This document shows, piece by piece, positions 1-64,000 of a stretch of DNA of 64,000 bases. Source of the DNA: Patescibacteria group bacterium (GTDB lineage Bacteria; Patescibacteriota; Minisyncoccia; Ryanbacterales; GWA2-47-10b). Each line of letters starts with the position of its first letter. The stretch's first letter is position 1. Both the position numbers and the translations under genes were made by a program. The stretch covers positions 238,097 through 302,096 of the forward strand of contig JBBTSE010000007.1 of assembly GCA_038064855.1 (NCBI GenBank). The letters run 5' to 3'. The notes under the pieces were generated by a model. It had not been told where the DNA came from. It made no database searches and saw only the letters and a program-made list of their open reading frames with translations.

Positions 1-44
1 CCAACAAAGTAGAAAACTCGGATTCGTCTGGTACCGTATATGTT

Positions 45-476
45 ATGCGTGGTCGTATGCGTGGTGACTTTACATCAGTGGCCGCAGGCAAGATTGAAAA
101 CAGCCATATGATTGTCGAAAATGACAAGAGCTATGTCTGGTCCGAATCAATGGCACAAGGTATGATGATGAACTTCGCAGATTTCGATAAACCGGAAAAC
201 AAGCAACAAGGTACTACTGATGTAAACAAAGAAGTTGATTACTCGTGTAGCGCGTGGTCACCCGATGAGGGCGTATTCCAGCGCCCCGCCAATGTGGAGT
301 TTGTAGATCTCAAAGCCATGATGGGTGATGGTATGATGCAAGGTGGCATGATGGACAAGCAACCGACTGGAGGCGCGCCTACTGGCGGCGCAGACATCAA
401 AGCGATGCAATGCAAATCATGCGATGGTCTGCAAGAACCGGCGAAGACACAATGTAAGACAGCACTCGCCTGCTAG
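45..476 (+). CDS. Met/Gly-rich hypothetical protein; probably 5'-partial, since the reading frame stays open back to nt 3
   Basis: 143-aa ORF with no in-frame stop upstream of the first ATG back to the window edge. Low-complexity GMM repeats and a Cys-rich C-terminus. Confidence 0.4.
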   Translation: MRGRMRGDFTSVAAGKIENSHMIVENDKSYVWSESMAQGMMMNFADFDKPENKQQGTTDVNKEVDYSCSAWSPDEGVFQRPANVEFVDLKAMMGDGMMQGGMMDKQPTGGAPTGGADIKAMQCKSCDGLQEPAKTQCKTALAC

Positions 477-1783
477 CGGCCACCGAAACCTTCGCCACCT
501 CCACTATCTCGTCTACGAAAACGGCTTTGGGAACTTGGGCGACTTCTGTTTGCAAACGGACTCGGCGAGCGAGGTGTGCGCCTACGCACATTACCGCGTG
601 GTGGGAATGGTTTGCTCTCGTCATAGTTTGGCTTGTTGTCCGCACGAGGTCGGTCAGGTGGAAGTTCGGGTAGTGGCAAGCGATCCAAATTTTTGCGGAT
701 CAAGCGCTCGATATCACGGATATCGCGCTGTTCCTCGGGCAACGCAAATGAGATAGCTCTGCCTGATGCGCCAGCGCGCGCGGTGCGACCAATACGGTGC
801 ACATAATCAGCGGCGGTTGATGGAAGATCATAGTTGATGACAAGTTCAATACCAGTGACATCAATGCCACGCGCGGCGATATCAGTCGCGACCAGTACTT
901 TGTATTTTCCCGATTTGAAACCTTCGAGCGCTTCTCGGCGCTGACCGAGCGTACGGTTTGAATGAATCTCCGCGGCGCTATGACCCATGGTACGCACCGC
1001 ACGCATCACGCGTGATGCGCCATGTTTGGTGCGCGTAAAGACCAGCGTTGAGGTATGATACTCGGTCAAAATTTTCTCGAGCAAACGGTTTTTGGAATCT
1101 TTTCTGACGATAAACAATTCTTGCATCACGCGCTCGGAGGTCGTGCCTTGTGGGGCAATCTCAATACGCACAGGCAACTTCATCGTAGATGACGCGATCT
1201 TCATGATTTCTGGCGAGAGTGTGGCTGAAAAAAGCATGGTTTGTTTTTCTTGGGGCAACATTTTGAGGATGCGCTGAATCTGCGGCAAAAAGCCCATATC
1301 GAGCATACGATCTGCCTCGTCGAGTACCAGCATATGTACATTGGAGAGTGAAAGTGTTTTTTGCTCCAAATGATCATTGAGGCGTCCGGGAGTTGCTACA
1401 ATCACATGCGGATTGCGCCTAATGGCTTGGATCTGCGGACCGATTGACGCGCCACCGATAAGTACGGCTGTACGAAGCCCGAGCGATTTGCCAACGGTAT
1501 GCAAAACCTCATCTACCTGCAATGCGAGTTCACGCGTGGGAAGGAGCACCAACCCTCTACCCTTTGACTGCGCAAGTCGTTGCACCATTGGAATACCAAA
1601 CGCAAGCGTTTTACCGGTACCCGTCTGTGCGATACCGACGACATCTTTACCTTCAACGCCCACAGGAATTGCTTGGCGCTGGATCGGCGTAGGAGTGATA
1701 AATTTTAATTTTTCTAAAATCTGCAAAAGCCCTGGCGCAATGCCAAGACCGTAAAAACCTTCGGAAGAATTTTGTTGTGTCAT
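473..1783 (-). CDS. DEAD-box ATP-dependent RNA helicase with an Arg/Gly/Ser-rich C-terminal tail
   Basis: Q-motif, AQTGTGKT (Walker A), DEAD, SAT and HRIGRTAR motifs. C-terminal RRRTPRSPSPFANRSRPSSQSRFRRRDSGGGEGFGGR tail. Confidence 0.9.
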   Translation of the reverse strand: MTQQNSSEGFYGLGIAPGLLQILEKLKFITPTPIQRQAIPVGVEGKDVVGIAQTGTGKTLAFGIPMVQRLAQSKGRGLVLLPTRELALQVDEVLHTVGKSLGLRTAVLIGGASIGPQIQAIRRNPHVIVATPGRLNDHLEQKTLSLSNVHMLVLDEADRMLDMGFLPQIQRILKMLPQEKQTMLFSATLSPEIMKIASSTMKLPVRIEIAPQGTTSERVMQELFIVRKDSKNRLLEKILTEYHTSTLVFTRTKHGASRVMRAVRTMGHSAAEIHSNRTLGQRREALEGFKSGKYKVLVATDIAARGIDVTGIELVINYDLPSTAADYVHRIGRTARAGASGRAISFALPEEQRDIRDIERLIRKNLDRLPLPELPPDRPRADNKPNYDESKPFPPRGNVRRRTPRSPSPFANRSRPSSQSRFRRRDSGGGEGFGGR

Positions 1784-1803
1784 TTATATATAGTCTAGCA
1801 CGC

Positions 1804-3591
1804 TTATTTCTTGCGTGCGCGGATACGGTCGGCTTCCGTCAAATACATCTTGCGGATGCGTGTGCTAATAGGCGTGATCTCAAGATATTCGTCTTCGGCC
1901 ATCACTTCCAAACCGCGCTCGATGGTAATCTCTTGTGGAGGAGTTAGATCAATCGCATCGTCAGACGATTTTGATCGCATGTTGGTCAATTGCTTGCCTT
2001 TGGTAGGATTCACCATCATCTCTTCACCCTTAGCGGTGTTACCGATAACCATACCTTCATATACTTCGGTGCTCGGACCAATATAGAGCGTGCCTCGGTC
2101 CTGCAAATTCCAAAGCGCAAACCCCAGCGCCTTGCCCGTAGTCATCGAGATCATAGAGCCGACAGCGCGTTTTTTGATCTCGCCGGCATGTTCACGAAAT
2201 TCTACAAAGCGCGAAGCCAAAATACCTTCACCCTTGGTATCGACGACAAACGAGCTGCGATATCCCAAAAGACCGCGCGTAGGTCCTTCAAAAATCATAC
2301 GAACCGTCTCGCCTTCCATGCGCAAATCTTTCATGACAAATTTGCGAAGCCCGAGCTTTTCGATGACAGAGCCCTGAAATTCAGTAGGTACATCTGCTAC
2401 TACTTCCTCAAATGGTTCGAATTTTTTACCACCCTGCTCGCGGATGATAACTTGTGGTTGTGATACCTGAAGCTCGTAGCCTGCGCGACGCATATTTTCG
2501 AGCAAGATTGCTACATGCAATTCACCTCGGCCAAACACGCGATAACTATCAGCAGCAGAAAAATCAATACGCAAACCCACATTGACCTCAAGCTCACGCT
2601 CAAGATACTCACGGATTTGTCGTGAAGTCACAAACTTACCTTCGCGACCCGCGAGCGGTGAACTATTTACCAAAAAGTTGAGCGCGATAGTTGGCTCGTC
2701 AACCGCGATTGCCGGCAAGGGTTCGGCATCAGCGCTCTCGGCGACCGTCTCACCGATATCAATATCAGCAAATCCGGCGACCAACGCGATATCTCCTGCA
2801 GAAACACTCTCGGCCTCAACGCGGTCAAGTCCTTTGAATGTAAAAAGTTTGGTTACCTTGCCTGCGCGTGTCTCGCCAGTAGGTTTTTTGATAAATACCT
2901 GCTTGCCTACTGACACGGTGCCTTCGTAAATACGAGTGACAGCAAGACGCCCCAAAAAATTATCGTACGCGAGGTTAAACGGCTGGAGGCGAAGCGGCAA
3001 TGCTGCGCGCTCGGCAGATGACGCAACAGCTACATGCGAGATGATAGTCTCGAGCAGTGGCGTGAGATCTTTTGATTCGTCAGTGAGTTTTTTCTTGGCG
3101 ATACCCTCTCTGCCGATCGCGTACACTACGGGGAAATCTGCCTGCGCATCTGACGCGCCAAGCTCCAAAAAGAGTTCGAGTACCTGCTCTTCGCATCTAT
3201 CAGGATCAGCGGCGGGTTTATCAATCTTGTTGATGATGACAATCGGCTTGAGACCGAGTTCGAGTGATTTTTTGAGTACAAAACGAGTTTGAGGCATAGG
3301 GCCTTCTTGCGCGTCGACAACCAGCAATACCGAGTCAATCGAGCGAAGCACGCGCTCTACTTCAGAACCAAAATCTGCGTGACCAGGCGTGTCTACTATA
3401 TTGATCTTCGTATCATTCCAAAAAATAGCCGTGTTTTTAGCATAGATGGTAATACCGCGCTCAAGCTCCAGCGCGTTTGAATCCATCGAGATGCCTTCGG
3501 CGACAACACCTGTTTGACGCATCAAAGCATCGGTCAAGGTAGTCTTGCCGTGGTCCACATGCGCGATAATTGCAATATTTCTGATGTCCAT
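1804..3591 (-). CDS. typA: Translational GTPase TypA/BipA
   Basis: N-terminal IAIIAHVDHGKTTL G1 motif and DTPGHADF G3 motif. 595 aa with EF-G-like domain order, typical of BipA. Confidence 0.9.
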   Translation of the reverse strand: MDIRNIAIIAHVDHGKTTLTDALMRQTGVVAEGISMDSNALELERGITIYAKNTAIFWNDTKINIVDTPGHADFGSEVERVLRSIDSVLLVVDAQEGPMPQTRFVLKKSLELGLKPIVIINKIDKPAADPDRCEEQVLELFLELGASDAQADFPVVYAIGREGIAKKKLTDESKDLTPLLETIISHVAVASSAERAALPLRLQPFNLAYDNFLGRLAVTRIYEGTVSVGKQVFIKKPTGETRAGKVTKLFTFKGLDRVEAESVSAGDIALVAGFADIDIGETVAESADAEPLPAIAVDEPTIALNFLVNSSPLAGREGKFVTSRQIREYLERELEVNVGLRIDFSAADSYRVFGRGELHVAILLENMRRAGYELQVSQPQVIIREQGGKKFEPFEEVVADVPTEFQGSVIEKLGLRKFVMKDLRMEGETVRMIFEGPTRGLLGYRSSFVVDTKGEGILASRFVEFREHAGEIKKRAVGSMISMTTGKALGFALWNLQDRGTLYIGPSTEVYEGMVIGNTAKGEEMMVNPTKGKQLTNMRSKSSDDAIDLTPPQEITIERGLEVMAEDEYLEITPISTRIRKMYLTEADRIRARKK

Positions 3592-3694
3592 AAAAAAAAT
3601 CTCGCCCCGCGAGACGTGTATATAAAATACACGAAAAGTGCCGGGAAGTCAAATGATACTATTGAGCACGACATCTGTTATACTATCAGTGATG

Positions 3695-4237
3695 CACAAG
3701 ACAGATTCACAATTGGTTAGTGAATATATCGTGGGCGATGATGCCGCGCTCGAAGTACTTGTCGCGCGTCATCTTACACTCACCTATCGCTTTGTCTATA
3801 AAATGACCGGCAACGCACAAGACGCCGAAGATATCACCCAAGAGACATTTATCAAAGCATGGCGTGCACTCAAAACTTTTGACCAACATAAAAACTTTAC
3901 TACATGGCTTCTCACTATCGCCAAACGAACGGCGATTGATATGCTTCGCAAAAAGCGTGGGCTTTCGTTTGCAGATTTCCAAGATGATGACGGGGCCAAC
4001 CGTCTTATCGATATGCTCGCTGCCGATTCCCGCTCGCCACTCGCCGAGGCTGAAGGTATCGAGGTTCGCGCGGCCGCAGAAAATCTCTCCGATCCCTATC
4101 GCGAGATTATCTCACTTCACTACGATGACGGCCTTTCCCTCGAAGAGATTAGTATGCGACTTGAAAAGCCCGCCAACACTATCAAAAGCCAGCATCGCCG
4201 AGCGCTCATAGCTCTTCGTAAACTGCTCCATATATAG
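3695..4237 (+). CDS. ECF-type sigma-70 family RNA polymerase sigma factor
   Basis: Region 2 (DAEDITQETFIKAWRAL) and region 4 (LSDPYREIISLHYDDGLSLEEISMRLEKPANTIKSQHRRALIALRKLL). Start moved to the internal Met (MHKTD), giving an ECF-typical ~180 aa. Confidence 0.8.
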   Translation, partial: HKTDSQLVSEYIVGDDAALEVLVARHLTLTYRFVYKMTGNAQDAEDITQETFIKAWRALKTFDQHKNFTTWLLTIAKRTAIDMLRKKRGLSFADFQDDDGANRLIDMLAADSRSPLAEAEGIEVRAAAENLSDPYREIISLHYDDGLSLEEISMRLEKPANTIKSQHRRALIALRKLLHI

Positions 4238-4298
4238 AAGATATAAAGAGATACCAAAGACGTGCACCCTAATGCGCGTCTTTTACGTATAAGGAGAT

Positions 4299-4685
4299 AT
4301 GGACCAAAACCCTTGGCACGCAAGTCCCCCGCCACATCTTTCGGGCTCCATCGTCAAAAACATCAAGCGTGAGGCGCGACGTAAAGCCGCTCTCACCATG
4401 AGTTTGTATAGTACGGTCGCACTTGGCGCACTTGGCGCCTTCATTCCTGCATATTCATATATGAGCTCAGAGATAGCACGCACAGGTTTTTCTGAGTTTC
4501 TCTATCTTATGTATTCAGATAGCACACTCGTCATAATCAACTGGCAAGAAATGGTTTTTACTATTCTTGAATCGCTCCCCATCGTCGGCATGGTGGTGAT
4601 CCTTACTCTTGCGTTGACACTTTTGGCGTCGCTCCGCATGATCGCGCGCACATCACGCGGCAAAATGCGCATAAAAACTATTTAA
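4299..4685 (+). CDS. Membrane protein downstream of the ECF sigma; possible anti-sigma factor
   Basis: 128 aa with 2-3 predicted TM helices, immediately 3' of the sigma gene. No recognisable zf-HC2 motif, so the role is inferred from position only. Confidence 0.35.
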   Translation: MDQNPWHASPPPHLSGSIVKNIKREARRKAALTMSLYSTVALGALGAFIPAYSYMSSEIARTGFSEFLYLMYSDSTLVIINWQEMVFTILESLPIVGMVVILTLALTLLASLRMIARTSRGKMRIKTI

Positions 4686-4688
4686 TCT

Positions 4689-5171
4689 ATGAACATCGAA
4701 GAAATCGTTCAGTCAAAAATATTTACTGGCATCCTCTCTGGTATCGCTATCACGATCGTAGCGCTTCTTATTTTCCAGGCAGGCATCATGGTCGGACACC
4801 GCAAGGCAGCTTACTCATACCACTTTGGTGAAACTTACTACCGCACCTTCGGTAGATCAGGAGATGCCGTGCGCGATGCATTTCCAGGCGAACTTGCGGG
4901 CGGCCATGGAGCGGTAGGACGCATTATTAAACTCGAACCACCCACTATCGTTGTGGAGGGTCCTGACAACATCGAGAAGATTATCACAATCGGCGACCAA
5001 ACAATCATCAAACGCTTTCGCGACACCATCACAGTAAACGACCTCAAACTTGAAGATCATATTATCGTAATCGGTGAGCCTTATGACACGGGCACTATCA
5101 ACGCCCGACTCATACGCGTCATGCCCGGTGATATGCCACCACCTTTTCTTATTAAGCTAAAAGAACAATAA
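4689..5171 (+). CDS. Hypothetical N-terminally anchored protein, paralogous to 8940-9359
   Basis: N-terminal TM helix. C-terminal region aligns with the 8940-9359 product (G.II....ITI....KII..DQT.I.....I.vG..V...G....dG...A..I...P). Confidence 0.5.
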   Translation: MNIEEIVQSKIFTGILSGIAITIVALLIFQAGIMVGHRKAAYSYHFGETYYRTFGRSGDAVRDAFPGELAGGHGAVGRIIKLEPPTIVVEGPDNIEKIITIGDQTIIKRFRDTITVNDLKLEDHIIVIGEPYDTGTINARLIRVMPGDMPPPFLIKLKEQ

Positions 5172-5175
5172 TCAT

Positions 5176-6975
5176 ATGCTCAATCGCATCAAATATGTTG
5201 TGCGCAAACTATGTGTCCTTGCCAAGACACACAAAAAAATCAGTATCGCGCTTTCAGCTTTTCTTGTACTTGGTGGGTATTGGATATACTCCTCGCTCAC
5301 CTCTGGCGATGAAGCAACGCACTATATCCTTGCATCCGCAGAAAAGCAAACAATCATCTCAACCGTCACGGGTAGCGGACAGGTATCTGCATCAAACCAA
5401 ATCGATCTCAAGCCGAAAGCGTCGGGCAACGTGGTCTATATGGGAGTTACCGCAGGAGCACAGGTAAAAACGGGTGCACTCATAGCGCAACTCGACGCGC
5501 GTGATGCACAAAAAGCGGTGCGCGACGCAGAAGTGAATCTTGAGAGTGCAAAACTCTCGCTTGAAAAACTACAAAAACCAGCTGATACGCTTTCTACCAT
5601 ACAAGCAGAAAATACACTTGCACGCGCCAAGGAGTCGAGACAGCAGGCTGAAGATGATCTGGTAAAAGCCTTTGAAGACGGGTTTAATGATGTCGCTGAC
5701 GCATTTCTTGATCTTCCTGACATTATGACGGGCCTACAAGAAATATTCTATAATCAAACAGCGGGCCTCGGCAACAGCGGGCAAAACAACATCTCCTACT
5801 ATACTGATAAGACAAAGCAGTACAATGAAAAAGCGATAGACTTTAAAACAGATCTAGAAACAAAATTCCAAATAGCACGCGAAGCATACGATGCCAACTT
5901 CCAAAATTATAAGCTAGTCACGCGCTCATCAGACAAAGAAGCCATAGAAAAAATAATTGCGGAGACCTATGAGACGGCGAAAACTATCGCGGAAGCTACC
6001 AAAAGCGGCAACAACCTCATCCAACTCTATCGAGATGAGCTCACAATACGCAATGTCGTCCCCGCATCAGTCTCCACCACCCATCTCGCAAACCTCAACA
6101 CCTATACTGGCAAAATAAATACTCACCTTTCGGGCTTGCTGGCTGCGAAAAAGGCTATCACTGACAGCCGCGATACTATTCTCAATGCTGACCGCTCAAT
6201 CCAGGAAAATACCGAGTCGCTCGCAAAACTCCGAGCCGGCGCCGATGCGCTCGATCTCAAATCAGCCGAACTCACCGTGCAACAGCGCCAGAATGCGCTC
6301 GTCGATGCCAAAGAAAAACTTGCTGATTATTTTATACGCGCGCCGTTCGATGGCACGGTTGCAAAGCTCAATATCAAAAAGGCAGATTCGGTTACCAGCG
6401 GCACTGCTGTTGCGACATTTATCACCAAACAGCAGCTTGCCGAACTTTCACTCAACGAAGTCGACGTGGCAAAAATTAAAATAGGACAAAAGGCGACTCT
6501 CACATTTGACGCTATTGAAGGATTGGAAATTTCTGGCTCGGTAGTCGAGATTGATACTGTTGGAACCGTCACACAGGGTGTAGTCACCTACAACATCAAA
6601 ATTGGCTTTGATACCCAAGATGATCGTATTAAACCTGGTATGAGTACGAGCGCATCCATTATCACCGACGTACGCCAAGACGTAATCGCAGTACCGTCAG
6701 CTGCCGTTAAATCACAAGGCAACGTTTCTTATGTAGAGATTCTCGAGAGTACAGCATCAGCTGAAGAGATTATCGCGGGGATTACTTCATCAGTAGCGCC
6801 GCGCCAACAACAGGTGGAAGTAGGCATCTCGAGCGACACCATGACAGAGATACGTTCTGGTATCGATGTAGGTATCAAGGTCGTCACGCGCATGGTCACC
6901 GACACAACCGCTACTACCCAGCAAGCACCAAGCTTGATTGGTGGCGGCAGTGGCGGTGTACGCATCCCCCGCTAA
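5176..6975 (+). CDS. Efflux periplasmic adaptor subunit (HlyD/MacA family) with a long coiled-coil
   Basis: N-terminal TM anchor, beta-barrel/lipoyl-like segments around a ~250-aa coiled-coil, and a C-terminal Gly-rich tail. Immediately upstream of a MacB-like ATPase and permease. Confidence 0.75.
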   Translation: MLNRIKYVVRKLCVLAKTHKKISIALSAFLVLGGYWIYSSLTSGDEATHYILASAEKQTIISTVTGSGQVSASNQIDLKPKASGNVVYMGVTAGAQVKTGALIAQLDARDAQKAVRDAEVNLESAKLSLEKLQKPADTLSTIQAENTLARAKESRQQAEDDLVKAFEDGFNDVADAFLDLPDIMTGLQEIFYNQTAGLGNSGQNNISYYTDKTKQYNEKAIDFKTDLETKFQIAREAYDANFQNYKLVTRSSDKEAIEKIIAETYETAKTIAEATKSGNNLIQLYRDELTIRNVVPASVSTTHLANLNTYTGKINTHLSGLLAAKKAITDSRDTILNADRSIQENTESLAKLRAGADALDLKSAELTVQQRQNALVDAKEKLADYFIRAPFDGTVAKLNIKKADSVTSGTAVATFITKQQLAELSLNEVDVAKIKIGQKATLTFDAIEGLEISGSVVEIDTVGTVTQGVVTYNIKIGFDTQDDRIKPGMSTSASIITDVRQDVIAVPSAAVKSQGNVSYVEILESTASAEEIIAGITSSVAPRQQQVEVGISSDTMTEIRSGIDVGIKVVTRMVTDTTATTQQAPSLIGGGSGGVRIPR

Positions 6976-6979
6976 ACCT

Positions 6980-7669
6980 ATGATTGAAGTCCGTAATATT
7001 TCAAAAACCTACAGCACCGGCGCCATCGATTTTCAAGCGCTCAGAGGTGTAAGTTTTGATATTCAGGACGGTGAATTTGTCGCCATTATGGGCCCGTCGG
7101 GTTCGGGTAAATCGACACTCATGCATATTTTGGGCGCGCTCGACACACCCACCTCGGGAACCTACCGCCTTGATGACAAAGATGTCTCAACTCTTTCTGA
7201 TGATGAGCTCGCGGATATTCGTAGAAATAAAATTGGCTTCGTCTTCCAATCGTTCAATCTCCTGCCTCGCGCGTCAGTGCTGCGCAATGTCGAGCTCCCC
7301 CTGGTTTACGCAGGTGTTGCGCCCGATGAGCGCAACCTGCGCGCAAACCAAGCACTCATTGCCTCGGGCCTTGATACCGAACATTTCCACCATCTCTCAA
7401 ATCAGCTCTCGGGCGGACAGATTCAACGTGTTGCTATCGCACGCGCGCTTGTTAACAATCCTTCGCTCATCTTGGCCGATGAACCGACTGGCAATCTTGA
7501 TTCAAAGACAGGCGAAATCGTCTTGAATGCGTTTCAAAAACTCAATCGCGAAAAACACTGCACCGTCGTTATTATCACTCACGAACAAGAGGTCGCCGAA
7601 TATACTGACAGAATTTTATTTATGAAAGACGGAATGCTGGTGAGCGATAGCAAAACGCGCGTATCATAA
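6980..7669 (+). CDS. ABC transporter ATP-binding protein (MacB/LolD-like)
   Basis: GPSGSGKST Walker A, LSGGQIQRVAIARAL signature, ILADEPTGNLD Walker B. Start placed at MIEVRNISKTY (internal Met of the 6938 ORF). Confidence 0.9.
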   Translation: MIEVRNISKTYSTGAIDFQALRGVSFDIQDGEFVAIMGPSGSGKSTLMHILGALDTPTSGTYRLDDKDVSTLSDDELADIRRNKIGFVFQSFNLLPRASVLRNVELPLVYAGVAPDERNLRANQALIASGLDTEHFHHLSNQLSGGQIQRVAIARALVNNPSLILADEPTGNLDSKTGEIVLNAFQKLNREKHCTVVIITHEQEVAEYTDRILFMKDGMLVSDSKTRVS

Positions 7670-7677
7670 AAAAAATC

Positions 7678-8901
7678 ATGAAATCGGGCGACATTCTCAA
7701 AGAAACATATATAGCGCTATCAGCAAACAAGGCGCGCTCCGGCCTTACGGTTTTGGGTATTGTTATCGGCATCAGCTCGGTGATCGCTATGGTATCTATC
7801 GGCGCGGGCGCACAAAATTCAATCCAATCGAGTATCCAATCGATCGGATCGAACCTCATCATGATCATGCCCGGTGCACAACGTGGCCTTGGATCTCAAG
7901 TCAGTACTGGTAGAGGAGCTGCGCGTACACTCACCCAAGAAGATGCTGACGCGATACGCGAGCAGGTAAGCTTGGCACAGCGTGTCGCACCCGAACTCTC
8001 GGGTCGCTACCAAGTAACCGCAAAGGGTAAAAATACAAATACATCCGTTGTTGGCACTACAGCCGCATATCCCGACGTACGCAATATACAAATTGATACC
8101 GGCTCGTTTATATCCGACCAGCACGTTCGTAGTCTCTCAAAGGTTGCGGCGCTGGGGCCTACCGCGCGTGACGATCTTTTTGGCGAAGGAGTAGACCCTC
8201 TTGGGCAAACCATTCGCATTAAAAATATCGAGTTTAAAATCATTGGTGTCACTAAAACAAAGGGCGGGTCGGGATTTGGCAGCCAAGATGATATGATTTT
8301 TGTCCCCCTCTCAAGTGCCCAGCGTTTCTTGGCTGGAGATACTTATATATCAACCATCAGCGTACAAGCGGCCGATCCCGAATCAATGACGGAGATACAA
8401 ACGCAAATTACTACACTACTGCTCGATCGCCATCATATTGATGACCCGCAACTCGCGGATTTCTCAACACTTAATCAAGCTGATATTGTATCGGCGGCAT
8501 CAAGCGTGACACAAACGTTTACGATTCTCTTGGGTGCGGTTGCGGGTATTTCGCTTGTCGTCGGCGGTATTGGCATTATGAATATGATGCTCACCACTGT
8601 CACGGAGCGTACGCGTGAGATTGGGCTGCGCAAAGCAATCGGCGCCAAACGCCATGACATCAACCGCCAATTTCTCGCAGAAGCCGTAGCTCTCACATTC
8701 ATCGGTGGACTGATAGGCGTAGCGCTTGGATGGAGTATATCCTACGGCATCAGTTATTTTGGCATCCTGCAGACAAAAGTTTCTGTATCGTCAGTTCTTC
8801 TGGCATTTGGGGTGTCTGCGGGTATTGGTATTGTCTTTGGCTATTATCCAGCGCGTCGAGCATCTCATTTGAACCCAATCGACGCGTTGCGATATGAGTA
8901 A
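7678..8901 (+). CDS. ABC transporter permease, FtsX/MacB type with periplasmic domain
   Basis: 407 aa with an N-terminal TM, a large extracytoplasmic domain and three C-terminal TM helices of FtsX-like topology. Follows the ATPase by 9 nt. Confidence 0.85.
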   Translation: MKSGDILKETYIALSANKARSGLTVLGIVIGISSVIAMVSIGAGAQNSIQSSIQSIGSNLIMIMPGAQRGLGSQVSTGRGAARTLTQEDADAIREQVSLAQRVAPELSGRYQVTAKGKNTNTSVVGTTAAYPDVRNIQIDTGSFISDQHVRSLSKVAALGPTARDDLFGEGVDPLGQTIRIKNIEFKIIGVTKTKGGSGFGSQDDMIFVPLSSAQRFLAGDTYISTISVQAADPESMTEIQTQITTLLLDRHHIDDPQLADFSTLNQADIVSAASSVTQTFTILLGAVAGISLVVGGIGIMNMMLTTVTERTREIGLRKAIGAKRHDINRQFLAEAVALTFIGGLIGVALGWSISYGISYFGILQTKVSVSSVLLAFGVSAGIGIVFGYYPARRASHLNPIDALRYE

Positions 8902-8939
8902 TTATTAAAAAGTCATTTATTATTAAAAGAAATCATTAT

Positions 8940-9359
8940 ATGAATAAAATCATTTCAGGAACAGTTATTGGAGGCATAGTACTTGTCACAGGAGCATACT
9001 GGGCGGGCGCACACTTTGGCATTCCGGGTAGCAACCGGGGAGCATTTTCTGACGGACAAGTGCGCACAATGCGCCTTCGCGATGGAAGCGGTGGGCGCAT
9101 GATGGGTGGCGACTTCGCTACAGGAGAGATTATTGCCTCCGACGATAAGAGTATCACCATCAAACTTCCTACTGGCGGCTCAAAAATCATCTTCTTGACC
9201 GACCAAACACCGATCATGAAGAGCACTGCTAGCGCACGCACGGACATCACTGTCGGCACCAACGTCATGATTAATGGCAAACCAAACCAGGATGGTAGCT
9301 TGAGTGCCGAGTCGATACAGATTCGTCCCTTGCCGCCAGCACAAAAATCCGTAGAATAA
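8940..9359 (+). CDS. Hypothetical N-terminally anchored protein, paralogous to 4689-5171
   Basis: TM helix at the N-terminus. C-terminal half shares the G.II..DDKSITIKL..G.KII.LTDQT.I pattern with the 4689 product. The two paralogs flank the MacAB-like operon. Confidence 0.5.
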   Translation: MNKIISGTVIGGIVLVTGAYWAGAHFGIPGSNRGAFSDGQVRTMRLRDGSGGRMMGGDFATGEIIASDDKSITIKLPTGGSKIIFLTDQTPIMKSTASARTDITVGTNVMINGKPNQDGSLSAESIQIRPLPPAQKSVE

Positions 9360-9409
9360 ACCATTATCCTTTCTTCTTGTGGGATTTTTGTTTTACCTCT
9401 ATTTTGAGA

Positions 9410-9958
9410 TTATTTGCGTCCGCGTAAGTACTTGAGCATCGTCTCTGCGTCACTGACCTCAAATGGATCGGTAGGACAGTTGTCGGTAAAACCGGCTTCG
9501 GCAAAGATTTCTTTGATCTCGCCGTCTTCGACATACATACTATACCTCCATGAGCGTTCGCCAAAGCCAAGATCATCTTTTTTGACAAGCATACCCATCT
9601 GTCGGGTAAACTCACCCGAACCATCGGGGATCAGTCTTACCTTTTCTGCTTTCTGATGCTTACCCCATTGGTTCATGACAAAAGCATCATTGACGCTCAC
9701 GCAATAAACTTCATCAACGCCAAGTTGGCGAAATTCATCATATGATTTTTCATACCCGGGCAAGTGGGTCGCGGAACAAGTTGGCGTAAACGCGCCCGGC
9801 AATGAAAAGACTACTATCTTTTTGCCCTTGAACAATTCGTCAGAGGTGACATCTTGCCAGCGGTATGGATTGTCACCGCCTACTGACTCGTCGCGTACGC
9901 GAGTTTTAAAGATTACCTGTGGTACGCGTGTTGGTGTTTTTGGTGTGATTTCTGCCAT
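9410..9958 (-). CDS. Peroxiredoxin, Prx5-like (AhpC/TSA superfamily)
   Basis: PGAFTPTCS peroxidatic-Cys motif and a [14 protein letters not shown] context typical of the PRX5 subfamily. Confidence 0.85.
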
Positions 9959-10138
9959 ATTTTTTTTGATAGCTTATAAAATACCGAGCGACATTAGTAC
10001 AACGCATTATACATGAAAAAAAGTCTCGGGGCAATGATTATTTTTCTTTATGCACACGCGCCCAGCACCTGCAAGCTGTATACTAAATATAAAAGGTCTC
10101 TTTACTTCTCCAATATTATCAATCTTTTATATACCTCT

Positions 10139-10495
10139 ATGACAAATATACAACGCGCGGAATGGGCTCTCCGCATCGGCGTCGCTGGCGAATTTATCGG
10201 CCATGGCGTATTTGCGCTCCAAGGCAAAAAGGACTGGATTGCTTGGTTTAAAGTTTTTGGCGTAGCTGACGCAAGTGTCGCCACGCAACTCCTCTTTCTT
10301 ATCGGACTTATGGATATTGCACTCGGCATCGTGGTGCTCATCCGACCCATCAAACCACTTCTTTTGTGGATGGTATTTTGGGGCTTTTGGACGGCACTCT
10401 TGCGACCAATCGTGGGCCAACCCGTATGGGACTTTATCGAACGCTGGGCAAATTGGGGCGCGCCACTTGCCCTTTATTATTTAGCAAAGAAATAA
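10139..10495 (+). CDS. Small multi-pass membrane protein
   Basis: Three hydrophobic helices (IGVAGEFIGHGVFAL, LLFLIGLMDIALGIVVLI, LLLWMVFWGFWTALL). Start chosen at MTNIQ. The longer 10013 start adds a non-protein-like N-terminus. Confidence 0.5.
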   Translation: MTNIQRAEWALRIGVAGEFIGHGVFALQGKKDWIAWFKVFGVADASVATQLLFLIGLMDIALGIVVLIRPIKPLLLWMVFWGFWTALLRPIVGQPVWDFIERWANWGAPLALYYLAKK

Positions 10496-10508
10496 AGCGC
10501 GTTAAAAT

Positions 10509-10537
10509 AAAAAAAGCCCCTCAAAGGGGCTTTTTTA
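10509..10537. terminator. Rho-independent terminator, bidirectional
   Basis: AAAAAAAGCCCCT-CAA-AGGGGCTTTTTT: 7-bp GC stem with an A-run and a T-run on either side. Confidence 0.8.
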
Positions 10538-10921
10538 TTCTGTTGTCTTACCGTCAAAGTGTTCTTCGCGCTCATCTGCTTTAGTGTGATGCACTGTGCC
10601 ATCTTTGTGCTCAGGTGGTGAATAGATCGAGTAAAGTTTGAGCGAACCCATGCCTGTATTGATAACATTGTGCCGTGTACCCTTGGGGATGATTACAGCG
10701 TCATCTCCCTCTACCGCATGCTCGACACCGTCCAAAATCACCTTACCACTACCCTCTTCAAAGCGTATAAACTGATCGAGCTCGTGTACTTCTTCGCCGA
10801 TCTCCTCGCCTGCCTGCAAGCACATGAGTACCAACTGGCTATGATGTGCTGTGTACAGTACGCGCCTGTAATCAGTATTTTCCAGCGTCGCCTTCTCAAT
10901 ATTTATTTTGTATCCCTTCAT
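10535..10921 (-). CDS. Cupin domain protein
   Basis: Cupin motifs (HSQLVLMCLQAGEEIGEEVH, PKGTRHNVIN). Start at MKGYKI. Confidence 0.75.
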   Translation of the reverse strand: MKGYKINIEKATLENTDYRRVLYTAHHSQLVLMCLQAGEEIGEEVHELDQFIRFEEGSGKVILDGVEHAVEGDDAVIIPKGTRHNVINTGMGSLKLYSIYSPPEHKDGTVHHTKADEREEHFDGKTTE

Positions 10922-10943
10922 ACATCCACAGTATACTACCACT

Positions 10944-11165
10944 ATGACTATGCGAAATACTCTCACCCTGCGCTATTTTGCGCACAACCTCTCTATTGTG
11001 GTCGGCCTTGTGCTTATTTGGCGTGGCGTCTGGTATGTACTTGACGAACTCGATATACTCTTTTTCGGTGGCGGCCACGCCTATACGGCAATAGGCGGCA
11101 TCATATTAGGTCTACTCATTCTCTATCTTCCTGACCGCGATCTAAAAGAAATTCAAAAGCTCTAG
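10944..11165 (+). CDS. Small membrane protein (2 TM)
   Basis: Two hydrophobic helices, LSIVVGLVLIWRGVWYVL and AIGGIILGLLILYL. Start codon uncertain. Confidence 0.4.
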   Translation: MTMRNTLTLRYFAHNLSIVVGLVLIWRGVWYVLDELDILFFGGGHAYTAIGGIILGLLILYLPDRDLKEIQKL

Positions 11166-11182
11166 ATAGCAATTCGCTTTTT

Positions 11183-11216
11183 AAAAAAAATGAGACCCTA
11201 TACGGCTAGGGTCTCG
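11183..11216 (-). terminator. Intrinsic terminator, minus-strand orientation
   Basis: GAGACCCTA-TACGGC-TAGGGTCTC hairpin followed on the minus strand by TTTTTTTT. It overlaps the last codons of 11198-11494. Confidence 0.6.
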
Positions 11217-11494
11217 GGCGGTTTAGGGCGAGCGGCATCTCGCGCAAGGCGCCTTTCCATCTCGCGTGCAATCGAGAGCGCACAGAGCACCCGCCGCAGA
11301 TAGAAGTCGGCGGAATCATGCCTACCTTCAGGCGTTGGAATAGCATCCGCTATAGTGTTTTGGGGGTCGCGCATCTGGTACCACTTTTTCCTGCGGTGCT
11401 TTCTAGCCGCGTCATCCTCATCGAAGTTTTCTGCGATGTAGCGCCCCAAGTTGATCGCTGCAAACATCCTTGTCCAAGAAAGTATTGGACGCAT
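11198..11494 (-). CDS. Hypothetical protein
   Basis: 98-aa ORF, charged, with no recognisable motif. Retained because nothing stronger overlaps it. Confidence 0.35.
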   Translation of the reverse strand: MRPILSWTRMFAAINLGRYIAENFDEDDAARKHRRKKWYQMRDPQNTIADAIPTPEGRHDSADFYLRRVLCALSIAREMERRLARDAARPKPPETLAV

Positions 11495-11576
11495 TACTCC
11501 TCCACTCTTTGGCGAGTAGCAGTTACAAGTTCAAACGCAAACTACCACGCTCAAATGAAAAAGTCAAGAAATCTAT

Positions 11577-12497
11577 TTAGCGAAAAGTTACCGTACCGCT
11601 ATCAAACTTGAGATCCAAGATAAGCTCGCCGCGAGAGGTAAACTTATAGTGCGAAGTATCTCTGAGAAGCTTGATAAATTCGCTTTCTTGCGAGCCTTGG
11701 CAAGCTCTTTTTGTAGAAATGAGCGCGTTAAAAGTAATCGCACCATCGGCGCCCACCGCATAGTCGCCCCCCACTTGATTGCAGTCAGTGGTAGCGGCAA
11801 AACGCCCAAACTCAAGAAACTCGAGAGTAAAGGCTTCTTTCTGTTTTGGTTTTACTACGCGCTCATCATTGTACAGCGCCTCAACCCACACCCAAACTTT
11901 CATATTGAGCTTCATCACACTTGGGTCAGCCTCACCTTCAAACTCGGGTACAATCTCGCCAAAACTGTTTGACGCTACATCATACCTAAGGTGCAAGCTT
12001 TCACCCACGGTAGGTTCAGCGGTCATGGGCTCGCCACGCTCGCGATCAGCATAGTTTACGATCACATTGCCATTGCGATATTCAGTTGTTTGCGGAGCAA
12101 TGCGATCACCGATCAACACACCCGAAGTACCGCGATATCCACTCACCTCCTTGATAGCACCTACGAGGTAATAAAAAGTACCTGATCCACCGGTATTGTG
12201 CGTGACCAAAAACGCCGTATCAGCATCACCGTCATTGTCCAAGTCTGCCTCAACCGCATTGCCAAAATATCGCGTAGTGATCATGGTGGCAGATCCGGGA
12301 GCTGCGGATACTTCTGATACGCCGTCTTTGAGCGTGACATACTGACCATCGATGAGATAGGTACTATTTTTATAATCAAAACTAAATGTTTCTTGCTTTG
12401 GCTTTCCGCGGTATATAAAGAGAAAAAGACCAACCACAAGCGCGAGAATAATGAACAATAACGCCGCCAACCATCCGTAAGATTTCTTTTGTTCCAT
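11577..12497 (-). CDS. Hypothetical membrane-anchored extracytoplasmic protein
   Basis: Start at MEQKK, then a TM helix (WLAALLFIILALVVGLFLFIY) and a ~270-aa soluble domain. The longer 12533 start would run through an upstream terminator. Confidence 0.6.
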   Translation of the reverse strand: MEQKKSYGWLAALLFIILALVVGLFLFIYRGKPKQETFSFDYKNSTYLIDGQYVTLKDGVSEVSAAPGSATMITTRYFGNAVEADLDNDGDADTAFLVTHNTGGSGTFYYLVGAIKEVSGYRGTSGVLIGDRIAPQTTEYRNGNVIVNYADRERGEPMTAEPTVGESLHLRYDVASNSFGEIVPEFEGEADPSVMKLNMKVWVWVEALYNDERVVKPKQKEAFTLEFLEFGRFAATTDCNQVGGDYAVGADGAITFNALISTKRACQGSQESEFIKLLRDTSHYKFTSRGELILDLKFDSGTVTFR

Positions 12498-12521
12498 ATG
12501 CGCACCATACCACAAAAAAAA

Positions 12522-12560
12522 GCTGCCCGCCAAGGGCAGCTTTTTTAAAAACTATTAGAG
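12522..12560. terminator. Rho-independent terminator, bidirectional
   Basis: AAAAAAAAGCTGCCC-GCCAA-GGGCAGCTTTTTT. Confidence 0.8.
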
Positions 12561-12566
12561 CGATAT

Positions 12567-12899
12567 TTACGCACCCATCGACATGCACTCCATGATCTCG
12601 ACATATGCGCCCGGCATTTTGAGATGCGGACTGTCGGCCATGATTGCGGCTGCGGCATCTTGTGATTCTGCTTCCAAGAGTGAATATCCGCCGATTTCGT
12701 TTGAAACATCAGTCGTGCCAGTTGCGGCCACTCGCTTGTTTTTACCAAGTGGTGCACCAAGGTCAACAATTTCTTTATGTGACTTTGCCCATGTCATCCA
12801 TACATCCATCTCAGCCTTCATATCTTCATGGGTTCTACCCTTCATCATCTCTGCCATTGCTGAAGCGGGCATCATATACAATGCTATAAACTTTTTCAT
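12567..12899 (-). CDS. Small conserved protein of unknown function, paralog of 38217-38552
   Basis: 110 aa. Aligns over its full length with the 38217 product (MK.F....M.PA..MAE.MK...W..W...HK..V..LGK.KRV.A.G..DV.N...PH...PGA..EIME). Confidence 0.6.
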   Translation of the reverse strand: MKKFIALYMMPASAMAEMMKGRTHEDMKAEMDVWMTWAKSHKEIVDLGAPLGKNKRVAATGTTDVSNEIGGYSLLEAESQDAAAAIMADSPHLKMPGAYVEIMECMSMGA

Positions 12900-12938
12900 A
12901 TATATAATCTTTTTAATTAATAATGTCTCAATATTTTA

Positions 12939-13250
12939 TTATACCTTTATTTCTATCGAAAAAGTAACAATATCATCTTTTGCTATATCCTCTTTTCTAC
13001 GAATATCGGCTTTTAACGGCAAAAGATACGCGCCCGTTTTTTTGTCTGGAAATATTGAGGTTCTCCAGCTTGTTTTGCCGATAGCAACCTCGACCGGCAA
13101 ACTCCCCCACCCGCGCGCCACGCCGCCAAATATTTTTTTGATCTGGCTCGATTGTTTTTTTGGAAGAGTTATAAAATGCCACGCACTAGGCCCGTGATAA
13201 AGCCATACCTTGGCCCGCATAGTAAATGTATTGTTTTGCATATCTCTCAC
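12939..13250 (-). CDS. DUF1905-like small protein
   Basis: ~100 aa with the WHFITLPKK...IGKTSWRTSIFPDKKTGAYLLPLKADIRRKEDIAKDD pattern recalled for DUF1905 proteins. Assignment is from memory of the family, not a search. Confidence 0.5.
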   Translation of the reverse strand: MRDMQNNTFTMRAKVWLYHGPSAWHFITLPKKQSSQIKKIFGGVARGWGSLPVEVAIGKTSWRTSIFPDKKTGAYLLPLKADIRRKEDIAKDDIVTFSIEIKV

Positions 13251-13256
13251 AACATC

Positions 13257-13278
13257 CTCACATTCTTAAGTTTGTTGG
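13257..13278. promoter_or_regulatory. Palindromic element copy 1 (CTCACATTCTTAAGTTTGTTGG)
   Basis: 19/19 core match with one substitution. Lies just 3' of the winged-helix regulator gene. Confidence 0.35.
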
Positions 13279-13282
13279 TATG

Positions 13283-13570
13283 TCATTGCACAGCTTGAAA
13301 TGATTTGAGAAATTGAACAAAGGTTTTGCCGTAGGGTGAGAGTGAGTGTTCTACAAATTTGCCACGATAGGTCTTGTTGATGAGTCCTGCCAGATGCAGA
13401 CGCCGCGTGTGCTCGCCGATTGTCTTTCCGTTTGCCTCGAGTTCGTCAACGATGCCATCGAGAGTCACACCGTCGCGTTTTGCGATCAAAAGTAATATCG
13501 CAATACGATAATGATTGGCGATCCCCTTCAAGTGCCGTTCCATCTGCTTTGGTGATTTCATCTTTGCCAT
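13283..13570 (-). CDS. Winged-helix transcriptional regulator (ArsR/HxlR-like)
   Basis: 95 aa with [32 protein letters not shown]...[13 protein letters not shown], an HTH and wing pattern. Flanked on both sides by the CCAACA-N10-TGTTGG palindrome. Confidence 0.65.
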
Positions 13571-13591
13571 ACATTCATGATAAACGATATA

Positions 13592-13613
13592 CCAACATTC
13601 TCAAGTTTGTTGG
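13592..13613. promoter_or_regulatory. Palindromic element CCAACA-N10-TGTTGG, copy 2 of 3; candidate operator
   Basis: CCAACATTCTCAAGTTTGTTGG. Near-identical copies at 15336-15357 and 13257-13278 (one mismatch each). Lies between the regulator gene and the DHFR remnant. Confidence 0.45.
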
Positions 13614-13700
13614 CCTGTTGTGTTGTGTAAAGATTAAATGGGACCGTCCAACCTCCATACTTAAAACCGCCCGATACATCTTCCTCCGGCCCTCCTGGCG

Positions 13701-13752
13701 CCTGCATCACACCGTCTAACGTCACAAATTCAATTACAATTATTTTTCTCAT
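13701..13752. repeat. 52-bp direct repeat, copy 1, carrying the DHFR-like gene start
   Basis: CCTGCATCACACCGTCTAACGTCACAAATTCAATTACAATTATTTTTCTCAT is ~94% identical to 15372-15423. Confidence 0.8.
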
Positions 13753-13764
13753 GATGATATTTTA

Positions 13765-14154
13765 TTATAAATTGACTTCTTTAAATTCGAGCTGGGCCTT
13801 ACCTTCTTTTTTGCCGGGTTGTTGAAAGTTTATGAGCAAACCTTGCTTGATCTTGAGACGCCTCATATAGTTTCTGATCTGTGTATCTTCTGCGACTCCG
13901 AGCTCGCTCGATACCGCCTTTAATTCAACGAGCACCCTTTCTTTGCCGATATGCGCAATCAAATCCAAATACCCCTCGCCTACATAATGCCCTTTGTACA
14001 AAAGCTCTACTACTTTTTGTGAATCATACCTGATCTTTGCAGAACGAAGCCCGACCTGCATGGCCTTGTCATACACCGACTCGGTGAACCCCGACCCCAG
14101 CACCTTATAAACATCTTTTGCTATTGCTTTGATTTTTGATATATTTTTGTTCAT
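13765..14154 (-). CDS. GxxExxY family protein (PD-(D/E)XK nuclease superfamily)
   Basis: GFTESVY (GxxExxY) motif, then GYLDLIAH...VLVELKAV...GLLINF, matching the conserved core of GxxExxY proteins. Its ATG overlaps the upstream gene's stop (TAATG). Confidence 0.8.
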   Translation of the reverse strand: MNKNISKIKAIAKDVYKVLGSGFTESVYDKAMQVGLRSAKIRYDSQKVVELLYKGHYVGEGYLDLIAHIGKERVLVELKAVSSELGVAEDTQIRNYMRRLKIKQGLLINFQQPGKKEGKAQLEFKEVNL

Positions 14155-14546
14155 TATAAAATACTCGAATATTCAGAATAATTTTCTTTGATCAATCTTT
14201 TCCAATTCGTGGTTTCGTTTCCGCCGCCTAAATCATTTTTATGATATACGAGTAGAACACGAACTTTGCTTTCATCTCTATGAATCGCGATGATACATCT
14301 ATTGCCCGAGCCGTGACGAGACTCTTGGATGCCAGCGATCTTAAATTCAGTTTTACAAATCTTTATGCTCCTGTCACCTGAAACATATATGGTCTCTGCA
14401 ATACTTTTCTCAAACAACAAATCAACATAGGTAAACTCAAGCATTAAACCTTTTAGCGTTCGATCCCATGCGCCCTTATACTTCTTAGCAAAAGTTCGGA
14501 TGAAATGCCTTTCAGTGAAAGACCTAAAAACAACATCGTACTTCAT
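14154..14546 (-). CDS. Putative toxin, RelE/ParE-like, partner of the Panacea-domain protein
   Basis: 130 aa. The C-terminal GNRCIIAIHRDESKVRVLLVYHKNDL resembles the RelE/ParE GYRIIY...V.IL.IGHRKDIY core. Sits 2 nt after the Panacea gene and overlaps the GxxExxY gene start. Confidence 0.5.
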   Translation of the reverse strand: MKYDVVFRSFTERHFIRTFAKKYKGAWDRTLKGLMLEFTYVDLLFEKSIAETIYVSGDRSIKICKTEFKIAGIQESRHGSGNRCIIAIHRDESKVRVLLVYHKNDLGGGNETTNWKRLIKENYSEYSSIL

Positions 14547-14548
14547 GG

Positions 14549-15223
14549 CTAATATATCTCATCAGGATTCTCTTGGGTAAAAATATCGTATGAGACGATA
14601 TCGTTGTCTCCTGCAAACATGTACGGCATTTGTTTATGCGTGAATGCCACGATATCAACCGTTCGCCTTCCTTTCCATTTTTCATTGATTTTTTCAATTA
14701 ACTTCAACTCTCCTTTTGAGATTTCGGCTAGACTTGCCCTTGCACCACTCCGAGTTTGAGAAACGAGCATTGCACCATTTCCAGTTTGTTCTATAGAAAC
14801 CTCTCCAGCGTCAAACATCTCGTCAATAAGACGAAAATAGGTATCAGCGACTGGACCGTATTGGATTTTTCTATACTGCATGCCACTCATACTCTTGAGG
14901 TGTACATAAAACCAGCCAAAATCGGCGAAATAAAGCAACTTAGCCAATTTAGTCTTTGGTATATTTTTATTGATTCGCAAAAAAGCGTGTATCATTTGTT
15001 TATATTTCTCGTAGTTAGGAAGTTCCCCATGCTCTAAGTCATCGAGTGAGATGTTTAAAACTCCCGAGAGCTTCTCAAATTCTCCAAGCGTAAGCTCGCG
15101 CTTACCTTGCTCAATAGCAATATAGGAAGGCCGGGAAATGCCTAACTTCAAAGCCAAATCAGCCTGGGAAAGCGCTTTTTTAGATCGAGCGTCTTTAACC
15201 AATTTTGCATATTTTGTAACCAT
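14549..15223 (-). CDS. HTH-XRE + Panacea (DUF4065) domain protein; putative antitoxin and autoregulator
   Basis: N-terminal Cro/C1-type HTH (LSQADLALKLGISRPSYIAIEQGKRELTLGEFEKLSGVL). C-terminal TKLAKLLYFADFGWFYVHL...YGPV matches the Panacea/DUF4065 signature (KLqKLLYyA). Confidence 0.75.
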   Translation of the reverse strand: MVTKYAKLVKDARSKKALSQADLALKLGISRPSYIAIEQGKRELTLGEFEKLSGVLNISLDDLEHGELPNYEKYKQMIHAFLRINKNIPKTKLAKLLYFADFGWFYVHLKSMSGMQYRKIQYGPVADTYFRLIDEMFDAGEVSIEQTGNGAMLVSQTRSGARASLAEISKGELKLIEKINEKWKGRRTVDIVAFTHKQMPYMFAGDNDIVSYDIFTQENPDEIY

Positions 15224-15252
15224 ATCTACAGTGTATATTGATATGTAAAAAA

Positions 15253-15284
15253 GTCAAACATTGATGTTGATAAACTTGACATCA
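15253..15284. promoter_or_regulatory. Overlapping inverted repeats upstream of the Panacea operon; candidate operator
   Basis: GTCAA-N18-TTGAC and TGATGT-N11-ACATCA palindromes sit 30-60 nt upstream of the 15223 start codon (minus strand). Confidence 0.35.
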
Positions 15285-15335
15285 TAAATAGCTGGGAGCA
15301 TAGCTCTGTCTACAGTTTTCATCGTATGCAACATC

Positions 15336-15357
15336 CCTACATTCTCAAGTTTGTTGG
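15336..15357. promoter_or_regulatory. Palindromic element copy 3 (CCTACATTCTCAAGTTTGTTGG)
   Basis: Same element, sitting 14 nt from the second DHFR-remnant repeat. Confidence 0.4.
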
Positions 15358-15360
15358 GTT

Positions 15361-15423
15361 GTCCTAGTAAGCCTGCATCACGCCATCTAACGTCACAAAT
15401 TCAATTACAATGATTTTTCTCAT
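15361..15423 (-). pseudogene. Second, 21-codon remnant of the DHFR-family gene start
   Basis: [19 protein letters not shown], then directly the palindromic element. Confidence 0.55.
15372..15423. repeat. 52-bp direct repeat, copy 2
   Basis: CCTGCATCACGCCATCTAACGTCACAAATTCAATTACAATGATTTTTCTCAT. On the minus strand it encodes [19 protein letters not shown] (21 codons). Confidence 0.8.
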
Positions 15424-15944
15424 GGGCCTATATTATCACCCCTCATCCAACAATCTATGGAGGATCGTAAAAATTTAGCACCCCAAGACACCGATTCAGC
15501 GTCTCGAACATTTTTTATATTTTTTGCTCCGTGAAAAAGATTGCAACGAATTTGGTAGACAAAATCAAAGACCTGTTCTAAGTTACTTTCATCTTGCAGA
15601 TAAACCAGTGTATTTGCACCTGGTCGCATATCTTGGATTGGAGAAAACTCTTTTAATTTAACTGCGTAGTTTGCCGACAAATTCCACCTAGTTAAAATAC
15701 AATCCTTAAAATCACTCTTATTTTGGTAAAAATAATTTAGTTTATCTCGATCCCGACCACACCGAGAAATCTCGGTTAAATATGCATCGAATATCATCCA
15801 GCACAGCATGAAGTCAAGCCATGGATCTTGCCATATTTTAAGCTTTACATTATTTAACTTGGCATTCCACCAAAACATTCTTTCTTTAAAGTCTTGATTA
15901 ACTTCATTTGTATACGAAAGAACCATAAAACTATTTTGCTTCAA
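15420..15944 (-). CDS. Hypothetical protein with R-x4-H (HEPN-like) motif, 3'-overlapping the Type IIG RM gene
   Basis: 174 aa. YQIRCNLFHGAKN carries an R-x4-H spacing. Its start overlaps the last 14 nt of the RM gene, suggesting co-transcription. The HEPN call is inference. Confidence 0.45.
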   Translation of the reverse strand: MKQNSFMVLSYTNEVNQDFKERMFWWNAKLNNVKLKIWQDPWLDFMLCWMIFDAYLTEISRCGRDRDKLNYFYQNKSDFKDCILTRWNLSANYAVKLKEFSPIQDMRPGANTLVYLQDESNLEQVFDFVYQIRCNLFHGAKNIKNVRDAESVSWGAKFLRSSIDCWMRGDNIGP

Positions 15945-18744
15945 TCGTCTTAATTTCCACAGGAGTGAGAGTGTAGAGTTTATATACCCGCTGATCTATT
16001 TCATTTTCCAGTCTTTCAACTTCGGCTTTGAGTGCATGCCATTTGTCAGTGTTTGCCGAAGTCTTGTTTAGTTCAGCATTACGAGCCGCAACCGTATCAA
16101 CGAGGTATGCAATTTTGCTCTGTTCGCTTTCGCCGACCTTGAGCAACGGAATGTCCATCAACGGTTCTTTATCAATTTGTAACTGCTCGCCCTGTTTTTT
16201 GCCTTTATGCTTGAGCCAGAAGTAGGCAAGATTTGAGTTTAGTATGCCCGTCAAGTATTTCAGGTTGATGTTTTCAAGCTTCAAGATAAGGAACGCTCGC
16301 GTAACATAGCAAGGAAAATCAACATAGGTGAATGCCGGATGCATTGTTTTTCGCAACAAGAAAATCGCTTGTCCTTTGAAAAACTTTTCTTCGCGCGGAC
16401 GATGTAAGCCATAAGGAGCAAACGCCGAAGTTAGGATTTTCTTGAAGCGATCAAGGTGATTTTTGAGATTTGGAAACTCACCAATATGTTCCCTGAAATA
16501 CTTGTCGGCGTAAATGATTTTGTACTGGCTTTCTCTGTCGCTTAAATACCTGTTTATCTGTGAAGTGCCGTAGTAAGGTTTTAGGTACTCACGCTCTTTT
16601 TCGTTGAGGTTCATTCCGGCAATCACCGAGTTCCCCAAGACGAACACCCCATCTCCTTTCTTGATGGTGTCGTCTTTCAATTTCGCCAAATGTGATTCCG
16701 AGACGAAATCTTGCAAGACATCTATCCCGTTTCCAATATCGTCCTTTGATAGTTTGAAGTTGCCCACTTTCTCTATCTTTTCCAAGACCTCGGAAACTGT
16801 GTCGTTTGAAAAACTGATGGATTTCCCGCCAGCGTTTACCGATTTTATAGCCGCTTCGTAAACAACTGAGTTTTCAACCTTTTTTTGCAAACCAGAGGAC
16901 AGAAGTGTGGCAACTTCTTCACTTGTCGTATTCTTGCCCGTGATCTTTGCATATTGAACCTTATATGATTTTCGCGGCTTTCTCTTTTGGAAAACGAAAA
17001 TCATTGTTTGAATGCTCGCGTCTTTGAAAACTCGGAAGTCATTGAAATCAACAAACTTGATGATTTCGCCGCTACTCAAAATCTTCTCGCGGAAAATACT
17101 TGCTCCGGCACTTCCGAGCCAACTTGAAGGTGCGATAAAGCTGAAATATCCGCCATCTTTGAGTTGGTCAATGGCGCGGGCGGCGAAAAGCGTCCAGATG
17201 TCCATTTTGCCCTGGTAGTAGGGACTTTCGTGCAAACCATTGAACGCGGCACGATTGGTGTCTTCCTTAATGTACGGTGGGTTGCCAATAATGACATCGA
17301 AGCCGCCCTGCTCGGCAACTCCCGCAAACTCTTTTTCAATATCAAACGGCTTCTGTTCCAACTCACCTTCAGCGAGAAGCGAGTTTCCGACGCGAAGGTT
17401 ATTTTGAAGCACTGGCAGTTTCGTCCTTTGTTGTAAAACTTTCAGAAGAAGGTTGAGCTGGGCGATTTCTACAGCTTGTCCGTCCAAATCGATACCATAG
17501 ATGTTGTCTTTCAAAATATCAAACTTGGTGAACAGCGAGCGTTTGTCTACACTTCCCAAAATCGTGTCGTAGGCGACGGTCAGGAACGAGCCAGAACCGC
17601 ACGCGGGGTCTAGGACTTTGACTTTGTGCATGTCTTTTGGTTTTGTCTTTTTCAATACTTCGCCGAGCGTTTCGCGGACGATAAACTCCACGATGTATTT
17701 CGGCGTGTAGTAAATACCTTGTGATTTGCGCTTTGATTTTACTTTCTCCTCGCCCTTGCGGACTTGGACGAAAGAAAGATATTGCTCGTAGATGCCGCCG
17801 AGCACGTCGGCGGAGATAGCGGAAAAATCGTAGCGATAGCCATCTTTTGTTTCGTACAGTCCTTTTAAGATTTCGGCGAAAACTTTGTCGTCAGCTTCCC
17901 ATTCTTCGCAGTAGTGGAGAGCAAACAGTTTTGAATTGTAGTGTTCGTCAAACCAACGGAAGCCCCGTATCATTCGCTTCCAGATATTCGTGCGCTTCGT
18001 CTCGTATTCGCGCAACAACGCTTGCAAAATAACTTGCTCAATTTTGCGATCTTCGGCAGTGCGGATGAAAATGAGGCGATCAAGAATACGCTGGACGCCC
18101 TCGTCTATTTCGTCAGTGGAAAGGTTGTTGCGCTTTTTGAACTCGGCAGAAAGCGCCACCCGCCAACTCATCAAATCCTCAAACAGTTTTTCGCCGACTT
18201 GCTTGCGCTTAGTGAGTTTGCCCCATTTTTCGGCTTCCTTATCCAAGAGCCGCTGTTCAAAACTCTCTTTTGAGAGAAGCCAAAGCTGATCAAAGCGGTC
18301 TAGGAACTCGTGGACGCCGATTTCAATGAACAGGTTGCGCGATACATCTTTCGGCGAGATTTCGGCGTTGAAAATCTTGATGGTCTCAAAGTCGGTGAGT
18401 ATTGCCCACGTCGCGCTTTTGTTCCAAGCATAATTTATTGCCTGTTCCGCCCATTTCCACTCGTCCAAATCAACTTTCATCGCTTTTGCTTCAAGGAAAA
18501 ATGTTGGGATACCACTCAAACGGAACGCGAGATCCACTCTGCCACCGGATACGTTCTCCTCAGTAGTAACTTCGCCGTCATTGGTGAGGTTACGCATATC
18601 CCAACCCAAAAACTCGAACAGCGGCTCTATGAACTCATTGCGAGTCTGTGCCTCGTTGTACGATTTGATTTTGCCATCCTGCAAGACGCGCTGATATTTC
18701 TCAACGAGTTTTTGTATTGATTGTTTTGCGTCTTGCTTGTTCAT
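15931..18744 (-). CDS. Type IIG/IIL restriction-modification enzyme (MmeI-like fused endonuclease and N6-adenine methyltransferase)
   Basis: 937 aa. N-terminal PD-(D/E)XK-like module (GGRVDLAF...FLEAKAMK), motif I VLDPACGSGSFL, motif IV IIGNPPY, and a long C-terminal target-recognition region. Size matches MmeI-family enzymes. Confidence 0.8.
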   Translation of the reverse strand: MNKQDAKQSIQKLVEKYQRVLQDGKIKSYNEAQTRNEFIEPLFEFLGWDMRNLTNDGEVTTEENVSGGRVDLAFRLSGIPTFFLEAKAMKVDLDEWKWAEQAINYAWNKSATWAILTDFETIKIFNAEISPKDVSRNLFIEIGVHEFLDRFDQLWLLSKESFEQRLLDKEAEKWGKLTKRKQVGEKLFEDLMSWRVALSAEFKKRNNLSTDEIDEGVQRILDRLIFIRTAEDRKIEQVILQALLREYETKRTNIWKRMIRGFRWFDEHYNSKLFALHYCEEWEADDKVFAEILKGLYETKDGYRYDFSAISADVLGGIYEQYLSFVQVRKGEEKVKSKRKSQGIYYTPKYIVEFIVRETLGEVLKKTKPKDMHKVKVLDPACGSGSFLTVAYDTILGSVDKRSLFTKFDILKDNIYGIDLDGQAVEIAQLNLLLKVLQQRTKLPVLQNNLRVGNSLLAEGELEQKPFDIEKEFAGVAEQGGFDVIIGNPPYIKEDTNRAAFNGLHESPYYQGKMDIWTLFAARAIDQLKDGGYFSFIAPSSWLGSAGASIFREKILSSGEIIKFVDFNDFRVFKDASIQTMIFVFQKRKPRKSYKVQYAKITGKNTTSEEVATLLSSGLQKKVENSVVYEAAIKSVNAGGKSISFSNDTVSEVLEKIEKVGNFKLSKDDIGNGIDVLQDFVSESHLAKLKDDTIKKGDGVFVLGNSVIAGMNLNEKEREYLKPYYGTSQINRYLSDRESQYKIIYADKYFREHIGEFPNLKNHLDRFKKILTSAFAPYGLHRPREEKFFKGQAIFLLRKTMHPAFTYVDFPCYVTRAFLILKLENINLKYLTGILNSNLAYFWLKHKGKKQGEQLQIDKEPLMDIPLLKVGESEQSKIAYLVDTVAARNAELNKTSANTDKWHALKAEVERLENEIDQRVYKLYTLTPVEIKTIEAK

Positions 18745-18774
18745 AACCTATTTTAGTTCAAATTTTGGGAACTT

Positions 18775-19086
18775 CTAATTACAGGGCGGCTCTTTCACTT
18801 TGATAGTACCATCTGGCATTTTTATATAACAGTAATCGTTAACGAACTGCTGAAATCTAGCTGTATTACCCGATAACTCCTCAATCTTCCCTATCCTTGC
18901 TTTCATAGTATCAATTTCTGCACTTTGTGCTTTGATATCGGTTAAGTCAACGTGGATATTATTTCCGATAATGGCGATTACTACTGCAATAATGACACCT
19001 ATGCCTGTTACTACAACTTGTCCTAATTGAATTTTTTGATCTCGAGTCCATGACTGTTTCGTAGTCTTTGCCTCATCCATAAACAA
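18775..19086 (-). CDS. Small membrane protein with C-terminal coiled-coil
   Basis: TM helix VVVTGIGVIIAVVIAIIG followed by a heptad-like region. Confidence 0.45.
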   Translation of the reverse strand: MFMDEAKTTKQSWTRDQKIQLGQVVVTGIGVIIAVVIAIIGNNIHVDLTDIKAQSAEIDTMKARIGKIEELSGNTARFQQFVNDYCYIKMPDGTIKVKEPPCN

Positions 19087-19207
19087 ACTTTAATTTCCTT
19101 AATAATAGTGACTTTTTTAAAAACAAAAACCCGAACAGACGCATATACATCCCCTCGGGTCTTTGTTCAAACTAAGCTTTGAGCGTGATCGGAGGAAATA
19201 TGTAAGG

Positions 19208-19229
19208 TTGCGTAAAAAAATTTGCGTAA
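19208..19229. promoter_or_regulatory. Direct repeat TTGCGTAA-N6-TTGCGTAA in a 350-bp non-coding region
   Basis: GGTTGCGTAAAAAAATTTGCGTAACCCC, about 120 nt upstream of the 19086 start (minus strand). Confidence 0.3.
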
Positions 19230-19442
19230 CCCCCGATAATTTTGTGCTGCGTCCGTATTCAGTTTTTGCTTCTGTAGTCTATTATAGCAGATTTATACTC
19301 CTACTGCAAGAAACCCGAGCTATCTTTTTTACTTCTTTTTATTCTCCCCGTGCCTAAAGCAATGATCGCTACCCTCACGCGCGGGGACGATACATTTTTT
19401 GCCTTTGGTGTTTATGGCCTTGCAGATCTTCTTTGGCATATA

Positions 19443-19841
19443 TCACCTATTCAACCATGTTATGGTCAATTGCAACACTGTCGCAAACGAAACCCATAAA
19501 ACATACGGGATATTGGCGAGGGCGATCCACTTGGCATACGGCCAAATAGCCACCAGTGCCCAGACGAGCGTGCCAAGCACCAATATAATATCTATCGAAG
19601 CCAACAGATTATTCTTGAGCCCGAACTGGATCGGCGTAAAGATAAAATTAAACGCAAGATTGAGCGCAAACGGTAGCGCTACCATCCACGAAATCTTGCC
19701 GGTAAACGCTTTGTAAAACACCGCACCAAAAGTAACCGCAATGATCGCATAGAGCGCGCTCCATACGGGGCCAAACAGCCAGCTTGGCGGCGCCCACGAT
19801 GGCCTGATCAATGTCTGATACCAGCTATATGCTTCATTCAT
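19443..19841 (-). CDS. tspO: TspO/MBR family tryptophan-rich sensory protein
   Basis: 132 aa with Trp-rich TM segments (WYQTLIRPSWAPPSWLFGPVWSALY...) characteristic of TspO. Confidence 0.85.
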   Translation of the reverse strand: MNEAYSWYQTLIRPSWAPPSWLFGPVWSALYAIIAVTFGAVFYKAFTGKISWMVALPFALNLAFNFIFTPIQFGLKNNLLASIDIILVLGTLVWALVAIWPYAKWIALANIPYVLWVSFATVLQLTITWLNR

Positions 19842-19846
19842 AACCT

Positions 19847-19873
19847 AAAAATCGCACTTTTGGTGCGATTTTT
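19847..19873 (-). promoter_or_regulatory. Conserved hairpin AAAAATCGCAC-N5-GTGCGATTTTT, 5 nt upstream of the tspO ATG
   Basis: Arms are identical to the 22407-22432 element. On the minus strand both are followed by TTTTTA(G/A)GTTATG. Confidence 0.55.
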
Positions 19874-19951
19874 CAAGGGTAAAAACCTACCTTGACTTTT
19901 GGCGAATATTTGATAGGATCTGTGTATTACGACGAAAGGGGCTCCAAACGG

Positions 19952-20491
19952 TTAACTGCCTAAGGAGCCCTTTTCTTTTCTCTCGATTTTGCTCCGTACT
20001 CCGGAGGAGTTTAGAGCATCAAAATATACTGCTCCGATTTTCTTGTACAAAGAAGAAGCCCTACTACGATCAGGAAACAAGATTTTTGCAAACTTATTTT
20101 CTTCAATCAAAAAATCGACGAGGGGCTTGTAGTCACCGTCACCTGATATCAGAACGATCTTGCCGAAATCTTCATGCTTGTACATCTTTTTCATTATGTT
20201 AAAAATGATGTCTGAGTCTACATTGCCCTTCTTTTTTCCTATCATCGCCGGGTTGTGCTCGCGAAATATCAATATGAATCCGGCTTTTTGGATTTCCTCA
20301 TAGAGATCTTGATTTGCCTCTTGCACATAACCTAGAAAATAATACGCTTCGCCGACGCTATATTTTTGCTCAAGATATACACGAAAGCGCGCCAAATCAA
20401 CCCTCCATGGATCAATCTCCCGCTTTGCGGTACCCATGTAAAGATTTTGGCCGTCTATATACGCAAGGTTGTTTCTTGCTTGCTTCGCCAT
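19952..20491 (-). CDS. NYN domain (LabA/PIN-like) protein
   Basis: AYIDGQNLY ... DSDIIFNIM ... LISGDGDY motifs of NYN/DUF88 nucleases. Confidence 0.75.
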   Translation of the reverse strand: MAKQARNNLAYIDGQNLYMGTAKREIDPWRVDLARFRVYLEQKYSVGEAYYFLGYVQEANQDLYEEIQKAGFILIFREHNPAMIGKKKGNVDSDIIFNIMKKMYKHEDFGKIVLISGDGDYKPLVDFLIEENKFAKILFPDRSRASSLYKKIGAVYFDALNSSGVRSKIERKEKGSLGS

Positions 20492-20503
20492 CCTCTGTAA
20501 AAA

Positions 20504-20884
20504 TTATTTCTTCTCTTCTTTGCTGTAGTCGTACCAGACTACTTCAATATTGTGCCCGTCAGCATCGTGTACAAACGCGGCGTAGTAACCGGGCCAGTAT
20601 TCGGTGCGGTATCCGGGGGCGCCGTTGTCTGCCGCACCCGCGGCCAGTGCTACTTTGTAAAACTCATCTACCTGCTCTTTATTTTTTGCCTCAAAGGCAA
20701 CGTGTAGTGGGACCACGCCCTTGGGGTTCTTCCCTATCCAAAAGCTGGTATGCCCGCCCTCTATGAAGCCTGCGGCCTCGCCGTATTCCATATTGTTCTC
20801 GTAGCCGAGTGGTGCGAGTGCTTTGATATAAAACTCTTTTGCTTTTTTGTAGTCGCTCACGGGGAGCCCTGTATGTGCAATCAT
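20504..20884 (-). CDS. VOC family protein (glyoxalase/bleomycin-resistance fold)
   Basis: 126 aa with a MIAHTGLPVSDYKKAKEFY...HVAF...FVHDADGHNIEVV pattern. Confidence 0.75.
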   Translation of the reverse strand: MIAHTGLPVSDYKKAKEFYIKALAPLGYENNMEYGEAAGFIEGGHTSFWIGKNPKGVVPLHVAFEAKNKEQVDEFYKVALAAGAADNGAPGYRTEYWPGYYAAFVHDADGHNIEVVWYDYSKEEKK

Positions 20885-20920
20885 GCAAAAATTATAACAT
20901 ATTTAAACTTATAAAAAGAA

Positions 20921-20960
20921 AAAAGCCAGCCTGATAATGGACTGGCTTTGACATGCGTTA
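20921..20960 (-). terminator. Intrinsic terminator, minus orientation
   Basis: AGCCAG-N12-CTGGCT hairpin followed on the minus strand by TTTTTTCTTTTT. Confidence 0.6.
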
Positions 20961-21407
20961 CGCCGGATGTGCTTTCTGTAGGCGTTCTGCGTGTGCGGCA
21001 ACAAACGAGAACATACGATGTAGGAATTCACGACTTGAACGCCGAGCGCGAATATCGCTAAGTGCCGCGCCAAGCGCTGAGTGTAGTGCTTCAGCGCTTT
21101 CGTAGGAAAGCTTGTAATGCATCACGCGTTTGCCACCTCTTCGCTTGAGATCTTCGCGCGCCAGTGGCACAAGTCTACCGTCCTTGATGTCGGATGATTC
21201 GACTTTACGCTCAAACCTAAACACGAGCGCAGCCAGATCGTCGTCCGAGACATAGACCGAAACAGCACGGCCAGCTCCAAGGCGATTGAAATAGCGCATC
21301 GGCTTCTGGGAAAAGGAGAGGTCTTTACGCTGACTGAAGAGAGCCTTCGCGAGCTGCCATAAACCCCCAATATTCACTTTGAGTACCTCCAAAAAGTAGC
21401 CTAGCAC
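20958..21407 (-). CDS. Hypothetical protein
   Basis: 149-aa ORF with no recognised motif. Retained as the only long ORF here. Confidence 0.4.
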   Translation of the reverse strand: MLGYFLEVLKVNIGGLWQLAKALFSQRKDLSFSQKPMRYFNRLGAGRAVSVYVSDDDLAALVFRFERKVESSDIKDGRLVPLAREDLKRRGGKRVMHYKLSYESAEALHSALGAALSDIRARRSSREFLHRMFSFVAAHAERLQKAHPA

Positions 21408-21448
21408 GACTTGCCAAACAAAGAAAAGATTAGATAGTTTTACTCCCT

Positions 21449-22222
21449 TTATTTACACACAAACACGATCTCGTGGTTTTTCTGTGCGCCGAGGGCTACC
21501 TGTGTAGTTTTTTTGAGAAGCGTCTGGCCATTGAGTGTCACATCTTTGATATTGTTTGGAATTTGAAATGACAGATCGAGCTTGAGTGCGCGCAGGTAGA
21601 TAGCGCCGGGCTGAGTGCCGTCAATAGTGACAGTGACGGCAGGCAGTGTGGCGACTGCCGATCCCCCGCTCGCGATTGGTTCGCCAGGCAACTTGAGGCC
21701 GGGCAGTGGTATCGGCAGTGAGCCGGGTATCATGGGGCCGCAGCCGTTGTTTTTGATGGTCATACTCACGGATGTGGCCTGTAATACTACGGCGGCACCT
21801 ACGGCGACAATAGTTATCAGGCCAAATGGACCCTTGGCGGCGCCAAATATTTTACTCCATACAGATTTTTGATTGGGAACTTTTTGCCCTATCTCGTTCG
21901 CATAGAGTTCTGCCTCGACGCGCGAAATCTCGCTGCGCAAATTTTTCCAAAACTGTATGAGAAGCAACAATGCCCTTTTGCGCCCTTTCCTGTCTTCGGT
22001 ATCATCAGGCAAGTGTTCAGCGGCGAGTTCGGAGTATTCGCCATTATCAAGCTTGTCGAGATGAGAAAATGCCTCATCACACGCCTTGAGCTTTTCATCG
22101 ATACCCGCATGCATGCCGCCCACAAGATCGCGCACCGCGCTAAACTTTTCGCGTGATGTAGTGTCGCCTACAAACAGTGCGTGTGCGGCCTCAAGGCGCT
22201 TTTTGGCATCTTTGTAATCCAT
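21449..22222 (-). CDS. Hypothetical membrane protein, co-operonic with the Cys-rich mini-ORF
   Basis: Start at MDYKDAKKR, 5 nt after the mini-ORF stop. Soluble N-terminal domain, central TM (GPFGLITIVAVGAAVVLQA) and a Pro/Gly-rich C-terminal domain. Confidence 0.55.
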   Translation of the reverse strand: MDYKDAKKRLEAAHALFVGDTTSREKFSAVRDLVGGMHAGIDEKLKACDEAFSHLDKLDNGEYSELAAEHLPDDTEDRKGRKRALLLLIQFWKNLRSEISRVEAELYANEIGQKVPNQKSVWSKIFGAAKGPFGLITIVAVGAAVVLQATSVSMTIKNNGCGPMIPGSLPIPLPGLKLPGEPIASGGSAVATLPAVTVTIDGTQPGAIYLRALKLDLSFQIPNNIKDVTLNGQTLLKKTTQVALGAQKNHEIVFVCK

Positions 22223-22230
22223 ATAAAAAA

Positions 22231-22401
22231 TTATTTGTCTTCTGGTGCGGGTGCGTCGTGGTCTTGGCAACCGTTGTGCTTGCCATCAGTGCAATCGCAT
22301 GCCTCGAGCGACATGTTGTGCTTTGGGCACATCTCGGCGCCGCAAACTCCTTCTTTGTCTGATACCCCCTTGCAGGTGCCCGTACATATATAGTGTGTCA
22401 T
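22231..22401 (-). CDS. Unannotated 56-aa Cys-rich small protein; putative metal-binding
   Basis: Hand translation on the minus strand gives MTHYICTGTCKGVSDKEGVCGAEMCPKHNMSLEACDCTDGKHNGCQDHDAPAPEDK*: 7 Cys and 4 His in 56 aa. Absent from the ORF track, which appears limited to ORFs of at least 60 aa. Preceded by the conserved hairpin. Confidence 0.5.
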   Translation of the reverse strand: MTHYICTGTCKGVSDKEGVCGAEMCPKHNMSLEACDCTDGKHNGCQDHDAPAPEDK

Positions 22402-22406
22402 AACTT

Positions 22407-22432
22407 AAAAATCGCACAGAAGTGCGATTTTT
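22407..22432 (-). promoter_or_regulatory. Conserved hairpin AAAAATCGCAC-N4-GTGCGATTTTT, 5 nt upstream of the Cys-rich ORF ATG
   Basis: Second copy of the element at 19847-19873. Loops differ (TTCT vs CAAAA) while the arms and downstream context are identical. Confidence 0.55.
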
Positions 22433-22450
22433 ACAAACAGAGTTTCGAGT

Positions 22451-23101
22451 TTATTTCTTTTTAGCCTTTTTGGGGGCTGCTGCTTTTTTGGCTGGAGACT
22501 TCTTTGCCTCAACGATCTTGGGAGTCTCAGCTACGGGCTTTGCAGTTTCTTTTTGAGATACTGCTGGTGTCAATATACTGATGAGTTTATCGAGCTTGGC
22601 ATTGAGTGAAGCAAAATCTGCTTTGTAATCTGCTGGCTTTGAGCCACTTCGGTCAGTAAATTTGCGATCATCGAAGCTGCGCTTTGGGCGCTCATCACGA
22701 GCTGGGCCGTCGAGCGAGAGATCTCCGCCAGCACCATCGAAACAATCTTTGCAGAAAGTTGGGCGTCCACCGGTAGGCAAAAATGGTACTTCGCATTTTT
22801 TGCCACATTTACTGCAGACCGCTGCATACATACGACGCTCTTCAAAGCGTGAGTTACCACGATCGTTGCGGTCAAAAGTGCGTCCGCCACCATCGCGCTC
22901 GGACCCGCCGTCGCGTTCTTTATCAAAACAGTCACTGCAGTACACAGGACGCTCGCCGGTAGGGCGAAACGGCACTTGGCAGCGCTTGCCACACTTGCCA
23001 CACACAGCGTCATGCATCTGGGGACGGTCATTGCGTCCGCCAAAACTTCGTTTGCCGAACTTGTTGCCGCCGCCTCGGTTGTCTTTGTTGAAATAGGCCA
23101 T
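22451..23101 (-). CDS. Tandem CxxC-x17-CxxC zinc-ribbon protein with Lys/Ala-rich tail
   Basis: Two repeats of C-x2-C-G-K-x-C-x-V-P-F-x-P-T-G-x-R-P-x-x-C-x-x-C-F. The tail (KKSPAKKAAAPKKAKKK) is histone-H1-like. Confidence 0.7.
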   Translation of the reverse strand: MAYFNKDNRGGGNKFGKRSFGGRNDRPQMHDAVCGKCGKRCQVPFRPTGERPVYCSDCFDKERDGGSERDGGGRTFDRNDRGNSRFEERRMYAAVCSKCGKKCEVPFLPTGGRPTFCKDCFDGAGGDLSLDGPARDERPKRSFDDRKFTDRSGSKPADYKADFASLNAKLDKLISILTPAVSQKETAKPVAETPKIVEAKKSPAKKAAAPKKAKKK

Positions 23102-23150
23102 ATATTAGGTAGAACGCAACTATATACTATTTGGCAAAAAATAGCAAGGG

Positions 23151-24830
23151 CTAGCCACGCTCCAAGAAAAGTCGCGCCAAACGGAGCTCCTCAAAGTCAT
23201 AACTCTCGCCCAGCATGGAACGGGCGGGGGCGAGCTGTAATGTGTCGCTATAACTGCGTATTTGTTCAAATGCTTCGCAGATTTTCTCAAATCGCGCGCC
23301 TGACGGCTTGAAATGCGCGCAGTCAGCCTCGATATCAATCAACCCTTTGCGCAAGAGTTTTTCCAAATGCTCGATGACCGTGCCTACGGTGACACCTCGC
23401 GTCTTGGCGATCTCGCGCGGAGTGAGCTTTTGCATCAAAAGTTCGCGTGTGGCCTCGTGAGTTGGTATTTTCTTTTTTGATATCTTCGCTGTGCCTTTTT
23501 CAATAGTACCGCCGCAGGCGCGGATAAAATTGTGATGCATGTCTTGTAGGTCGGGCGTGCTCATGGCGGTAAATACTTCGCGCGCTTGGTCTGATGAATC
23601 ATGAAATGCCGCGTCGTGCTCCAAAATACGGGGGTGTACCTGCAAAGATTTTTCGTTGTATCCACGCAGATACAAACCTGCGAGCGAGCGTACGCGAGAG
23701 AGCGCTACATATCCCTGCCCATATTCAAAGGTAGCTGAGAGATCCATGAGTGCTGCATCGAGTGACATACCTTGGCTTTTGTGAATGGTGATAGCCCACG
23801 CAAGCCGCAAAGGGACTTGGATGATTTTGGCGAGTGTCTTGCCGCCTTCTTCTACCGCCCACTCCATGGGAAATACTTTGATCGTCTCACCGGTGCCGAT
23901 GCGAACCTCGGGTAAACCGTCGTCTTCGGCAAAGCCGGTGACAACGCCAAGCGTGCCATTGAAAAAACCGTTTTCAAAATCATTTTTGGTAAACATCACG
24001 CGTGCGCCTTCTTTTAAGAAGAGCGTTTCGGGCGAGAGACACCCGCGCTTGAGTGAGTCAGCGAGCGCCTTGGAACCTTTTGTATGCATATCAAAAATGC
24101 GCGCGTTGCCGGGGATCTTTGAAAGTTCGCCTTTGTTGATATGATCGACATCGGCATTGTGCGAAAAGAGTTGCGGCATGACATCAACATTGTCAGGCAC
24201 AATGTTGCGCGCTTTTAAATGTTTGTGAAGATTTTTGGTCACCTCACCTTTGCGAATCGAGAGCAACATATCGAGAAATACCGGATCTTCTTGGCGATGC
24301 TGCTCGGATAGATAACAAGTCAGTAAACCCGCCGCACTCCATGATGGCGCTTCGAATGCGAAGCGTGATGCGCGGCCTCCGCGCGCGATGGGTGGGAGCT
24401 GAAAAAAGTCGCCTACAAAAATCACCTGCATACCACCGAAGGGCGCGGGGTTTCGTCGCAACGCCCGCAAGATCGTATCGATCATGCCGAGAGTGTGTGC
24501 GTCGAGCATTGAGATCTCGTCGATAATCAGCACATGAGTTTTGCGCGCGCGCTCGACGAGTTTTTCTTTTTGTGTCAAAAAATCAAGATCGTAGTCGGTG
24601 AGCGCGTCGCGGATACCAAGACCACTCCATGAATGAATCGTCATGCCACCGATATGGGTCGCGGCAATGCCGGTCGATGCGGTAATAGCCGGTTCAATAC
24701 CGTGCTCGCGCAGATACCCGATGTACTGACCTATAAGATATGACTTGCCAGAGCCCGGCTCGCCGGTGATGCATACATTGGCGCCGGTTTTTAATATAGA
24801 AAGTGCGGTGTCTTGGGTCATAAGATGCAC
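23151..24830 (-). CDS. AAA_30/PIF1-RecD-like DNA helicase with C-terminal HTH domain
   Basis: Walker A GEPGSGKSYL, Walker B VLIIDEISML, SF1 motifs (VFVGDFFQLPPI) and a C-terminal helix-turn-helix-like segment. Confidence 0.75.
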   Translation of the reverse strand: MHLMTQDTALSILKTGANVCITGEPGSGKSYLIGQYIGYLREHGIEPAITASTGIAATHIGGMTIHSWSGLGIRDALTDYDLDFLTQKEKLVERARKTHVLIIDEISMLDAHTLGMIDTILRALRRNPAPFGGMQVIFVGDFFQLPPIARGGRASRFAFEAPSWSAAGLLTCYLSEQHRQEDPVFLDMLLSIRKGEVTKNLHKHLKARNIVPDNVDVMPQLFSHNADVDHINKGELSKIPGNARIFDMHTKGSKALADSLKRGCLSPETLFLKEGARVMFTKNDFENGFFNGTLGVVTGFAEDDGLPEVRIGTGETIKVFPMEWAVEEGGKTLAKIIQVPLRLAWAITIHKSQGMSLDAALMDLSATFEYGQGYVALSRVRSLAGLYLRGYNEKSLQVHPRILEHDAAFHDSSDQAREVFTAMSTPDLQDMHHNFIRACGGTIEKGTAKISKKKIPTHEATRELLMQKLTPREIAKTRGVTVGTVIEHLEKLLRKGLIDIEADCAHFKPSGARFEKICEAFEQIRSYSDTLQLAPARSMLGESYDFEELRLARLFLERG

Positions 24831-24970
24831 CCATTGTAGCGGTCTGCTACTTTTTTACAAAGGTGCCAACTATTACTTTTGGTAAATGATTAACTTTTTT
24901 GATGGATATGGTAAAAATCACACTAGACCGATGCGCAAGCATCCATAGTACAAAGGGGAGAAATCCGAAG

Positions 24971-25246
24971 ATGTTCAGAACACTCTGGCTCGTGATCGAC
25001 TGGCTCGACATGGTTGCATGGCTCATCACGCTCGGCGCCATCGTCTGGCGCGAAAGCATCTGGCCGGCCAACAAGCTCGTAACCTTCGCGGTCGCCGTCT
25101 TCAGCGGCCCGATCTTCGCCCTCGGCTGGTTCTGCACCGGCTGGGACGCGACCTACAGAGCCTATCTCGTCCTCGGCACGTTCATCAGTGACGCCATCGC
25201 CAGAGCGTTCCGAGTGGAGGAACGCCTCGACCCCGCCGCCGAGTAA
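24971..25246 (+). CDS. Small membrane protein in a locally high-GC cassette
   Basis: Strong RBS (AAAGGGGAG) 8 nt upstream. Two TM helices. GC clearly above the ~50% background, with G/C-ending codons. Followed by a 12-bp-stem terminator. Confidence 0.55.
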   Translation: MFRTLWLVIDWLDMVAWLITLGAIVWRESIWPANKLVTFAVAVFSGPIFALGWFCTGWDATYRAYLVLGTFISDAIARAFRVEERLDPAAE

Positions 25247-25273
25247 CCGCCGGCCAACACTGGCACCGCACTA

Positions 25274-25306
25274 CAGCTTGCACGATTCGTCGTGCAAGCT
25301 GTTTTT
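25274..25306 (+). terminator. Rho-independent terminator
   Basis: CAGCTTGCACGA-TTCG-TCGTGCAAGCTG followed by TTTTTCTTTT. Confidence 0.85.
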
Positions 25307-25322
25307 CTTTTTATAAAACCGT

Positions 25323-25814
25323 CTACGAGACTACTTCGATACGATCGCCCATGAGCTTGAGAAACTCTTCGCGGCGACTTTCCATATCTACCTCATGCAT
25401 ATGCCACATCGGATAACACTCAGGCGTATACTCAAAATGCGCCCGCACCTCGCCATCTTCAAACACACGAATATGATACTGATGCATGAAACTTACTACA
25501 AAACGCAAACTCACGAGCTCGCCGTCATCGCGCCACGCCACAAAGTGGTTGCCGTACCCAAGCTCTACCAGATGTGCAATAAACTCTTTGACAGATGTAT
25601 GCGGAGCAATTTTGCCCAGCAAAAAGTTCTGCCTGCCCTCATGGCGCAGAATACGAAGCTTGAGCAGAAGGTCGCGCACATACGGATGAACGGGCGTAAT
25701 AATACGCCAAAAAAAATACTTCACACGCGCTGCAAACGACTGCGGATATTGCATGCGTGATCGCGGCAATTTCTGTATCCAGCGCTTCATAGTATCGAGA
25801 GATTCGGACTGCAT
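25323..25814 (-). CDS. Hypothetical protein
   Basis: 163 aa, His/Trp-rich, with no recognised motif. Confidence 0.45.
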   Translation of the reverse strand: MQSESLDTMKRWIQKLPRSRMQYPQSFAARVKYFFWRIITPVHPYVRDLLLKLRILRHEGRQNFLLGKIAPHTSVKEFIAHLVELGYGNHFVAWRDDGELVSLRFVVSFMHQYHIRVFEDGEVRAHFEYTPECYPMWHMHEVDMESRREEFLKLMGDRIEVVS

Positions 25815-25845
25815 AAAATAGAATCTAATAGAATAAGTATATCAT

Positions 25846-25880
25846 ACCAAACAAAAAACGCCCCGCAACTGCGGGGCGTT
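25846..25880. terminator. Rho-independent terminator, bidirectional
   Basis: AAAAAACGCCCCGC-AACT-GCGGGGCGTTTTTT. Confidence 0.85.
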
Positions 25881-25894
25881 TTTTGGTATAACGC

Positions 25895-26092
25895 TTATAC
25901 GCGTGATACGTTGGTCGCGGCGGGACCCTTTGGTCCGTCTGATACCTCGAAGGTGACATTGTCGCCAACTTTGAGCTCATCATACATGACGCCGTTCAAC
26001 TCTTTGGAGTGAAAGAAAAGATCCTTCTCTTCGCCATTGCGAGCGATGAATCCATATCCCTTGTCCGTAAGAGTTTTGATTGTTCCGTTCAT
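25895..26092 (-). CDS. cspA: Cold-shock protein (CspA family)
   Basis: MNGTIKTLTDKGYGFIARNGEEKDLFFHSKEL is a cold-shock domain with RNP1-like KGYGFI. 65 aa. Confidence 0.9.
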   Translation of the reverse strand: MNGTIKTLTDKGYGFIARNGEEKDLFFHSKELNGVMYDELKVGDNVTFEVSDGPKGPAATNVSRV

Positions 26093-26194
26093 CATAAACT
26101 TTATTTACATGCTTACGCTAAAAAAACCCGACTTAGTTTCTATACTCAGCACATGTCCATTGTAACCTATGTAAAGAATTTTGTCAAATACCCC

Positions 26195-27643
26195 CTACTT
26201 TTCGAGGTCGAGTGCCTGATCAATGCGGATTTGTTTGACAAACTCGGGTACGTGGCTGACCAAGATCATGGCGCCATCGTATTTGTTTAAAGCCTCAGCA
26301 ATAACAGGGATATGACGAAAATTGATGTGGTTGGTAGGCTCATCAAGGATCAAAAGGCCTGGTTTTTGGAGCACCAAACGCGCAAATGCGACGAGACCCT
26401 TTTGCCCTTCTGACAACCTGCCGATTTTGGTACCGATAATCTCAGAGGTTATCAAAAAGCGTGCCGCGGTCCCCCGCATATTTTCTTCTACTTTTTTATC
26501 CATCACCTCCATGAGCGATTCACGCACGGTGTCTTCAAAATTGAGCGTTGAGAAATCTTGGCGATAGTACCCTACGATAATATCATCCATAATCTTGGTG
26601 CCCTTGGCGCCGCGCGCAATCGTCTCGAGCAGCGTAGTCTTGCCAATACCATTTGGCCCCTTGATCAAAAGATGCGTATTGCGCTTGAGCTTGATATCAG
26701 ACTTGTGCGTGACGGGTTTGTGATTTTTGATCGTGATGTATGAAGTAATATACAAGATATCACCCACGATCTCTGGCTGTGATGGGATGACAAACTGCCT
26801 GATGGTCTTATCTTCTTGGCGGACATCCATCATCTCGCTCTCTAACGACTCAGTTTTGTCACGCATCTTTTTGGCGACATTGCGCATCTTGCCACCTTTT
26901 TGTGCAAAGAAGTTTGCCTTATCTTTATTTTCTTGAATCTCTTTGGCGAGCTGAGCATTCTTTTTGTTTTCGCGCTCGATACGCGCAGTGATGTCTTTGA
27001 CTACATCAAAGTAGTTACCTACATACTGCTCGATGGTGCGTTTGAATACATCGAGATACAACACGCCTGTACTAAACGCGTTGAGAAAATCCGCATCGTG
27101 CGAGATGACGATGCAAGTCTTTTTGTAATCAATAAGAAATTGCGTGAGATGCTCGATGCCAGCTTTATCAAGATTGTTGGTCGGCTCGTCGAGCAGCAAA
27201 AGATCGGGATCTTGGATGAGTGCTGATGCGAGCAAAAGCCGCGCTTGCTGACCACCAGAAAATGTCTTGATCACCTTATCGAGCGGAGCTGTCAGATGCA
27301 CGACCTCGAGTACTTTAGCGATACGCGGATCGATGTCATACACTTTTTTAGTAAAACATTTTTCAAAAAATTCGCGCACCGTCAGATCCATCTGATCGCG
27401 CGGGATTACTTGGCGTGCAGTAGCGATAGTCAGGCCATGCGCGATATGAATCTGCCCTGACTCGGGTTTGTGCGCGCCCATGATGAGTCCAAAGAGCGTA
27501 CTCTTGCCTGCGCCATTTTGACCCATGAGGGTGATCTTGGCGCCACGGCGAATAGGAAAACTGACCTCCTTGATAATGGGGTATTTGTGCCCGTATTCAA
27601 ACGAGACTTCTTCAAACCGAACAATAACTTCGTCGCGCGACAT
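26195..27643 (-). CDS. ABC-F family ATPase (two fused ABC domains, no TMD)
   Basis: Two Walker A motifs (GQNGAGKST, GPNGIGKTT) and two signatures (LSGGQQARL, LSEGQKGLVAFARL) with a charged linker. Confidence 0.85.
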   Translation of the reverse strand: MSRDEVIVRFEEVSFEYGHKYPIIKEVSFPIRRGAKITLMGQNGAGKSTLFGLIMGAHKPESGQIHIAHGLTIATARQVIPRDQMDLTVREFFEKCFTKKVYDIDPRIAKVLEVVHLTAPLDKVIKTFSGGQQARLLLASALIQDPDLLLLDEPTNNLDKAGIEHLTQFLIDYKKTCIVISHDADFLNAFSTGVLYLDVFKRTIEQYVGNYFDVVKDITARIERENKKNAQLAKEIQENKDKANFFAQKGGKMRNVAKKMRDKTESLESEMMDVRQEDKTIRQFVIPSQPEIVGDILYITSYITIKNHKPVTHKSDIKLKRNTHLLIKGPNGIGKTTLLETIARGAKGTKIMDDIIVGYYRQDFSTLNFEDTVRESLMEVMDKKVEENMRGTAARFLITSEIIGTKIGRLSEGQKGLVAFARLVLQKPGLLILDEPTNHINFRHIPVIAEALNKYDGAMILVSHVPEFVKQIRIDQALDLEK

Positions 27644-27713
27644 AATGCTGACAACAATAACACATATTTGTACTTTATTCTATTATATCTGCTTTTGCGC
27701 TATACTCCGTCTC

Positions 27714-28469
27714 ATGAAACCGCCTCGAAAACCCGAGCCATCAAAGCCCGCTAATAGCTATCCAATGCGCATCAATAAATATCTTGCGCTTAAAAACTAC
27801 GCAACGCGGCGTGGCGCTGATGAAATCATCACCAAAGGCCTCGTATTTATCAACGGACACAAAGCAGTGCTGGGCGATAAAGTCACCGAAAATGATGAAG
27901 TGGAGGTACAAGCAAAAGGACCTGCTAAAAAATATGTATATCTTGCCTACAATAAACCCAAAGGTATTGTGACAAGCTTGCCGCAACTAGGTGATATGGA
28001 TATCAAGACCCAGCTCAAAAATACACCGGTGGCATCTGATATATTTCCGCTCGGGCGCCTCGATAAAGACTCGCGTGGACTCATCATCTTGACTAATGAT
28101 GGCCGCGTCACCGATCGGCTTTTGAATCCCGAATTTGAACATGAGAAAGAATACGAAGTACGCACCCAAGAACACCTGCGCGAAAGCTTTGAAAAACACA
28201 TGTCAGAAGGTGTTGATATCGGTGAGGGAGTCATGACCAAGCCGTGTACCGTAAAGCGAGTGAGTGACAATGCGTTTCGCATTGTTTTAGGAGAAGGTAA
28301 AAAACACCAAATCCGCCGTATGGTCACCGCACTTCACAATACCGTCACTGACTTGCGCCGCATTCGGGTACTCAATATCAAACTCGGCCCACTCACCGAA
28401 GGTACCTACCGTAAGATAGAAGGCAAAGAACTTGCAGATTTTTTGAGCTCGCTCGGCATCGATAGGTAA
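27714..28469 (+). CDS. rRNA pseudouridine synthase (RsuA/RluB family)
   Basis: S4 domain (MRINKYLALKNYATRRGADEIITKGLVFING) plus catalytic GRLDKDSRGLIILTNDG. Start moved to MKPPRKP. Confidence 0.85.
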   Translation: MKPPRKPEPSKPANSYPMRINKYLALKNYATRRGADEIITKGLVFINGHKAVLGDKVTENDEVEVQAKGPAKKYVYLAYNKPKGIVTSLPQLGDMDIKTQLKNTPVASDIFPLGRLDKDSRGLIILTNDGRVTDRLLNPEFEHEKEYEVRTQEHLRESFEKHMSEGVDIGEGVMTKPCTVKRVSDNAFRIVLGEGKKHQIRRMVTALHNTVTDLRRIRVLNIKLGPLTEGTYRKIEGKELADFLSSLGIDR

Positions 28470-29155
28470 ACTTTGCGTTTTTTCTCAGAAAATTTTTCTA
28501 TCGCATAGCGCAGCATCGTGCGTGGCATCACAAATGCGTGTTTTTGTAAAAATTGTTCAAGCTGGCGCTGGTCACGCTTGCCTACTTCGCGCAGCATCCA
28601 GCCCGTAGCTTTGTGTATAAGATCATGCCCGTCTGATATGAGTATTTGTGCGATCTTAAAGGTATCTGCAAAATCATCACGCCGGATAAATGCATGGGTG
28701 GAGACAATCGCTATGCGCCGCTCCCACAAATTTTTTGACCGCGCGAGTTTGTATAACATAGTGCGTTTTTTATCAGCAAGCTCAGTGCCCAAAATATAGC
28801 TCGCTGAGGCATCAACTAAATCCCAATTATTTATTTGTTTTGCGCGCGAGACATAAAATTTGGCAATACGCATCTTTGTTTTTTCGTCAGCGCGCTGATA
28901 TTGCCCCACCAAAATCAAAAGTGCCATCAGCCGACACTCGTGGACAGGATTTGCCAAAAGCTTGACAATTTCTGCGGGCGGTAAATCTTTGAACTCTTTT
29001 GCTACGCGTCGCTGTTCGGGTACCGTGACGCCATAAAAAATATCACCGTGGCCATAGTGCCCCTCGCCTGTTTTAAAAAACCACGCTGATGATTTTGCTT
29101 TGGCGGGTGTGCCAAGACACTTGAGAGCTACTTCTACCTCGCGAGCATGTTGCAT
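28406..29155 (-). CDS. DNA alkylation repair enzyme (AlkD-like, HEAT-repeat glycosylase family)
   Basis: 249 aa with the conserved W..RR.AI....F pattern of PF08713 members. Its 3' end overlaps the convergent pseudouridine synthase gene by 64 nt. Confidence 0.7.
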   Translation of the reverse strand: MQHAREVEVALKCLGTPAKAKSSAWFFKTGEGHYGHGDIFYGVTVPEQRRVAKEFKDLPPAEIVKLLANPVHECRLMALLILVGQYQRADEKTKMRIAKFYVSRAKQINNWDLVDASASYILGTELADKKRTMLYKLARSKNLWERRIAIVSTHAFIRRDDFADTFKIAQILISDGHDLIHKATGWMLREVGKRDQRQLEQFLQKHAFVMPRTMLRYAIEKFSEKKRKVYLSMPSELKKSASSLPSILR

Positions 29156-29223
29156 AAAGAGATGATTGATTTTTGTACTATTTTAGACTAGCATGGAGAC
29201 GAAAAGTTCCCCAAGGAGGAAGC

Positions 29224-29400
29224 ATGGAGATTGTTCGACTGATACTCGTCATGGTATTGTTAGTGGCGGGACTCGCCAGCTACGAGCACATGAAGTGCAC
29301 TATGCCCGACCCCTATGCGGTCTGCGCCAGTAAGACATCTCTGCTCGAGCGTAAGCAGTGCCATTCAATCGTGAGCTTCGCGCTCACCGCAGGCCTGTAA
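29224..29400 (+). CDS. Small membrane protein
   Basis: Strong RBS (AAGGAGGA) 6 nt upstream of MEIVRL. One TM helix, then a Cys-containing tail. Confidence 0.45.
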   Translation: MEIVRLILVMVLLVAGLASYEHMKCTMPDPYAVCASKTSLLERKQCHSIVSFALTAGL

Positions 29401-29433
29401 CCCCACACTATCATAGTGTGGAATTTTTTTATC

Positions 29434-30672
29434 TTAGCAACTATTACCTGCGACATAACCGGTAGTCCAGCAAAGCTGAAGACTATATCCGCCCGATGGC
29501 CGATCAATATTGAGCATGTCACCTACTATATAGAGCTGCAGCACTACACGCGACTGCATAGTCTTGAAATCAATCTGACTAAGCTCAACGCCTCCCGATG
29601 ATACGATTGCTTTGTCTTTACCGAGCAACCCTGCAACATGCAATGGAATCGCCTTGAGAAGCGCAGCAAGTGTTTTGCGCTCGTCTGTGCGCACGCTATG
29701 ACTTGGCGTCTCGCTATCAATGCCGGCCTCTGCGAGCAGTGGTAAAACAAGAGCGGGCTGGATAAATGGTGAAAGAACATTTTTTATTTTTTTATTGCTA
29801 TCCGCCACCAAGATTGCCTGCAATCTTGCGCGTAATGTGCCCGCATCAAGTGTTGGGAACAGATCGAGCATGATAGTGACTTCTTCTTCGTCACGCAGTA
29901 GCTCGCCTACATCTCTACTCATATTAAGCACTGCGGGACCGCTGATACCGACATGGGTAAAGAGCATCTTACCCTTGTATGCTTTTTGTTTTTTGCCATT
30001 TTGAAATGTGGTCAGTTTGATATCAGTGAGCGCTACGCCCGCGCATTTTTTCACCCATGCGTCTTTGAGCGCAATGGGTACGAGCGCCATATCATTGGCG
30101 ATGACTTTATGACCGAGCTTCGAGAGCCAACCAAATCCATCACCAGTAGAGCCTGTCTCGGGACGCGAGGTGCCGCCTGAAGCAACGATGCATGACTGCG
30201 TGCGTATTTCTGATTTGTCAGCGAGCGTGATGGCGATCTCGCCAGTAGATTTTTCTGTGGCGATACTCGTGACCTTTGCTTTAGGCTGGATCTGTACGCC
30301 ACCTTCTTTCATATACTTTACCAACACATCGTAGACTGACTGTGCTTTATTTGATACGGGGAATACGCGACCCTCGGCCTCTTCTTTTGTGGGCATGCCC
30401 CGTGCATGAAAAAAATCAAGCGTCTCTGCCACGCCAAATTGAGTAAAGGCAGAAAATAAAAACTTGTCACTCTTTTTGTATCGCGCGAGCATGGTGCGCA
30501 CCTCGGGCTTGTTGTTGGTCACATTGCACCGCCCACCTCCGGTGATGAGAAGTTTTTTGCCGAGTGTTGGATTTTTCTCAAACAACAACACACGCCGCCC
30601 GCGCGCACCCGCGCGACCTGCCGCAATCATTCCAGCGGGACCACCGCCAATAATCACTACATCCCATACCAT
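29434..30672 (-). CDS. HI0933/YhiN family FAD-dependent oxidoreductase
   Basis: VVIIGGGPAGMIAA dinucleotide-binding motif, LLITGGGRCNVTN, and the C-terminal GG...G....A..LV.P.L motif of the family. Confidence 0.85.
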   Translation of the reverse strand: MVWDVVIIGGGPAGMIAAGRAGARGRRVLLFEKNPTLGKKLLITGGGRCNVTNNKPEVRTMLARYKKSDKFLFSAFTQFGVAETLDFFHARGMPTKEEAEGRVFPVSNKAQSVYDVLVKYMKEGGVQIQPKAKVTSIATEKSTGEIAITLADKSEIRTQSCIVASGGTSRPETGSTGDGFGWLSKLGHKVIANDMALVPIALKDAWVKKCAGVALTDIKLTTFQNGKKQKAYKGKMLFTHVGISGPAVLNMSRDVGELLRDEEEVTIMLDLFPTLDAGTLRARLQAILVADSNKKIKNVLSPFIQPALVLPLLAEAGIDSETPSHSVRTDERKTLAALLKAIPLHVAGLLGKDKAIVSSGGVELSQIDFKTMQSRVVLQLYIVGDMLNIDRPSGGYSLQLCWTTGYVAGNSC

Positions 30673-30691
30673 GGAGGCACTGTAGCAAAAA

Positions 30692-30715
30692 AGCTCGCGT
30701 AAAACGAGCTTTTTA
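30692..30715 (-). terminator. Intrinsic terminator
   Basis: AGCTCG-CGTAAAA-CGAGCT followed by TTTTT. The A-run and T-run give a palindromic context. Confidence 0.6.
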
Positions 30716-30723
30716 TGATGCGT

Positions 30724-30858
30724 TTATTTTTTTGAAATTTTTTGTGAAAGCCAGATGCCGAGCAAGATCAAGTCGATCAAAATCACAAGCCATGTGACCA
30801 GACCAAACAATCCCATGCCACCCATCATACCTCCGCTTCCGTATCCATATTCCATCAT
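30724..30858 (-). CDS. Tiny Met/Gly-rich membrane protein downstream of the multicopper oxidase
   Basis: MMEYGYGSGGMMGGMGLFGLVTWLVILIDLILLGIWLSQKISKK, 44 aa: a Met-rich head plus one TM. Start chosen to avoid overlap with the oxidase gene. Confidence 0.4.
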   Translation of the reverse strand: MMEYGYGSGGMMGGMGLFGLVTWLVILIDLILLGIWLSQKISKK

Positions 30859-30919
30859 ATTGTTATGTTTGTTATTTCTACGATAATGGACCTTTCGTTT
30901 AGTATACGCCCGCGAAAGA

Positions 30920-32482
30920 CTATCGCACAGTAAAATCAAACATCATGCCGCTCTCAAGATGCTCGGAGATGTGGCAGTGAGCCATCCATTCACCTGGATT
31001 TGAGGGATCAAGGATGATATCAACCGTTTCGCCAGATCTTACCAAGGTCGTATCTTTCCATACGAGATTAGTCTGCTGAACTCCATTGCGTGCGACGACC
31101 AAAAATCGCTGACCGTGGAAATGAATCGGGTGCTGCATCGGGTGCATCGACTTTGGATCGTTGAAGATTCTTATCTTGACTGGCTCACCCCTCTTGAATG
31201 CCCAATCAATATCCATATTTGCCTTGCCCGTATCTTGATCAACGATTTTCCATTTGACCATCGCGGAATCCATCATGTGATTCATCATTTGACCAGCATC
31301 ATCCCACTCAATACCGTCGGGGCTTCCTCCCATCATGCCACCGCCCATCATTTGCCCATTTGGCATCATATGACTACCTTGCGCACCCATCATGCCGCCA
31401 GCCATATCAAGCGTTAGCGCGATACGCTTTTCGGGCTCTTTATTAAACAATGATCGGAGCCGATCGATACTATCTATGGTCGCCTGACTTTTTTGCAAAA
31501 GGGTAAAAGCTTGCCCATGTGACACTTCTACTCGATCTTCGGCTACTGACAAAGTACCAAGGGGATATATTTTTTTGGGTGTTTGGTGCTGTATCTCGTA
31601 TATTCCTGCAAGCGGAATTAATACATCAATGATAGCTCGCTCTGACGGCATAAGCATGACACTATCAACCAACGATGCTTGCTCGTACGCACCGCTATCG
31701 GCGCCAATAAGTTTAAGCTTTAAGCCCTTGATGGCGACATTGAAAGGGCGCGCGTTGGCAGCATTGACGATATACAAACGCAGTACCTCACCTGCCTTGG
31801 CTTCGATATTTGGCATCTCTTCACCATTGACAAGCATTATATTGCCATAGTGACCCATGAGAGAATGGCTCGGCGTATCTTTATCAAGCTCAATGACGCC
31901 GTTTTCAATGGGTAAGTCGGAAAGAAAAAGTGGCATCTCGCGGTTTACAGGGGGAAAGTAGTTTGAATCGGCAGGACTGACGATAAATGCACCATACAGC
32001 CCGAGCCCCTGACCATAGACTTCTTTTGCATGCGGATGATACCAATACACGCCTGCATCAGGGAACTTGAGTTTGTACGAGAACGATTCTCCTGGATTCA
32101 TCTCTTTTTGCTGCAATTGCGATCCGTCAAAAGCATTGTCCATGCGTACACCGTGCGAATGCAATAATGCGGGTAAGTCAGTATTATTTTTAAAATTGAT
32201 AGTCACCTCCGCCCCCTGTGGTACGCGAATGGTGGGTCCTGGGATGGAGCCATTATATGCGAGCATTTTCTGATCCTGCCCACCGATATTCTTTTTGACA
32301 TAACTTGCAGTCAGGTCATACGTGTCGCCATCTTTGAGCTCGATAGTCGTGGCGGGTTTTGCTAGCGATAAATCTGAGATATTCGTAGAGGGTACATTGC
32401 GCGCACTTTGATTGAATAAGGCGCTATACAGCACAAATACTCCGACGACGACAGCTAACGCAATGCCAAGGATTTTATTCAT
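30920..32482 (-). CDS. Multicopper oxidase (CueO/CopA-like) with Met-rich insert
   Basis: Signal peptide. Copper-ligand motifs HPIHFHG and HCHISEHLESGMM. Met-rich segment GGMMGAQGSHMMPNGQMMGGGMMGG. Confidence 0.9.
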   Translation of the reverse strand: MNKILGIALAVVVGVFVLYSALFNQSARNVPSTNISDLSLAKPATTIELKDGDTYDLTASYVKKNIGGQDQKMLAYNGSIPGPTIRVPQGAEVTINFKNNTDLPALLHSHGVRMDNAFDGSQLQQKEMNPGESFSYKLKFPDAGVYWYHPHAKEVYGQGLGLYGAFIVSPADSNYFPPVNREMPLFLSDLPIENGVIELDKDTPSHSLMGHYGNIMLVNGEEMPNIEAKAGEVLRLYIVNAANARPFNVAIKGLKLKLIGADSGAYEQASLVDSVMLMPSERAIIDVLIPLAGIYEIQHQTPKKIYPLGTLSVAEDRVEVSHGQAFTLLQKSQATIDSIDRLRSLFNKEPEKRIALTLDMAGGMMGAQGSHMMPNGQMMGGGMMGGSPDGIEWDDAGQMMNHMMDSAMVKWKIVDQDTGKANMDIDWAFKRGEPVKIRIFNDPKSMHPMQHPIHFHGQRFLVVARNGVQQTNLVWKDTTLVRSGETVDIILDPSNPGEWMAHCHISEHLESGMMFDFTVR

Positions 32483-32494
32483 ATACTATAAAGT

Positions 32495-34561
32495 TTAGCT
32501 TAAAAGCTCTGATTCAACTCGTCTTAATAATACCGCGTTTGTAGCAACTATGATGGATGAGGCCGACATAAGCAACGCGGAAATCTCGGGGCGCAGTGAC
32601 CAACCGAGCGATGTATAAAACACTCCAGCAGCCACCGGAATCGCTAGTATATTATAAATTGCTGCCCAAAAAAGATTTTGCTTCATCTTGCGTACCGTTG
32701 CCTTGCTCAGACGAATGGCAGCGACTATATCATATGGATCGGATTTCATGAGGACAATATTACCCGTCTCTATAGCAACGTCCGTACCAGCGCCAATCGC
32801 AATACCAATATCTGACTGCGCGAGCGCTGGAGCGTCGTTGACGCCGTCGCCTACCATGGCGACAAATCTTCCTTCACTTTGAAGTTTTTTTATAAAACTC
32901 GCCTTATCTTCTGGCAACACTTCGGCAAATACACGATCAATGCCGAGCTCCGCCCCTACTGCTTCTGCTATTTTTTTGTTGTCTCCGGTAATCATGGCGG
33001 TTTGAATGCCGAGTTTTTTTAATTCGGTTATGGTCTTTTTTGATGATGCGCGAATAGAATCAGAAATACCAATGATACCCGCGACCACACCATCAACAGC
33101 TACGATACTCAATGTCTTCCCCTTTGCTAAGAGGCTCTCGATCTCACCTCTCATACTCTCAAACGCGACACCTTTGTCGCGCAGTAAACGCTCAGTGCCG
33201 ATAAGAACTTTTTTGCCATCTACGACTGCCTCGAGGCCTAAACCGGAAAGTGACTGGAAATTTTCCACCACAGATACATCGATGCTGTGTTTTTTTGCCT
33301 CGGCAATAATGGCCATTGAGAGCGGATGGCTTGATTTTGCCTCAACGCTTGCGGCAAACCGAAGAACATCTTTGTCAGAAAACCCACTGGCCGCGATAAC
33401 GTCTGTCACCTTTGGCTTGCCTTCGGTAAGCGTACCTGTTTTATCGAGCACGATGGCGTCTATCTTTGATGCGCCTTCGAGCGTTGTAGCATCTTTGATA
33501 AGAATATTGTGTTTTGCGCCAAGCCCCGTACCCACCGTGACTGCTGTTGGCGTAGCAAGGCCAAGGGCGTCTGGACAAGCAATCACAATAGCCGAGATAG
33601 CAAATGTAAGCGCCACAACGAACGGCGCGCCAGCAAAGACATACCAGCCAAAAAATGCGGCGATGCCAGACCCAATCGCGAGCACTACAAGCCATGAGGC
33701 GGCTTTATCAGCGATACGCTGCCCGGGCGCTTTGGAATTTTGTGCTGTTTCTACCATCTTGATGATAGAAGCAAGTACCGTATCTGCGCCAACTTTTGTC
33801 GCGCGAAATTGTACCGAACCGGCTTGGTTGATAGAACCACCAATCACCGCGTCTCCTATTTTTTTTGAAACTGGTAGTGATTCTCCTGTGACAAGTGATT
33901 CGTCGATCGCCGTCTCGCCCTCTATAACAATGCCATCAACCGGAGCCTTATCCCCCGGCTTTAACACCACCGTATCGTCCCGTAGCACCTCTGCGCTCGG
34001 TATCAAAACTTCTTTACCGTCACGCAAGACTCGGGCTTGCGGCGGCACCAGATCAAAAAGCGCGCGTAGTGAATCTGAAGTACCACGGCGTGATTTCATC
34101 TCCATCCAATGCCCAAAAAGAACGAAGGTGATAAGCATCGCCGCCGCCTCGTAAAACACTTCACCTCCCCCGATCAAAGAAAGCGCGATGCTACCGAGAT
34201 ACGCCGCCAACACACCGGTAGCGATCAAGACTGACATATTGAGTTTTTTCGCTCGGAGCGAGTAGTAGGTGCCTGTAATAAAAATAGATCCCGCCCAAAA
34301 CACGACTGGAGTCGTCAACAAAAAAAGAAGCAGGGTCTTTGGTATCGGTGACCACAGGGAAATATGAAAAAGCATCTCTCCCATGGGCGAGTAAAAAACA
34401 ATAGGAATAGTAAGCGCGAGCGCGACAAAAAAACGCCGACGCATATCTACCTCCATTTGTTTTGCCATTTGTGGGTTGGTCATCGCGGCCTCATGATCCG
34501 CATGAGACATCGCGGACATATCATGGCCGGCGTGTTGATGCTTGTGACGATCCTGATCCAT
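32495..34561 (-). CDS. Heavy-metal (copper-type) P1B ATPase with His-rich N-terminus
   Basis: DKTGTLT phosphorylation site, GDGVNDAPAL hinge, and TM6 motif IACPDALGLATP (CPx with x=D). His-rich N-terminal HKHQHAGHDMSAMSHADHE. Confidence 0.85.
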   Translation of the reverse strand: MDQDRHKHQHAGHDMSAMSHADHEAAMTNPQMAKQMEVDMRRRFFVALALTIPIVFYSPMGEMLFHISLWSPIPKTLLLFLLTTPVVFWAGSIFITGTYYSLRAKKLNMSVLIATGVLAAYLGSIALSLIGGGEVFYEAAAMLITFVLFGHWMEMKSRRGTSDSLRALFDLVPPQARVLRDGKEVLIPSAEVLRDDTVVLKPGDKAPVDGIVIEGETAIDESLVTGESLPVSKKIGDAVIGGSINQAGSVQFRATKVGADTVLASIIKMVETAQNSKAPGQRIADKAASWLVVLAIGSGIAAFFGWYVFAGAPFVVALTFAISAIVIACPDALGLATPTAVTVGTGLGAKHNILIKDATTLEGASKIDAIVLDKTGTLTEGKPKVTDVIAASGFSDKDVLRFAASVEAKSSHPLSMAIIAEAKKHSIDVSVVENFQSLSGLGLEAVVDGKKVLIGTERLLRDKGVAFESMRGEIESLLAKGKTLSIVAVDGVVAGIIGISDSIRASSKKTITELKKLGIQTAMITGDNKKIAEAVGAELGIDRVFAEVLPEDKASFIKKLQSEGRFVAMVGDGVNDAPALAQSDIGIAIGAGTDVAIETGNIVLMKSDPYDIVAAIRLSKATVRKMKQNLFWAAIYNILAIPVAAGVFYTSLGWSLRPEISALLMSASSIIVATNAVLLRRVESELLS

Positions 34562-34564
34562 CGA

Positions 34565-34786
34565 TTAGATAATCTCTCCACGCTTTTCAAGCATCATATG
34601 ATGAATCGTTGCGAGTTGAACCCAAACAGCGATTAGAACAAGAATGCCAGCGCAGAGCAATGCATCGATTTTTGTAATCCCAAATACCTGATCGTCGCCA
34701 CCGCCAAGGAGCGCGCCTGCAAATGCGATGACCCCAGCAAAACCTACAACGACGCTTACAACATGCATCAATTTTGATAGCTTCAT
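34565..34786 (-). CDS. Small 2-TM membrane protein immediately upstream of the P-type ATPase
   Basis: Start at MKLSKL. Its stop lies 3 nt before the ATPase start codon, consistent with co-transcription. Confidence 0.45.
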   Translation of the reverse strand: MKLSKLMHVVSVVVGFAGVIAFAGALLGGGDDQVFGITKIDALLCAGILVLIAVWVQLATIHHMMLEKRGEII

Positions 34787-34946
34787 ATTTTTTATACTTT
34801 TATTTAGCGAATAATCCAACCCCTTTATTATAACCCTTAAATGACTCAGAACCCATCGAGTCATCAGCGCTCATACCAGTGGGGCGGCCTAAAATTTGCT
34901 ATTATATTTAAATGAAATGTATTGTTTTTTCCTTTAGTATTTTAGT

Positions 34947-35486
34947 TCATGCTTTTTTGACGGCCCTTCTCAATTCTTTGTGATTTGGCAATGTTTTCGC
35001 GACTAACGCCCAAAAATTTTTTGAGTGATTGAGCTCTCCGAGATGACAGAGCTCATGCACGATAATATAATCAGCCAACTCTGCGGGCAATAGTACAATG
35101 CGATAGTTAAAATTGAGATTACCTTTTGCCGAACAGCTCCCCCACTTTGTTTTTTGATTGCGAATAACTATTTTATTGTACGCAAAACCATACGATTGGT
35201 TGAAGTGTTGCAATCTCCGTGTAGCAAGCGCTTTTGCCTCCAAAGATAAGCGGATTTTTTCTACCCTAGAGTGTTGTATCGGTTGCGTGACGGGAGGTAA
35301 TGTACCTACATAACGCAACCGTTCTGTAACCCATGCAATATTGCTCTCGAGAAACGTAAGAAAGTGACGAGTAGCGAGCCGCGCCGGTTGGGTAGCTCTC
35401 ACCGATCCATCTCGGTGTACTGAGATACGCATGCGCTTTGCGCGCGCGCTTTTATAAATCTTTACGGTGATGGCATCACCCATCAC
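34947..35486 (-). CDS. YgjP-like metal-dependent hydrolase (DUF45/SprT-like, HExxH)
   Basis: IIVHELCHL zinc-binding motif in a YgjP family context (YRIVLLPAEL). Confidence 0.8.
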   Translation of the reverse strand: MMGDAITVKIYKSARAKRMRISVHRDGSVRATQPARLATRHFLTFLESNIAWVTERLRYVGTLPPVTQPIQHSRVEKIRLSLEAKALATRRLQHFNQSYGFAYNKIVIRNQKTKWGSCSAKGNLNFNYRIVLLPAELADYIIVHELCHLGELNHSKNFWALVAKTLPNHKELRRAVKKA

Positions 35487-35505
35487 GAATGAGATGATCA
35501 GAAAT

Positions 35506-35931
35506 TTACATTGATAAGATAAACGCAGCCAGCATCAAGCCCACCAATTGATAGGTAATCATCACGAAGATTTGTTTTGCCCAAAACTGCTTTTTGGTAT
35601 TTGCCCACACAACTCCAGCTATCTGTGTAGGCGCTATAAAACCGAACCATATCCATCCGGCAACGCCATACGCATGAAAGCCTACATTGGCCATTTGTAA
35701 GTAGTGAACAAACATGGCCAATACAAAAGTGAAAATGACTGTCAATAAAAACTGAAGACCATAAAACGGTGCCATCTCTTTTTGCATCTTCTGTAACTCT
35801 TCTTTTGATAGGCGATCAGCCCCCATGATTTGCATCCACCATTTGCCGAACATCAAAGGTGAATACCATACCGCACCCAACACGAACTGCGCCAGTGCAG
35901 CCCCCAATATCAATGTGTAGTTTATTTCCAT
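35506..35931 (-). CDS. DUF1761-like membrane protein
   Basis: 141 aa, four TM helices, GAVWYSPLMFGKWW N-terminal motif. Confidence 0.55.
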   Translation of the reverse strand: MEINYTLILGAALAQFVLGAVWYSPLMFGKWWMQIMGADRLSKEELQKMQKEMAPFYGLQFLLTVIFTFVLAMFVHYLQMANVGFHAYGVAGWIWFGFIAPTQIAGVVWANTKKQFWAKQIFVMITYQLVGLMLAAFILSM

Positions 35932-35964
35932 ATAAATACTATAGCAATATTTTAATCTGTATAT

Positions 35965-36171
35965 CTAGGATTCCACTACAGGATGCCGTTTTCCGGCTGC
36001 AAGCATAACGCAAACTTTTGCGATACGAACGCCTCGCGCCTCCGATTCTTTAGCTAAGTCTATCCAACGGACAAAATCTCTACGCGCGTCTGGTGTGAGA
36101 CCCTCCCAAATAACCTTTGCTTTTGGCGTACTGACAAGTACGCGACGAAGATCAATTGGTATTTTCCCCAT
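35965..36171 (-). CDS. YdeI/OmpD-associated (OmdA-like) small protein
   Basis: LTPDARRDFVRWIDLAKESEARGVRIAKV matches the OmdA C-terminal domain pattern. Its start overlaps the upstream gene stop (TGATG). Confidence 0.55.
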   Translation of the reverse strand: MGKIPIDLRRVLVSTPKAKVIWEGLTPDARRDFVRWIDLAKESEARGVRIAKVCVMLAAGKRHPVVES

Positions 36172-37352
36172 CAAACCTCGCTGACGCGTTTTCGCATAAG
36201 GCGGCGTACAAAAAAGAATCCGACAACGAGTACCACCGCGATACCACCATAGGTCATAACAGCACCCCAAGAGCCGCCGCGAGAGCTTTTGTAGTCGCCA
36301 ACGAGATCTCCCGTATATGCTACCTCGGTCGGATTTACAGCGTCGGGGTCAATGAACGCAAATGGAGTAATCTTGGGCGGCTCTGAAAAATCGCCCGCTT
36401 CAAGACCGTGCTTTTGCAAAAGAGCATCCCACTCGTAGGGTGCCTCGGCGATACCTGAGGCACTCGCCACTGCTGCGGTACCCGTGGTGATTACCTTTTT
36501 CTTTTGTGGGCTATCTTTGAGCCATACATCGATCGCGCCTTCCTGTACCGCGTACTGTGCTTTGCCATCTTCTGAGGTGATCATAAATGTCGTCCCCTTT
36601 CTGCCGGTGATAGAATGCGCACCTCCTTCCTCAATTTCCAGCATGTCATTGGTCACCAAGCGCTTGAGTGCGCTCCATATAAAAAGCGTACCGCGCTCGA
36701 GAAGCGTACGCTCTTGCTGGGGTGATGGCATGCGCAAGGTGGAGCGCTCAAGAAGATAAAAGTTGGAACTGCCAAAGCGGAGCTGGGCGCGCCCCTTGAT
36801 GGTTGTATACAATACATCGCCCTCAAAAATCTGTAGCCCGCCCCCTGATATGGGGCCCGTCCACTTGCCGCGCCCTGGTGAGTAGAGAAAAAATTCGCCT
36901 TCGCCGAGTACCACATACCCCACGATCTGGGTACCGCCGACTGTTTCAACTTTTGGAAGATTATATATTTCCTCGATTGATCGAACATCTTTTGGGTTTT
37001 TACACACGCCTTCACTCCGTACTTCATTTGCCTCGCAATACCCACACTCTGCATTTAATACAGAATAAATACCGCCGCTAGCCATGCAGCTCCTGCCAAA
37101 CATTTCTTTTTGGCCCTTTACATATTCATCAAATGCCGCGTAAAGCTTGTCACTGGCAGCGTTTCGCTCCATGCCGATGTCTTTACACATCTGATTGTGC
37201 CGCGCGCACTTACAAATACGATAATCGATTTTTGCCCCACAAAAATCGTTATGCACTTCGGGATACTTAAAATAATCAGTTTTCGCGTACGCGGACGGTA
37301 TGACAAATGGAAAGAGTAACGCGCAGGCAAATAAAACACGCTTGATTTGCAT
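36171..37352 (-). CDS. Secreted Cys-rich protein with C-terminal TM anchor
   Basis: Signal peptide (LFACALLFPFVIPSAYA), a Cys-rich N-terminal third, and a C-terminal TM plus basic tail (GGIAVVLVVGFFFVRRLMRKR). Confidence 0.55.
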   Translation of the reverse strand: MQIKRVLFACALLFPFVIPSAYAKTDYFKYPEVHNDFCGAKIDYRICKCARHNQMCKDIGMERNAASDKLYAAFDEYVKGQKEMFGRSCMASGGIYSVLNAECGYCEANEVRSEGVCKNPKDVRSIEEIYNLPKVETVGGTQIVGYVVLGEGEFFLYSPGRGKWTGPISGGGLQIFEGDVLYTTIKGRAQLRFGSSNFYLLERSTLRMPSPQQERTLLERGTLFIWSALKRLVTNDMLEIEEGGAHSITGRKGTTFMITSEDGKAQYAVQEGAIDVWLKDSPQKKKVITTGTAAVASASGIAEAPYEWDALLQKHGLEAGDFSEPPKITPFAFIDPDAVNPTEVAYTGDLVGDYKSSRGGSWGAVMTYGGIAVVLVVGFFFVRRLMRKRVSEV

Positions 37353-37519
37353 GTCCTTATACTACTATTCCTCCCCCTCCCCATCAAACATCAATGGAGC
37401 TAGCTAACCAAAGACGGGTTTGACCGAGTGAGCTCATGTAACTTTTCTACAAACCATATAGTTATAAATAACAATAAATATATATTGAAAAACGATATAT
37501 ACTAATATAAAATAAAGCT

Positions 37520-38002
37520 ATGAAAAAAAGCTCAACAATATTTCTCCAAATAATTATTGTACTCATCGGCATTGGTGCGCTCGCTCTCTTGCTCTGGGAG
37601 CCTCACCTCGAAGGTGTGAATGCTAACGCAACTTCCCTCTCTGAAATATATTTTGATGATCCCTTTTTAATACTTGTCTATATGGGGTCTATTCCCTTCT
37701 TCGTAGCATTATATCAGGCGTTTGCGTTGCTCGGACTCATCGGACACGACAAGACATTCTCGACAGAAGCGGTAAAATGTTTGCGAACCATAAAATATTG
37801 CGCGCTGGGCATCATTGGTTTTGTCGCCATAGAAGAAATGATCATCATACTCAACCACGGTAATGATGATATCGCGGGCGGTGTCGCCATGGGTGTTATG
37901 ATTACATTTGGCTCGATCATCATTGCCACAGCCGCAGCCGTATTTGAAAAACTTTTACAAAACGCTGTAGATATAAAGTCTGAAAATGACTTAACCGTTT
38001 AA
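37520..38002 (+). CDS. DUF2975-family membrane protein
   Basis: Four TM helices. Conserved pairing with a downstream XRE regulator, 4 nt apart. Confidence 0.6.
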   Translation: MKKSSTIFLQIIIVLIGIGALALLLWEPHLEGVNANATSLSEIYFDDPFLILVYMGSIPFFVALYQAFALLGLIGHDKTFSTEAVKCLRTIKYCALGIIGFVAIEEMIIILNHGNDDIAGGVAMGVMITFGSIIIATAAAVFEKLLQNAVDIKSENDLTV

Positions 38003-38006
38003 CCCT

Positions 38007-38207
38007 ATGGCAATCATCATTAACATTGATGTGATGTTGGCAAAGCGCAAGATGAGCGTCACCGAGCTTGCAGACAAAGTGGGCATCACGATGGCCAATA
38101 TCTCTGTATTGAAAAATGGCAAAGCAAAAGCGATTCGTCTCTCAACCTTGGATGCGATTTGCAAGGCTCTGAGTTGTCAGCCGGGCGATATTTTGGAGTA
38201 TCAATAA
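38007..38207 (+). CDS. XRE-family HTH transcriptional regulator
   Basis: MSVTELADKVGITMANISVLKNGKAKAIRLSTLDAICKALSCQPGDIL is a Cro/C1-type HTH. 66 aa. Confidence 0.85.
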   Translation: MAIIINIDVMLAKRKMSVTELADKVGITMANISVLKNGKAKAIRLSTLDAICKALSCQPGDILEYQ

Positions 38208-38216
38208 AGAGACGCC

Positions 38217-38552
38217 TTACATTTGGCGGACTTCCATTATCTCAATCGTGGCGCCAGGAATGGTGAAGTGCGGATGATTCTTGAAAAGCTCAGCTACTGC
38301 CTCTGCAGACTCACCCTGCACATACGAAGAAAGCATCATATCGTTTTTTACATCTTCGATGCCCGATGCACTCACGCGCTTTGTCTTGCCCAAGGCAATA
38401 GTGTTGAGCACGGTATCTTTGTGTGCCGCCATCCACGCATCCCAATCTGCTTTCATCTTTGCCTCCTCATCCTTGCGCTCTGCCTCTGGCCTCTTCATCC
38501 ACTCCGCCATAGTTGCTGCAGGCGCCATAAATATAACAGTGAAATTTTTCAT
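38217..38552 (-). CDS. Small conserved protein of unknown function, paralog of 12567-12899
   Basis: 111 aa, collinear with the 12567 product. Confidence 0.6.
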   Translation of the reverse strand: MKNFTVIFMAPAATMAEWMKRPEAERKDEEAKMKADWDAWMAAHKDTVLNTIALGKTKRVSASGIEDVKNDMMLSSYVQGESAEAVAELFKNHPHFTIPGATIEIMEVRQM

Positions 38553-38652
38553 ATACAGAGCGTAGCACGCCGGACTATAAATCTATAGTTGACTAACCTT
38601 TTCGGTCTCGTAAACTTCTCCATCAAGCCCTACGCGGCCTTTCTGATGACTT

Positions 38653-38982
38653 TTATCCTATAATTTTGAATCTAACAATTTTTGCTGGAGTATCGTCACT
38701 GATATTTGGATAATATTTTTTAAGTGTTTGATACATATCATCGTAATCTTTAAACGGCTCGTGGCCTACGAGGTCATCGGCATTTACTTTGGAAAGCGGT
38801 TTTTCTATAACCTCGGTTATGTCTACGCGAGCAAATGTCTCACCAGTATCAGAATTGGTAAGCTCTAGCTCGTCGCCCTTTGTTAAATTTTTGTCATCAA
38901 AAAGCCGAAGAGAAGAAGTCTTGGTTCCCTCCAAAATCATCTTTGCCTTAAAATCTCGAAACTTAAGAGTTTTCATACTCAA
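38653..38982 (-). CDS. ASCH domain (PUA-like) protein
   Basis: ILEGTKTSSLR motif of the ASCH fold. 109 aa. Starts 5 nt after the HNH gene stop. Confidence 0.7.
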   Translation of the reverse strand: MSMKTLKFRDFKAKMILEGTKTSSLRLFDDKNLTKGDELELTNSDTGETFARVDITEVIEKPLSKVNADDLVGHEPFKDYDDMYQTLKKYYPNISDDTPAKIVRFKIIG

Positions 38983-38987
38983 ACTAG

Positions 38988-39701
38988 CTATTCAATTTTG
39001 TCTGATTTTTGTAAATTATGCTTCATGCAAAGCAAACGTACATTTTTTGTGGATAGACTCGTCCCTCCTTTTGAAAACGGCAAATCATGGTCAAAATGCA
39101 AGTTTTTGGTATCGCCACACATAACACACCTACCTTGATCTCGCTTCCAAACCTCCCTTTTTACTTCAGAAGGTATTAGTCTTGTATGCTCAATAATTGC
39201 ACTTGTTATATTAGCCACTCCACTTCGATCAGAAAGCCGTAAAAGATAACGAAATACATTCCTTCTACCATCATGGATTACCTTACAATCAATTAAGTCG
39301 AAAAAGCCTTTTAAAGACCAGACGCCAGGGAATACTTTCTCATACACCTTAACAAGTTCGGGGAGAGATTCGCCCTCTTTAAATTCTTTGACAGCTTTTA
39401 TAAAATAACCATTTTGAGCAAGCTTTCCGCTGGGCAATTTCTCACGTTGGTCTTCTACTTTCGGATTATGACTCTGATCATGCGATTTTTTAGAGACATC
39501 GTGCCCCTCATACTCAATCGTTATCCCATCTTCATGAATCTTATCTTTATACGGCGCGCTAGATCTTTGAGACATTAAAATAACAGAATACTTCGGGTTC
39601 ATTCTGAAATTCATACCGCGTTGGAGTGTCTGAACATTTTCAGCGTCACACATCCCACGATAGCTTAATATATCGTCCTGAATTTTATTCAGATTATCCA
39701 T
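38988..39701 (-). CDS. HNH endonuclease with N-terminal putative modified-base-reading (SRA-like) domain
   Basis: C-terminal HNH (CVMCGDTKNLHFDHDLPFSKGGTSLSTKNVRLLCMKHNLQKSDK). The N-terminal ~150 aa has an SVILMSQRSSAPYKDKIHEDGITIEYEGHD pattern reminiscent of SRA/YDG cores. The SRA call is inference. Confidence 0.6.
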   Translation of the reverse strand: MDNLNKIQDDILSYRGMCDAENVQTLQRGMNFRMNPKYSVILMSQRSSAPYKDKIHEDGITIEYEGHDVSKKSHDQSHNPKVEDQREKLPSGKLAQNGYFIKAVKEFKEGESLPELVKVYEKVFPGVWSLKGFFDLIDCKVIHDGRRNVFRYLLRLSDRSGVANITSAIIEHTRLIPSEVKREVWKRDQGRCVMCGDTKNLHFDHDLPFSKGGTSLSTKNVRLLCMKHNLQKSDKIE

Positions 39702-39853
39702 TTTTTTATTTCTTGGCTGACTGACTCGGTTGTGAACCCTACACCTTGAGACCTTGTAAGGGTTCTTTGAGTACTTTCAGTGTAGCAAATTGAGGCATCT
39801 CAGTCTGGTCTCAATAGACACGATGGACACTATAAAAAGGGGCCGGAAAGTGT

Positions 39854-40564
39854 CTATTCTCTACCTATCTCATCTAGCACCTGTGCGCGCCTCTCGGCGT
39901 TCGGCATATCCAAGACAAGCGTCTCTGTACCACCATTCAAGAGCCTGCGGAAATACAGCGAAACTGAGAAGACATTCAGCGTCTCGAACGGTGCTCGGAC
40001 AAACGTATCGGGCAACCCCAAGTCATGTGTAGGTACTTGGAAAAATGGCTCCGGATTGGCGTCTGTGGAATTGGACATCGGCATCCAGTAAATCACTAAT
40101 GGTTGCACCTTAGACTCGGCGTATTGTTCTGGAAGTCTCATGGCAGTGAAAACCTTCGTGACACTATTTGGATGTACAGCAGACTGAAATGTTTTCAGTT
40201 GACCCTTCCAATAGTGAGCGACAGCTTTCTTGACTTCCTCCTCACTGCAGTCGATTGGGAGCCTGTGCCCGCCGATAGCCGATGCCGCCCAGTTCTTTAT
40301 TTCGCATTGGTACAAAATCTTTTCGCCCGTCTGCTTGTTGCGTGTTTGTATCCATCTGTCCAAACGCTTTCCACTTCTTGTACCGGGTGTCGGGGAGTCT
40401 GCACTTACGGTCGCTTCTCGCACCCCGTCTCTGCCAATGTAGTGCGCAAATGCGGCGGCGTTCAAGTCTTCGCCGATGACACCCGTGATTGCTGACGAAT
40501 GTCTGTTGTCTCCCTTCTTCGGGTCATCGAGAAACGTTAAGAGATTTCGTAGATTTAGATTCAT
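39854..40564 (-). CDS. Hypothetical protein adjacent to tRNA-Gln
   Basis: Start at MNLNLRN, 8 nt downstream of the tRNA. No recognised motif. Confidence 0.45.
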   Translation of the reverse strand: MNLNLRNLLTFLDDPKKGDNRHSSAITGVIGEDLNAAAFAHYIGRDGVREATVSADSPTPGTRSGKRLDRWIQTRNKQTGEKILYQCEIKNWAASAIGGHRLPIDCSEEEVKKAVAHYWKGQLKTFQSAVHPNSVTKVFTAMRLPEQYAESKVQPLVIYWMPMSNSTDANPEPFFQVPTHDLGLPDTFVRAPFETLNVFSVSLYFRRLLNGGTETLVLDMPNAERRAQVLDEIGRE

Positions 40565-40571
40565 AAAGTGT

Positions 40572-40645
40572 TGGCTGGGGGACATGGATTCGAACCATGA
40601 TACTCGCCTCCAAAGGGCGATGTCCTGCCGTTAGACGATCCCCCA
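40572..40645 (-). tRNA. tRNA-Gln (anticodon UUG)
   Basis: Manual fold: acceptor UGGGGGA/UCCCCCA with U1-A72, typical of tRNA-Gln. D-loop with GG. Anticodon stem UCGCC/GGCGA with loop CUUUGGA. T-arm GGTTCGAATCC. Discriminator G followed by CCA. Confidence 0.85.
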
Positions 40646-40717
40646 GTATTACTTGGGAACGCGCTTTTTTGGCGCGTATGTATCATATCCAAAAAAGGCC
40701 TCGCTGGCAACGAGAAG

Positions 40718-41857
40718 CTATTTGAGAAATGCCGGTTTCTCGAGTGTTTTTTGTGGCTCCTGTTCGGAGAGTGACAAGAGTGCGAGCTCGAGCGGTAGAT
40801 CGGGAAAAGTACCACGAAATCCGATGTTGTGGGCTTCGAGCAGTTTTACCAAGAGCTGCTCGATATCTTTTTTGGGAAGCGTATGGTGCGAGGTGAAAAA
40901 TGCCGCGTGGGTTTCTGATAATTCTTTTTGTAGGCGTTCAAGATCTTTGGGATTATATGCCGATACAAAAAGCTCACGCGCTTCGTGTACCAACATGCGC
41001 GAGAGAAGCTTGGGCTCAATACCGTCTTTGCGTATGCCGCCGAGCGCATCGAGTACTCGTACCGGTTCACGCTTGAGTGCGGCATCGAGCAATTCGTGGA
41101 TCTGCCCAATCTTTGGCAGACCAAACAGATTGGTAAGCGCATCTTTGTCAGCGCCCTCAATATACGCATCCATCACCTGCCCCAGCATAGTCTCTGCATC
41201 ACGCATAGAACCATCTGCTAAAAATGCCAGCATCACAGTACCCTCGCTATCAATCTTATATTTCTCACTCTTTGCGACACGCATAAGCTCTTCGCGTATC
41301 ACGCTCTCGCTGATGCGACGAAATTCAAAACTTTGCGAGCGTGACAAAATAGTATCAGGCACGCGATCGAGCTCGGTCGTGGCCATGATAAACATAGCGT
41401 GCGCGGGCGGTTCTTCAAGAGTTTTGAGAAGTGCGTTAAACGCATCTTTGGTGAGCATATGTACCTCGTCGATGATATATACTTTGCGCTTTGCGCGCAT
41501 GGGCGTAAAACGCACCGCCTCTTTGAGCTCACGGATATCATCAATACCGCGATTTGATGCCGCGTCGATTTCAACTAAGTCAAAGGCTTTGCCCGAAGAA
41601 AAATCTTTACATATATCGCATGTATTGCACGGCTCACTGTCCTTACCGCGCTTCTCACAATTGAAAGCTTTGGCGAGCAAGCGCGCGAGTGTAGTCTTGC
41701 CCGTACCGCGCGTGCCAGAAAAAATATATGCGTGGGAAACACGCTCAAGGCGCAAAGCGTTTTTGAGTACATTTACAATATGATCTTGACCTACGACATC
41801 GGAAAATCGCTGGGGACGATACTTGCGATACAAAACAACATGATCGGGCTTTTGCAT
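40718..41857 (-). CDS. dnaX: DNA polymerase III subunit gamma/tau (short form)
   Basis: YRPQRFSDVVGQDHIV, GTRGTGKTT Walker A, and a Cys4 zinc module (CNTCDIC). Confidence 0.9.
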   Translation of the reverse strand: MQKPDHVVLYRKYRPQRFSDVVGQDHIVNVLKNALRLERVSHAYIFSGTRGTGKTTLARLLAKAFNCEKRGKDSEPCNTCDICKDFSSGKAFDLVEIDAASNRGIDDIRELKEAVRFTPMRAKRKVYIIDEVHMLTKDAFNALLKTLEEPPAHAMFIMATTELDRVPDTILSRSQSFEFRRISESVIREELMRVAKSEKYKIDSEGTVMLAFLADGSMRDAETMLGQVMDAYIEGADKDALTNLFGLPKIGQIHELLDAALKREPVRVLDALGGIRKDGIEPKLLSRMLVHEARELFVSAYNPKDLERLQKELSETHAAFFTSHHTLPKKDIEQLLVKLLEAHNIGFRGTFPDLPLELALLSLSEQEPQKTLEKPAFLK

Positions 41858-41897
41858 ACCAGCATCGTATCAGGAAATAGTGGCCTCGACCACTTGC

Positions 41898-42203
41898 CTA
41901 CTTGCAGGCGATAGTGCAAATAAAGCAACCGGCGGCACTATTTTTGCCCTTGCATTGAATATCGACATCGGTGATATCGCCATCAACGCGTTTTGCATTG
42001 GCAATCTCGCATGACAGAGTTGAAGACGATCTTTTTGCTGTATCAAGTATGCTCTGGCATACATCTTCAGGATACCGCGCGCCTTTGTTTGTATCATTTT
42101 GTACGATAACCTCGGTAAATGATTTTGGTTGCAAACTATACCAATACCACCCGCCATATCCAATGGCGATGAGCGCTAAAACCCAAACGACAAGCTTACC
42201 CAT
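41898..42203 (-). CDS. Small anchored Cys-containing extracytoplasmic protein
   Basis: N-terminal TM (LVVWVLALIAIGYGGW) plus an ~80-aa domain with 6 Cys. Confidence 0.45.
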   Translation of the reverse strand: MGKLVVWVLALIAIGYGGWYWYSLQPKSFTEVIVQNDTNKGARYPEDVCQSILDTAKRSSSTLSCEIANAKRVDGDITDVDIQCKGKNSAAGCFICTIACK

Positions 42204-42815
42204 TTATTCTTTGAAGACAATAAATTTGTATCCGAGGAAGTTCCAGAAAAGTGAGACGGCGGTTGCGGCTATCTTCGAGATCGTCAAGATTCTGTCTGCT
42301 GAGAGCGCATCGAGCGCACCGACACCGTGGATAATCGCTACCGAAACAACAGTATTGAGACCAAGCCCGACAAGAGTAACGACTACAAAAGCGATAAACT
42401 CTTTACTGGATGGTGGCGCTTTCTCAGCAAAAGTCCACATACGCTGCCAAAAATAACTATTGATGATAGCAATAGCTGACGCGACAACAAGAATCGGCAA
42501 CATCTCCGCGCTCTTGGGATCAATCTCGTACGCACGGCGCAGAGTCGTGGCGATACCAATATCAACACATACATTCATCAGGCCCACGATGCCAAAGCGC
42601 CCCAGCTGCTTGAGAAACAAAATATGAGAAAAAAGTTTTGACGCGATGATGTAAGCAACAAATTCGGCAATCGGCAAAATGATAAATAACGACCAGAGCG
42701 GCAAAGAAAAACCACCGTACGCAAGCGTCACTTCATTGTTAATCAAAAGTAAACGCCCAAAAAAAGCCGTAACAAGGCCTATGACTGCTGCGTACAGATA
42801 ATCTTTTTTAAACAT
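42204..42815 (-). CDS. GtrA-family membrane protein with N-terminal extension
   Basis: GRFGIVGLMNVCVDIGIATTL ... INSYFWQRMWTF core. Start at MFKKDY. Confidence 0.6.
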   Translation of the reverse strand: MFKKDYLYAAVIGLVTAFFGRLLLINNEVTLAYGGFSLPLWSLFIILPIAEFVAYIIASKLFSHILFLKQLGRFGIVGLMNVCVDIGIATTLRRAYEIDPKSAEMLPILVVASAIAIINSYFWQRMWTFAEKAPPSSKEFIAFVVVTLVGLGLNTVVSVAIIHGVGALDALSADRILTISKIAATAVSLFWNFLGYKFIVFKE

Positions 42816-45267
42816 GCATGTATCGTTTTTTAATTTCTGCCTCCACCTCGATGCGTGGTCGGCCGTAGGTAATGCGCGATATACCAACCGCGCGTTCGCG
42901 TAACGCCGGATCACCCTTTGCTGGTGCGCGCATCTGCATATTGAACGCGCGTGAAGTCTGACCTCCTATGAGCATTTTAACATAGGCATTTCGGTTATCA
43001 ATGTTTAACAGATCGCGTGCGCCAAACACGGGACTAAACTGCTTTTCTAAGAACTCGCCGTCATCAGATCCTACCCGAAACGCGATCATACTCCCCACAT
43101 TGCCAAATACGGCCTTTTTGATATCGTCTTCGAGCTGCCCTAAAAACTGATGCGCCACAATGAGCGAGAGTCGGTACTTGCGTGCCTCTGATAAAATCGT
43201 GGCGATAGACTTGGTGGTGACATTTTGAAACTCGTCGATATAACAGAAAAAGTCTTTGCGCGCTGATTCGTCAGCGATATCTACGCGCGAGAGCGCGGCA
43301 ATGAGTATACGCCCTACGATAATAAGACCCAACAATGATGAGTTGAGCTCGCCCAAGCGTCCTTTTGAAAGATTGATAAGCAAAATCTTTTGGGTATCCA
43401 TCGCCTCACGAAAACTAAAAGCGCTTTTTTCCTGCGCGATAATCGGGCGCATAATATCATTGGATAAAAAGGTATCGAACTTGGAGGTGATGTACGGCAC
43501 CATGTTGGCCAAGCTTGACTCGCCTCCTGCCTTCTCTGCTATTTTTTGCCAAAAACTATTGACCACCATATTTGAAGATCGCGAAAGTTTATAATCACGA
43601 AACTCTTTGTCGACAAGCACACGGCTCACCTCCATGAGCGTGTTGCCTGACTGCGGGTCTTCCATGACGAGCATAGTGGCGTTGCGAAAATACTGCTCAA
43701 ACATCGGACCACCCGCGGTTTTCATATCATAGAGTTTATTGAAAATATCTAAGAGTTCGTTGACGATGAGAGATTTTTGCTCGGGGAAGCGCGTATCATA
43801 CTCCAAAAAGTTAAGCCCCATGGGTCGCTCGATATCGCCCGGGTTAAAGTAGATCACATCTTCAGCGCGCTCGGGCGGGATTGATTCAAGAAGTGACTCG
43901 ATATCAGAACCATGCGGATCAATAAAACAAACACCGCGCCCTGCTAAAATATCTTGACGCGCGAGTTCTTTGAGAAAGGTTGATTTGCCAGTGCCGGTCT
44001 GCCCGATGACATACATATGGCGTCTGCGATCATCATCAGCCATATACACAGATCGGGTCTCGCCTCGAAATACACTATCGCCGAGCAACATACCTGAAGC
44101 AGGCATGTTGGGAGGTGGCGGCGCCTCGCGCGACTTGAGATACGCTATATTGGGTTGCGAAAAACCCGCGTACGGCAAATGAAAGATGCTCGCGAGCTCG
44201 GATGATGAAAGATAGATTTTTTCTGACTCGCCAAAAAGACGAAATGAAAAACGATATAAAAGATCTTCGAGTGGCTTCGCACCCATGCGCCGAAACGCGA
44301 GCTGATTGCCCTGCGGATTATTAAACTGTTCAAAGGCCGCCTCAAGTCCCGCCATGATATTGGTAGTCTCGGCGGGAGTGGCAGCTGACGCGATGATGCG
44401 AATCACCACATCAAAGGCGGATTGCGAGGCCTTGGTCTCGATCTGTTTTGCGAGATCTTCATCTACGGCTTTTGGTTTTTCCTCTGATTTTTTCTCGTCT
44501 TTGGGCTTTGAGCCGGCGCTAGTAACCGCGTCTTGCAGTTCTTTACCAAAACCGCCGAGCGCATCTTTAAATGAAACACCGCTACGCACCTTGCGCGCGA
44601 CTTCATTGCCTTTTTGATAAAGTGGTATGCGCGCGGGGCGCACGACTACTTGGAGAGCGGCGCCATCACCCTCGGTCTTGAGTTTGGCAAACGCGCCCGT
44701 GATAATCTCGAGCGGATCAAAGCCAAGATCGTTGTAGGTGCGAAGCGACAGTAACATATTTTTGGTGGTAACCGCCACTGACCCCGCGCTCACGCCTGAC
44801 GGATGAAAGATATTATAATCTTTTGATTCTGATACCTTTGCTGATGGGAAAAATGAACTGAGCTGATTTGCAAAAAACTGTGACGCAAAGCGTGGCACTG
44901 CCACATAAAAAATGACCTCAGAGCCAATGTGCGGGAGAGCCGCCTCAAAAGTAATCGACGGGCTCCCAAAACGCATATGATGGATACCACTCGTCTTGAG
45001 CGACGAGAGCGCGGCGTAGAGCTGCTCCATCGCTATCATAATATCTTTGGGTTCTTTTTTCTTTGCTTCGCCCGCGGCTGGATTTTCATCGTGCGGGATG
45101 AGCACCGCATAGAGTACCATACCAAGCGCGCCTGAAACCTCTGCTTCGCGCTGTGGACGCATTACCAAAAAATAAAAAAGCAGAGCCGTGATGAGTACCA
45201 GCCCTATTGTTGCCGCAATAATACCGAGGAGAAGCGGATCCATAATACTATGAATTGCCCGAAGCAA
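42808..45267 (-). CDS. VirD4/TraG/TraD-like P-loop ATPase (T4SS coupling-protein family)
   Basis: N-terminal TM, Walker A YVIGQTGTGKST, Walker B-like CYIDEFQN, ~820 aa with the T4CP-like arrangement. Confidence 0.6.
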   Translation of the reverse strand: MLRAIHSIMDPLLLGIIAATIGLVLITALLFYFLVMRPQREAEVSGALGMVLYAVLIPHDENPAAGEAKKKEPKDIMIAMEQLYAALSSLKTSGIHHMRFGSPSITFEAALPHIGSEVIFYVAVPRFASQFFANQLSSFFPSAKVSESKDYNIFHPSGVSAGSVAVTTKNMLLSLRTYNDLGFDPLEIITGAFAKLKTEGDGAALQVVVRPARIPLYQKGNEVARKVRSGVSFKDALGGFGKELQDAVTSAGSKPKDEKKSEEKPKAVDEDLAKQIETKASQSAFDVVIRIIASAATPAETTNIMAGLEAAFEQFNNPQGNQLAFRRMGAKPLEDLLYRFSFRLFGESEKIYLSSSELASIFHLPYAGFSQPNIAYLKSREAPPPPNMPASGMLLGDSVFRGETRSVYMADDDRRRHMYVIGQTGTGKSTFLKELARQDILAGRGVCFIDPHGSDIESLLESIPPERAEDVIYFNPGDIERPMGLNFLEYDTRFPEQKSLIVNELLDIFNKLYDMKTAGGPMFEQYFRNATMLVMEDPQSGNTLMEVSRVLVDKEFRDYKLSRSSNMVVNSFWQKIAEKAGGESSLANMVPYITSKFDTFLSNDIMRPIIAQEKSAFSFREAMDTQKILLINLSKGRLGELNSSLLGLIIVGRILIAALSRVDIADESARKDFFCYIDEFQNVTTKSIATILSEARKYRLSLIVAHQFLGQLEDDIKKAVFGNVGSMIAFRVGSDDGEFLEKQFSPVFGARDLLNIDNRNAYVKMLIGGQTSRAFNMQMRAPAKGDPALRERAVGISRITYGRPRIEVEAEIKKRYMHV

Positions 45268-45589
45268 ATCGCTCTACGAGCGCGTCATGAAATGCGTCGA
45301 TAAGATAGGGGTTATGCGTCTCGCGCACGCGGGCAATCGCGTCGAGCACGCCCCCTGACATCGCCTGATCAACTAAAAGTGCCACGCTCCGCGACAGTTC
45401 GTCTTGGGGTGGAGCTACGGGCGTAGTCTGTGGCACAAGAGTTGACGGCGCGGGCGCGAAGGTAGCATGCTCGCGTAGCACTTCTGTGGCCGCGTCATGC
45501 GGACCCATCTCACGCTTTTTCTCGGCAATACGCCCCTCTAAATAGCGGATTTCTTCTTCGGGAGTGGAAAACTTTATCTCTCCTTCCAT
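45248..45589 (-). CDS. Hypothetical protein
   Basis: 113 aa. Its stop overlaps the downstream T4CP-like gene start by 20 nt. Confidence 0.4.
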   Translation of the reverse strand: MEGEIKFSTPEEEIRYLEGRIAEKKREMGPHDAATEVLREHATFAPAPSTLVPQTTPVAPPQDELSRSVALLVDQAMSGGVLDAIARVRETHNPYLIDAFHDALVERFASGNS

Positions 45590-45620
45590 TTATTGAGTAT
45601 AGCATACACACGGGGGTGCG

Positions 45621-47189
45621 TTGTATAATAAAAAGGTGAATTTCAAACAGCGTTGGGCAATCCTCGCGGGCATTCTATTGGTAGGGGCGTTTTTGCGCCT
45701 ATCGCAACTCTCGCAGTTTCCGCCGGGCCTCTTTCCTGATGAGGCGATGAATGGTAACAATGTGCACGAAGCCCTTGGTACGGGAAACTTTAAGCTTTTC
45801 TATCCTGAAAACAACGGGCGCGAGGGACTTTTTATTAATCTCCAAGCAATCTCGGTCAGTATCTTTGGCCACACATTCTTTGCATTGCGGCTTATGAGTG
45901 CCCTTTTTGGGATTCTCACGATCGCCGCCGTATATCTTTTTATCCGCGCGTATACGCGTGATACGCGTATCGCACTGATTGGCGGGGCGCTCATGGCTAC
46001 GAGCTTTTGGCATCTCATGTTTTCGCGTATCGGATTTCGCGCGATTATGGCGCCCTTTTTCCTCACCATAGGGTTAGGGCTTTTATATGAGGTGTGGGCC
46101 AAGCGCAATTCAAAACGGCATGATTTGGTGCTCGCCGCATCCGCTCTTGGCGGGCTTTTGTTCGGCCTTGGATTTCATTCGTATATCGCGTATCGCGCCG
46201 CGGTACTACTCCTCATACCGCCGTTGTGGCTTTTTATAAAAAGTGCGCGTGAGGAGCGATCACACTGTATCTTGTGCGTACCCGCGCTTTTTTTACTCTT
46301 TACCTTTGTAGCGGGCGCGCCGCTCGGCTGGTATTTTTTGGAGCGGCCACAAGACTTCTTTGGCCGCACCTCACAAATATCAGTATTCTCGAGTGAAAAT
46401 CCGCTCTTTGGATTTATAAAAAATACGGGCATCACCATACAGATGCTGTACTTTGCGGGCGATTTTAACTGGCGACACAATTTTGCAGGCGCTCCATCAC
46501 TCTGGTGGCCAGTCGCTATCGCGTTTACAGCGGGTATTTGGGAAAGTTGGCGTAAAAAATACTGGGCGCTCTTTTTGTGGTTTTTGGTTATGCTACTCCC
46601 AGTCGCTATTTCATCAGAAGGGTTGCCACACGCGCTTCGCGCCATCATCATGATTCCACCTGTGATCATCTTTGCCGCTATTGGCTTTGACGCGCTCTGG
46701 CGATGGACAGCACGCACGATACACCCTGACTATGCGCGCCTCGTCGCTATCCTCATACTACTCTTAGGCGGTATCCGTACCTATAATATGTATTTTCGCG
46801 AGTGGGCGCCGCGCCCCGAGGTGCGCGCGGCATTTGGTGGAAACCTCTATGATATCGGCGTATTTCTAAAAAACTCGCGCGATGATATCCCCAAATATGT
46901 CATTACCGATGAGGTAGATACCATCGATCGCACAGGCCGACCTATGACACTCCAACCAATTCTTTTTGCATCAGAAACCTATCTACCCGAGCCACCCGGC
47001 GCACGAAATATTTTTTATTATACGCTGCGTGACATAGAAAAAATTGACTGTACGCGTGACTGTATGATTATACCTATCGGCAACGAAGAGCGCGTACTGG
47101 AAGCCGCGCGAGCACGATTCCCCACTCTGCGCGCTACGCGCTATGGATCGGTACTTGTTGCCGAGCCGGCACGCCCTCAATTTGAATAA
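45621..47189 (+). CDS. GT-C glycosyltransferase (family 39/83, ArnT/PMT-like)
   Basis: N-terminal TM, then the FPPGLFPDEA first-loop motif (DE catalytic pair) and more than 10 TM helices. Confidence 0.8.
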   Translation: MYNKKVNFKQRWAILAGILLVGAFLRLSQLSQFPPGLFPDEAMNGNNVHEALGTGNFKLFYPENNGREGLFINLQAISVSIFGHTFFALRLMSALFGILTIAAVYLFIRAYTRDTRIALIGGALMATSFWHLMFSRIGFRAIMAPFFLTIGLGLLYEVWAKRNSKRHDLVLAASALGGLLFGLGFHSYIAYRAAVLLLIPPLWLFIKSAREERSHCILCVPALFLLFTFVAGAPLGWYFLERPQDFFGRTSQISVFSSENPLFGFIKNTGITIQMLYFAGDFNWRHNFAGAPSLWWPVAIAFTAGIWESWRKKYWALFLWFLVMLLPVAISSEGLPHALRAIIMIPPVIIFAAIGFDALWRWTARTIHPDYARLVAILILLLGGIRTYNMYFREWAPRPEVRAAFGGNLYDIGVFLKNSRDDIPKYVITDEVDTIDRTGRPMTLQPILFASETYLPEPPGARNIFYYTLRDIEKIDCTRDCMIIPIGNEERVLEAARARFPTLRATRYGSVLVAEPARPQFE

Positions 47190-47192
47190 TAA

Positions 47193-49013
47193 ATGAAAAC
47201 CCAACCTCGTATCATCGCAGGAATATTGCTCGCCCTCGGATTTATCTTAGCGTTTACTTCCTCGTGGAATGAATCAGCTATCTTTGATGAGACGGCACAT
47301 ATCGGCGCGGGATATTCATATGTAACCCAACGCGACATGCGCCTCAACCCTGAACATCCCCCGCTCGTCAAAGACTTGGCGGGCCTCCCCCTCGCTTTTC
47401 TCGATCTCAAATTTCCACTGACCACCGACGCATGGGAACAAATGGTCAATGGCCAATGGGACCAAGGTGGCGAGTTTATCTTTTCATTTGGCAATGATGC
47501 TGATTTGATACTACGCGCCGCGCGCTTTCCTATCATGGTGTTGGCGCTCCTCGCAGGCATCTTTCTTTTTTGGTGGACCGAACGCCAGTTTGGTAGTATC
47601 GCCGCACTCCTTGCGACTTTTTTCTGGACGCTCTCACCTACCGTCATCGCTCACTCACGCTATGTGACTACTGATATTGCAGCAAGCTTTGGATTTCTTG
47701 TAGGTATTGCGGCATTTGTATGGTTTGTCAAAACGCCAACGATATGGCGTATCGTCACGCTCGGTATCGTGTTCGGTATCACACAATCACTCAAGTTTTC
47801 TCTTTTTCTTTTAATACCGATCTATATCATCCTCGCGGGCGCATGGCTCGTAGTCACGCATCGCGGGCGTGTTAAAGATTTTTTCAAAAATGCGCTTGCG
47901 CTCTACTTCAAAATCGGATGTGCGTTTGCCATAGGAGCTGTGGTCGTCTGGACGATTTATCTTTGGCATGTGTGGGATTACCCACAAGAGCGCCAGCTGC
48001 GCGACGCACAGGTGTTAGTGAGTGGATTTCGACCACAAGCATTTGCCAAGCTTGATTATTGGCTGATCGAACACCGACCGACACGGCCGCTCGGGCAGTA
48101 TCTGTTGGGCGTGATGATGGTGACCCAACGAACAGCGGGCGGCAACAGCGCGTACTTTTGGGGCGATGTTTCATCGGCTGGGTGGGCGTCGTACTTCCCT
48201 ACTGTCTACATTCTCAAAGAAACATTGGCGCTCCATATACTCTCGCTCTTGGCGTTGGTGCTCGCGATTATACGCGTCGTACGCGCGCGATCAAAGTCTT
48301 TTGGTGCCATGCGCGCGTGGATACACAAACACTTCGCAGTATTTGCGAGCATCTTTTTTATAGTATTTTATTGGACTTCATCGGTCGTCAACCCGCTCAA
48401 TATCGGCGTGCGACATGTACTGCCAACTTTTCCTTTTATCTATATGCTCACCGCGCGACAATTAGCACTCTGGATTGTACCGGGTACCGTGATCGCAAAA
48501 AATAAACTTTCGCTCATCTATCAGATATTAGTAAAGCCGCTACCAAAAATACTCTTTGTAACACTCATGCTCGTCTGGATGGGCGGAGCAATGATAGGCT
48601 CGTGGCCACATTATTTGTCATACTACAATGAACTCGCGGGCGGCACGCAAAACGGTTGGTATTATGCTACTGATTCAAACTATGATTGGGGCCAAGACCT
48701 CAAACGGCTACGCGATTTCGCGCGACAACATCCCGATGAAAAAATTCATCTCCACTATTTTGGTGGCTCGGCGGCGGGTGATGCCGCGCAACGCTACTGG
48801 CTCGACAATCAATTTGCGCCGTGGTATTCAAGCTTTGGCGCGCCGCCATCGGGATCCGTTTTTGCTATCTCAATCAACGAACTCGCTGGCAAATGGGCGC
48901 GCCCAACTGATGGTTTTGATCCGGGTCCGGCGCGAGACGCTTACCCATGGCTTCGTGACCTTAAACCCTTCGATCGTGCCGGCACCTCAATCTTCCTCTA
49001 CCGAATGCCGTAG
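47193..49013 (+). CDS. GT-C glycosyltransferase (family 39-like), second tandem copy
   Basis: IFDETAHIGAGYSY...NPEHPPLVK, the characteristic first loop of PMT_2-type enzymes. Multi-TM, 606 aa. Confidence 0.8.
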   Translation: MKTQPRIIAGILLALGFILAFTSSWNESAIFDETAHIGAGYSYVTQRDMRLNPEHPPLVKDLAGLPLAFLDLKFPLTTDAWEQMVNGQWDQGGEFIFSFGNDADLILRAARFPIMVLALLAGIFLFWWTERQFGSIAALLATFFWTLSPTVIAHSRYVTTDIAASFGFLVGIAAFVWFVKTPTIWRIVTLGIVFGITQSLKFSLFLLIPIYIILAGAWLVVTHRGRVKDFFKNALALYFKIGCAFAIGAVVVWTIYLWHVWDYPQERQLRDAQVLVSGFRPQAFAKLDYWLIEHRPTRPLGQYLLGVMMVTQRTAGGNSAYFWGDVSSAGWASYFPTVYILKETLALHILSLLALVLAIIRVVRARSKSFGAMRAWIHKHFAVFASIFFIVFYWTSSVVNPLNIGVRHVLPTFPFIYMLTARQLALWIVPGTVIAKNKLSLIYQILVKPLPKILFVTLMLVWMGGAMIGSWPHYLSYYNELAGGTQNGWYYATDSNYDWGQDLKRLRDFARQHPDEKIHLHYFGGSAAGDAAQRYWLDNQFAPWYSSFGAPPSGSVFAISINELAGKWARPTDGFDPGPARDAYPWLRDLKPFDRAGTSIFLYRMP

Positions 49014-49017
49014 AGCG

Positions 49018-49833
49018 CTATTCGCGATACTTATAAAAAATCTTGTTGCCGAAGCGAAGATCGATATATTCGAGGCGCCCGATGCCGCCTTTGATCTCGC
49101 CTGCGAGTGCTGTCTCCAAATTTTTCCATATATATTCGGGGTCGGCTTTTCCAAGCACCAAAAGCTCCCACCCGGCGCGTGTCTTAACTCTGATCGTCTC
49201 ATCGGTACGCGCTATAGTGAACTCAACACTTTGAATGCGTGTATCGGAAGGCGCTTTTTCATTGAAAAAAGTGATAAGCCGCATCATCTCACCTGATAGC
49301 TGCTGCTCTCGGAGGGTTACCGTCCGCTCACGCTCATCGGTGATCTTGGGCACGATAGCACCTGAAAACCCTGCAGGCGCGGGTTCAAATGCAACGCCCG
49401 CTCGGTCAATCCAAAAACATCCCTCCTCGTTCGTACGGCACAACACACCCCAACCAGCGTACTCTTTGACACTCACTTTGAGCGCGTGAGGAAAATTAGT
49501 CGTAACATTGGCGTGTTCAATCGTAGGAAACGCAGACGCGAGACCCGATGCCAAATCTCCGCGCGATAACATCCAATACGAGCGGACGGGCAAAATGCCC
49601 CATTTTTTTTGCGTGAGCCATTCAGCAAGATAGAGATCTACATCTTCGCGCGATGCGCGCACAACTCCTTCGAGAGAAATATCAACGATATGGAAACGGC
49701 TCGAGGCTAAATACGCACCCGTACCCACCAGACACACGGCGCTTGTAATCACGGTGATAGTAAGACGACGCGTGCGCGCCCGCTGCCGCCTTTTTTTCTG
49801 CGATTCAATATAGTTTTTTTTGATGGTGGCCAT
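49018..49833 (-). CDS. FtsQ/DivIB-like cell-division protein (POTRA domain)
   Basis: Basic N-terminus, one TM, then a POTRA-like segment (FHIVDISLEGVVRASREDVDLYL). Confidence 0.55.
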   Translation of the reverse strand: MATIKKNYIESQKKRRQRARTRRLTITVITSAVCLVGTGAYLASSRFHIVDISLEGVVRASREDVDLYLAEWLTQKKWGILPVRSYWMLSRGDLASGLASAFPTIEHANVTTNFPHALKVSVKEYAGWGVLCRTNEEGCFWIDRAGVAFEPAPAGFSGAIVPKITDERERTVTLREQQLSGEMMRLITFFNEKAPSDTRIQSVEFTIARTDETIRVKTRAGWELLVLGKADPEYIWKNLETALAGEIKGGIGRLEYIDLRFGNKIFYKYRE

Positions 49834-51098
49834 CAGCGCCTGATGACATCGGTACCAATATACGGTTGGAGTACTTCGGGTATGCGGATCGATCCGTCAG
49901 CTTGTTGGTTTTGTTCGAGCAAGCTAATAAGAATGCGCGGTGTAGCTACCGCTGTATTGTTGAGTGAGTGCGCAAAACGAGTAGTACCGTCAGCGTCACG
50001 GTATTTGAGATTGAGACGGCGTGTTTGAAAATCATGGAAGTACGATGCTGAATGTGTCTCGCCAAATCTTTCCTGTGATGGTATCCATGTCTCGATGTCA
50101 TATTTTTTCACTTGTCCCAAACCAGTATCGGCACCGCAATTGAGCACTACCCGATAATGGAGTCCGAGCTTTTGCAAAAGGTCTTCAGAGTTTGCGAGCA
50201 CCTCTTCGTGGAGGCGCACTGATTCCATGTGGTCAGCCTTGCACACAATCACCTGTTCTACTTTACGAAACTCGTGCACACGATAAAGTCCCTTGGTATC
50301 CTTGCCATGACTTCCTGCCTCCCTACGAAAACAAGGTGAGAGCGCTACAAATTTTTTAGGCAACTCATCTTCGGTAAGAATTTCATTTTGTAGCATGCCC
50401 ATGACAGAGACCTCGGCCGTGCCCACCAGATAGGTACCGTCTTGTGTTTGATATACATCTTCTTTGCCTTGCGGAAAATAACCAGTGCCGATAAAATTTT
50501 CTTCGCGCACAAGTGACGGCGCGTTGATCGGCACATATCCTTTGCCGGAGAGTTCGCGCATCGCAAACTGCCAGAGCGCGATTTCGAGTAGTACCGCTTC
50601 ACGCTTGAGAAAGTACCCACGGAAACCCGCTACCTTGATACCGTTGTCAAAATCAGCGAGATCCAAATCACGCAAAATAGTAATATGATCTTTTGGCACA
50701 AAAGAAAACTCTGGCACCTGACCCCATCGCTTGATCTCACGATTATCAGCATCAGAGGCACCATCCGGTACCGATGGATCGGGAATATTGGGCGCCTGAT
50801 ACATCAAAAATTCAAATTCAGCGGTAGCATCAGTAAAAAACTTTTCTTTGTCGCCTAACTCTTTTTTGAGCTCACGCATTGCCTCAATGAGACGCTTTTT
50901 TGCCTCCGCGTCTTGCATGCGACCGATCTCCTCGGATGTCGCATTGAGCTGGGTGCGCAACGCATCTACCTCGACTTGGCGTTCGCGCCTGACTCGATCA
51001 GCTTCAAGGAGCTTTTCGACATCAAACGGAATATGCTTTTTGCGAGCAGCATCTCGCAAAAGACTTGGATTTTCACGGATGAACTTGATATCGAGCAT
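49833..51098 (-). CDS. serS: Seryl-tRNA synthetase
   Basis: N-terminal coiled-coil arm. Class II motifs (RREAGSHGKDTKGLYRVHEF, GETHSASYFHDFQTRRL). Confidence 0.9.
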   Translation of the reverse strand: MLDIKFIRENPSLLRDAARKKHIPFDVEKLLEADRVRRERQVEVDALRTQLNATSEEIGRMQDAEAKKRLIEAMRELKKELGDKEKFFTDATAEFEFLMYQAPNIPDPSVPDGASDADNREIKRWGQVPEFSFVPKDHITILRDLDLADFDNGIKVAGFRGYFLKREAVLLEIALWQFAMRELSGKGYVPINAPSLVREENFIGTGYFPQGKEDVYQTQDGTYLVGTAEVSVMGMLQNEILTEDELPKKFVALSPCFRREAGSHGKDTKGLYRVHEFRKVEQVIVCKADHMESVRLHEEVLANSEDLLQKLGLHYRVVLNCGADTGLGQVKKYDIETWIPSQERFGETHSASYFHDFQTRRLNLKYRDADGTTRFAHSLNNTAVATPRILISLLEQNQQADGSIRIPEVLQPYIGTDVIRR

Positions 51099-51162
51099 TT
51101 CTTTATTATACTCAAAAACCCTCTGCTTGCCAGAGGGTTTTTGGAGGAACCGCTATATAATA

Positions 51163-51636
51163 CTATTCAACCGCGATGCCACCGAATCGGCCCGATACCA
51201 CATGATCATGATACTTCCATGCGCCCTTTTCGGTGAACACAAATGACCATGACTCGCCATCGGCAAGATCACGACATGCGTCAAAAAGTTTTGGTTCATC
51301 GACAGTGTTACATTTTTTGATATCAGACCCTGGATACACCGTATGGGTCGGGTGCATGGCTGACGCAGGCCAGCTTGCCGCACCACTCTCGTTTTGAAAG
51401 CGAACAGCTTCACCTGCCTCGATAACTATATCCTTTGGCATAAAACCGTCTTTAGTAATTTTGATGACAGTCTCTTTGACCATTACTTTTTCCGTCTCTT
51501 CTTCCACTTCTTTCTTTGCTTCCATAGCTACTTTGTCATCGGTCTTTGACTGTTCGGGAGCGTTACCAGTCAATACGACAAAACCACCAATACCAATAAG
51601 TACTACAATGACAATTCCTATAAGAAATTTATTCAT
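51163..51636 (-). CDS. Exported protein, possibly cupredoxin-like
   Basis: N-terminal TM or signal, then a ~120-aa domain with His, Cys and His candidates (PTHTVYP, KKCNT, KYHDH). Fold assignment is speculative. Confidence 0.4.
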   Translation of the reverse strand: MNKFLIGIVIVVLIGIGGFVVLTGNAPEQSKTDDKVAMEAKKEVEEETEKVMVKETVIKITKDGFMPKDIVIEAGEAVRFQNESGAASWPASAMHPTHTVYPGSDIKKCNTVDEPKLFDACRDLADGESWSFVFTEKGAWKYHDHVVSGRFGGIAVE

Positions 51637-51693
51637 AGTTTTTAGATTCCTAGTCTTTTTAGTTTTAGATGAAACCTACTAAAAGTCAATGGA

Positions 51694-52122
51694 CTAGAGT
51701 CCCGTGGTACCGAACCCGCCCCTGTCGGGCGCACCGAGATCATCAACTTCTTCGAATTCTATAGCATCAGCTTTGAGCACGATACCCTGTGCGATACGTT
51801 CACCACGCTCGATGGTCACCGGCAAATCCGTATAGTTATAGACAAAAGCTTTATACTCGTCGTTGTTGCCACAAAAATCCCGATCAACAATACCAACGCT
51901 GTTTGCAAAAAAAATACCGCGCTTGGGAGTCGAAGACCGCGGCGCGAGCAGAACCATATGACCCTCGGGTATTTGGATGGCTACATTAAGTGGCACAAAT
52001 CCGAGTGAGTGTGATTCAATGGTCACCGTCTCGCGTGAGGCAAGATCAAACGCAACCGCCCCGCCCGTGTGGTATACGGGAAGCGGTAAACTTTTATCAA
52101 TACGGCGAATACGGATTTTCAT
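51694..52122 (-). CDS. dut: dUTP diphosphatase
   Basis: Motifs AVAFDL, RSSTPKRG, GIVDRDFCG, RIAQGIV, GGFGTTG. Confidence 0.9.
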   Translation of the reverse strand: MKIRIRRIDKSLPLPVYHTGGAVAFDLASRETVTIESHSLGFVPLNVAIQIPEGHMVLLAPRSSTPKRGIFFANSVGIVDRDFCGNNDEYKAFVYNYTDLPVTIERGERIAQGIVLKADAIEFEEVDDLGAPDRGGFGTTGL

Positions 52123-52125
52123 TTT

Positions 52126-52956
52126 TTAATTTATCTCTTTTGATGCCTCTGTGCGGGCAATCTCGATCGCACCATAAAGTCCGCTTGTAGATTCGAGCGA
52201 TGCAAGAGTAATCTTGGGAAGAGTTGGTAATACTAAAATAATCTGTCCTAAGCGTTCAGCCAGTACCGTCAGCGACAACCTATCTTTGAGTGCTCCTCCT
52301 ACCACCACGATATCAGGTGCCCAAAAAAGAATTGTGTTTGCGACGCCGATTGCAAATTTTTCTGAAACCTCTTGCCACACTGCTTTATCAGATATCATCT
52401 CAGGTTTTTTACCCAATCGCCGTTCGATACCCGAACCCGATACAAGCGATTCGAGCGTGATATAACTTTGGTCATGATGAGCAATAATTTGATGTCCCGG
52501 TTCAAATCCAATACGGTGAGCATCAATCTTGCCGTTTACAATGCGTACACCGCCAACACCAGTACTTACGGTTAGATACGCCACAATGCCATTCCCCTTG
52601 CCCGCACCGCGTACAGCCTCACCGAGACCCGCAAGCGCGGCATCATTTTCAACAAGTACTCTCACGCCGAGTGCCGCAGAAAGGTCAGCGACAAACGGTT
52701 TGTCTACCCAACCTTCAAGATGCGGCGCGCGTACCAAAGCGCCTTGAACTTGATCGATCACGCCAGGAAGTCCGCCTGCTGCAATTTTGAACTGACCTGA
52801 TGCGGCATATTTTTTTGCGGTATCAGCCAACAGGGCAATACCGTCTTCGTAGCGCAAAGGTGTTTGGGTGATGACAGGACTGCCCTCAAGAGACATGTCG
52901 TCGCGCGAAAAGCCAATGCGCGTATGCGTGCCTCCTACATCAAAGACAAAAAACAT
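52126..52956 (-). CDS. ROK-family/BadF-type sugar kinase (glucokinase-like)
   Basis: FDVGGTHTRIG N-terminal ATPase motif, GVGGVRIVNG, and an actin-like ATPase fold pattern. Confidence 0.7.
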   Translation of the reverse strand: MFFVFDVGGTHTRIGFSRDDMSLEGSPVITQTPLRYEDGIALLADTAKKYAASGQFKIAAGGLPGVIDQVQGALVRAPHLEGWVDKPFVADLSAALGVRVLVENDAALAGLGEAVRGAGKGNGIVAYLTVSTGVGGVRIVNGKIDAHRIGFEPGHQIIAHHDQSYITLESLVSGSGIERRLGKKPEMISDKAVWQEVSEKFAIGVANTILFWAPDIVVVGGALKDRLSLTVLAERLGQIILVLPTLPKITLASLESTSGLYGAIEIARTEASKEIN

Positions 52957-53262
52957 CTAGAAGAGAACCTGCTTGCCGACAATAATCTTGTAGACATTTT
53001 CAATGAAATCGCCGCCAGCATACCCCACAATAAACGCGATGCCAGGAGTCACCATGCCGCCAAGTATAGGAATGCCTGCTTCGCGTATAGCAATAGCAGT
53101 GAGTACGCCAACAACACCTGAAAGAAACATGGTTCCCAAAAAATACGGGAGGTTGAACTTTGTGTCTTTAAACTGAAATTGGTATTTAATAAAACCGACA
53201 AGCCCACGCACAACCCCGCCGCCGAAGCCTGCAATCAAGATGTATACATAAAAACTCTCCAT
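52957..53262 (-). CDS. Small 3-TM membrane protein
   Basis: Hydrophobic helices. Preceded about 59 nt upstream by the 32-bp repeat. Confidence 0.5.
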   Translation of the reverse strand: MESFYVYILIAGFGGGVVRGLVGFIKYQFQFKDTKFNLPYFLGTMFLSGVVGVLTAIAIREAGIPILGGMVTPGIAFIVGYAGGDFIENVYKIIVGKQVLF

Positions 53263-53323
53263 GATATTTTTAGTGTATCATGAGGGGCAAATGCAGCACA
53301 TGTGCTGATGTGTGTATTATATA

Positions 53324-53355
53324 GCGACAGCAAGGCGAGGCCTTGATAATAACAT
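53324..53355. repeat. 32-bp perfect direct repeat, copy 1
   Basis: GCGACAGCAAGGCGAGGCCTTGATAATAACAT is identical to 54777-54808. Contains the CAAGGC-GAG-GCCTTG mini-palindrome. Confidence 0.9.
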
Positions 53356-53482
53356 CCCCGAGATCGCATCGCCCCTGCCTGTCGGCAGGGATCATCGCAT
53401 CAACAAAAAGTGGCACAATATAGAAAAGATTCTAGCCGGCGACCTCGACCCCATCATCAAAGCGTTTGAAAAACAAGCCTAA

Positions 53483-54718
53483 TTATTGCGCCACAACAAT
53501 ACTAAACGACGCGTCGCTAGAATCACATAACGGCTTTCCGGGAACAGTTGGGCTATCTTTGCTATTGTCGCAAAGAGTAATTTTATACTGTCCGGGTAAG
53601 ATATTAGTCCAATTTGACGGCAGTAAGAAACTGTTTTTCCCGTCACTTCCGTTGACCTTAATTGAATATACATTGCCACTTACGGGACTATACAACATTG
53701 CGTCGAGATATTCACCATAGTAATTCTGAGACCAAACTAAATTTATAGAAGAGTTTTGGATGTATTGCTCTCCCCCATTCGGTGAAAGAACTTTGATAGA
53801 GGGCAAACTGTTTTGCTGACCAACTTTTACTGTAATTGAAGAACGAACGGTTTGCGCACTATCATCAGTAACAGTAAACGTCGCTGTATATGTTCCAACA
53901 CTTTGATAGGCATGCTGAAAAGTAGCAGATTGTGCTCGTGTTCTCCCGTCGTATGCTTGGCCGAATCCGCCTAGCATACCGCAACTGTTATCTCCCCAGC
54001 AAACATCATATGCGAGGTTGCCCTTTTCGGAATCGCTTGCTTTTATGGTCCACGTACCAGTCTCCCCAACGCCGAGACCGGTCGGACCGCTTATCTCGCC
54101 AATAACTGGCGGCTGGTTGCCACCTTGACCGGGACACGCGGCAAACTCACACTTAGGTCCCGTGCGGCTTACATAGGAACCATCAGGGCAGAGTTTTGCT
54201 TCTTGTGTGCAGGCGATAGGTGGAGTAACGACCTTAATACCACACCCATACAGCTGATTCAATTTCTTGCGTGTGGCGGGGCCCACATAGCCCGTGCCAT
54301 GCGCGAGACCCACTGGCGTAAGAATCTCGCTTTTGTATTTTTCTTGAAAACCGACGACTGCGGAAGCCGTGTCTTCTCCGAACGTGTCTCTGAAATTATC
54401 GCTGTCCGGATGAATTGGATTTGCCCCAATTATATTTTCTAGATTAAAAATTTTATGGAGCGCTTCCGTGTCACCACCTTGATCACCGATCCTCAAATTT
54501 GTGTTAAATGTATGACACCATGCCGCTGGAACAGCAGGTACCGTCTTGCCCGTCAATGCTGACTCGACATTAGCGACTACCGTGGTATCTGCGCCGAATG
54601 AGCGGAGTAAACCAAGTATTGCATCAATCTGCTGCTGTGTGAGCCCTGCTGCAGATGCTACGGGGGCGATGGCGAAAAGGCTTATGACAACCCCAAAAAT
54701 GAGTTTTTTCATATGCAT
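53483..54718 (-). CDS. Secreted protein with peptidoglycan-binding-like domain and C-terminal beta-rich repeat domains
   Basis: Signal peptide. PG_binding_1-like segments (GDTEALHKIFNLENIIG, VVGFQEKYK...VGPATRKKLNQLYG). Downstream Cys-rich and Ig/PKD-like segments. Confidence 0.6.
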   Translation of the reverse strand: MHMKKLIFGVVISLFAIAPVASAAGLTQQQIDAILGLLRSFGADTTVVANVESALTGKTVPAVPAAWCHTFNTNLRIGDQGGDTEALHKIFNLENIIGANPIHPDSDNFRDTFGEDTASAVVGFQEKYKSEILTPVGLAHGTGYVGPATRKKLNQLYGCGIKVVTPPIACTQEAKLCPDGSYVSRTGPKCEFAACPGQGGNQPPVIGEISGPTGLGVGETGTWTIKASDSEKGNLAYDVCWGDNSCGMLGGFGQAYDGRTRAQSATFQHAYQSVGTYTATFTVTDDSAQTVRSSITVKVGQQNSLPSIKVLSPNGGEQYIQNSSINLVWSQNYYGEYLDAMLYSPVSGNVYSIKVNGSDGKNSFLLPSNWTNILPGQYKITLCDNSKDSPTVPGKPLCDSSDASFSIVVAQ

Positions 54719-54776
54719 CTAGTGTACCTCCCCCAACGCAACTTTGAAAGCCCCTTGTGGACAAAATATTTCTGTG

Positions 54777-54808
54777 GCGACAGCAAGGCGAGGCCTTGAT
54801 AATAACAT
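54777..54808. repeat. 32-bp perfect direct repeat, copy 2
   Basis: Identical to 53324-53355. Lies 12 nt from the tRNA-Ala 3' end and ~57 nt upstream of the 54718 start. Confidence 0.9.
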
Positions 54809-54820
54809 GATGATTCGGTT

Positions 54821-54891
54821 GTGGACCTGCGGAGAATCGAACTCCGACACCTCGGATGCAAACCGAGTGCACTGCCACTATGCTACAGGCC
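54821..54891 (-). tRNA. tRNA-Ala (anticodon UGC)
   Basis: Manual fold: acceptor GGGCCUG/CAGGUCC with the G3:U70 alanine identity pair. Anticodon stem CUCGG/CCGAG with loop UUUGCAU. T-arm GGTTCGATTCC. CCA not encoded. Confidence 0.85.
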
Positions 54892-54978
54892 CATTTGAAA
54901 AACGCCCCCGAGGGAGCGTTTTGATAGTATCATATATTGGCTTATCGGCAAACTATATCCACTACCCACGCAATAAGC

Positions 54979-55590
54979 TTATTCAAGATCCATCATAGGA
55001 GTAGTCTCATCGTCTTCAAAATCATCTTCGAGTCTCCAATCGTCAACGCTACGCGAATCAGTCGGCTCCGCGCGCTCGATAACTGACGCACCAGATCTAT
55101 CAACCCTCACAAAGACTTTCAGGCGACCTCGGCGTTCGAGCTCTTTACCTTGACCTGCCTCCACAAAGTACCGCTCGATACCATACTCAATGCCAAGACC
55201 AGAGACTCCCCTATCCCAAACATTTCTCGGTGTGTCCTTGGGGATACTGGTCACCTTACCCTTGATGGCCGTGCTGTAATCAGTCGGCTGATTTTTTGAA
55301 ACACCAGTCGCGCGCCAAACATCATCATAACTATTTTTCTCAAGCGTCACATAGACTGTATCTCCTACCGAAAACTTTTCATCTGAAAGATACTGACTTA
55401 TCGTCGATATTTCATAGCGCAATGCTACATATTCACCGCGAATCAAATCACGCGGGTCAACGGGTACGGTACGCAACACTACCTGAGTACCGGTAGAAAG
55501 CGTGTAGAGTCGCTGGGCGAAAAAACCACCGATCACTGCGAGTTGCAAAGCGACAAAGACGATAAAGAGTAAAAGTTTTTTGTTGCTCAT
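54979..55590 (-). CDS. GDYXXLXY domain protein (membrane-anchored)
   Basis: LIRGEYVALRYEI, a variant of the GDYXXLXY motif, after an N-terminal TM. Overlaps the upstream DUF2157 gene by 4 nt. Confidence 0.6.
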   Translation of the reverse strand: MSNKKLLLFIVFVALQLAVIGGFFAQRLYTLSTGTQVVLRTVPVDPRDLIRGEYVALRYEISTISQYLSDEKFSVGDTVYVTLEKNSYDDVWRATGVSKNQPTDYSTAIKGKVTSIPKDTPRNVWDRGVSGLGIEYGIERYFVEAGQGKELERRGRLKVFVRVDRSGASVIERAEPTDSRSVDDWRLEDDFEDDETTPMMDLE

Positions 55591-57020
55591 AGTGCAGGAC
55601 TGCTATTCATTTTTGTGATAAGTGATCTGCGAAAGCGTTCAAGGGCTACCGCCAGAACCAAGAGGAGCAAGCCACCCGCGATAAAGGCAAGAGAAGTCGG
55701 GATCTCGAGCGCGAAGAAATCAATATAGCGCGAGATAACATGTACCAAGAAAAAGAGAAGGCCGAGATTTACAAAAAGTCTGCGGCGCTCAAAATATCCG
55801 AGAATGATCAACATAATATTGAACGCGAGAAGCACCGCATTCCACGGCAACACATAGGGATGAAAGTAAGTGTCACCATATCCAAACCCACCCATGAGCG
55901 CCTGCCGAGCAGACTGGCCAGCATCTATAGGGAAAAGAGCGAATACCAAACCAAACACAGCAAAAACCGCGAGCAACCCGCCCTCACGAAGAGTAAGACG
56001 ACGCTCCTCTGGCGTACCATGCATCATAAAGAATGCCGCAAGCAAAACCCCCGTCAGCACCACCAGCCCCCAAAAAACATAGAGCGCAACGCCAGTAAGA
56101 GCAAAGGGTTTATCCCACAAAAAGAGCATAGTATTCCAACTTAAGATATAGGTTGGCACCGCAAACGCCGCACCGCCCAAAAAGCGCGTAGTAAAACTGA
56201 AATCTTCTCCGTTTGGCAACGCACGCATAAGACGCCCTGCGAGCATAAGTACGATGCCTAAAAAGAAATAATTGAGCATGACCTGTACGACGACAGCCTC
56301 ATTGAGATTTTCGATATTCCAATGCCACGCGGCATTGGCAACACCGAACCACCCTAAAAACGCGAGGAGTGCAAATACATATGCGACACGAAAACGGAAA
56401 TACACGATAACTGGCAAAACGATGACAGCCAGTAAAAGTATGAAAAGATAATTGGGAATCGGCTGCGTATTATTGAAAAAGCCTACATCAAAGAAACTGC
56501 GTGAAAGCGACCATATGGCAAATACTACCGTTGAGAGCACCATGAGCCATTCGTCAGCAAGGAGAAGTACGAGTGGCAAAAGTCCCCCGGCCCACATCAA
56601 AAAGAGAGTTGCTGGATTGGCATTGGTATGAAAGAGCTGCGCTACCAAAAAGAGGCCTGTGCCATACAGAATGCCGCCGATAAGAATAACTGCTTGTCCA
56701 ATCTTTGCGTAGTCTTTGATGTACTTGAGCCAATAGCCAACACCGTACGCAAACGCCGTGGACGCAAGGATAATAGCTATCTTCCCTACGACTGGAATCT
56801 CCTGCCAGTTTGAAGCAAAAAACAAAAGCGCGCCGAGACCGATAAGTACGGCGCCCAAAATAGCGATAACCGTCACTACGCGGTTGCCTGCACGCGCCTG
56901 CAACGCCTCCTCGGCATTGATACCCTCTGCCTGCAAAATGCGGCGAGCCGTGCGGAGCGAGATGACCCCCCGCTCGACCCACGATTCTACTTTTTGAGAA
57001 AGTTCATTCATGGAATACAC
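55587..57020 (-). CDS. DUF2157/DUF4401-like polytopic membrane protein
   Basis: 477 aa. Soluble N-terminal ~50 aa, then more than 10 TM helices. Canonical partner of GDYXXLXY proteins. Confidence 0.6.
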   Translation of the reverse strand: MYSMNELSQKVESWVERGVISLRTARRILQAEGINAEEALQARAGNRVVTVIAILGAVLIGLGALLFFASNWQEIPVVGKIAIILASTAFAYGVGYWLKYIKDYAKIGQAVILIGGILYGTGLFLVAQLFHTNANPATLFLMWAGGLLPLVLLLADEWLMVLSTVVFAIWSLSRSFFDVGFFNNTQPIPNYLFILLLAVIVLPVIVYFRFRVAYVFALLAFLGWFGVANAAWHWNIENLNEAVVVQVMLNYFFLGIVLMLAGRLMRALPNGEDFSFTTRFLGGAAFAVPTYILSWNTMLFLWDKPFALTGVALYVFWGLVVLTGVLLAAFFMMHGTPEERRLTLREGGLLAVFAVFGLVFALFPIDAGQSARQALMGGFGYGDTYFHPYVLPWNAVLLAFNIMLIILGYFERRRLFVNLGLLFFLVHVISRYIDFFALEIPTSLAFIAGGLLLLVLAVALERFRRSLITKMNSSPAL

Positions 57021-57023
57021 CCA

Positions 57024-57998
57024 CTATACCACGCCGCTCAATTTTACCAAATGATGAACAAGACCAGGAAACTCGAGTCCTGCATGACGCGCCGCGCGTG
57101 GGAAGAGCGACTCTGTGGTAAGCCCGGGCAAGGTGTTTACTTCGAGTACATAGAGTTCGGGGGCGCGGCGCGTATACTCAGGCGTTTTGATGATCATATC
57201 AGTACGCGAATAGTGACGAAGACCAAGCGCATGATGTGCTACGAGCGCCGTCTCTTGGATCTTTTTCAACATCGCACCGTAAAACTCTGCAGGGCAGATT
57301 TCTTGTGTCTTACCATTGTATTTTACCTGATAGTTAAAAAATGGAGCGTCTGCCGGAGGTATGATCTCGATTGGTGCGAGCGCGGCATGCGCCTTTCCAC
57401 CAAAATTTTCAAGCACGCCGCAAGTAATCTCTCTACCTGGTATAAATTCTTGTACGATCAAATGCGTATCGACAGCAAGCGCCTTTGCAAATGCCTCGGG
57501 TAACCCGTCGCGCGTCTGTACTTTTGACACGCCTACCGATGACCCGCGCGATCGCGGCTTTACGATCCATGGTGGCGCACCAAACGCGAGTACCGCGCGT
57601 GGATCAAGGCTGTCTTTACTCATCACCATGCTTTTCGGTATACGAAGCCCTGCTTTTGCCAAAATATCATGCGCCATGGCTTTATTCATGGCTATAGCTG
57701 ACGCAAGCCCGCACGCTCCCGTATACGGTATATGCGCGCGTTCGAGAATATGCTGAACATGACCATCTTCCCCATATTCACCATGCAGTGCATTGAATAC
57801 GCCATCGACGCGTAGGAGCGCTTCGATGGGACTGAGCCATTGGCGCTGACCCCCAAAGAGCCACTCGCCCGTGCGCGTGATAAAAATAGGCACTGCTTCA
57901 TACGCACCTTCGAGCGCGCGAATCACATTGAGCCCCGAGAGTACCGAGACATCATGCTCGACAGACGGCCCACCTAACAGCACACCAATGCGTTTCAT
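57024..57998 (-). CDS. ddl: D-alanine--D-alanine ligase
   Basis: IGVLLGGPSVEHDVSVLSG N-terminus, ATP-grasp motifs (GSSVGVSKV, EVNTLPGLT). Confidence 0.9.
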   Translation of the reverse strand: MKRIGVLLGGPSVEHDVSVLSGLNVIRALEGAYEAVPIFITRTGEWLFGGQRQWLSPIEALLRVDGVFNALHGEYGEDGHVQHILERAHIPYTGACGLASAIAMNKAMAHDILAKAGLRIPKSMVMSKDSLDPRAVLAFGAPPWIVKPRSRGSSVGVSKVQTRDGLPEAFAKALAVDTHLIVQEFIPGREITCGVLENFGGKAHAALAPIEIIPPADAPFFNYQVKYNGKTQEICPAEFYGAMLKKIQETALVAHHALGLRHYSRTDMIIKTPEYTRRAPELYVLEVNTLPGLTTESLFPRAARHAGLEFPGLVHHLVKLSGVV

Positions 57999-60163
57999 TA
58001 GAGTGCGGGGCCTATATCGTAGAGCGTATTTGCAGGATTGGCGTCTCGTTTGAGAATGGGATTTTTCTTGTCTTCAATATCTGCAGACAAAAGATATCCT
58101 TTGGCGCTTCGCGTATAACGGTATTGTTTTTTGGTGAGCGGATCGGCAGGTAATGTCGCCATATATTCGGAAACAAGTTCGGAAAGTTTTACCGGATACG
58201 ATCCTTCGCGTTTTTTATAAAGTTCAAGCGCGGTACGCATGCGTGAGAGATCAGAGAGACGACGCGCGTCTCTGGCATCAGCATTGTCGCTGGCGAAACC
58301 TTGGCGCGCATAGGCAAAAAGATTCTCGAGCAATTTCCGTACATCATAATGATCAGCGGGCGCCGCGATACTAATTGGCTTATCAATATCTGAAAGTTCA
58401 GTCGTGAGATTAAACTCAATGACCCCCTCTTTACCAACTTCTTCGGGCAAGGAGCTTGTGGCACTAACCACAAACCGGACAAGCTTGCCCGAATTTTTAT
58501 CAACCCATGCGTTCACTTCGACATTGCCGATTTGAGAGAAAAGCTCTTCGGTACTCTTTTGATTTTCCTCATTCTCCTGACCGGTAAGGCCACCTGTCAT
58601 ACGCATCGCCTGCATGACAAAACGCTTGAAGGAATCTTCATCGAATGACCCCTTGATGCGATATCGATCAGTACCATTTTCCTGTTCGCGCACAATTTCG
58701 TCACTCCAGACAACAAGCCGCGTCTCTTCCCATAGTTTTTCGATATCTTTGGTTTGTTTCTCGGTTATCAAGTCTTGCCGTTCATTGAAATCAAGGTGAT
58801 ATCCGACAAACGACGGCTCAAGCTCGGAGAGTTCTTTGACATAATTATTAAAATCAGTTTCAAAGGTATCAAAATTGATCGAGACCCATCTACCGGTGAT
58901 ATCGGCAGAGGTAAATCGCGGGATAGATGGATCAACCGTAGCAGAATCAAAATAAGGTAATTTGGTTATCTGAAAATAATAGGTATCGTCGACGAGTTTT
59001 GATTCAAACTCTGTATTGGAGCTTGGAAAACCGGGCGTGATAAAATCTTTGGTACCGAGGGTAAAGGTTGTCTCACTTTTTGGTTTTTCTAAATCATGCA
59101 TATCAACCGCCCCCTTGGCACGCATAGTAAAAGAGTAGTTCATATCAATATCAGAGACAGTATCCCCTGCTGTCATAGCGCCCAACGCAAAGCCCGCGAG
59201 CGGAGGTATGAAAGGGCGCACCGCTCTGCCAAGCGTCGCCTCGGATTCTCGTATTTTCATTTTCAATTCAGCATCATAGGTATATGATTTCATGCCCTGC
59301 GCCTCAAGAAGGGCACTCTTAACGATCGCTTGGGGTTTTAAGGCGGTCTGATAGTACCAAAAACCCGCGGCCGCACCTGATGCGGAAAGGAAAAAGATCG
59401 TGACAAGAACACCAGCGAGTACACGGTGGCTGCGAGTGCGCGGCGGTACACCGATAGATTCTAAGACGGGCGAATGAGCGACCGATGAGCTAACGCGAGC
59501 TGACGCAAGTCCGCCCTCAATAAGATTCGATACGACTTCCTCTTGCATTGGTTTGAAGCGGGGCGGAAGAGTGGACTCTGGCTTTATTTCAGGTTGAGGC
59601 GTGACAATCTTTGGTTGTTCTATCTTAGCTGTTTCTGCACGAGGTAGTGGCTTGATAAGCTGTGACTCGGATACACCCATGATGAGTGGTTCGGGCGTTG
59701 GCTTTTTTAGTTCAGAAATTTTTGTATCAAGCGATATCGTCTTTGCGACATCAGGAGTACCCATACGGGGCAGCTCTTTGAGATGCGTAGGTTCGGCAAG
59801 TTCGTTGCCTGGCGTAATGGTTATTTTTTGTACCTGGGTGATGCGTGGCGCTGTAATCGTACCGGTGGGAACGCCGAGGGAAACTGGCTGGGCAAAACTT
59901 GATTTGGTAAAATCGATTGGTTTTGGTTGTCCCGCAACTGTCTGTGTATTTTTTTCTTCCCATTGTGGTTGGGCGCGAGACGCAGATTGCGCGGGTGGCG
60001 GCTCTACTGCTGGCTTTTGATCGGTCGCGCGCGACTCAATAAACGCAAGATCAATCTCGCTCGCGGGCCAACCGGACTTTTCAAGCTCTCTTCGTAATAC
60101 GGCATCAGAAAAACCTGAGACTCGTGTTTTTTTAATGTAATCAATGGCGATTTGACGCATCAT
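57998..60163 (-). CDS. Large membrane-anchored surface protein with C-terminal type-IV-pilin-like globular domain
   Basis: Pro-rich linker, one TM (VLAGVLVTIFFLSASGAAAGFWYY), ~450-aa ectodomain. C-terminus DARDARRLSDLSRMRTALELYKKREGSYP...LPADPL...YRYTRS..GYLLSADIE matches the pilin/pseudopilin core motif but lacks a prepilin leader. Confidence 0.55.
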   Translation of the reverse strand: MMRQIAIDYIKKTRVSGFSDAVLRRELEKSGWPASEIDLAFIESRATDQKPAVEPPPAQSASRAQPQWEEKNTQTVAGQPKPIDFTKSSFAQPVSLGVPTGTITAPRITQVQKITITPGNELAEPTHLKELPRMGTPDVAKTISLDTKISELKKPTPEPLIMGVSESQLIKPLPRAETAKIEQPKIVTPQPEIKPESTLPPRFKPMQEEVVSNLIEGGLASARVSSSVAHSPVLESIGVPPRTRSHRVLAGVLVTIFFLSASGAAAGFWYYQTALKPQAIVKSALLEAQGMKSYTYDAELKMKIRESEATLGRAVRPFIPPLAGFALGAMTAGDTVSDIDMNYSFTMRAKGAVDMHDLEKPKSETTFTLGTKDFITPGFPSSNTEFESKLVDDTYYFQITKLPYFDSATVDPSIPRFTSADITGRWVSINFDTFETDFNNYVKELSELEPSFVGYHLDFNERQDLITEKQTKDIEKLWEETRLVVWSDEIVREQENGTDRYRIKGSFDEDSFKRFVMQAMRMTGGLTGQENEENQKSTEELFSQIGNVEVNAWVDKNSGKLVRFVVSATSSLPEEVGKEGVIEFNLTTELSDIDKPISIAAPADHYDVRKLLENLFAYARQGFASDNADARDARRLSDLSRMRTALELYKKREGSYPVKLSELVSEYMATLPADPLTKKQYRYTRSAKGYLLSADIEDKKNPILKRDANPANTLYDIGPAL

Positions 60164-60259
60164 TACCCATAGTATTGCAAAATGTTGCCAAATATGCTAG
60201 AGTGCCTATGTCCCTCGCAAAGGGATTTTTTGTTGCCCACAAGGCGATAAATACCTTTT

Positions 60260-60697
60260 ATGGATATGACAATCCTTGCGGCCTTTATCGGGTCGTTCCT
60301 GGGGAAAGTTGGAGTGGTCTCTGTACCCCCTCCACCGCCTCCCCCTCCTGCTGTAGTAGTAGAACTACCACAAATCGAGAAAGAATATGACTGCGAGGTT
60401 ACTGGGTACTCGTCTCGACCAGAAGAGACAGACGATACACCATTTATCGCGGCATCGGGGCACACCGTACACTGGGGCATGGTGGCATCAAACGCCTATC
60501 CCTTCGGTACACAGCTCCGCTTTCCGGATCTTTACGGAGACAAAGTCTTCGTAGTGAAGGATCGGATGAATTCGCGCTACACAAGCCGAATGGACATCTG
60601 GTTTCCGGAATATGAAAAGGCAAAGTCGTTTGGTTTAAAGAAGACCAAAGTCCAAGTGCTCCGTGAGCGCTGGTCGCCTGAAGTCTCGATGAAGTAG
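60260..60697 (+). CDS. 3D-domain protein (MltA-like cell-wall hydrolase fold) with poly-Pro linker
   Basis: TM/signal, a PPPPPPPP linker, and a 3D domain (TGYSSRPEETDDTPFIAASGHTVHWGMVASNAYPFGTQLRF...DRMNSRYTSRMDIWF). Confidence 0.75.
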   Translation: MDMTILAAFIGSFLGKVGVVSVPPPPPPPPAVVVELPQIEKEYDCEVTGYSSRPEETDDTPFIAASGHTVHWGMVASNAYPFGTQLRFPDLYGDKVFVVKDRMNSRYTSRMDIWFPEYEKAKSFGLKKTKVQVLRERWSPEVSMK

Positions 60698-60743
60698 ATT
60701 GAATCTACCGGGAAAGGAAAACACTAAAATTGAATACTGACCG

Positions 60744-60770
60744 GAAAGCCCCCGCAAGGGGGCTTTTGTG
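60744..60770 (+). terminator. Rho-independent terminator
   Basis: AAGCCCCC-GCAA-GGGGGCTT followed by TTTGTGTT. Confidence 0.8.
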
Positions 60771-61790
60771 TTACTCTTCCTCTAATTTATCGCGTAATGC
60801 TTTCTCGAGGTTTTTGCGTTCTTGTTTGTTTTCTTTTAGAAACAGACGCGCGGCGTCATACCCATGCCCGAGCTTAAGATCACCGAAGGTATGTGAAGCA
60901 CCATTCTTTTTGACCACGCCGAGCTTTACGCCGAGGTTGAGCAAATCTGCCTCATATGAGATGCCTTCATTGAACATGATATCAAACTCGCCTGCGCGAA
61001 AAGGAGCGGCAACTTTGTTTTTTACCACCTTAACCTTTACACGATTACCGATTGTTTCTTCAGCTTTTTTGATCTGCGCCATGCGCCGCACATCAATGCG
61101 TACCGATGAGTAAAATTTGAGTGCTTTGCCACCTGGCGTCGTCTCAGGGTTACCAAACATCATACCAATCTGCATGCGGATTTGGTTGATAAAGATAACA
61201 GTAGTATCAGTTTTAGAAACAATGGCCGTGAGCTTACGAAGCGCGTGCGACATCAGTCGCGCCTGCAAGCCTATATGTTGCTGACCCATATCGCCCTCTA
61301 TCTCCGCTCTAGGTGTGAGTGCTGCGACAGAATCAATGACAATAACGCTCATACCGCCCGAACGCACTAGACTTTCGACAATATCAAGCGCCTGTTCACC
61401 GGTGTCAGGTTGCGAGATAAGAAGCTCGTTGAGATTGACGCCGATCTTCTTTGCGTAATCAGGATCAAGCGCATGCTCAGCATCAATAAACGCTGCAACG
61501 CCTCCTTGCTTTTGAGATTCACGGATAATATGCAAACAGAGTGTTGTCTTGCCTGATGATTCAGGACCAAAAATTTCAATGACACGCCCTCGTGGTACAC
61601 CTCCTACGCCAAGCGCCCAATCGAGAGAAAATGAGCCGGTAGGGATTGCCTTAATAGCAACTTTGGTGACATCGCCGAGTCGCATGAGCGATCCTTCGCC
61701 AAATTTTGACTGTATCGCCTTAACTGCCATATCTACTACGCCAGATCGTGAGTCTCCTTCGGGTTTTGCTTGTTTTTTTACCATACCCAC
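60771..61790 (-). CDS. recA: Recombinase RecA
   Basis: GPESSGKTT Walker [10 protein letters not shown] Walker B, L1/L2 loops. 339 aa. Confidence 0.95.
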
Positions 61791-61793
61791 ATA

Positions 61794-62192
61794 CTACTCG
61801 ACGACTATATGACGCACAACCTTGGCCTCGCGACCAATACGATTTTTAACACGGATGTCAAGGATATGAATCCCTTTCTGTACTGGCAATTCGAGCCGAA
61901 AATCGCCGACATCATCACTAAAAACTTCATACCCATTTACCTCAATGCGTGATTTTGGATCAGTCTCGCCCGCTATCGCCACCGAATCTGCGCGTACCAA
62001 AGCGCCATCAGCGGGTTCTAAAACATATAAATCTGGCACTGAAAAAAATGTTGACGAGTGAAAAAGAATATATCCGACACCTAAAATGCCTATAAAAAAA
62101 GCGATCATGACTGCCGCGCTCTTGTGGCGTAAAGGATAGCGTGATACTCCATCCCGAAAAAGATAATCGGGCTGACGAATATTAAGAGACAT
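61794..62192 (-). CDS. Small anchored protein with Ig-like C-terminal domain
   Basis: Start at MSLNIRQ. TM (AVMIAFFIGILGVGYILF), then a beta-rich domain. Confidence 0.45.
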   Translation of the reverse strand: MSLNIRQPDYLFRDGVSRYPLRHKSAAVMIAFFIGILGVGYILFHSSTFFSVPDLYVLEPADGALVRADSVAIAGETDPKSRIEVNGYEVFSDDVGDFRLELPVQKGIHILDIRVKNRIGREAKVVRHIVVE

Positions 62193-64000
62193 AGCGCCCA
62201 TCCTCAGTATTTCTGCTAGCCAAAATCTCGCGCGCCTTGGCGCCATCACCCGGCCCTACGACACCGCGCTTTTCGAGTAAATCAATGATGCGCGCGGCGC
62301 GTGCGTAACCAACACGCAAGTGGCGTTGTAAGAGCGTCGTCGATGCTTTGCCGGTATCCATGACTACCGCGTATGCTTCTTCGTAGAGTGGATCATCTTC
62401 GTCGTCACCATCGCCGCTGCGACCGTTTGCCTGTGCTTTTGCATTAAGGATTTCTTCATTGTACGCGGGCTCGTTTTCTTGAGTATGGATAAATGCCGTC
62501 ACTTTCTTTACCTCACCATCAGAGACAAACGCTCCTTGTACGCGCTTTGGCTTGCCCGCGTCCCCTGACAGAAAGAGCATGTCGCCATTACCCAAAAGTT
62601 TTTCAGCACCCGCCATATCGATAATCGTACGCGAGTCGATCTGTGAGGCGACCTGAAACGCCATACGGCTTGTGATGTTTGCCTTGATGAGTCCTGTGAT
62701 AACCTCGACCGATGGACGCTGGGTGGCGATGATCAAATGAATGCCAACCGCGCGTGCCATCTGCGCGATACGCACGATTGACGCCTCAACTTCCCTACCA
62801 AATGACGCCATCAAATCCGCAAGCTCATCGATAACAATGACGATATAGGGCATGAACTCATGCGAGCCCGTTGAGTTATATGAAACAATATCGCGAGCCT
62901 TTGCCATCTGTAGGATTTTATAGCGCTCCTCCATCTCGCGTACTGCCCAGCGAAGCGCGGATATTGATTCTTTTGATTCGGTAATAACAGGCGTAAGGAG
63001 ATGCGGCAAATCTTGATAGTGCGCGAGCTCTACGCGCTTTGGGTCAATCATCAAAAGACGAAGCGAGAGTGGGGTATTTTTATATAAAAGACTCATGAGC
63101 ACCGAATGGATGGCAACTGACTTACCGGATCCCGTGGATCCCGCGATAAGCATGTGTGGCATCTTTGCTAAGTCCGCATAGGTCGCCTCGCCTGCTACAT
63201 TTTTACCGAGCGAAAAGGTCAGCGGACCACCACGCTGATATTCTTCTCTTTCAAGAAGACTTCGCAAACCTACCAATGAGATCGTACGGTTCGGAATCTC
63301 AATACCGACAAATGATTTACCCGGTATCGGCGCCTCGATGCGAATGGGATGTGCGGCAAGCGCGAGTGCGAGATCGTTTTGAAGTCCTATGATGCGGGCA
63401 AGTTTCATGCCCTGCGCAGGCTTGAGCGTGTACTGTGTGACTGATGGGCCAACACTCACCTCACCCATCTCAACGGGAATACCAAAATCTTGGAGTGTAC
63501 GCGCGATGATATTGCTATTTGCCTTAATGTCACCTGGTGATGGCTTGCCACGATCATTATCTAAAAGATTGAGTGGTGGCAATACATAATCAGCCGCCTT
63601 GCGCTTGAGCTCTTTCATAATCTCGGGGGAGACATTTTTACGATCATCTTTTTTTACCTCGCGGACCGGCTCAGATGCAGCCATTATCGGCTCGTCATCA
63701 GTAAATGAGGGCGTGGCAAGGATGGGGGCAATCATCTTGATCGGCGCGTTTTCTTCATCTTCCTCATTTCCTTGCAACATTCTTGGCATACGCCTAAGTG
63801 ACGCGTTGAATGTGATGAGCATAGATATCAGAATGAGCGAGACAAAAATAACACCGCTCGCAAATGAATCAAAAAAATAAAGCATGGGTTTGGCCGCATA
63901 CGCGCCTATCAGACCCCCCGTGCGCTCACCAAATCCAATGTCAGCCAAAGCCAAGCTTGATACCAAAAAGAGACCTGCGCCGATAAGCGGCAAGCTGACA
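62182..64000 (-). CDS. ftsK: DNA translocase FtsK/SpoIIIE, C-terminal part; the 5' end lies beyond the window
   Basis: Motor domain Walker A GSTGSGKSV, Walker B IVVIDELADLM, gamma-domain wHTH. The ORF is open to the window edge, with TM segments at its N-terminal side. Confidence 0.9.
   Translation of the reverse strand, partial: VSLPLIGAGLFLVSSLALADIGFGERTGGLIGAYAAKPMLYFFDSFASGVIFVSLILISMLITFNASLRRMPRMLQGNEEDEENAPIKMIAPILATPSFTDDEPIMAASEPVREVKKDDRKNVSPEIMKELKRKAADYVLPPLNLLDNDRGKPSPGDIKANSNIIARTLQDFGIPVEMGEVSVGPSVTQYTLKPAQGMKLARIIGLQNDLALALAAHPIRIEAPIPGKSFVGIEIPNRTISLVGLRSLLEREEYQRGGPLTFSLGKNVAGEATYADLAKMPHMLIAGSTGSGKSVAIHSVLMSLLYKNTPLSLRLLMIDPKRVELAHYQDLPHLLTPVITESKESISALRWAVREMEERYKILQMAKARDIVSYNSTGSHEFMPYIVIVIDELADLMASFGREVEASIVRIAQMARAVGIHLIIATQRPSVEVITGLIKANITSRMAFQVASQIDSRTIIDMAGAEKLLGNGDMLFLSGDAGKPKRVQGAFVSDGEVKKVTAFIHTQENEPAYNEEILNAKAQANGRSGDGDDEDDPLYEEAYAVVMDTGKASTTLLQRHLRVGYARAARIIDLLEKRGVVGPGDGAKAREILASRNTEDGRYVS

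Follow-up and report, generated by a model that had tools for sequence, protein, structure and literature searches.

The run of genes behind the tRNA-Gln gene in this 64-kb stretch of Patescibacteria DNA (the window) raises the question of whether an HNH endonuclease and the ASCH-domain protein encoded directly after it form a two-component modification-dependent restriction system, as a sequence-only reading had proposed, or whether the nuclease acts alone. In this study, the domains of the 237-aa protein, the conservation of its residues, its gene neighbourhood and its lack of linkage to ASCH were observed directly, and its gene probably specifies a Type IV modification-dependent restriction endonuclease that works on its own and has the SRA-HNH architecture of the TagI/ScoA3IV kind.

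The gene run outlined by the sequence-only reading was recovered in full, with its first four genes on the minus strand, and the tRNA-Gln gene is the start of a variable region (Table 1). The tRNA-adjacent open reading frame spans 39854-40585; gene callers moved its start to 40564, giving a 236-aa protein whose gene is separated from the tRNA by 7 nt. The ASCH gene starts 5 nt past the HNH stop, as had been noted, if a TTG start is used, and 11 nt past it with the ATG start. The 111-aa protein does belong to a paralog family, a 41%-identical copy being encoded at 12576-12899, and it lies outside the nuclease unit. The XRE regulator and the DUF2975 membrane protein were both matched by Pfam and form a separate two-gene module on the strand opposite to the nuclease genes. 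Promoter-like sites in the region, including the one listed, are no more numerous than the shuffled expectation.

Table 1. Coordinates of the features in and around the tRNA-Gln-proximal region of the window.
Feature	Position	Strand	Remarks
dnaX	40718-41857		Upstream neighbour of tRNA-Gln
tRNA-Gln (anticodon ttg)	40572..40645	-	ARAGORN; directly downstream of dnaX
Predicted PD-(D/E)xK nuclease gene, 236 aa	39854..40564	-	Annotated 'hypothetical'
Promoter-like site TAGACA-16-TATAGT	39829..39856	-	Upstream of the SRA-HNH gene; consensus match only, 10/12
Junction	39760..39814	none	Within the 152 nt separating the PD-(D/E)xK and SRA-HNH genes
SRA-HNH gene, 237 aa	38988-39701	-	
Predicted SRA/YDG domain, about residues 9-160	39222..39677	-	Profile level
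HNH (beta-beta-alpha-Me) nuclease domain, residues 176-237	38991..39176	-	Pfam HNH and HNH_5
ASCH-domain gene, 107-109 aa	38653..38982	-	Pfam ASCH
111-aa protein	38217..38552	-	Host-like GC; paralog in the window
HTH_26/XRE regulator	38007-38207	+	Pfam HTH_26, 3.2e-25
DUF2975 membrane protein	37520-38002	+	Pfam DUF2975, 6.5e-30
Eco57I-like N6-adenine methyltransferase fusion	15931-18744		Nearest and only methyltransferase in the window

The N-terminal half of the HNH protein had been likened to SRA/YDG domains, and this likeness holds at the profile level, with the N-terminal ~160 residues predicted to form a divergent SRA/YDG domain. A direct Pfam scan of the 237-aa protein gave no SRA match above threshold. 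Searched against the PDB, the family profile of the N-domain (A3) matched the SRA domains of SUVH5 (E=8.3e-6, profile positions 21-149) and SUVH6 (6e-4) in alignments that span nearly the whole domain, and the top Foldseek matches of the predicted model were likewise SUVH5 SRA. Of the 120 proteins scoring best against the N-domain profile (identity to the query 40-53%), most have a precomputed PF02182 assignment, mostly in combination with PF01844. PF02182 is present in homologs of 45-50% identity and is sub-threshold in six of ten distant representatives. In the profile alignment, Q27 and G29 of the thumb (Q27-R28-G29) align with SUVH5 Gln392 and Gly394, and the pocket residues Y51, D53 and Y64 align with SUVH5 Tyr416, Asp418 and Tyr428; the roles of the SUVH5 thumb and flipped-base pocket residues have been described (PMC4740795). 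Q27, G29, Y51, D53 and Y64 are invariant in an alignment of 32 close homologs; when alignments extend down to 32% identity, each of Y51, D53, Y64 and G66 is still either invariant or conserved at 90% or more. Therefore, at the level of aligned residues, a flipped-base pocket (two aromatic walls and a carboxylate) and the thumb residue appear to be present.

The HNH assignment is marginal by its Pfam score alone (21.8 bits vs. a cutoff of 21.4); the call is nevertheless secure because all catalytic and zinc columns (C192-x2-C195, H202-F-D204-H205, N220 and C225-x2-H228-N229) are invariant across the 32 homologs, leaving no sign of degeneracy in the catalytic residues. PHROG HNH families match the domain at up to 7e-11, and a single-sequence PDB search of the protein returned only weak IscB and SAVED-HNH matches, restricted to the HNH part.

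Since an SRA domain is combined with intact HNH residues and no cognate methyltransferase is adjacent, the protein would fall into the Type IV modification-dependent class, in agreement with the sequence-only reading. No methyltransferase is encoded within +/-10 kb of the gene, and a motif scan covering the 64 kb of the window found no C5-MTase motif there. A weak PADLOC match of the C-terminal 60 residues to the REase_II model (5.4e-6) and an N6_N4 methyltransferase located two genes upstream of the SRA-HNH gene in seven related loci would fit a conventional Type II restriction-modification system in which this protein is the nuclease and the methyltransferase lies elsewhere. However, those seven methyltransferases are paired with their own MvaI/BcnI endonuclease and make a complete system alone, an adjacent methyltransferase is absent from the window and from most of 80 related loci, and an SRA reader with an apparently intact 5mC-type pocket favours modification-dependent over modification-blocked cleavage, which leaves the Type II assignment very improbable.

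The Type IV assignment is paralleled by TagI, ScoA3IV (Sco5333) and TbiR51I, which share the N-terminal SRA and C-terminal HNH domains in one small polypeptide, the HNH zinc ligands, the lack of a cognate methyltransferase and the defence contexts. TagI uses Tyr55 and Tyr67, the equivalents of Y51 and Y64 (PMC6212794), and both proteins thus have two pocket tyrosines 12-13 residues apart plus a carboxylate, whereas the chain is shorter here (237 aa vs. 285 aa in TagI). The tie to the characterised bacterial enzymes is one of architecture rather than close homology because the N-domain family profile gave no sequence match to TagI, ScoMcrA or UHRF1 at E<=10; by sequence, the SRA domain is closer to plant SUVH5/6 than to TagI/ScoMcrA. 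The eukaryotic 5mC-reading SRA (YDG) domains of the SUVH5, SUVH6 and UHRF1 kind are the closest solved relatives of the N-domain by profile (E=8e-6), and the alignment pairs both thumb residues (Gln and Gly), both stacking tyrosines and the aspartate. In those proteins, however, the domain reads chromatin and is attached to SET or RING domains, with no nuclease, in contrast to the HNH fusion in a prokaryotic defence context seen here. Members of the ScoA3IV group have been reported to come largely from GC-rich Actino- and Proteobacteria (PMC6765204), whereas the present subfamily is found chiefly in uncultured low-GC lineages, Patescibacteria among them; its clade is also far more conserved across hosts than the TagI/ScoA3IV kind. 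EVE-HNH (VcaM4I), PUA-HNH and DUF3427-type enzymes likewise join a PUA-superfamily modified-base sensor to a nuclease, although the sensor here is an SRA domain. The McaZI gene adjoins a DUF2075 NTPase (Lutz et al.), an adjacency that parallels the MazG-like and DUF2075-helicase pair preceding the SRA-HNH gene in 23 of the 80 related loci; the window, unlike these, has neither a MazG-like nor a DUF2075 gene, and a literature search for a described MazG-like/DUF2075/SRA-HNH system found nothing.

Substrate, cleavage and a defence role can be proposed for the protein by analogy with solved SRA complexes and TagI. From incoming duplex DNA, the SRA domain would flip out a cytosine modified at C5 (5mC or 5hmC); the flipped base would be sandwiched by Y51 and Y64 and its Watson-Crick edge read by D53, while Q27 of the thumb loop would plug the gap left in the helix. 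The HNH domain may then nick or cut nearby, with H205 as the general base together with N220, H228/N229 and a C192/C195/C225 zinc site, and the nuclease is probably dimeric in action. Self-cleavage would be avoided by the host making no 5mC, the sole methyltransferase of the window being an N6-adenine enzyme. This adds a well-supported predicted SRA-HNH Type IV enzyme to a candidate-phyla-radiation (CPR; Patescibacteria) genome, and such an enzyme implies that phages or mobile DNA with C5-modified cytosines would be a relevant threat in groundwater CPR communities. Additionally, enzymes of the subfamily could serve as small 5mC/5hmC-dependent nucleases.

The ASCH protein is matched by Pfam ASCH (PF04266; E=8e-10, 39.8 bits vs. 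a cutoff of 21.2) over residues 6-108, corresponding to profile positions 1-102 of 103, and by phrog_32075 (1e-13). As in the YqfB-type minimal ASCH proteins, it is a stand-alone domain of ~107 aa with a conserved K19 (in an xKTS/T segment), R24 and G-H-E; unlike them, its subfamily has a specific RLFDDKNLTKxD block with 11 of 12 positions invariant (x = G or E), G71-H72-E73 being invariant as well. The protein falls below the equivalog cutoff for the YqfB N4-acetylcytidine amidohydrolase (NF003443, NCBIfam; 22 bits vs. 93, E=1.5e-4), and this identity was rejected. Single-sequence and profile searches against the PDB returned DARPin (ankyrin-repeat) chains alone, an artefact of summed insignificant repeated 26-residue matches, and no solved relative by sequence.

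The proposed two-component modification-dependent system would have this ASCH protein as a second modified-base reader, eraser, regulator or immunity factor beside the SRA-HNH nuclease. Consistent with such a pair, no terminator-like site was found in the 5-11 nt between the HNH stop and the ASCH start, the ASCH gene probably being co-transcribed with the SRA-HNH gene in this genome; both genes lie in a common low-GC block (0.38 and 0.37, respectively, vs. 0.47 for the whole window); and ASCH belongs to the PUA-like superfamily, which provides the sensor in other modification-dependent enzymes (PMC6765204). However, nothing links the two genes beyond their 5-nt spacing and common low GC, and that only in this genome. 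An ASCH gene of this subfamily was found within +/-6 kb in 0 of 80 SRA-HNH loci (tblastn and profile six-frame searches), and an SRA-HNH gene within 4 kb in 0 of 10 loci of close ASCH relatives (37-87% identity). The genes directly downstream of SRA-HNH are heterogeneous among related loci, and the Pfam families that recur in 70 downstream neighbours include no ASCH family. The shared low GC is no proof of co-acquisition because the ASCH gene is also lower in GC than its flanks in eight of ten other ASCH loci, and the characterised SRA-HNH enzymes act alone (PMC6212794, PMC6765204). As a conserved system, the two-component reading is therefore largely refuted and highly unlikely to apply; the ASCH gene is a lineage-specific neighbour in this genome and not a conserved partner or system component. 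There is a slim chance of a lineage-specific functional pair, in which ASCH could, for example, bind or erase a second modification on nucleic acids or moderate the nuclease, despite the pairing being absent elsewhere. The main practical result is a negative one: as a predicted system, SRA-HNH plus ASCH should be dropped.

The SRA-HNH domain combination is that of an already-known kind of enzyme cutting modified foreign DNA, and the protein itself belongs to a compact (~230 aa), uncharacterised subfamily that is missed by standard Pfam thresholds and occurs in some 500 or more species-level genomes of bacteria and archaea, in a patchy, cross-phylum pattern (496 matches among 185,579 species genomes). 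The full-length protein was not found in cultured phages, plasmids or IMG/VR, where searches gave HNH-domain-only matches or nothing. Identity within the clade is 65-83% across Patescibacteria, Acidobacteriota, Proteobacteria, Omnitrophota and archaea, reaching 76-79% between genomes whose DnaX proteins share 37-44%. Identity at codon positions 1 and 2 is 80-88% vs. about 44% at position 3, with synonymous sites near saturation, ruling out a recent horizontal sweep as the source of the high identity. Judged by these identities and codon patterns, the clade is under much stronger purifying selection than restriction enzymes usually are, and it could therefore have a constrained function that goes beyond restriction as such. 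Such exceptional conservation, along with the recurrence of the gene behind tRNA-Gln or tRNA-Asn with no detectable sharing of flanking genes between these contexts, would suit a protein that is not primarily for defence, namely a constrained genome-maintenance or selfish nuclease that acts on modified or damaged host cytosines or spreads in the manner of a homing HNH. This reading is rather unlikely, as the distribution is patchy, the gene is systematically lower in GC than its flanks (lower in 45 of 80 loci, higher in 1) and its neighbours in the 80 related loci are other defence genes (M+MvaI/BcnI, DpnI-like, Nhi/AbiO/PDC-S41-like helicase and Fic); there is also no conserved flanking DNA or cassette end, the adjacent tRNA genes are host-typical, and a search for target-site repeats found none.

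The tRNA-adjacent position had further been taken to suggest acquisition of an island with no integrase remaining. The latter part holds, no integrase or recombinase being called within +/-10 kb, while the evidence on acquisition itself is divided. In its favour, GC falls to 0.38-0.39 over 38500-39750 vs. about 0.48 in the flanks, and contigs break at 39760-39814 upstream of the SRA-HNH gene in three assemblies of the same population (L104 and L105 end at 39760; L003/L004 start at 39800 and L002 at 39814). We infer that the 55-nt contig overlap is an assembly-graph branch, and the junction is likely a strain-variable boundary as well as the upper edge of the low-GC block. Against acquisition, a search of 34500-40800 found neither an att-like repeat nor a directly repeated copy of the tRNA-Gln 3' end, and a one-off island is disfavoured because the SRA-HNH gene lies downstream of tRNA-Gln, on the same strand, in seven other genomes (L005, L007, L010, L048, L049, L053 and L054), three of which also have dnaX ahead of the tRNA. 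The gene run as a whole is not constant at this tRNA: SRA-HNH recurs, but gene content between it and tRNA-Gln, and downstream of it, differs in L005, L010 and L048, a variability that counts towards acquisition. Overall, the SRA-HNH gene lies in a small tRNA-Gln-proximal variable region. A mobile cassette of tRNA-Gln plus SRA-HNH was ruled out, the tRNA genes and flanks being host-specific.

The 'hypothetical' gene on the tRNA side of this region is a predicted PD-(D/E)xK nuclease. Fold comparison gave the 236-aa protein a confidently modelled restriction-endonuclease-like fold with a D...(D/E)xK motif, in which E32, D69 and E88-x-K90 are invariant; a profile search against PDB sequences returned no match, so fold comparison alone was informative. 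The window has no LmuB-like ATPase beside this gene, and neither do L098, L100 and L102; a Lamassu system (LmuB SMC ATPase plus effector) was therefore rejected for the window, where the nuclease is an orphan without an ATPase partner. In L095/L096, a 93%-identical homolog is encoded beside an LmuB-like ATPase (LmuB model, 1.2e-20).

The sequence-only reading's list of accessory genes next to tRNA-Gln was confirmed for this window, which derives from a Patescibacteria MAG from Hainich groundwater according to the source names. The whole list is taken as real because each ORF, the tRNA and the paralog were found in the window, and no integrase gene was called in the 10 kb to each side of the gene run. 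The 111-aa protein and its paralog share 41% identity; neither of these proteins of ~110 aa could be assigned to a family, except for a weak PADLOC match to JukA (E=0.005).

Coordinates of the tRNA-Gln gene run and of other features in the window
Feature	Position	Strand	Remark
dnaX	40718-41857		minus-strand gene run sits downstream
tRNA-Gln(ttg)	40572-40645	-	
236/243-aa ORF	39854-40564/40585	-	predicted PD-(D/E)xK nuclease
237-aa HNH ORF	38988-39701	-	predicted SRA-HNH protein
ASCH ORF	38653-38982	-	start 5 nt (TTG) or 11 nt (ATG) past HNH stop
111-aa ORF	38217-38552	-	
HTH_26/XRE regulator	38007-38207	+	
DUF2975	37520-38002	+	
937-aa Eco57I-like fusion	15931-18744	-	
Paralog of 111-aa protein	12576-12899	-	

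In the 237-aa protein, Pfam detected a marginal HNH match (residues 192-234) and nothing across the N-terminal 170 residues. With a cutoff of E<=1e-3 the family numbers 5,974 proteins, a large set whose top 120 share 74-83% identity with the query, and residues C192, C195, H202, D204, H205, N220, C225, H228 and N229 are invariant in 32 of those homologs; the nuclease active site and the zinc site are therefore intact rather than degenerate. Searched against 1.84 billion cluster representatives, the N-terminal domain led to 704 families, with sub-threshold Pfam SAD_SRA matches (22-25 bits) over most of the domain in six of ten distant representatives. A profile built from 32 diverse N-domains (A3) matched, among all PDB sequences, the SRA domains of the eukaryotic proteins SUVH5 (E=8.3e-6) and SUVH6 (6e-4), and most of the best-scoring 120 proteins of the N-domain profile search (40-53% identity to the query) carry precomputed PF02182 and PF01844 annotations. 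The alignment with SUVH5 places Q27-R28-G29 over Gln392-Ser393-Gly394, and Y51, D53 and Y64 over Tyr416, Asp418 and Tyr428. In SUVH5, Gln392 is the thumb residue occupying the gap of the flipped base, two tyrosines stack against that base and an aspartate reads its Watson-Crick edge (PMC4740795); in TagI the stacking tyrosines are Tyr55 and Tyr67 (PMC6212794). The corresponding thumb and pocket residues are invariant or nearly so in alignments of the family. Combined, these results bear out the proposed SRA-like N-terminus, which is predicted to be of the SRA/YDG type and to have kept its cytosine-type pocket intact. In its SRA-HNH architecture the protein would match TagI, ScoA3IV and TbiR51I, three characterised Type IV enzymes (PMC6212794, PMC4333417, PMC6765204), and it would represent an uncharacterised subfamily within this known kind of system.

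The suggestion that the ASCH protein forms a two-component system with the SRA-HNH protein was not supported. In this genome the two genes are probably co-transcribed, since the spacer of 5-11 nt holds nothing resembling a terminator and SRA-HNH is preceded by a promoter-like site at 39856-39829. To survey other genomes, 80 loci with close SRA-HNH relatives (62-80% identity) were fetched from species-representative genomes. Against these loci, tblastn with the window ASCH gave no match beyond four contigs of the same organism, and a profile of ASCH relatives gave none in the six-frame translations of all 80. A Pfam scan of 70 immediate downstream neighbours of SRA-HNH revealed no recurrent family, ASCH not being among the families listed. 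Conversely, SRA-HNH was found within 4 kb of none of ten metagenomic loci with ASCH relatives (37-87% identity). The pair is therefore not a conserved module. The two genes also share a low GC content (0.38-0.39 vs. ~0.48 around them), which is no proof of joint acquisition because ASCH GC is below its surroundings in eight of the ten metagenomic loci. The window ASCH is a stand-alone domain of ~107 aa. Between it and the relatives in L085-L094 (the metagenomic ASCH loci), 11 of the 12 positions of the block RLFDDKNLTKxD are invariant, as is G-H-E, although overall identity drops to 38%; its score falls below the cutoff of the YqfB equivalog model. The protein also matches phrog_32075, a family without assigned function, and in L087 and L088 the ASCH gene lies directly 3' of a YgjP-like metallopeptidase gene.

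The neighbours that do recur across the 80 SRA-HNH loci are of a different kind. In 23 of them, a MazG-like protein (~115 aa) and a DUF2075/Schlafen-type helicase (619-802 aa; matching the PADLOC models PDC-S41, Nhi and AbiO) are encoded directly upstream of SRA-HNH, often with overlapping stop and start codons; such loci include L009, L015, L018, L019, L033, L035, L037, L038, L042, L051, L052, L058, L067, L073 and L084. RadC is sometimes encoded further upstream of the trio. Additionally, an N6_N4 methyltransferase with an MvaI/BcnI endonuclease (7/80), a DpnI-like methyl-directed nuclease (4/80), RadC and Fic occur as neighbours. These are the surroundings of defence islands, in which SRA-HNH forms a self-sufficient unit, at times sharing an operon with an NTPase. 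A literature search yielded no description of the three-gene arrangement; it may constitute an NTP-coupled modification-dependent system. The window itself encodes none of these recurrent partners.

Acquisition of the gene run as an island, suggested by its tRNA-adjacent position, was only partly supported. The low-GC block speaks for it, and among the 80 loci the GC content of SRA-HNH is below that of its flanks in 45 and above it in one. In three independent assemblies of the same population, contigs terminate or start within 39760-39814, in the spacer 5' of the HNH gene, and overlap by 55 nt, which we infer to be an assembly-graph branch. The breaks suggest strain-level variation, with alternative junctions from the PD-(D/E)xK gene to SRA-HNH, exactly where the low-GC block has its upper edge. 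Against an island stand the missing integrase, the failure to find an att-like repeat and the recurrence of the tRNA-Gln position in other genomes: SRA-HNH is preceded on its own strand by tRNA-Gln in L005, L007, L010, L048, L049, L053 and L054 (and by tRNA-Asn in L012 and L013), seven of the 21 tRNA genes found in the 80 loci being tRNA-Gln. Both ttg and ctg anticodons occur among these tRNA-Gln genes. In L005, L010 and L048 dnaX is also upstream, and L010 additionally has 819-aa and GtrA genes in common with the window; outside these three, no flanking genes in common were detectable among the tRNA-linked loci. Each host has its own tRNA gene and tRNA flanks, and the genes between tRNA and SRA-HNH, as well as those downstream, vary. 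A variable hotspot close to a tRNA, with SRA-HNH as a long-standing or recurrent resident, is the best description of the region, not a discrete integrated island.

In genome pairs with DnaX proteins of only 37-44% identity, the SRA-HNH proteins share 76-79%. Patescibacteria, Acidobacteriota, Proteobacteria, Omnitrophota, Bacteroidota and archaea all harbour relatives of 62-80% identity. At codon positions 1 and 2 identity is 80-88%, against ~44% at position 3, so that synonymous sites are near saturation; the similarity therefore reflects strong purifying selection and horizontal spread and not a recent sweep. Selection of this strength is unusual for a restriction enzyme, and it is mainly for this reason that a non-defence or otherwise constrained role was retained as a distinctly improbable explanation. 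The Type IV reading has the support of domains, key residues and context. The extreme conservation and the frequent coupling to the MazG-like/helicase pair most deserve further study.

The sole DNA methyltransferase signature in the 64-kb window, which is part of the host genome, belongs to an Eco57I-like N6-adenine restriction-modification fusion, and no C5-methyltransferase motif was found there, consistent with host tolerance of a 5mC-dependent nuclease. The fusion, a second defence gene in the window, is an Eco57I/MmeI-like Type IIG protein with an HSDR_N-like N-terminus, an N6-adenine methyltransferase with NPPY and a TaqI_C specificity domain.

The 236-aa "hypothetical" protein beside tRNA-Gln matched no family in Pfam, PADLOC, NCBIfam or PHROG. 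Its own family comprises 116 proteins and is unannotated; the few members with a named source come from Patescibacteria. It is confidently modelled (pLDDT 93.2) as a predicted PD-(D/E)xK nuclease, and E32, D69 and E88-x-K90 are invariant. No ATPase partner is encoded in the window. In L095 (5554-8711), the start of a homolog with 93% identity overlaps the stop codon of a gene for an LmuB-like SMC ATPase, so that the two are translationally coupled; the surrounding defence island also holds a serine recombinase, a Type ISP-like enzyme and an MvaI/BcnI system. Other homologs adjoin a methyl-directed endonuclease or a recombinase.

Follow-up and report, generated by a model that had tools for sequence, protein, structure and literature searches.

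A perfect 32-bp direct repeat encloses a transplanted gene segment beside tRNA-Ala in a groundwater Patescibacterium

Template-switch models of the MMBIR/FoSTeS type were developed mainly for eukaryotic copy-number changes, and they provide one precedent for the locus described here, in which a 1.4-kb segment sits between two identical 32-bp direct repeats next to a tRNA-Ala gene. The locus would share with such events a segment copied from another chromosomal locus, a junction microhomology of 7 to 8 nt, the lack of a recombinase and of inverted repeats at the termini, and a return to the target at a position behind the exit, which duplicates the flanking sequence. However, a bacterial insert of 1.4 kb flanked by a clean 32-bp duplication is not a textbook outcome of these models, and the likeness concerns one assessed junction. 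A second precedent is the cis-mobilizable element (CIME; PMC5704250), which the locus resembles in being small and without integration genes, in having identical direct repeats, in occupying a hotspot beside a conserved tRNA gene, and in having relatives with tandem modules at the same tRNA. It differs from a CIME in that no related ICE, IME or attP was found, and in that its content is a chromosomal paralog plus a fragment of a housekeeping gene rather than decayed transfer genes. As in tRNA-adjacent genomic islets, the interval that starts at the tRNA 3' end is variable, has other content in relatives and carries surface-protein cargo, but there is no integrase and the cassette is not bounded by a duplication of the tRNA 3' end.

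Two further groups of systems are less similar. Transposon and casposon target-site duplication, and CRISPR repeat duplication, likewise place a direct target duplication around an insert, but transposon duplications (2–15 bp) are far shorter than 32 bp, there is no transposase, Cas1 or terminal inverted repeat, and the 1,453-bp spacing is unlike CRISPR. Modules bounded by Xer/dif sites (IMEX elements, pdif modules) are also recombinase-less and are delimited by sites of ~28 bp with a partial palindrome; the present repeat, in contrast, lacks the 11-6-11 architecture, and there is no GC-skew switch and no Xer gene nearby. The closest known systems are microhomology-mediated insertions and recombinase-less, att-flanked modules (CIMEs; PMC5704250) at tRNA-adjacent hotspots. 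The repeat-flanked insertion is a fresh example of an already known, ordinary genome plasticity, and a clear, dated one of how ultra-small Patescibacteria genomes reshuffle surface-protein genes: part of an essential gene persists in the pasted segment and betrays where it came from, and a 32-bp duplication was left at a tRNA-flanking hotspot.

The repeat, its neighbors and the tRNA-Ala flank

The DNA derives from a Patescibacteria metagenome-assembled genome (MAG) from Hainich groundwater, and "the window" denotes the whole 64-kb stretch analyzed. It contains two exact copies of the 32-mer GCGACAGCAAGGCGAGGCCTTGATAATAACAT (hereafter R; ATGTTATTATCAAGGCCTCGCCTTGCTGTCGC on the minus strand), with a repeat period of 1,453 bp (Table 1). 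No third match with up to 3 mismatches is present in the window, the best third match being 21/32, and 0/100 shuffles gave any match, which bears out the claim of an initial sequence-only reading that a perfect 32-bp repeat stands far above background here. That reading had also looked to a search for further copies of the 32-mer; within the ~85 kb of this genome that we scanned (the 64-kb window plus 20.8 kb of L001, another part of the same genome) there is no third copy, and L001 contains no match of at least 20/32. Furthermore, the 22–24-nt core of R has zero matches in 185,579 species genomes, JGI metagenomes and IMG/VR, the source genome not being among them. The similarity between the copies ends abruptly on the tRNA side of R and extends weakly for 7 nt past R on the gene-proximal side (39 nt at 92%). 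Both copies contain the CAAGGC-GAG-GCCTTG mini-palindrome (6-3-6) already recognized in the element. A small ORF from the ATG of R (MLLSRPRLAVA...) was considered and rejected, being 12 aa long in copy A and 29 aa in copy B, inconsistent lengths, with nothing in its support.

Table 1. Features of the repeat locus, in window coordinates
Feature	Coordinates	Strand	Evidence or remark
101-aa membrane protein gene, downstream of repeat A	52957..53262	-	Stop codon abuts ROK start codon
Extended -10 box TGATACACT, 9 nt before 101-aa gene ATG	53272..53280	-	Orthologs have TGATAGAAT or TGGTATAAT at the same position
Repeat R, copy A	53324..53355	-	Exact match; Logan contigs L005 and L030 start 2 nt in
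Pseudogene fragment, class-I release factor 3' end ((F)PRDRIA / DHRINKKWHNIEKILAGDLDPIIKAFEKQA, then stop)	53349..53482	+	phmmer, Pfam of matches, nucleotide alignment
Cassette between the repeats, 1,421 bp	53356..54776	-	Collinear with L001 at both ends; separate k=31 unitig L032
GC-rich hairpin CCCTGCC-TGTC-GGCAGGG	53373..53390	+	Gap in alignments to intact release-factor genes
Secreted PKD-domain protein gene with PG-binding-like N-terminal domain, 411 aa	53483..54718	-	Pfam PKD_4
TACACT -10-like box of cassette gene, 8 nt before second ATG	54721..54726	-	TATACT in paralog P0041
Repeat R, copy B, tRNA-proximal	54777..54808	-	Exact match; Logan contig L012 stops 30 nt into copy B
tRNA-Ala(TGC), conserved left border of variable interval	54822..54892	-	ARAGORN and Rfam

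All genes of the region are on the minus strand. Their order runs from a DUF2157 protein, a GDYXXLXY protein, a terminator-like hairpin and tRNA-Ala(TGC), across 12–13 nt, to R copy B; then, after 58 nt, come the 411-aa PKD gene, a 220-nt spacer with R copy A and the 101-aa gene, followed by ROK, dUTPase, a 157-aa protein and SerRS. R lies 61 nt from the start codon of the 101-aa gene; for the PKD gene the distance is 58 nt to the first ATG or 64 nt to the second. These figures replace the ~57–59 nt first given for both; the distance to the tRNA-Ala 3' end, put at 12 nt, is nearly right at 12–13 nt. The second ATG, at 54712, is probably the true start of the PKD gene, as judged from the paralog alignment, and is the start used by NCBI (409 aa). 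The first description of this gene product as a PG-binding secreted protein holds in part: Pfam finds only PKD in the 411-aa protein itself, and its homologs carry PF01471. The 101-aa protein belongs to a conserved Patescibacteria family with >1,200 homologs; it has only a sub-threshold holin match in Pfam and matches no PHROG family. A prophage or phage lysis cassette (a holin plus a PG-binding lysin) was accordingly rejected, since there is no PHROG match, Pfam gives only PKD and the sub-threshold holin, and the 101-aa family is widespread and has its own promoter.

To place the locus among its relatives, we searched with the lineage-specific 3' half of tRNA-Ala, which retrieved L014, from another Hainich Patescibacterium, and L017, from a Ca. 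Ryanbacteria MAG. Their tRNA-Ala is 95–96% identical to that of the window, and homology ends at the tRNA 3' end. On one flank L014 matches the window in Ddl and tRNA-Ala, on the opposite flank in ROK, dUTPase, a 161-aa protein and SerRS; L017 has a 729-aa protein, Ddl, a membrane protein and tRNA-Ala in common with the window. The alignment with L014 breaks off at the tRNA 3' end (window 54821) and picks up again precisely at the first codon of ROK (window 52956), so that the whole 1.86-kb interval, with both repeats and both genes, is lineage-specific. The interval in L014 and L017 is entirely different, and the cassette, R and the 101-aa gene are all absent from both. As for the question whether relatives lack the gene between the repeats at the tRNA-Ala locus, these two do, but R and the 101-aa gene are lacking as well. 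In L014 the interval consists of two diverged tandem modules of ~525–580 bp, each ending in the tRNA 3' end GGTCCAC, and these modules mark the tRNA-Ala flank as a recombination hotspot in the group; in L015 the tRNA 3' end is repeated ~200 nt downstream. The closest orthologs of the 101-aa gene (80–85% aa) lie in unrelated contexts with no R upstream. Neither an empty-site allele nor a closer relative was found; all same-species contigs carry the filled site, and k=31 unitigs cannot tell the two states apart.

A release-factor passenger and the insertion-scar reading

The cassette contains, on the strand opposite the PKD gene, a fragment of a class-I release factor (RF) gene that was not remarked in the sequence-only reading. 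It runs up to repeat A, and its stop codon abuts that of the PKD gene. Residues 26–55 of its translation (DHRINKKWHNIEKILAGDLDPIIKAFEKQ) correspond to class-I RF C-termini at 65–79% identity in an exhaustive phmmer search (19 matches), all placed by Pfam in the RF-1 domain. In alignments to intact RF genes, the fragment begins at window 53349–53355, the edge of copy A, and its stop lies at 53482; this homology takes in ATAACAT (53349–53355), the 7 nt with which copy A ends on the plus strand. The fragment is closest to the RF gene of its own genome (79% nt, 21% diverged) and shows no similarity to the 138-aa ORF of the L014 interval.

L001 contains the PG-binding paralog P0041, convergent with an intact RF gene, and the cassette is collinear with this locus. 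Its 5' part (window 54736–54241, the 5' third of the gene plus ~25 nt upstream) corresponds to L001 9976–10469 at 67% nt, and its RF end (window 53476–53390) to L001 10918–11004 at 79% nt. The RF gene fragment inside the cassette and the cassette's collinearity with a second locus in this genome identify it as a transplanted piece of chromosome, of a kind that combines a PG-binding gene with an RF 3' end. Foreign composition was considered and set aside: the GC and GC3 of the cassette are typical of the genome, and the codon usage of the PKD gene is only mildly deviant (second highest among 15 genes of similar length, below DUF2157), which is weak evidence on foreign origin, either way.

On balance, and with modest confidence, we favor the reading in which the two copies of R are a structural scar, a duplicated junction sequence around a 1,421-bp segment inserted between tRNA-Ala and the 101-aa gene, probably by microhomology. 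What such an event should leave, an insert homologous to another locus and carrying a truncated passenger, is what the RF 3' fragment and the collinearity with L001 represent. The donor would have been a locus in which a PG-binding-protein gene is convergent with an RF gene, and the segment would have brought along the PKD gene, its own ATG-proximal promoter and ~130 nt of RF 3' end as a dead passenger. Our preferred mechanism is an illegitimate, microhomology-guided insertion, by replication template switch or staggered-break repair. The copying strand would leave the target just after R, copy donor sequence, starting upstream of the PKD gene and continuing into the RF fragment, and re-enter the target at a 7-nt match, ATGTTAT, 32 nt behind the exit point, thereby duplicating R.

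The microhomology was assessed at the junction of R with the RF fragment (R/RF'), one of the two junctions. Here ATAACATC is common, 8/8, to the equivalent RF' module position in L022, which has no R; the terminal 7 nt of R match the YNF codons of the intact RF genes in L019 and L001 at 5/7. The same 7 nt are also present in copy B, beside the tRNA trailer, and since they are common to the RF homology and to copy B, a 7-nt microhomology is the simplest donor–target join. Against the scar stands the length of the duplication, 32 bp being, to our knowledge, long for known bacterial insertion mechanisms. As for timing, two neutral 32-nt copies at the divergence of the RF fragment (21%) would be identical at 32/32 positions with a probability of ~5e-4; the two copies of R nevertheless agree at all 32, which argues that the R duplication is younger than the cassette. 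This fits an old segment that was relocated recently, the direction and recency of the event being inferred. The near-equal spacing between R and the two start codons (58/64 and 61 nt) is, under the scar model, a coincidence.

The RF fragment also belongs to a wider pattern. The GC-rich hairpin of Table 1 is a 16-nt insertion between its RIT and DHR codons, and the same hairpin is found at the same codon in L020, L022/L024 and L027. In several lineages the RF C-terminus is present a second time, still as an open frame, behind a perfectly conserved 22-bp palindrome; first and second copies were compared over 87 nt, which is too short to group them by identity. This recurrent module of RF gene, palindrome and second RF tail perhaps deserves more attention than the repeat itself.

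The repeat as a recombination site

A doubtful but still serious alternative to the insertion scar is that R is an att-like site and the cassette a recombinase-less mobile module, comparable to a CIME, an integron or a dif-type module. Entry would have been by Campbell-type recombination, with one R carried on a circular intermediate and the other on the chromosome, through a recombinase encoded elsewhere or through RecA acting on the 32-bp homology. As in an attL/attR pair, direct repeats (32/32) surround inserted DNA (1,421 bp); they are perfect and sharply bounded, and they enclose a single-gene insert beside a tRNA. The 6-3-6 palindrome is of a kind frequent in recombinase core sites, recA lies within the window, and the tRNA-Ala flank is a hotspot in relatives, as seen in the tandem GGTCCAC modules of L014 and the repeated tRNA 3' end of L015. 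CIMEs, which are defined by the loss of integration genes and the retention of attL and attR (PMC5704250), also count for this reading.

Against it, the machinery and the relatives of such a site are missing from the sequences searched. In the 64-kb window, Pfam scans of the long ORFs (E<=1e-5) recovered no integrase, transposase or Xer gene, RecA and FtsK being present, and the absence of the R core from the species genomes, JGI metagenomes and IMG/VR goes with a failure to find related elements or an attP there. R does not overlap the tRNA: it begins 12–13 nt past it, no tRNA sequence occurs in R or beside copy A, and there is only an 8-nt GTCCACAA echo of the tRNA 3' end at 54755–54762. The 3-nt spacer of the palindrome is unlike tyrosine-recombinase cores, and the extension of the RF homology into R is easier to reconcile with an illegitimate join than with a dedicated site. 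The cumulative GC skew is monotonic across the window, and without a GC-skew switch R is not a chromosomal dif site. The cassette termini have no terminal inverted repeats, and the cassette has no phage or plasmid similarity in phage and plasmid BLAST searches and no PHROG matches.

Several specific candidates were rejected on these grounds: a tRNA-integrating element, because the repeat is without the tRNA 3' end and neither cassette nor window has an integrase; an Xer/dif site, because the GC skew is monotonic and the palindrome is 6-3-6, not 11-6-11; and a transposon, because there are neither terminal inverted repeats nor a transposase. The suggestion that the repeats bound a degraded integrative element beside the tRNA is therefore retained only in outline. 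A transplanted segment in a lineage-specific interval agrees with it, but the lack of an integrase, of tRNA overlap and of phage or plasmid likeness, the GC and GC3 values, which are ordinary for this genome, and the microhomology at one junction do not.

More speculatively, and in our estimation with only a slim chance of being correct, R might be the site of a cassette system in Patescibacteria that is served by a recombinase in trans and moves envelope-protein genes between two hotspots, the RF gene 3' end and the tRNA-Ala flank; the 22-bp palindrome before the second RF C-terminus could be the trace left by a very small mobile element that swaps out the tail of an essential gene.

The repeat as a regulatory element, and the integrity of the assembly

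Start codons in this genome are mainly preceded, at 5–10 nt before the ATG, by TGnTAnnnT or TAnnnT boxes. The extended box TGnTAnnnT is found at 9/67 genes (0.7 expected at random positions), and the TAnnnT box at 22 of the 67 (5.6 expected). A box this close to the ATG implies, as far as the sequence can tell, leaderless transcripts, and this promoter architecture is a by-product that is perhaps worth more attention than the repeat.

It is improbable, and in our view less likely than an att-like site, that R is a cis-regulatory element of the two envelope genes (a promoter, operator or leader), with copies kept identical by selection or gene conversion and an insertion history that is incidental. 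Both copies do precede start codons by 58–64 nt on the coding strand; the first bases of R, TGTTATTAT, agree with the TGnTAnnnT extended -10 consensus of this genome and are followed by the palindrome, a possible operator; the uncommon -10 hexamer TACACT is common to both genes; and the identity of the copies is perfect despite the age of the cassette. Against this, TGnTAnnnT has 164 occurrences in the window, so that a match inside R is uninformative, and no sigma-70 two-hexamer promoter was detected in R in a promoter scan. The excess of palindromes with 2 mismatches is weak (29 vs ~13 expected) and is spread over all spacer lengths, indicating no operator site. The distances from R to the two TACACT boxes, 46 vs 50 nt, are out of helical phase, and 32/32 identity with sharp edges is seldom required of regulatory sites.

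Moreover, only two copies of R occur in ~85 kb of the genome, and nothing like R is found upstream of the 101-aa orthologs (L006–L010) or the PKD paralog (L001), where the ATG-proximal promoters are conserved. Because both genes and their R-less homologs keep ATG-proximal boxes, neither gene would need R as a promoter. Neither leader RNA folds better than its shuffled versions (z = 0.07 and -0.83), and the hairpin, at -6.9 kcal/mol, is weak and has no U-tract. A known RNA family or structured leader was likewise rejected, there being no Rfam match and no significant fold. The sequence-only reading's proposal of a shared promoter or transcription-factor site thus finds no support in the search for further copies in ~85 kb and upstream of orthologs and paralog, in the helical phase or in the folding results. 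A regulatory role of R is not supported, although one could be acquired secondarily; under the insertion-scar reading any present-day function of R, for example as an upstream promoter element for both genes, would be secondary. The locus carries the caution that a perfect repeat upstream of two genes need not be a regulatory motif.

Finally, misassembly of the repeat, or of the cassette's position between its two copies, is scarcely credible. Misjoins at short repeats can occur in metagenome-assembled genomes such as this one, but an independent 195-kb contig shows the same arrangement, several runs gave k=31 unitigs that are interrupted exactly at R, which is how a genuine repeat of at least 31 nt should behave, and 32 bp is below both the read length and the large k of metagenome assemblers, so that reads span R. 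In the independent contig, from ENA, the region is 100% identical, and further long contigs have the same neighboring genes. Among the Logan k=31 contigs, three have an end that lies 30 nt within R, and L032, a unitig of 1,481 bp found in 3 samples, consists of exactly the cassette plus 30 nt of R at each end. Because the k=31 contigs break at R and the independent contig agrees, the repeat is present in the reads, and the 32-bp repeat is real.

Release factor gene followed by a palindrome and a second C-terminus

In several Patescibacteria, a module recurs in which an intact short gene for a class-I peptide chain release factor (RF) is followed, in this order, by its stop codon, a spacer of 8–40 nt, a palindrome, and a second RF C-terminus. 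The palindrome spans 22 bp and is perfectly conserved (CCCTGCCTGCC/GGCAGGCAGGG), and the second copy begins precisely at the D of DHRIGKKW and retains an open reading frame at ~65% nucleotide identity. The prefix PCLPAGR/DHR, encoded by the palindrome, is present in two ORFs from the database, P0243 and P0253. The instances in other Patescibacteria, together with that in the window, are listed in the table; contig L024 is identical to L022, and its transcription terminator comes after the second RF copy. Rfam gave no match. In this lineage, represented elsewhere in the same genome (L001) and by contig L018, the RF gene sits after rpmE. It is called at just 244 aa, a small size for a class-I release factor, and the L018 gene is split by a frameshift near the 3′ end.

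Coordinates of the features described in this part, in the window and in other contigs
Feature	Sequence	Position	Strand
RF gene after rpmE	L001	10900-11634	
RF gene after rpmE	L018	462-1432	
RF module	L020	3690-3935	
RF module	L022	~5236	minus
RF module	L027	~1209	minus
RF module	window	53349-53482	plus
Terminator-like hairpin and T-run	window	54897-54924	minus
Echo of tRNA-Ala 3′ end and trailer	window	54755-54762	
Perfect 14-nt palindrome	window	53294-53307	
Tandem modules, tRNA-Ala-to-ROK interval	L014	1640-2750	
Ddl-to-tRNA-Ala side	window	54979-57020	
Ddl-to-tRNA-Ala side	L014	572-1519	
Ddl-to-tRNA-Ala side	L017	1104-2021	
Recurrent tRNA-Ala end	L015	~5367-5620	
Defence-type islet	window	13200-18750	
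Repeat families flanking islet	window	13239-13765; 15318-15436	
Coupling-protein-like gene	window	42808-45267	
-10 boxes upstream of starts (examples; positions of the starts)	window	20884; 30672; 35931; 41857; 45589; 51098	

Variation on both sides of tRNA-Ala

The interval between tRNA-Ala and the ROK gene in the syntenic relative L014 consists of two diverged modules in tandem with a period of ~525–580 bp, each terminated by GGTCCAC, the tRNA 3′ end. One module harbors a 138-aa ORF, with neither a Pfam nor a PHROG match, and the other a pseudogene copy of the same ORF, an arrangement suggestive of recurrent integration or duplication at the end of the tRNA. In an unrelated metagenome-assembled genome (L015), the last ~15 nt of tRNA-Ala, CCGCAGGTCCACAAA, recur ~200 nt downstream in what looks like an att-type scar.

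Within the window, GTCCACAA, the same sequence as the tRNA-Ala 3′ end plus trailer, is echoed 14 nt downstream of copy B of the 32-bp direct repeat, inside the 40-nt cassette flank, and may be a remnant of an older tRNA-end integration or a chance match. The stretch separating repeat copy A from the promoter of the gene for the 101-aa membrane protein contains the perfect 14-nt palindrome CAGCACATGTGCTG; at that position, the orthologs of that gene have a terminator. Upstream of tRNA-Ala, AAAACGCTCCCTCGGGGGCGTTTTT forms a strong hairpin that resembles a terminator, carries a T-run and stops just 5 nt ahead of the first tRNA base. The Ddl-to-tRNA-Ala side is variable too, encoding DUF2157 and GDYXXLXY proteins in the window versus one DUF5671 membrane protein in each of the two relatives, L014 and L017.

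Start-codon-proximal promoters and other loci

Extended -10 boxes (TGnTAnnnT) are mostly placed 6–9 nt ahead of the ATG in this genome: across the whole window, this applies to 9 of 67 genes versus 0.7 expected, and TAnnnT is found in 22 of 67 versus 5.6 expected. This excess of ATG-proximal boxes implies that leaderless mRNAs are widespread in this genome, alongside some Shine-Dalgarno-led genes.

A defence-type islet of low GC content (0.41) encodes a PD-(D/E)XK nuclease, an HTH plus SocA/Panacea antitoxin-like protein, and a 937-aa Eco57I/MmeI-like type IIG restriction-modification enzyme. Families of 45–66-nt repeats flank the islet, with the 66-mer at 88% identity. Finally, an 819-aa protein with TrwB/TraG-type coupling-protein domains is encoded in an otherwise housekeeping neighborhood.
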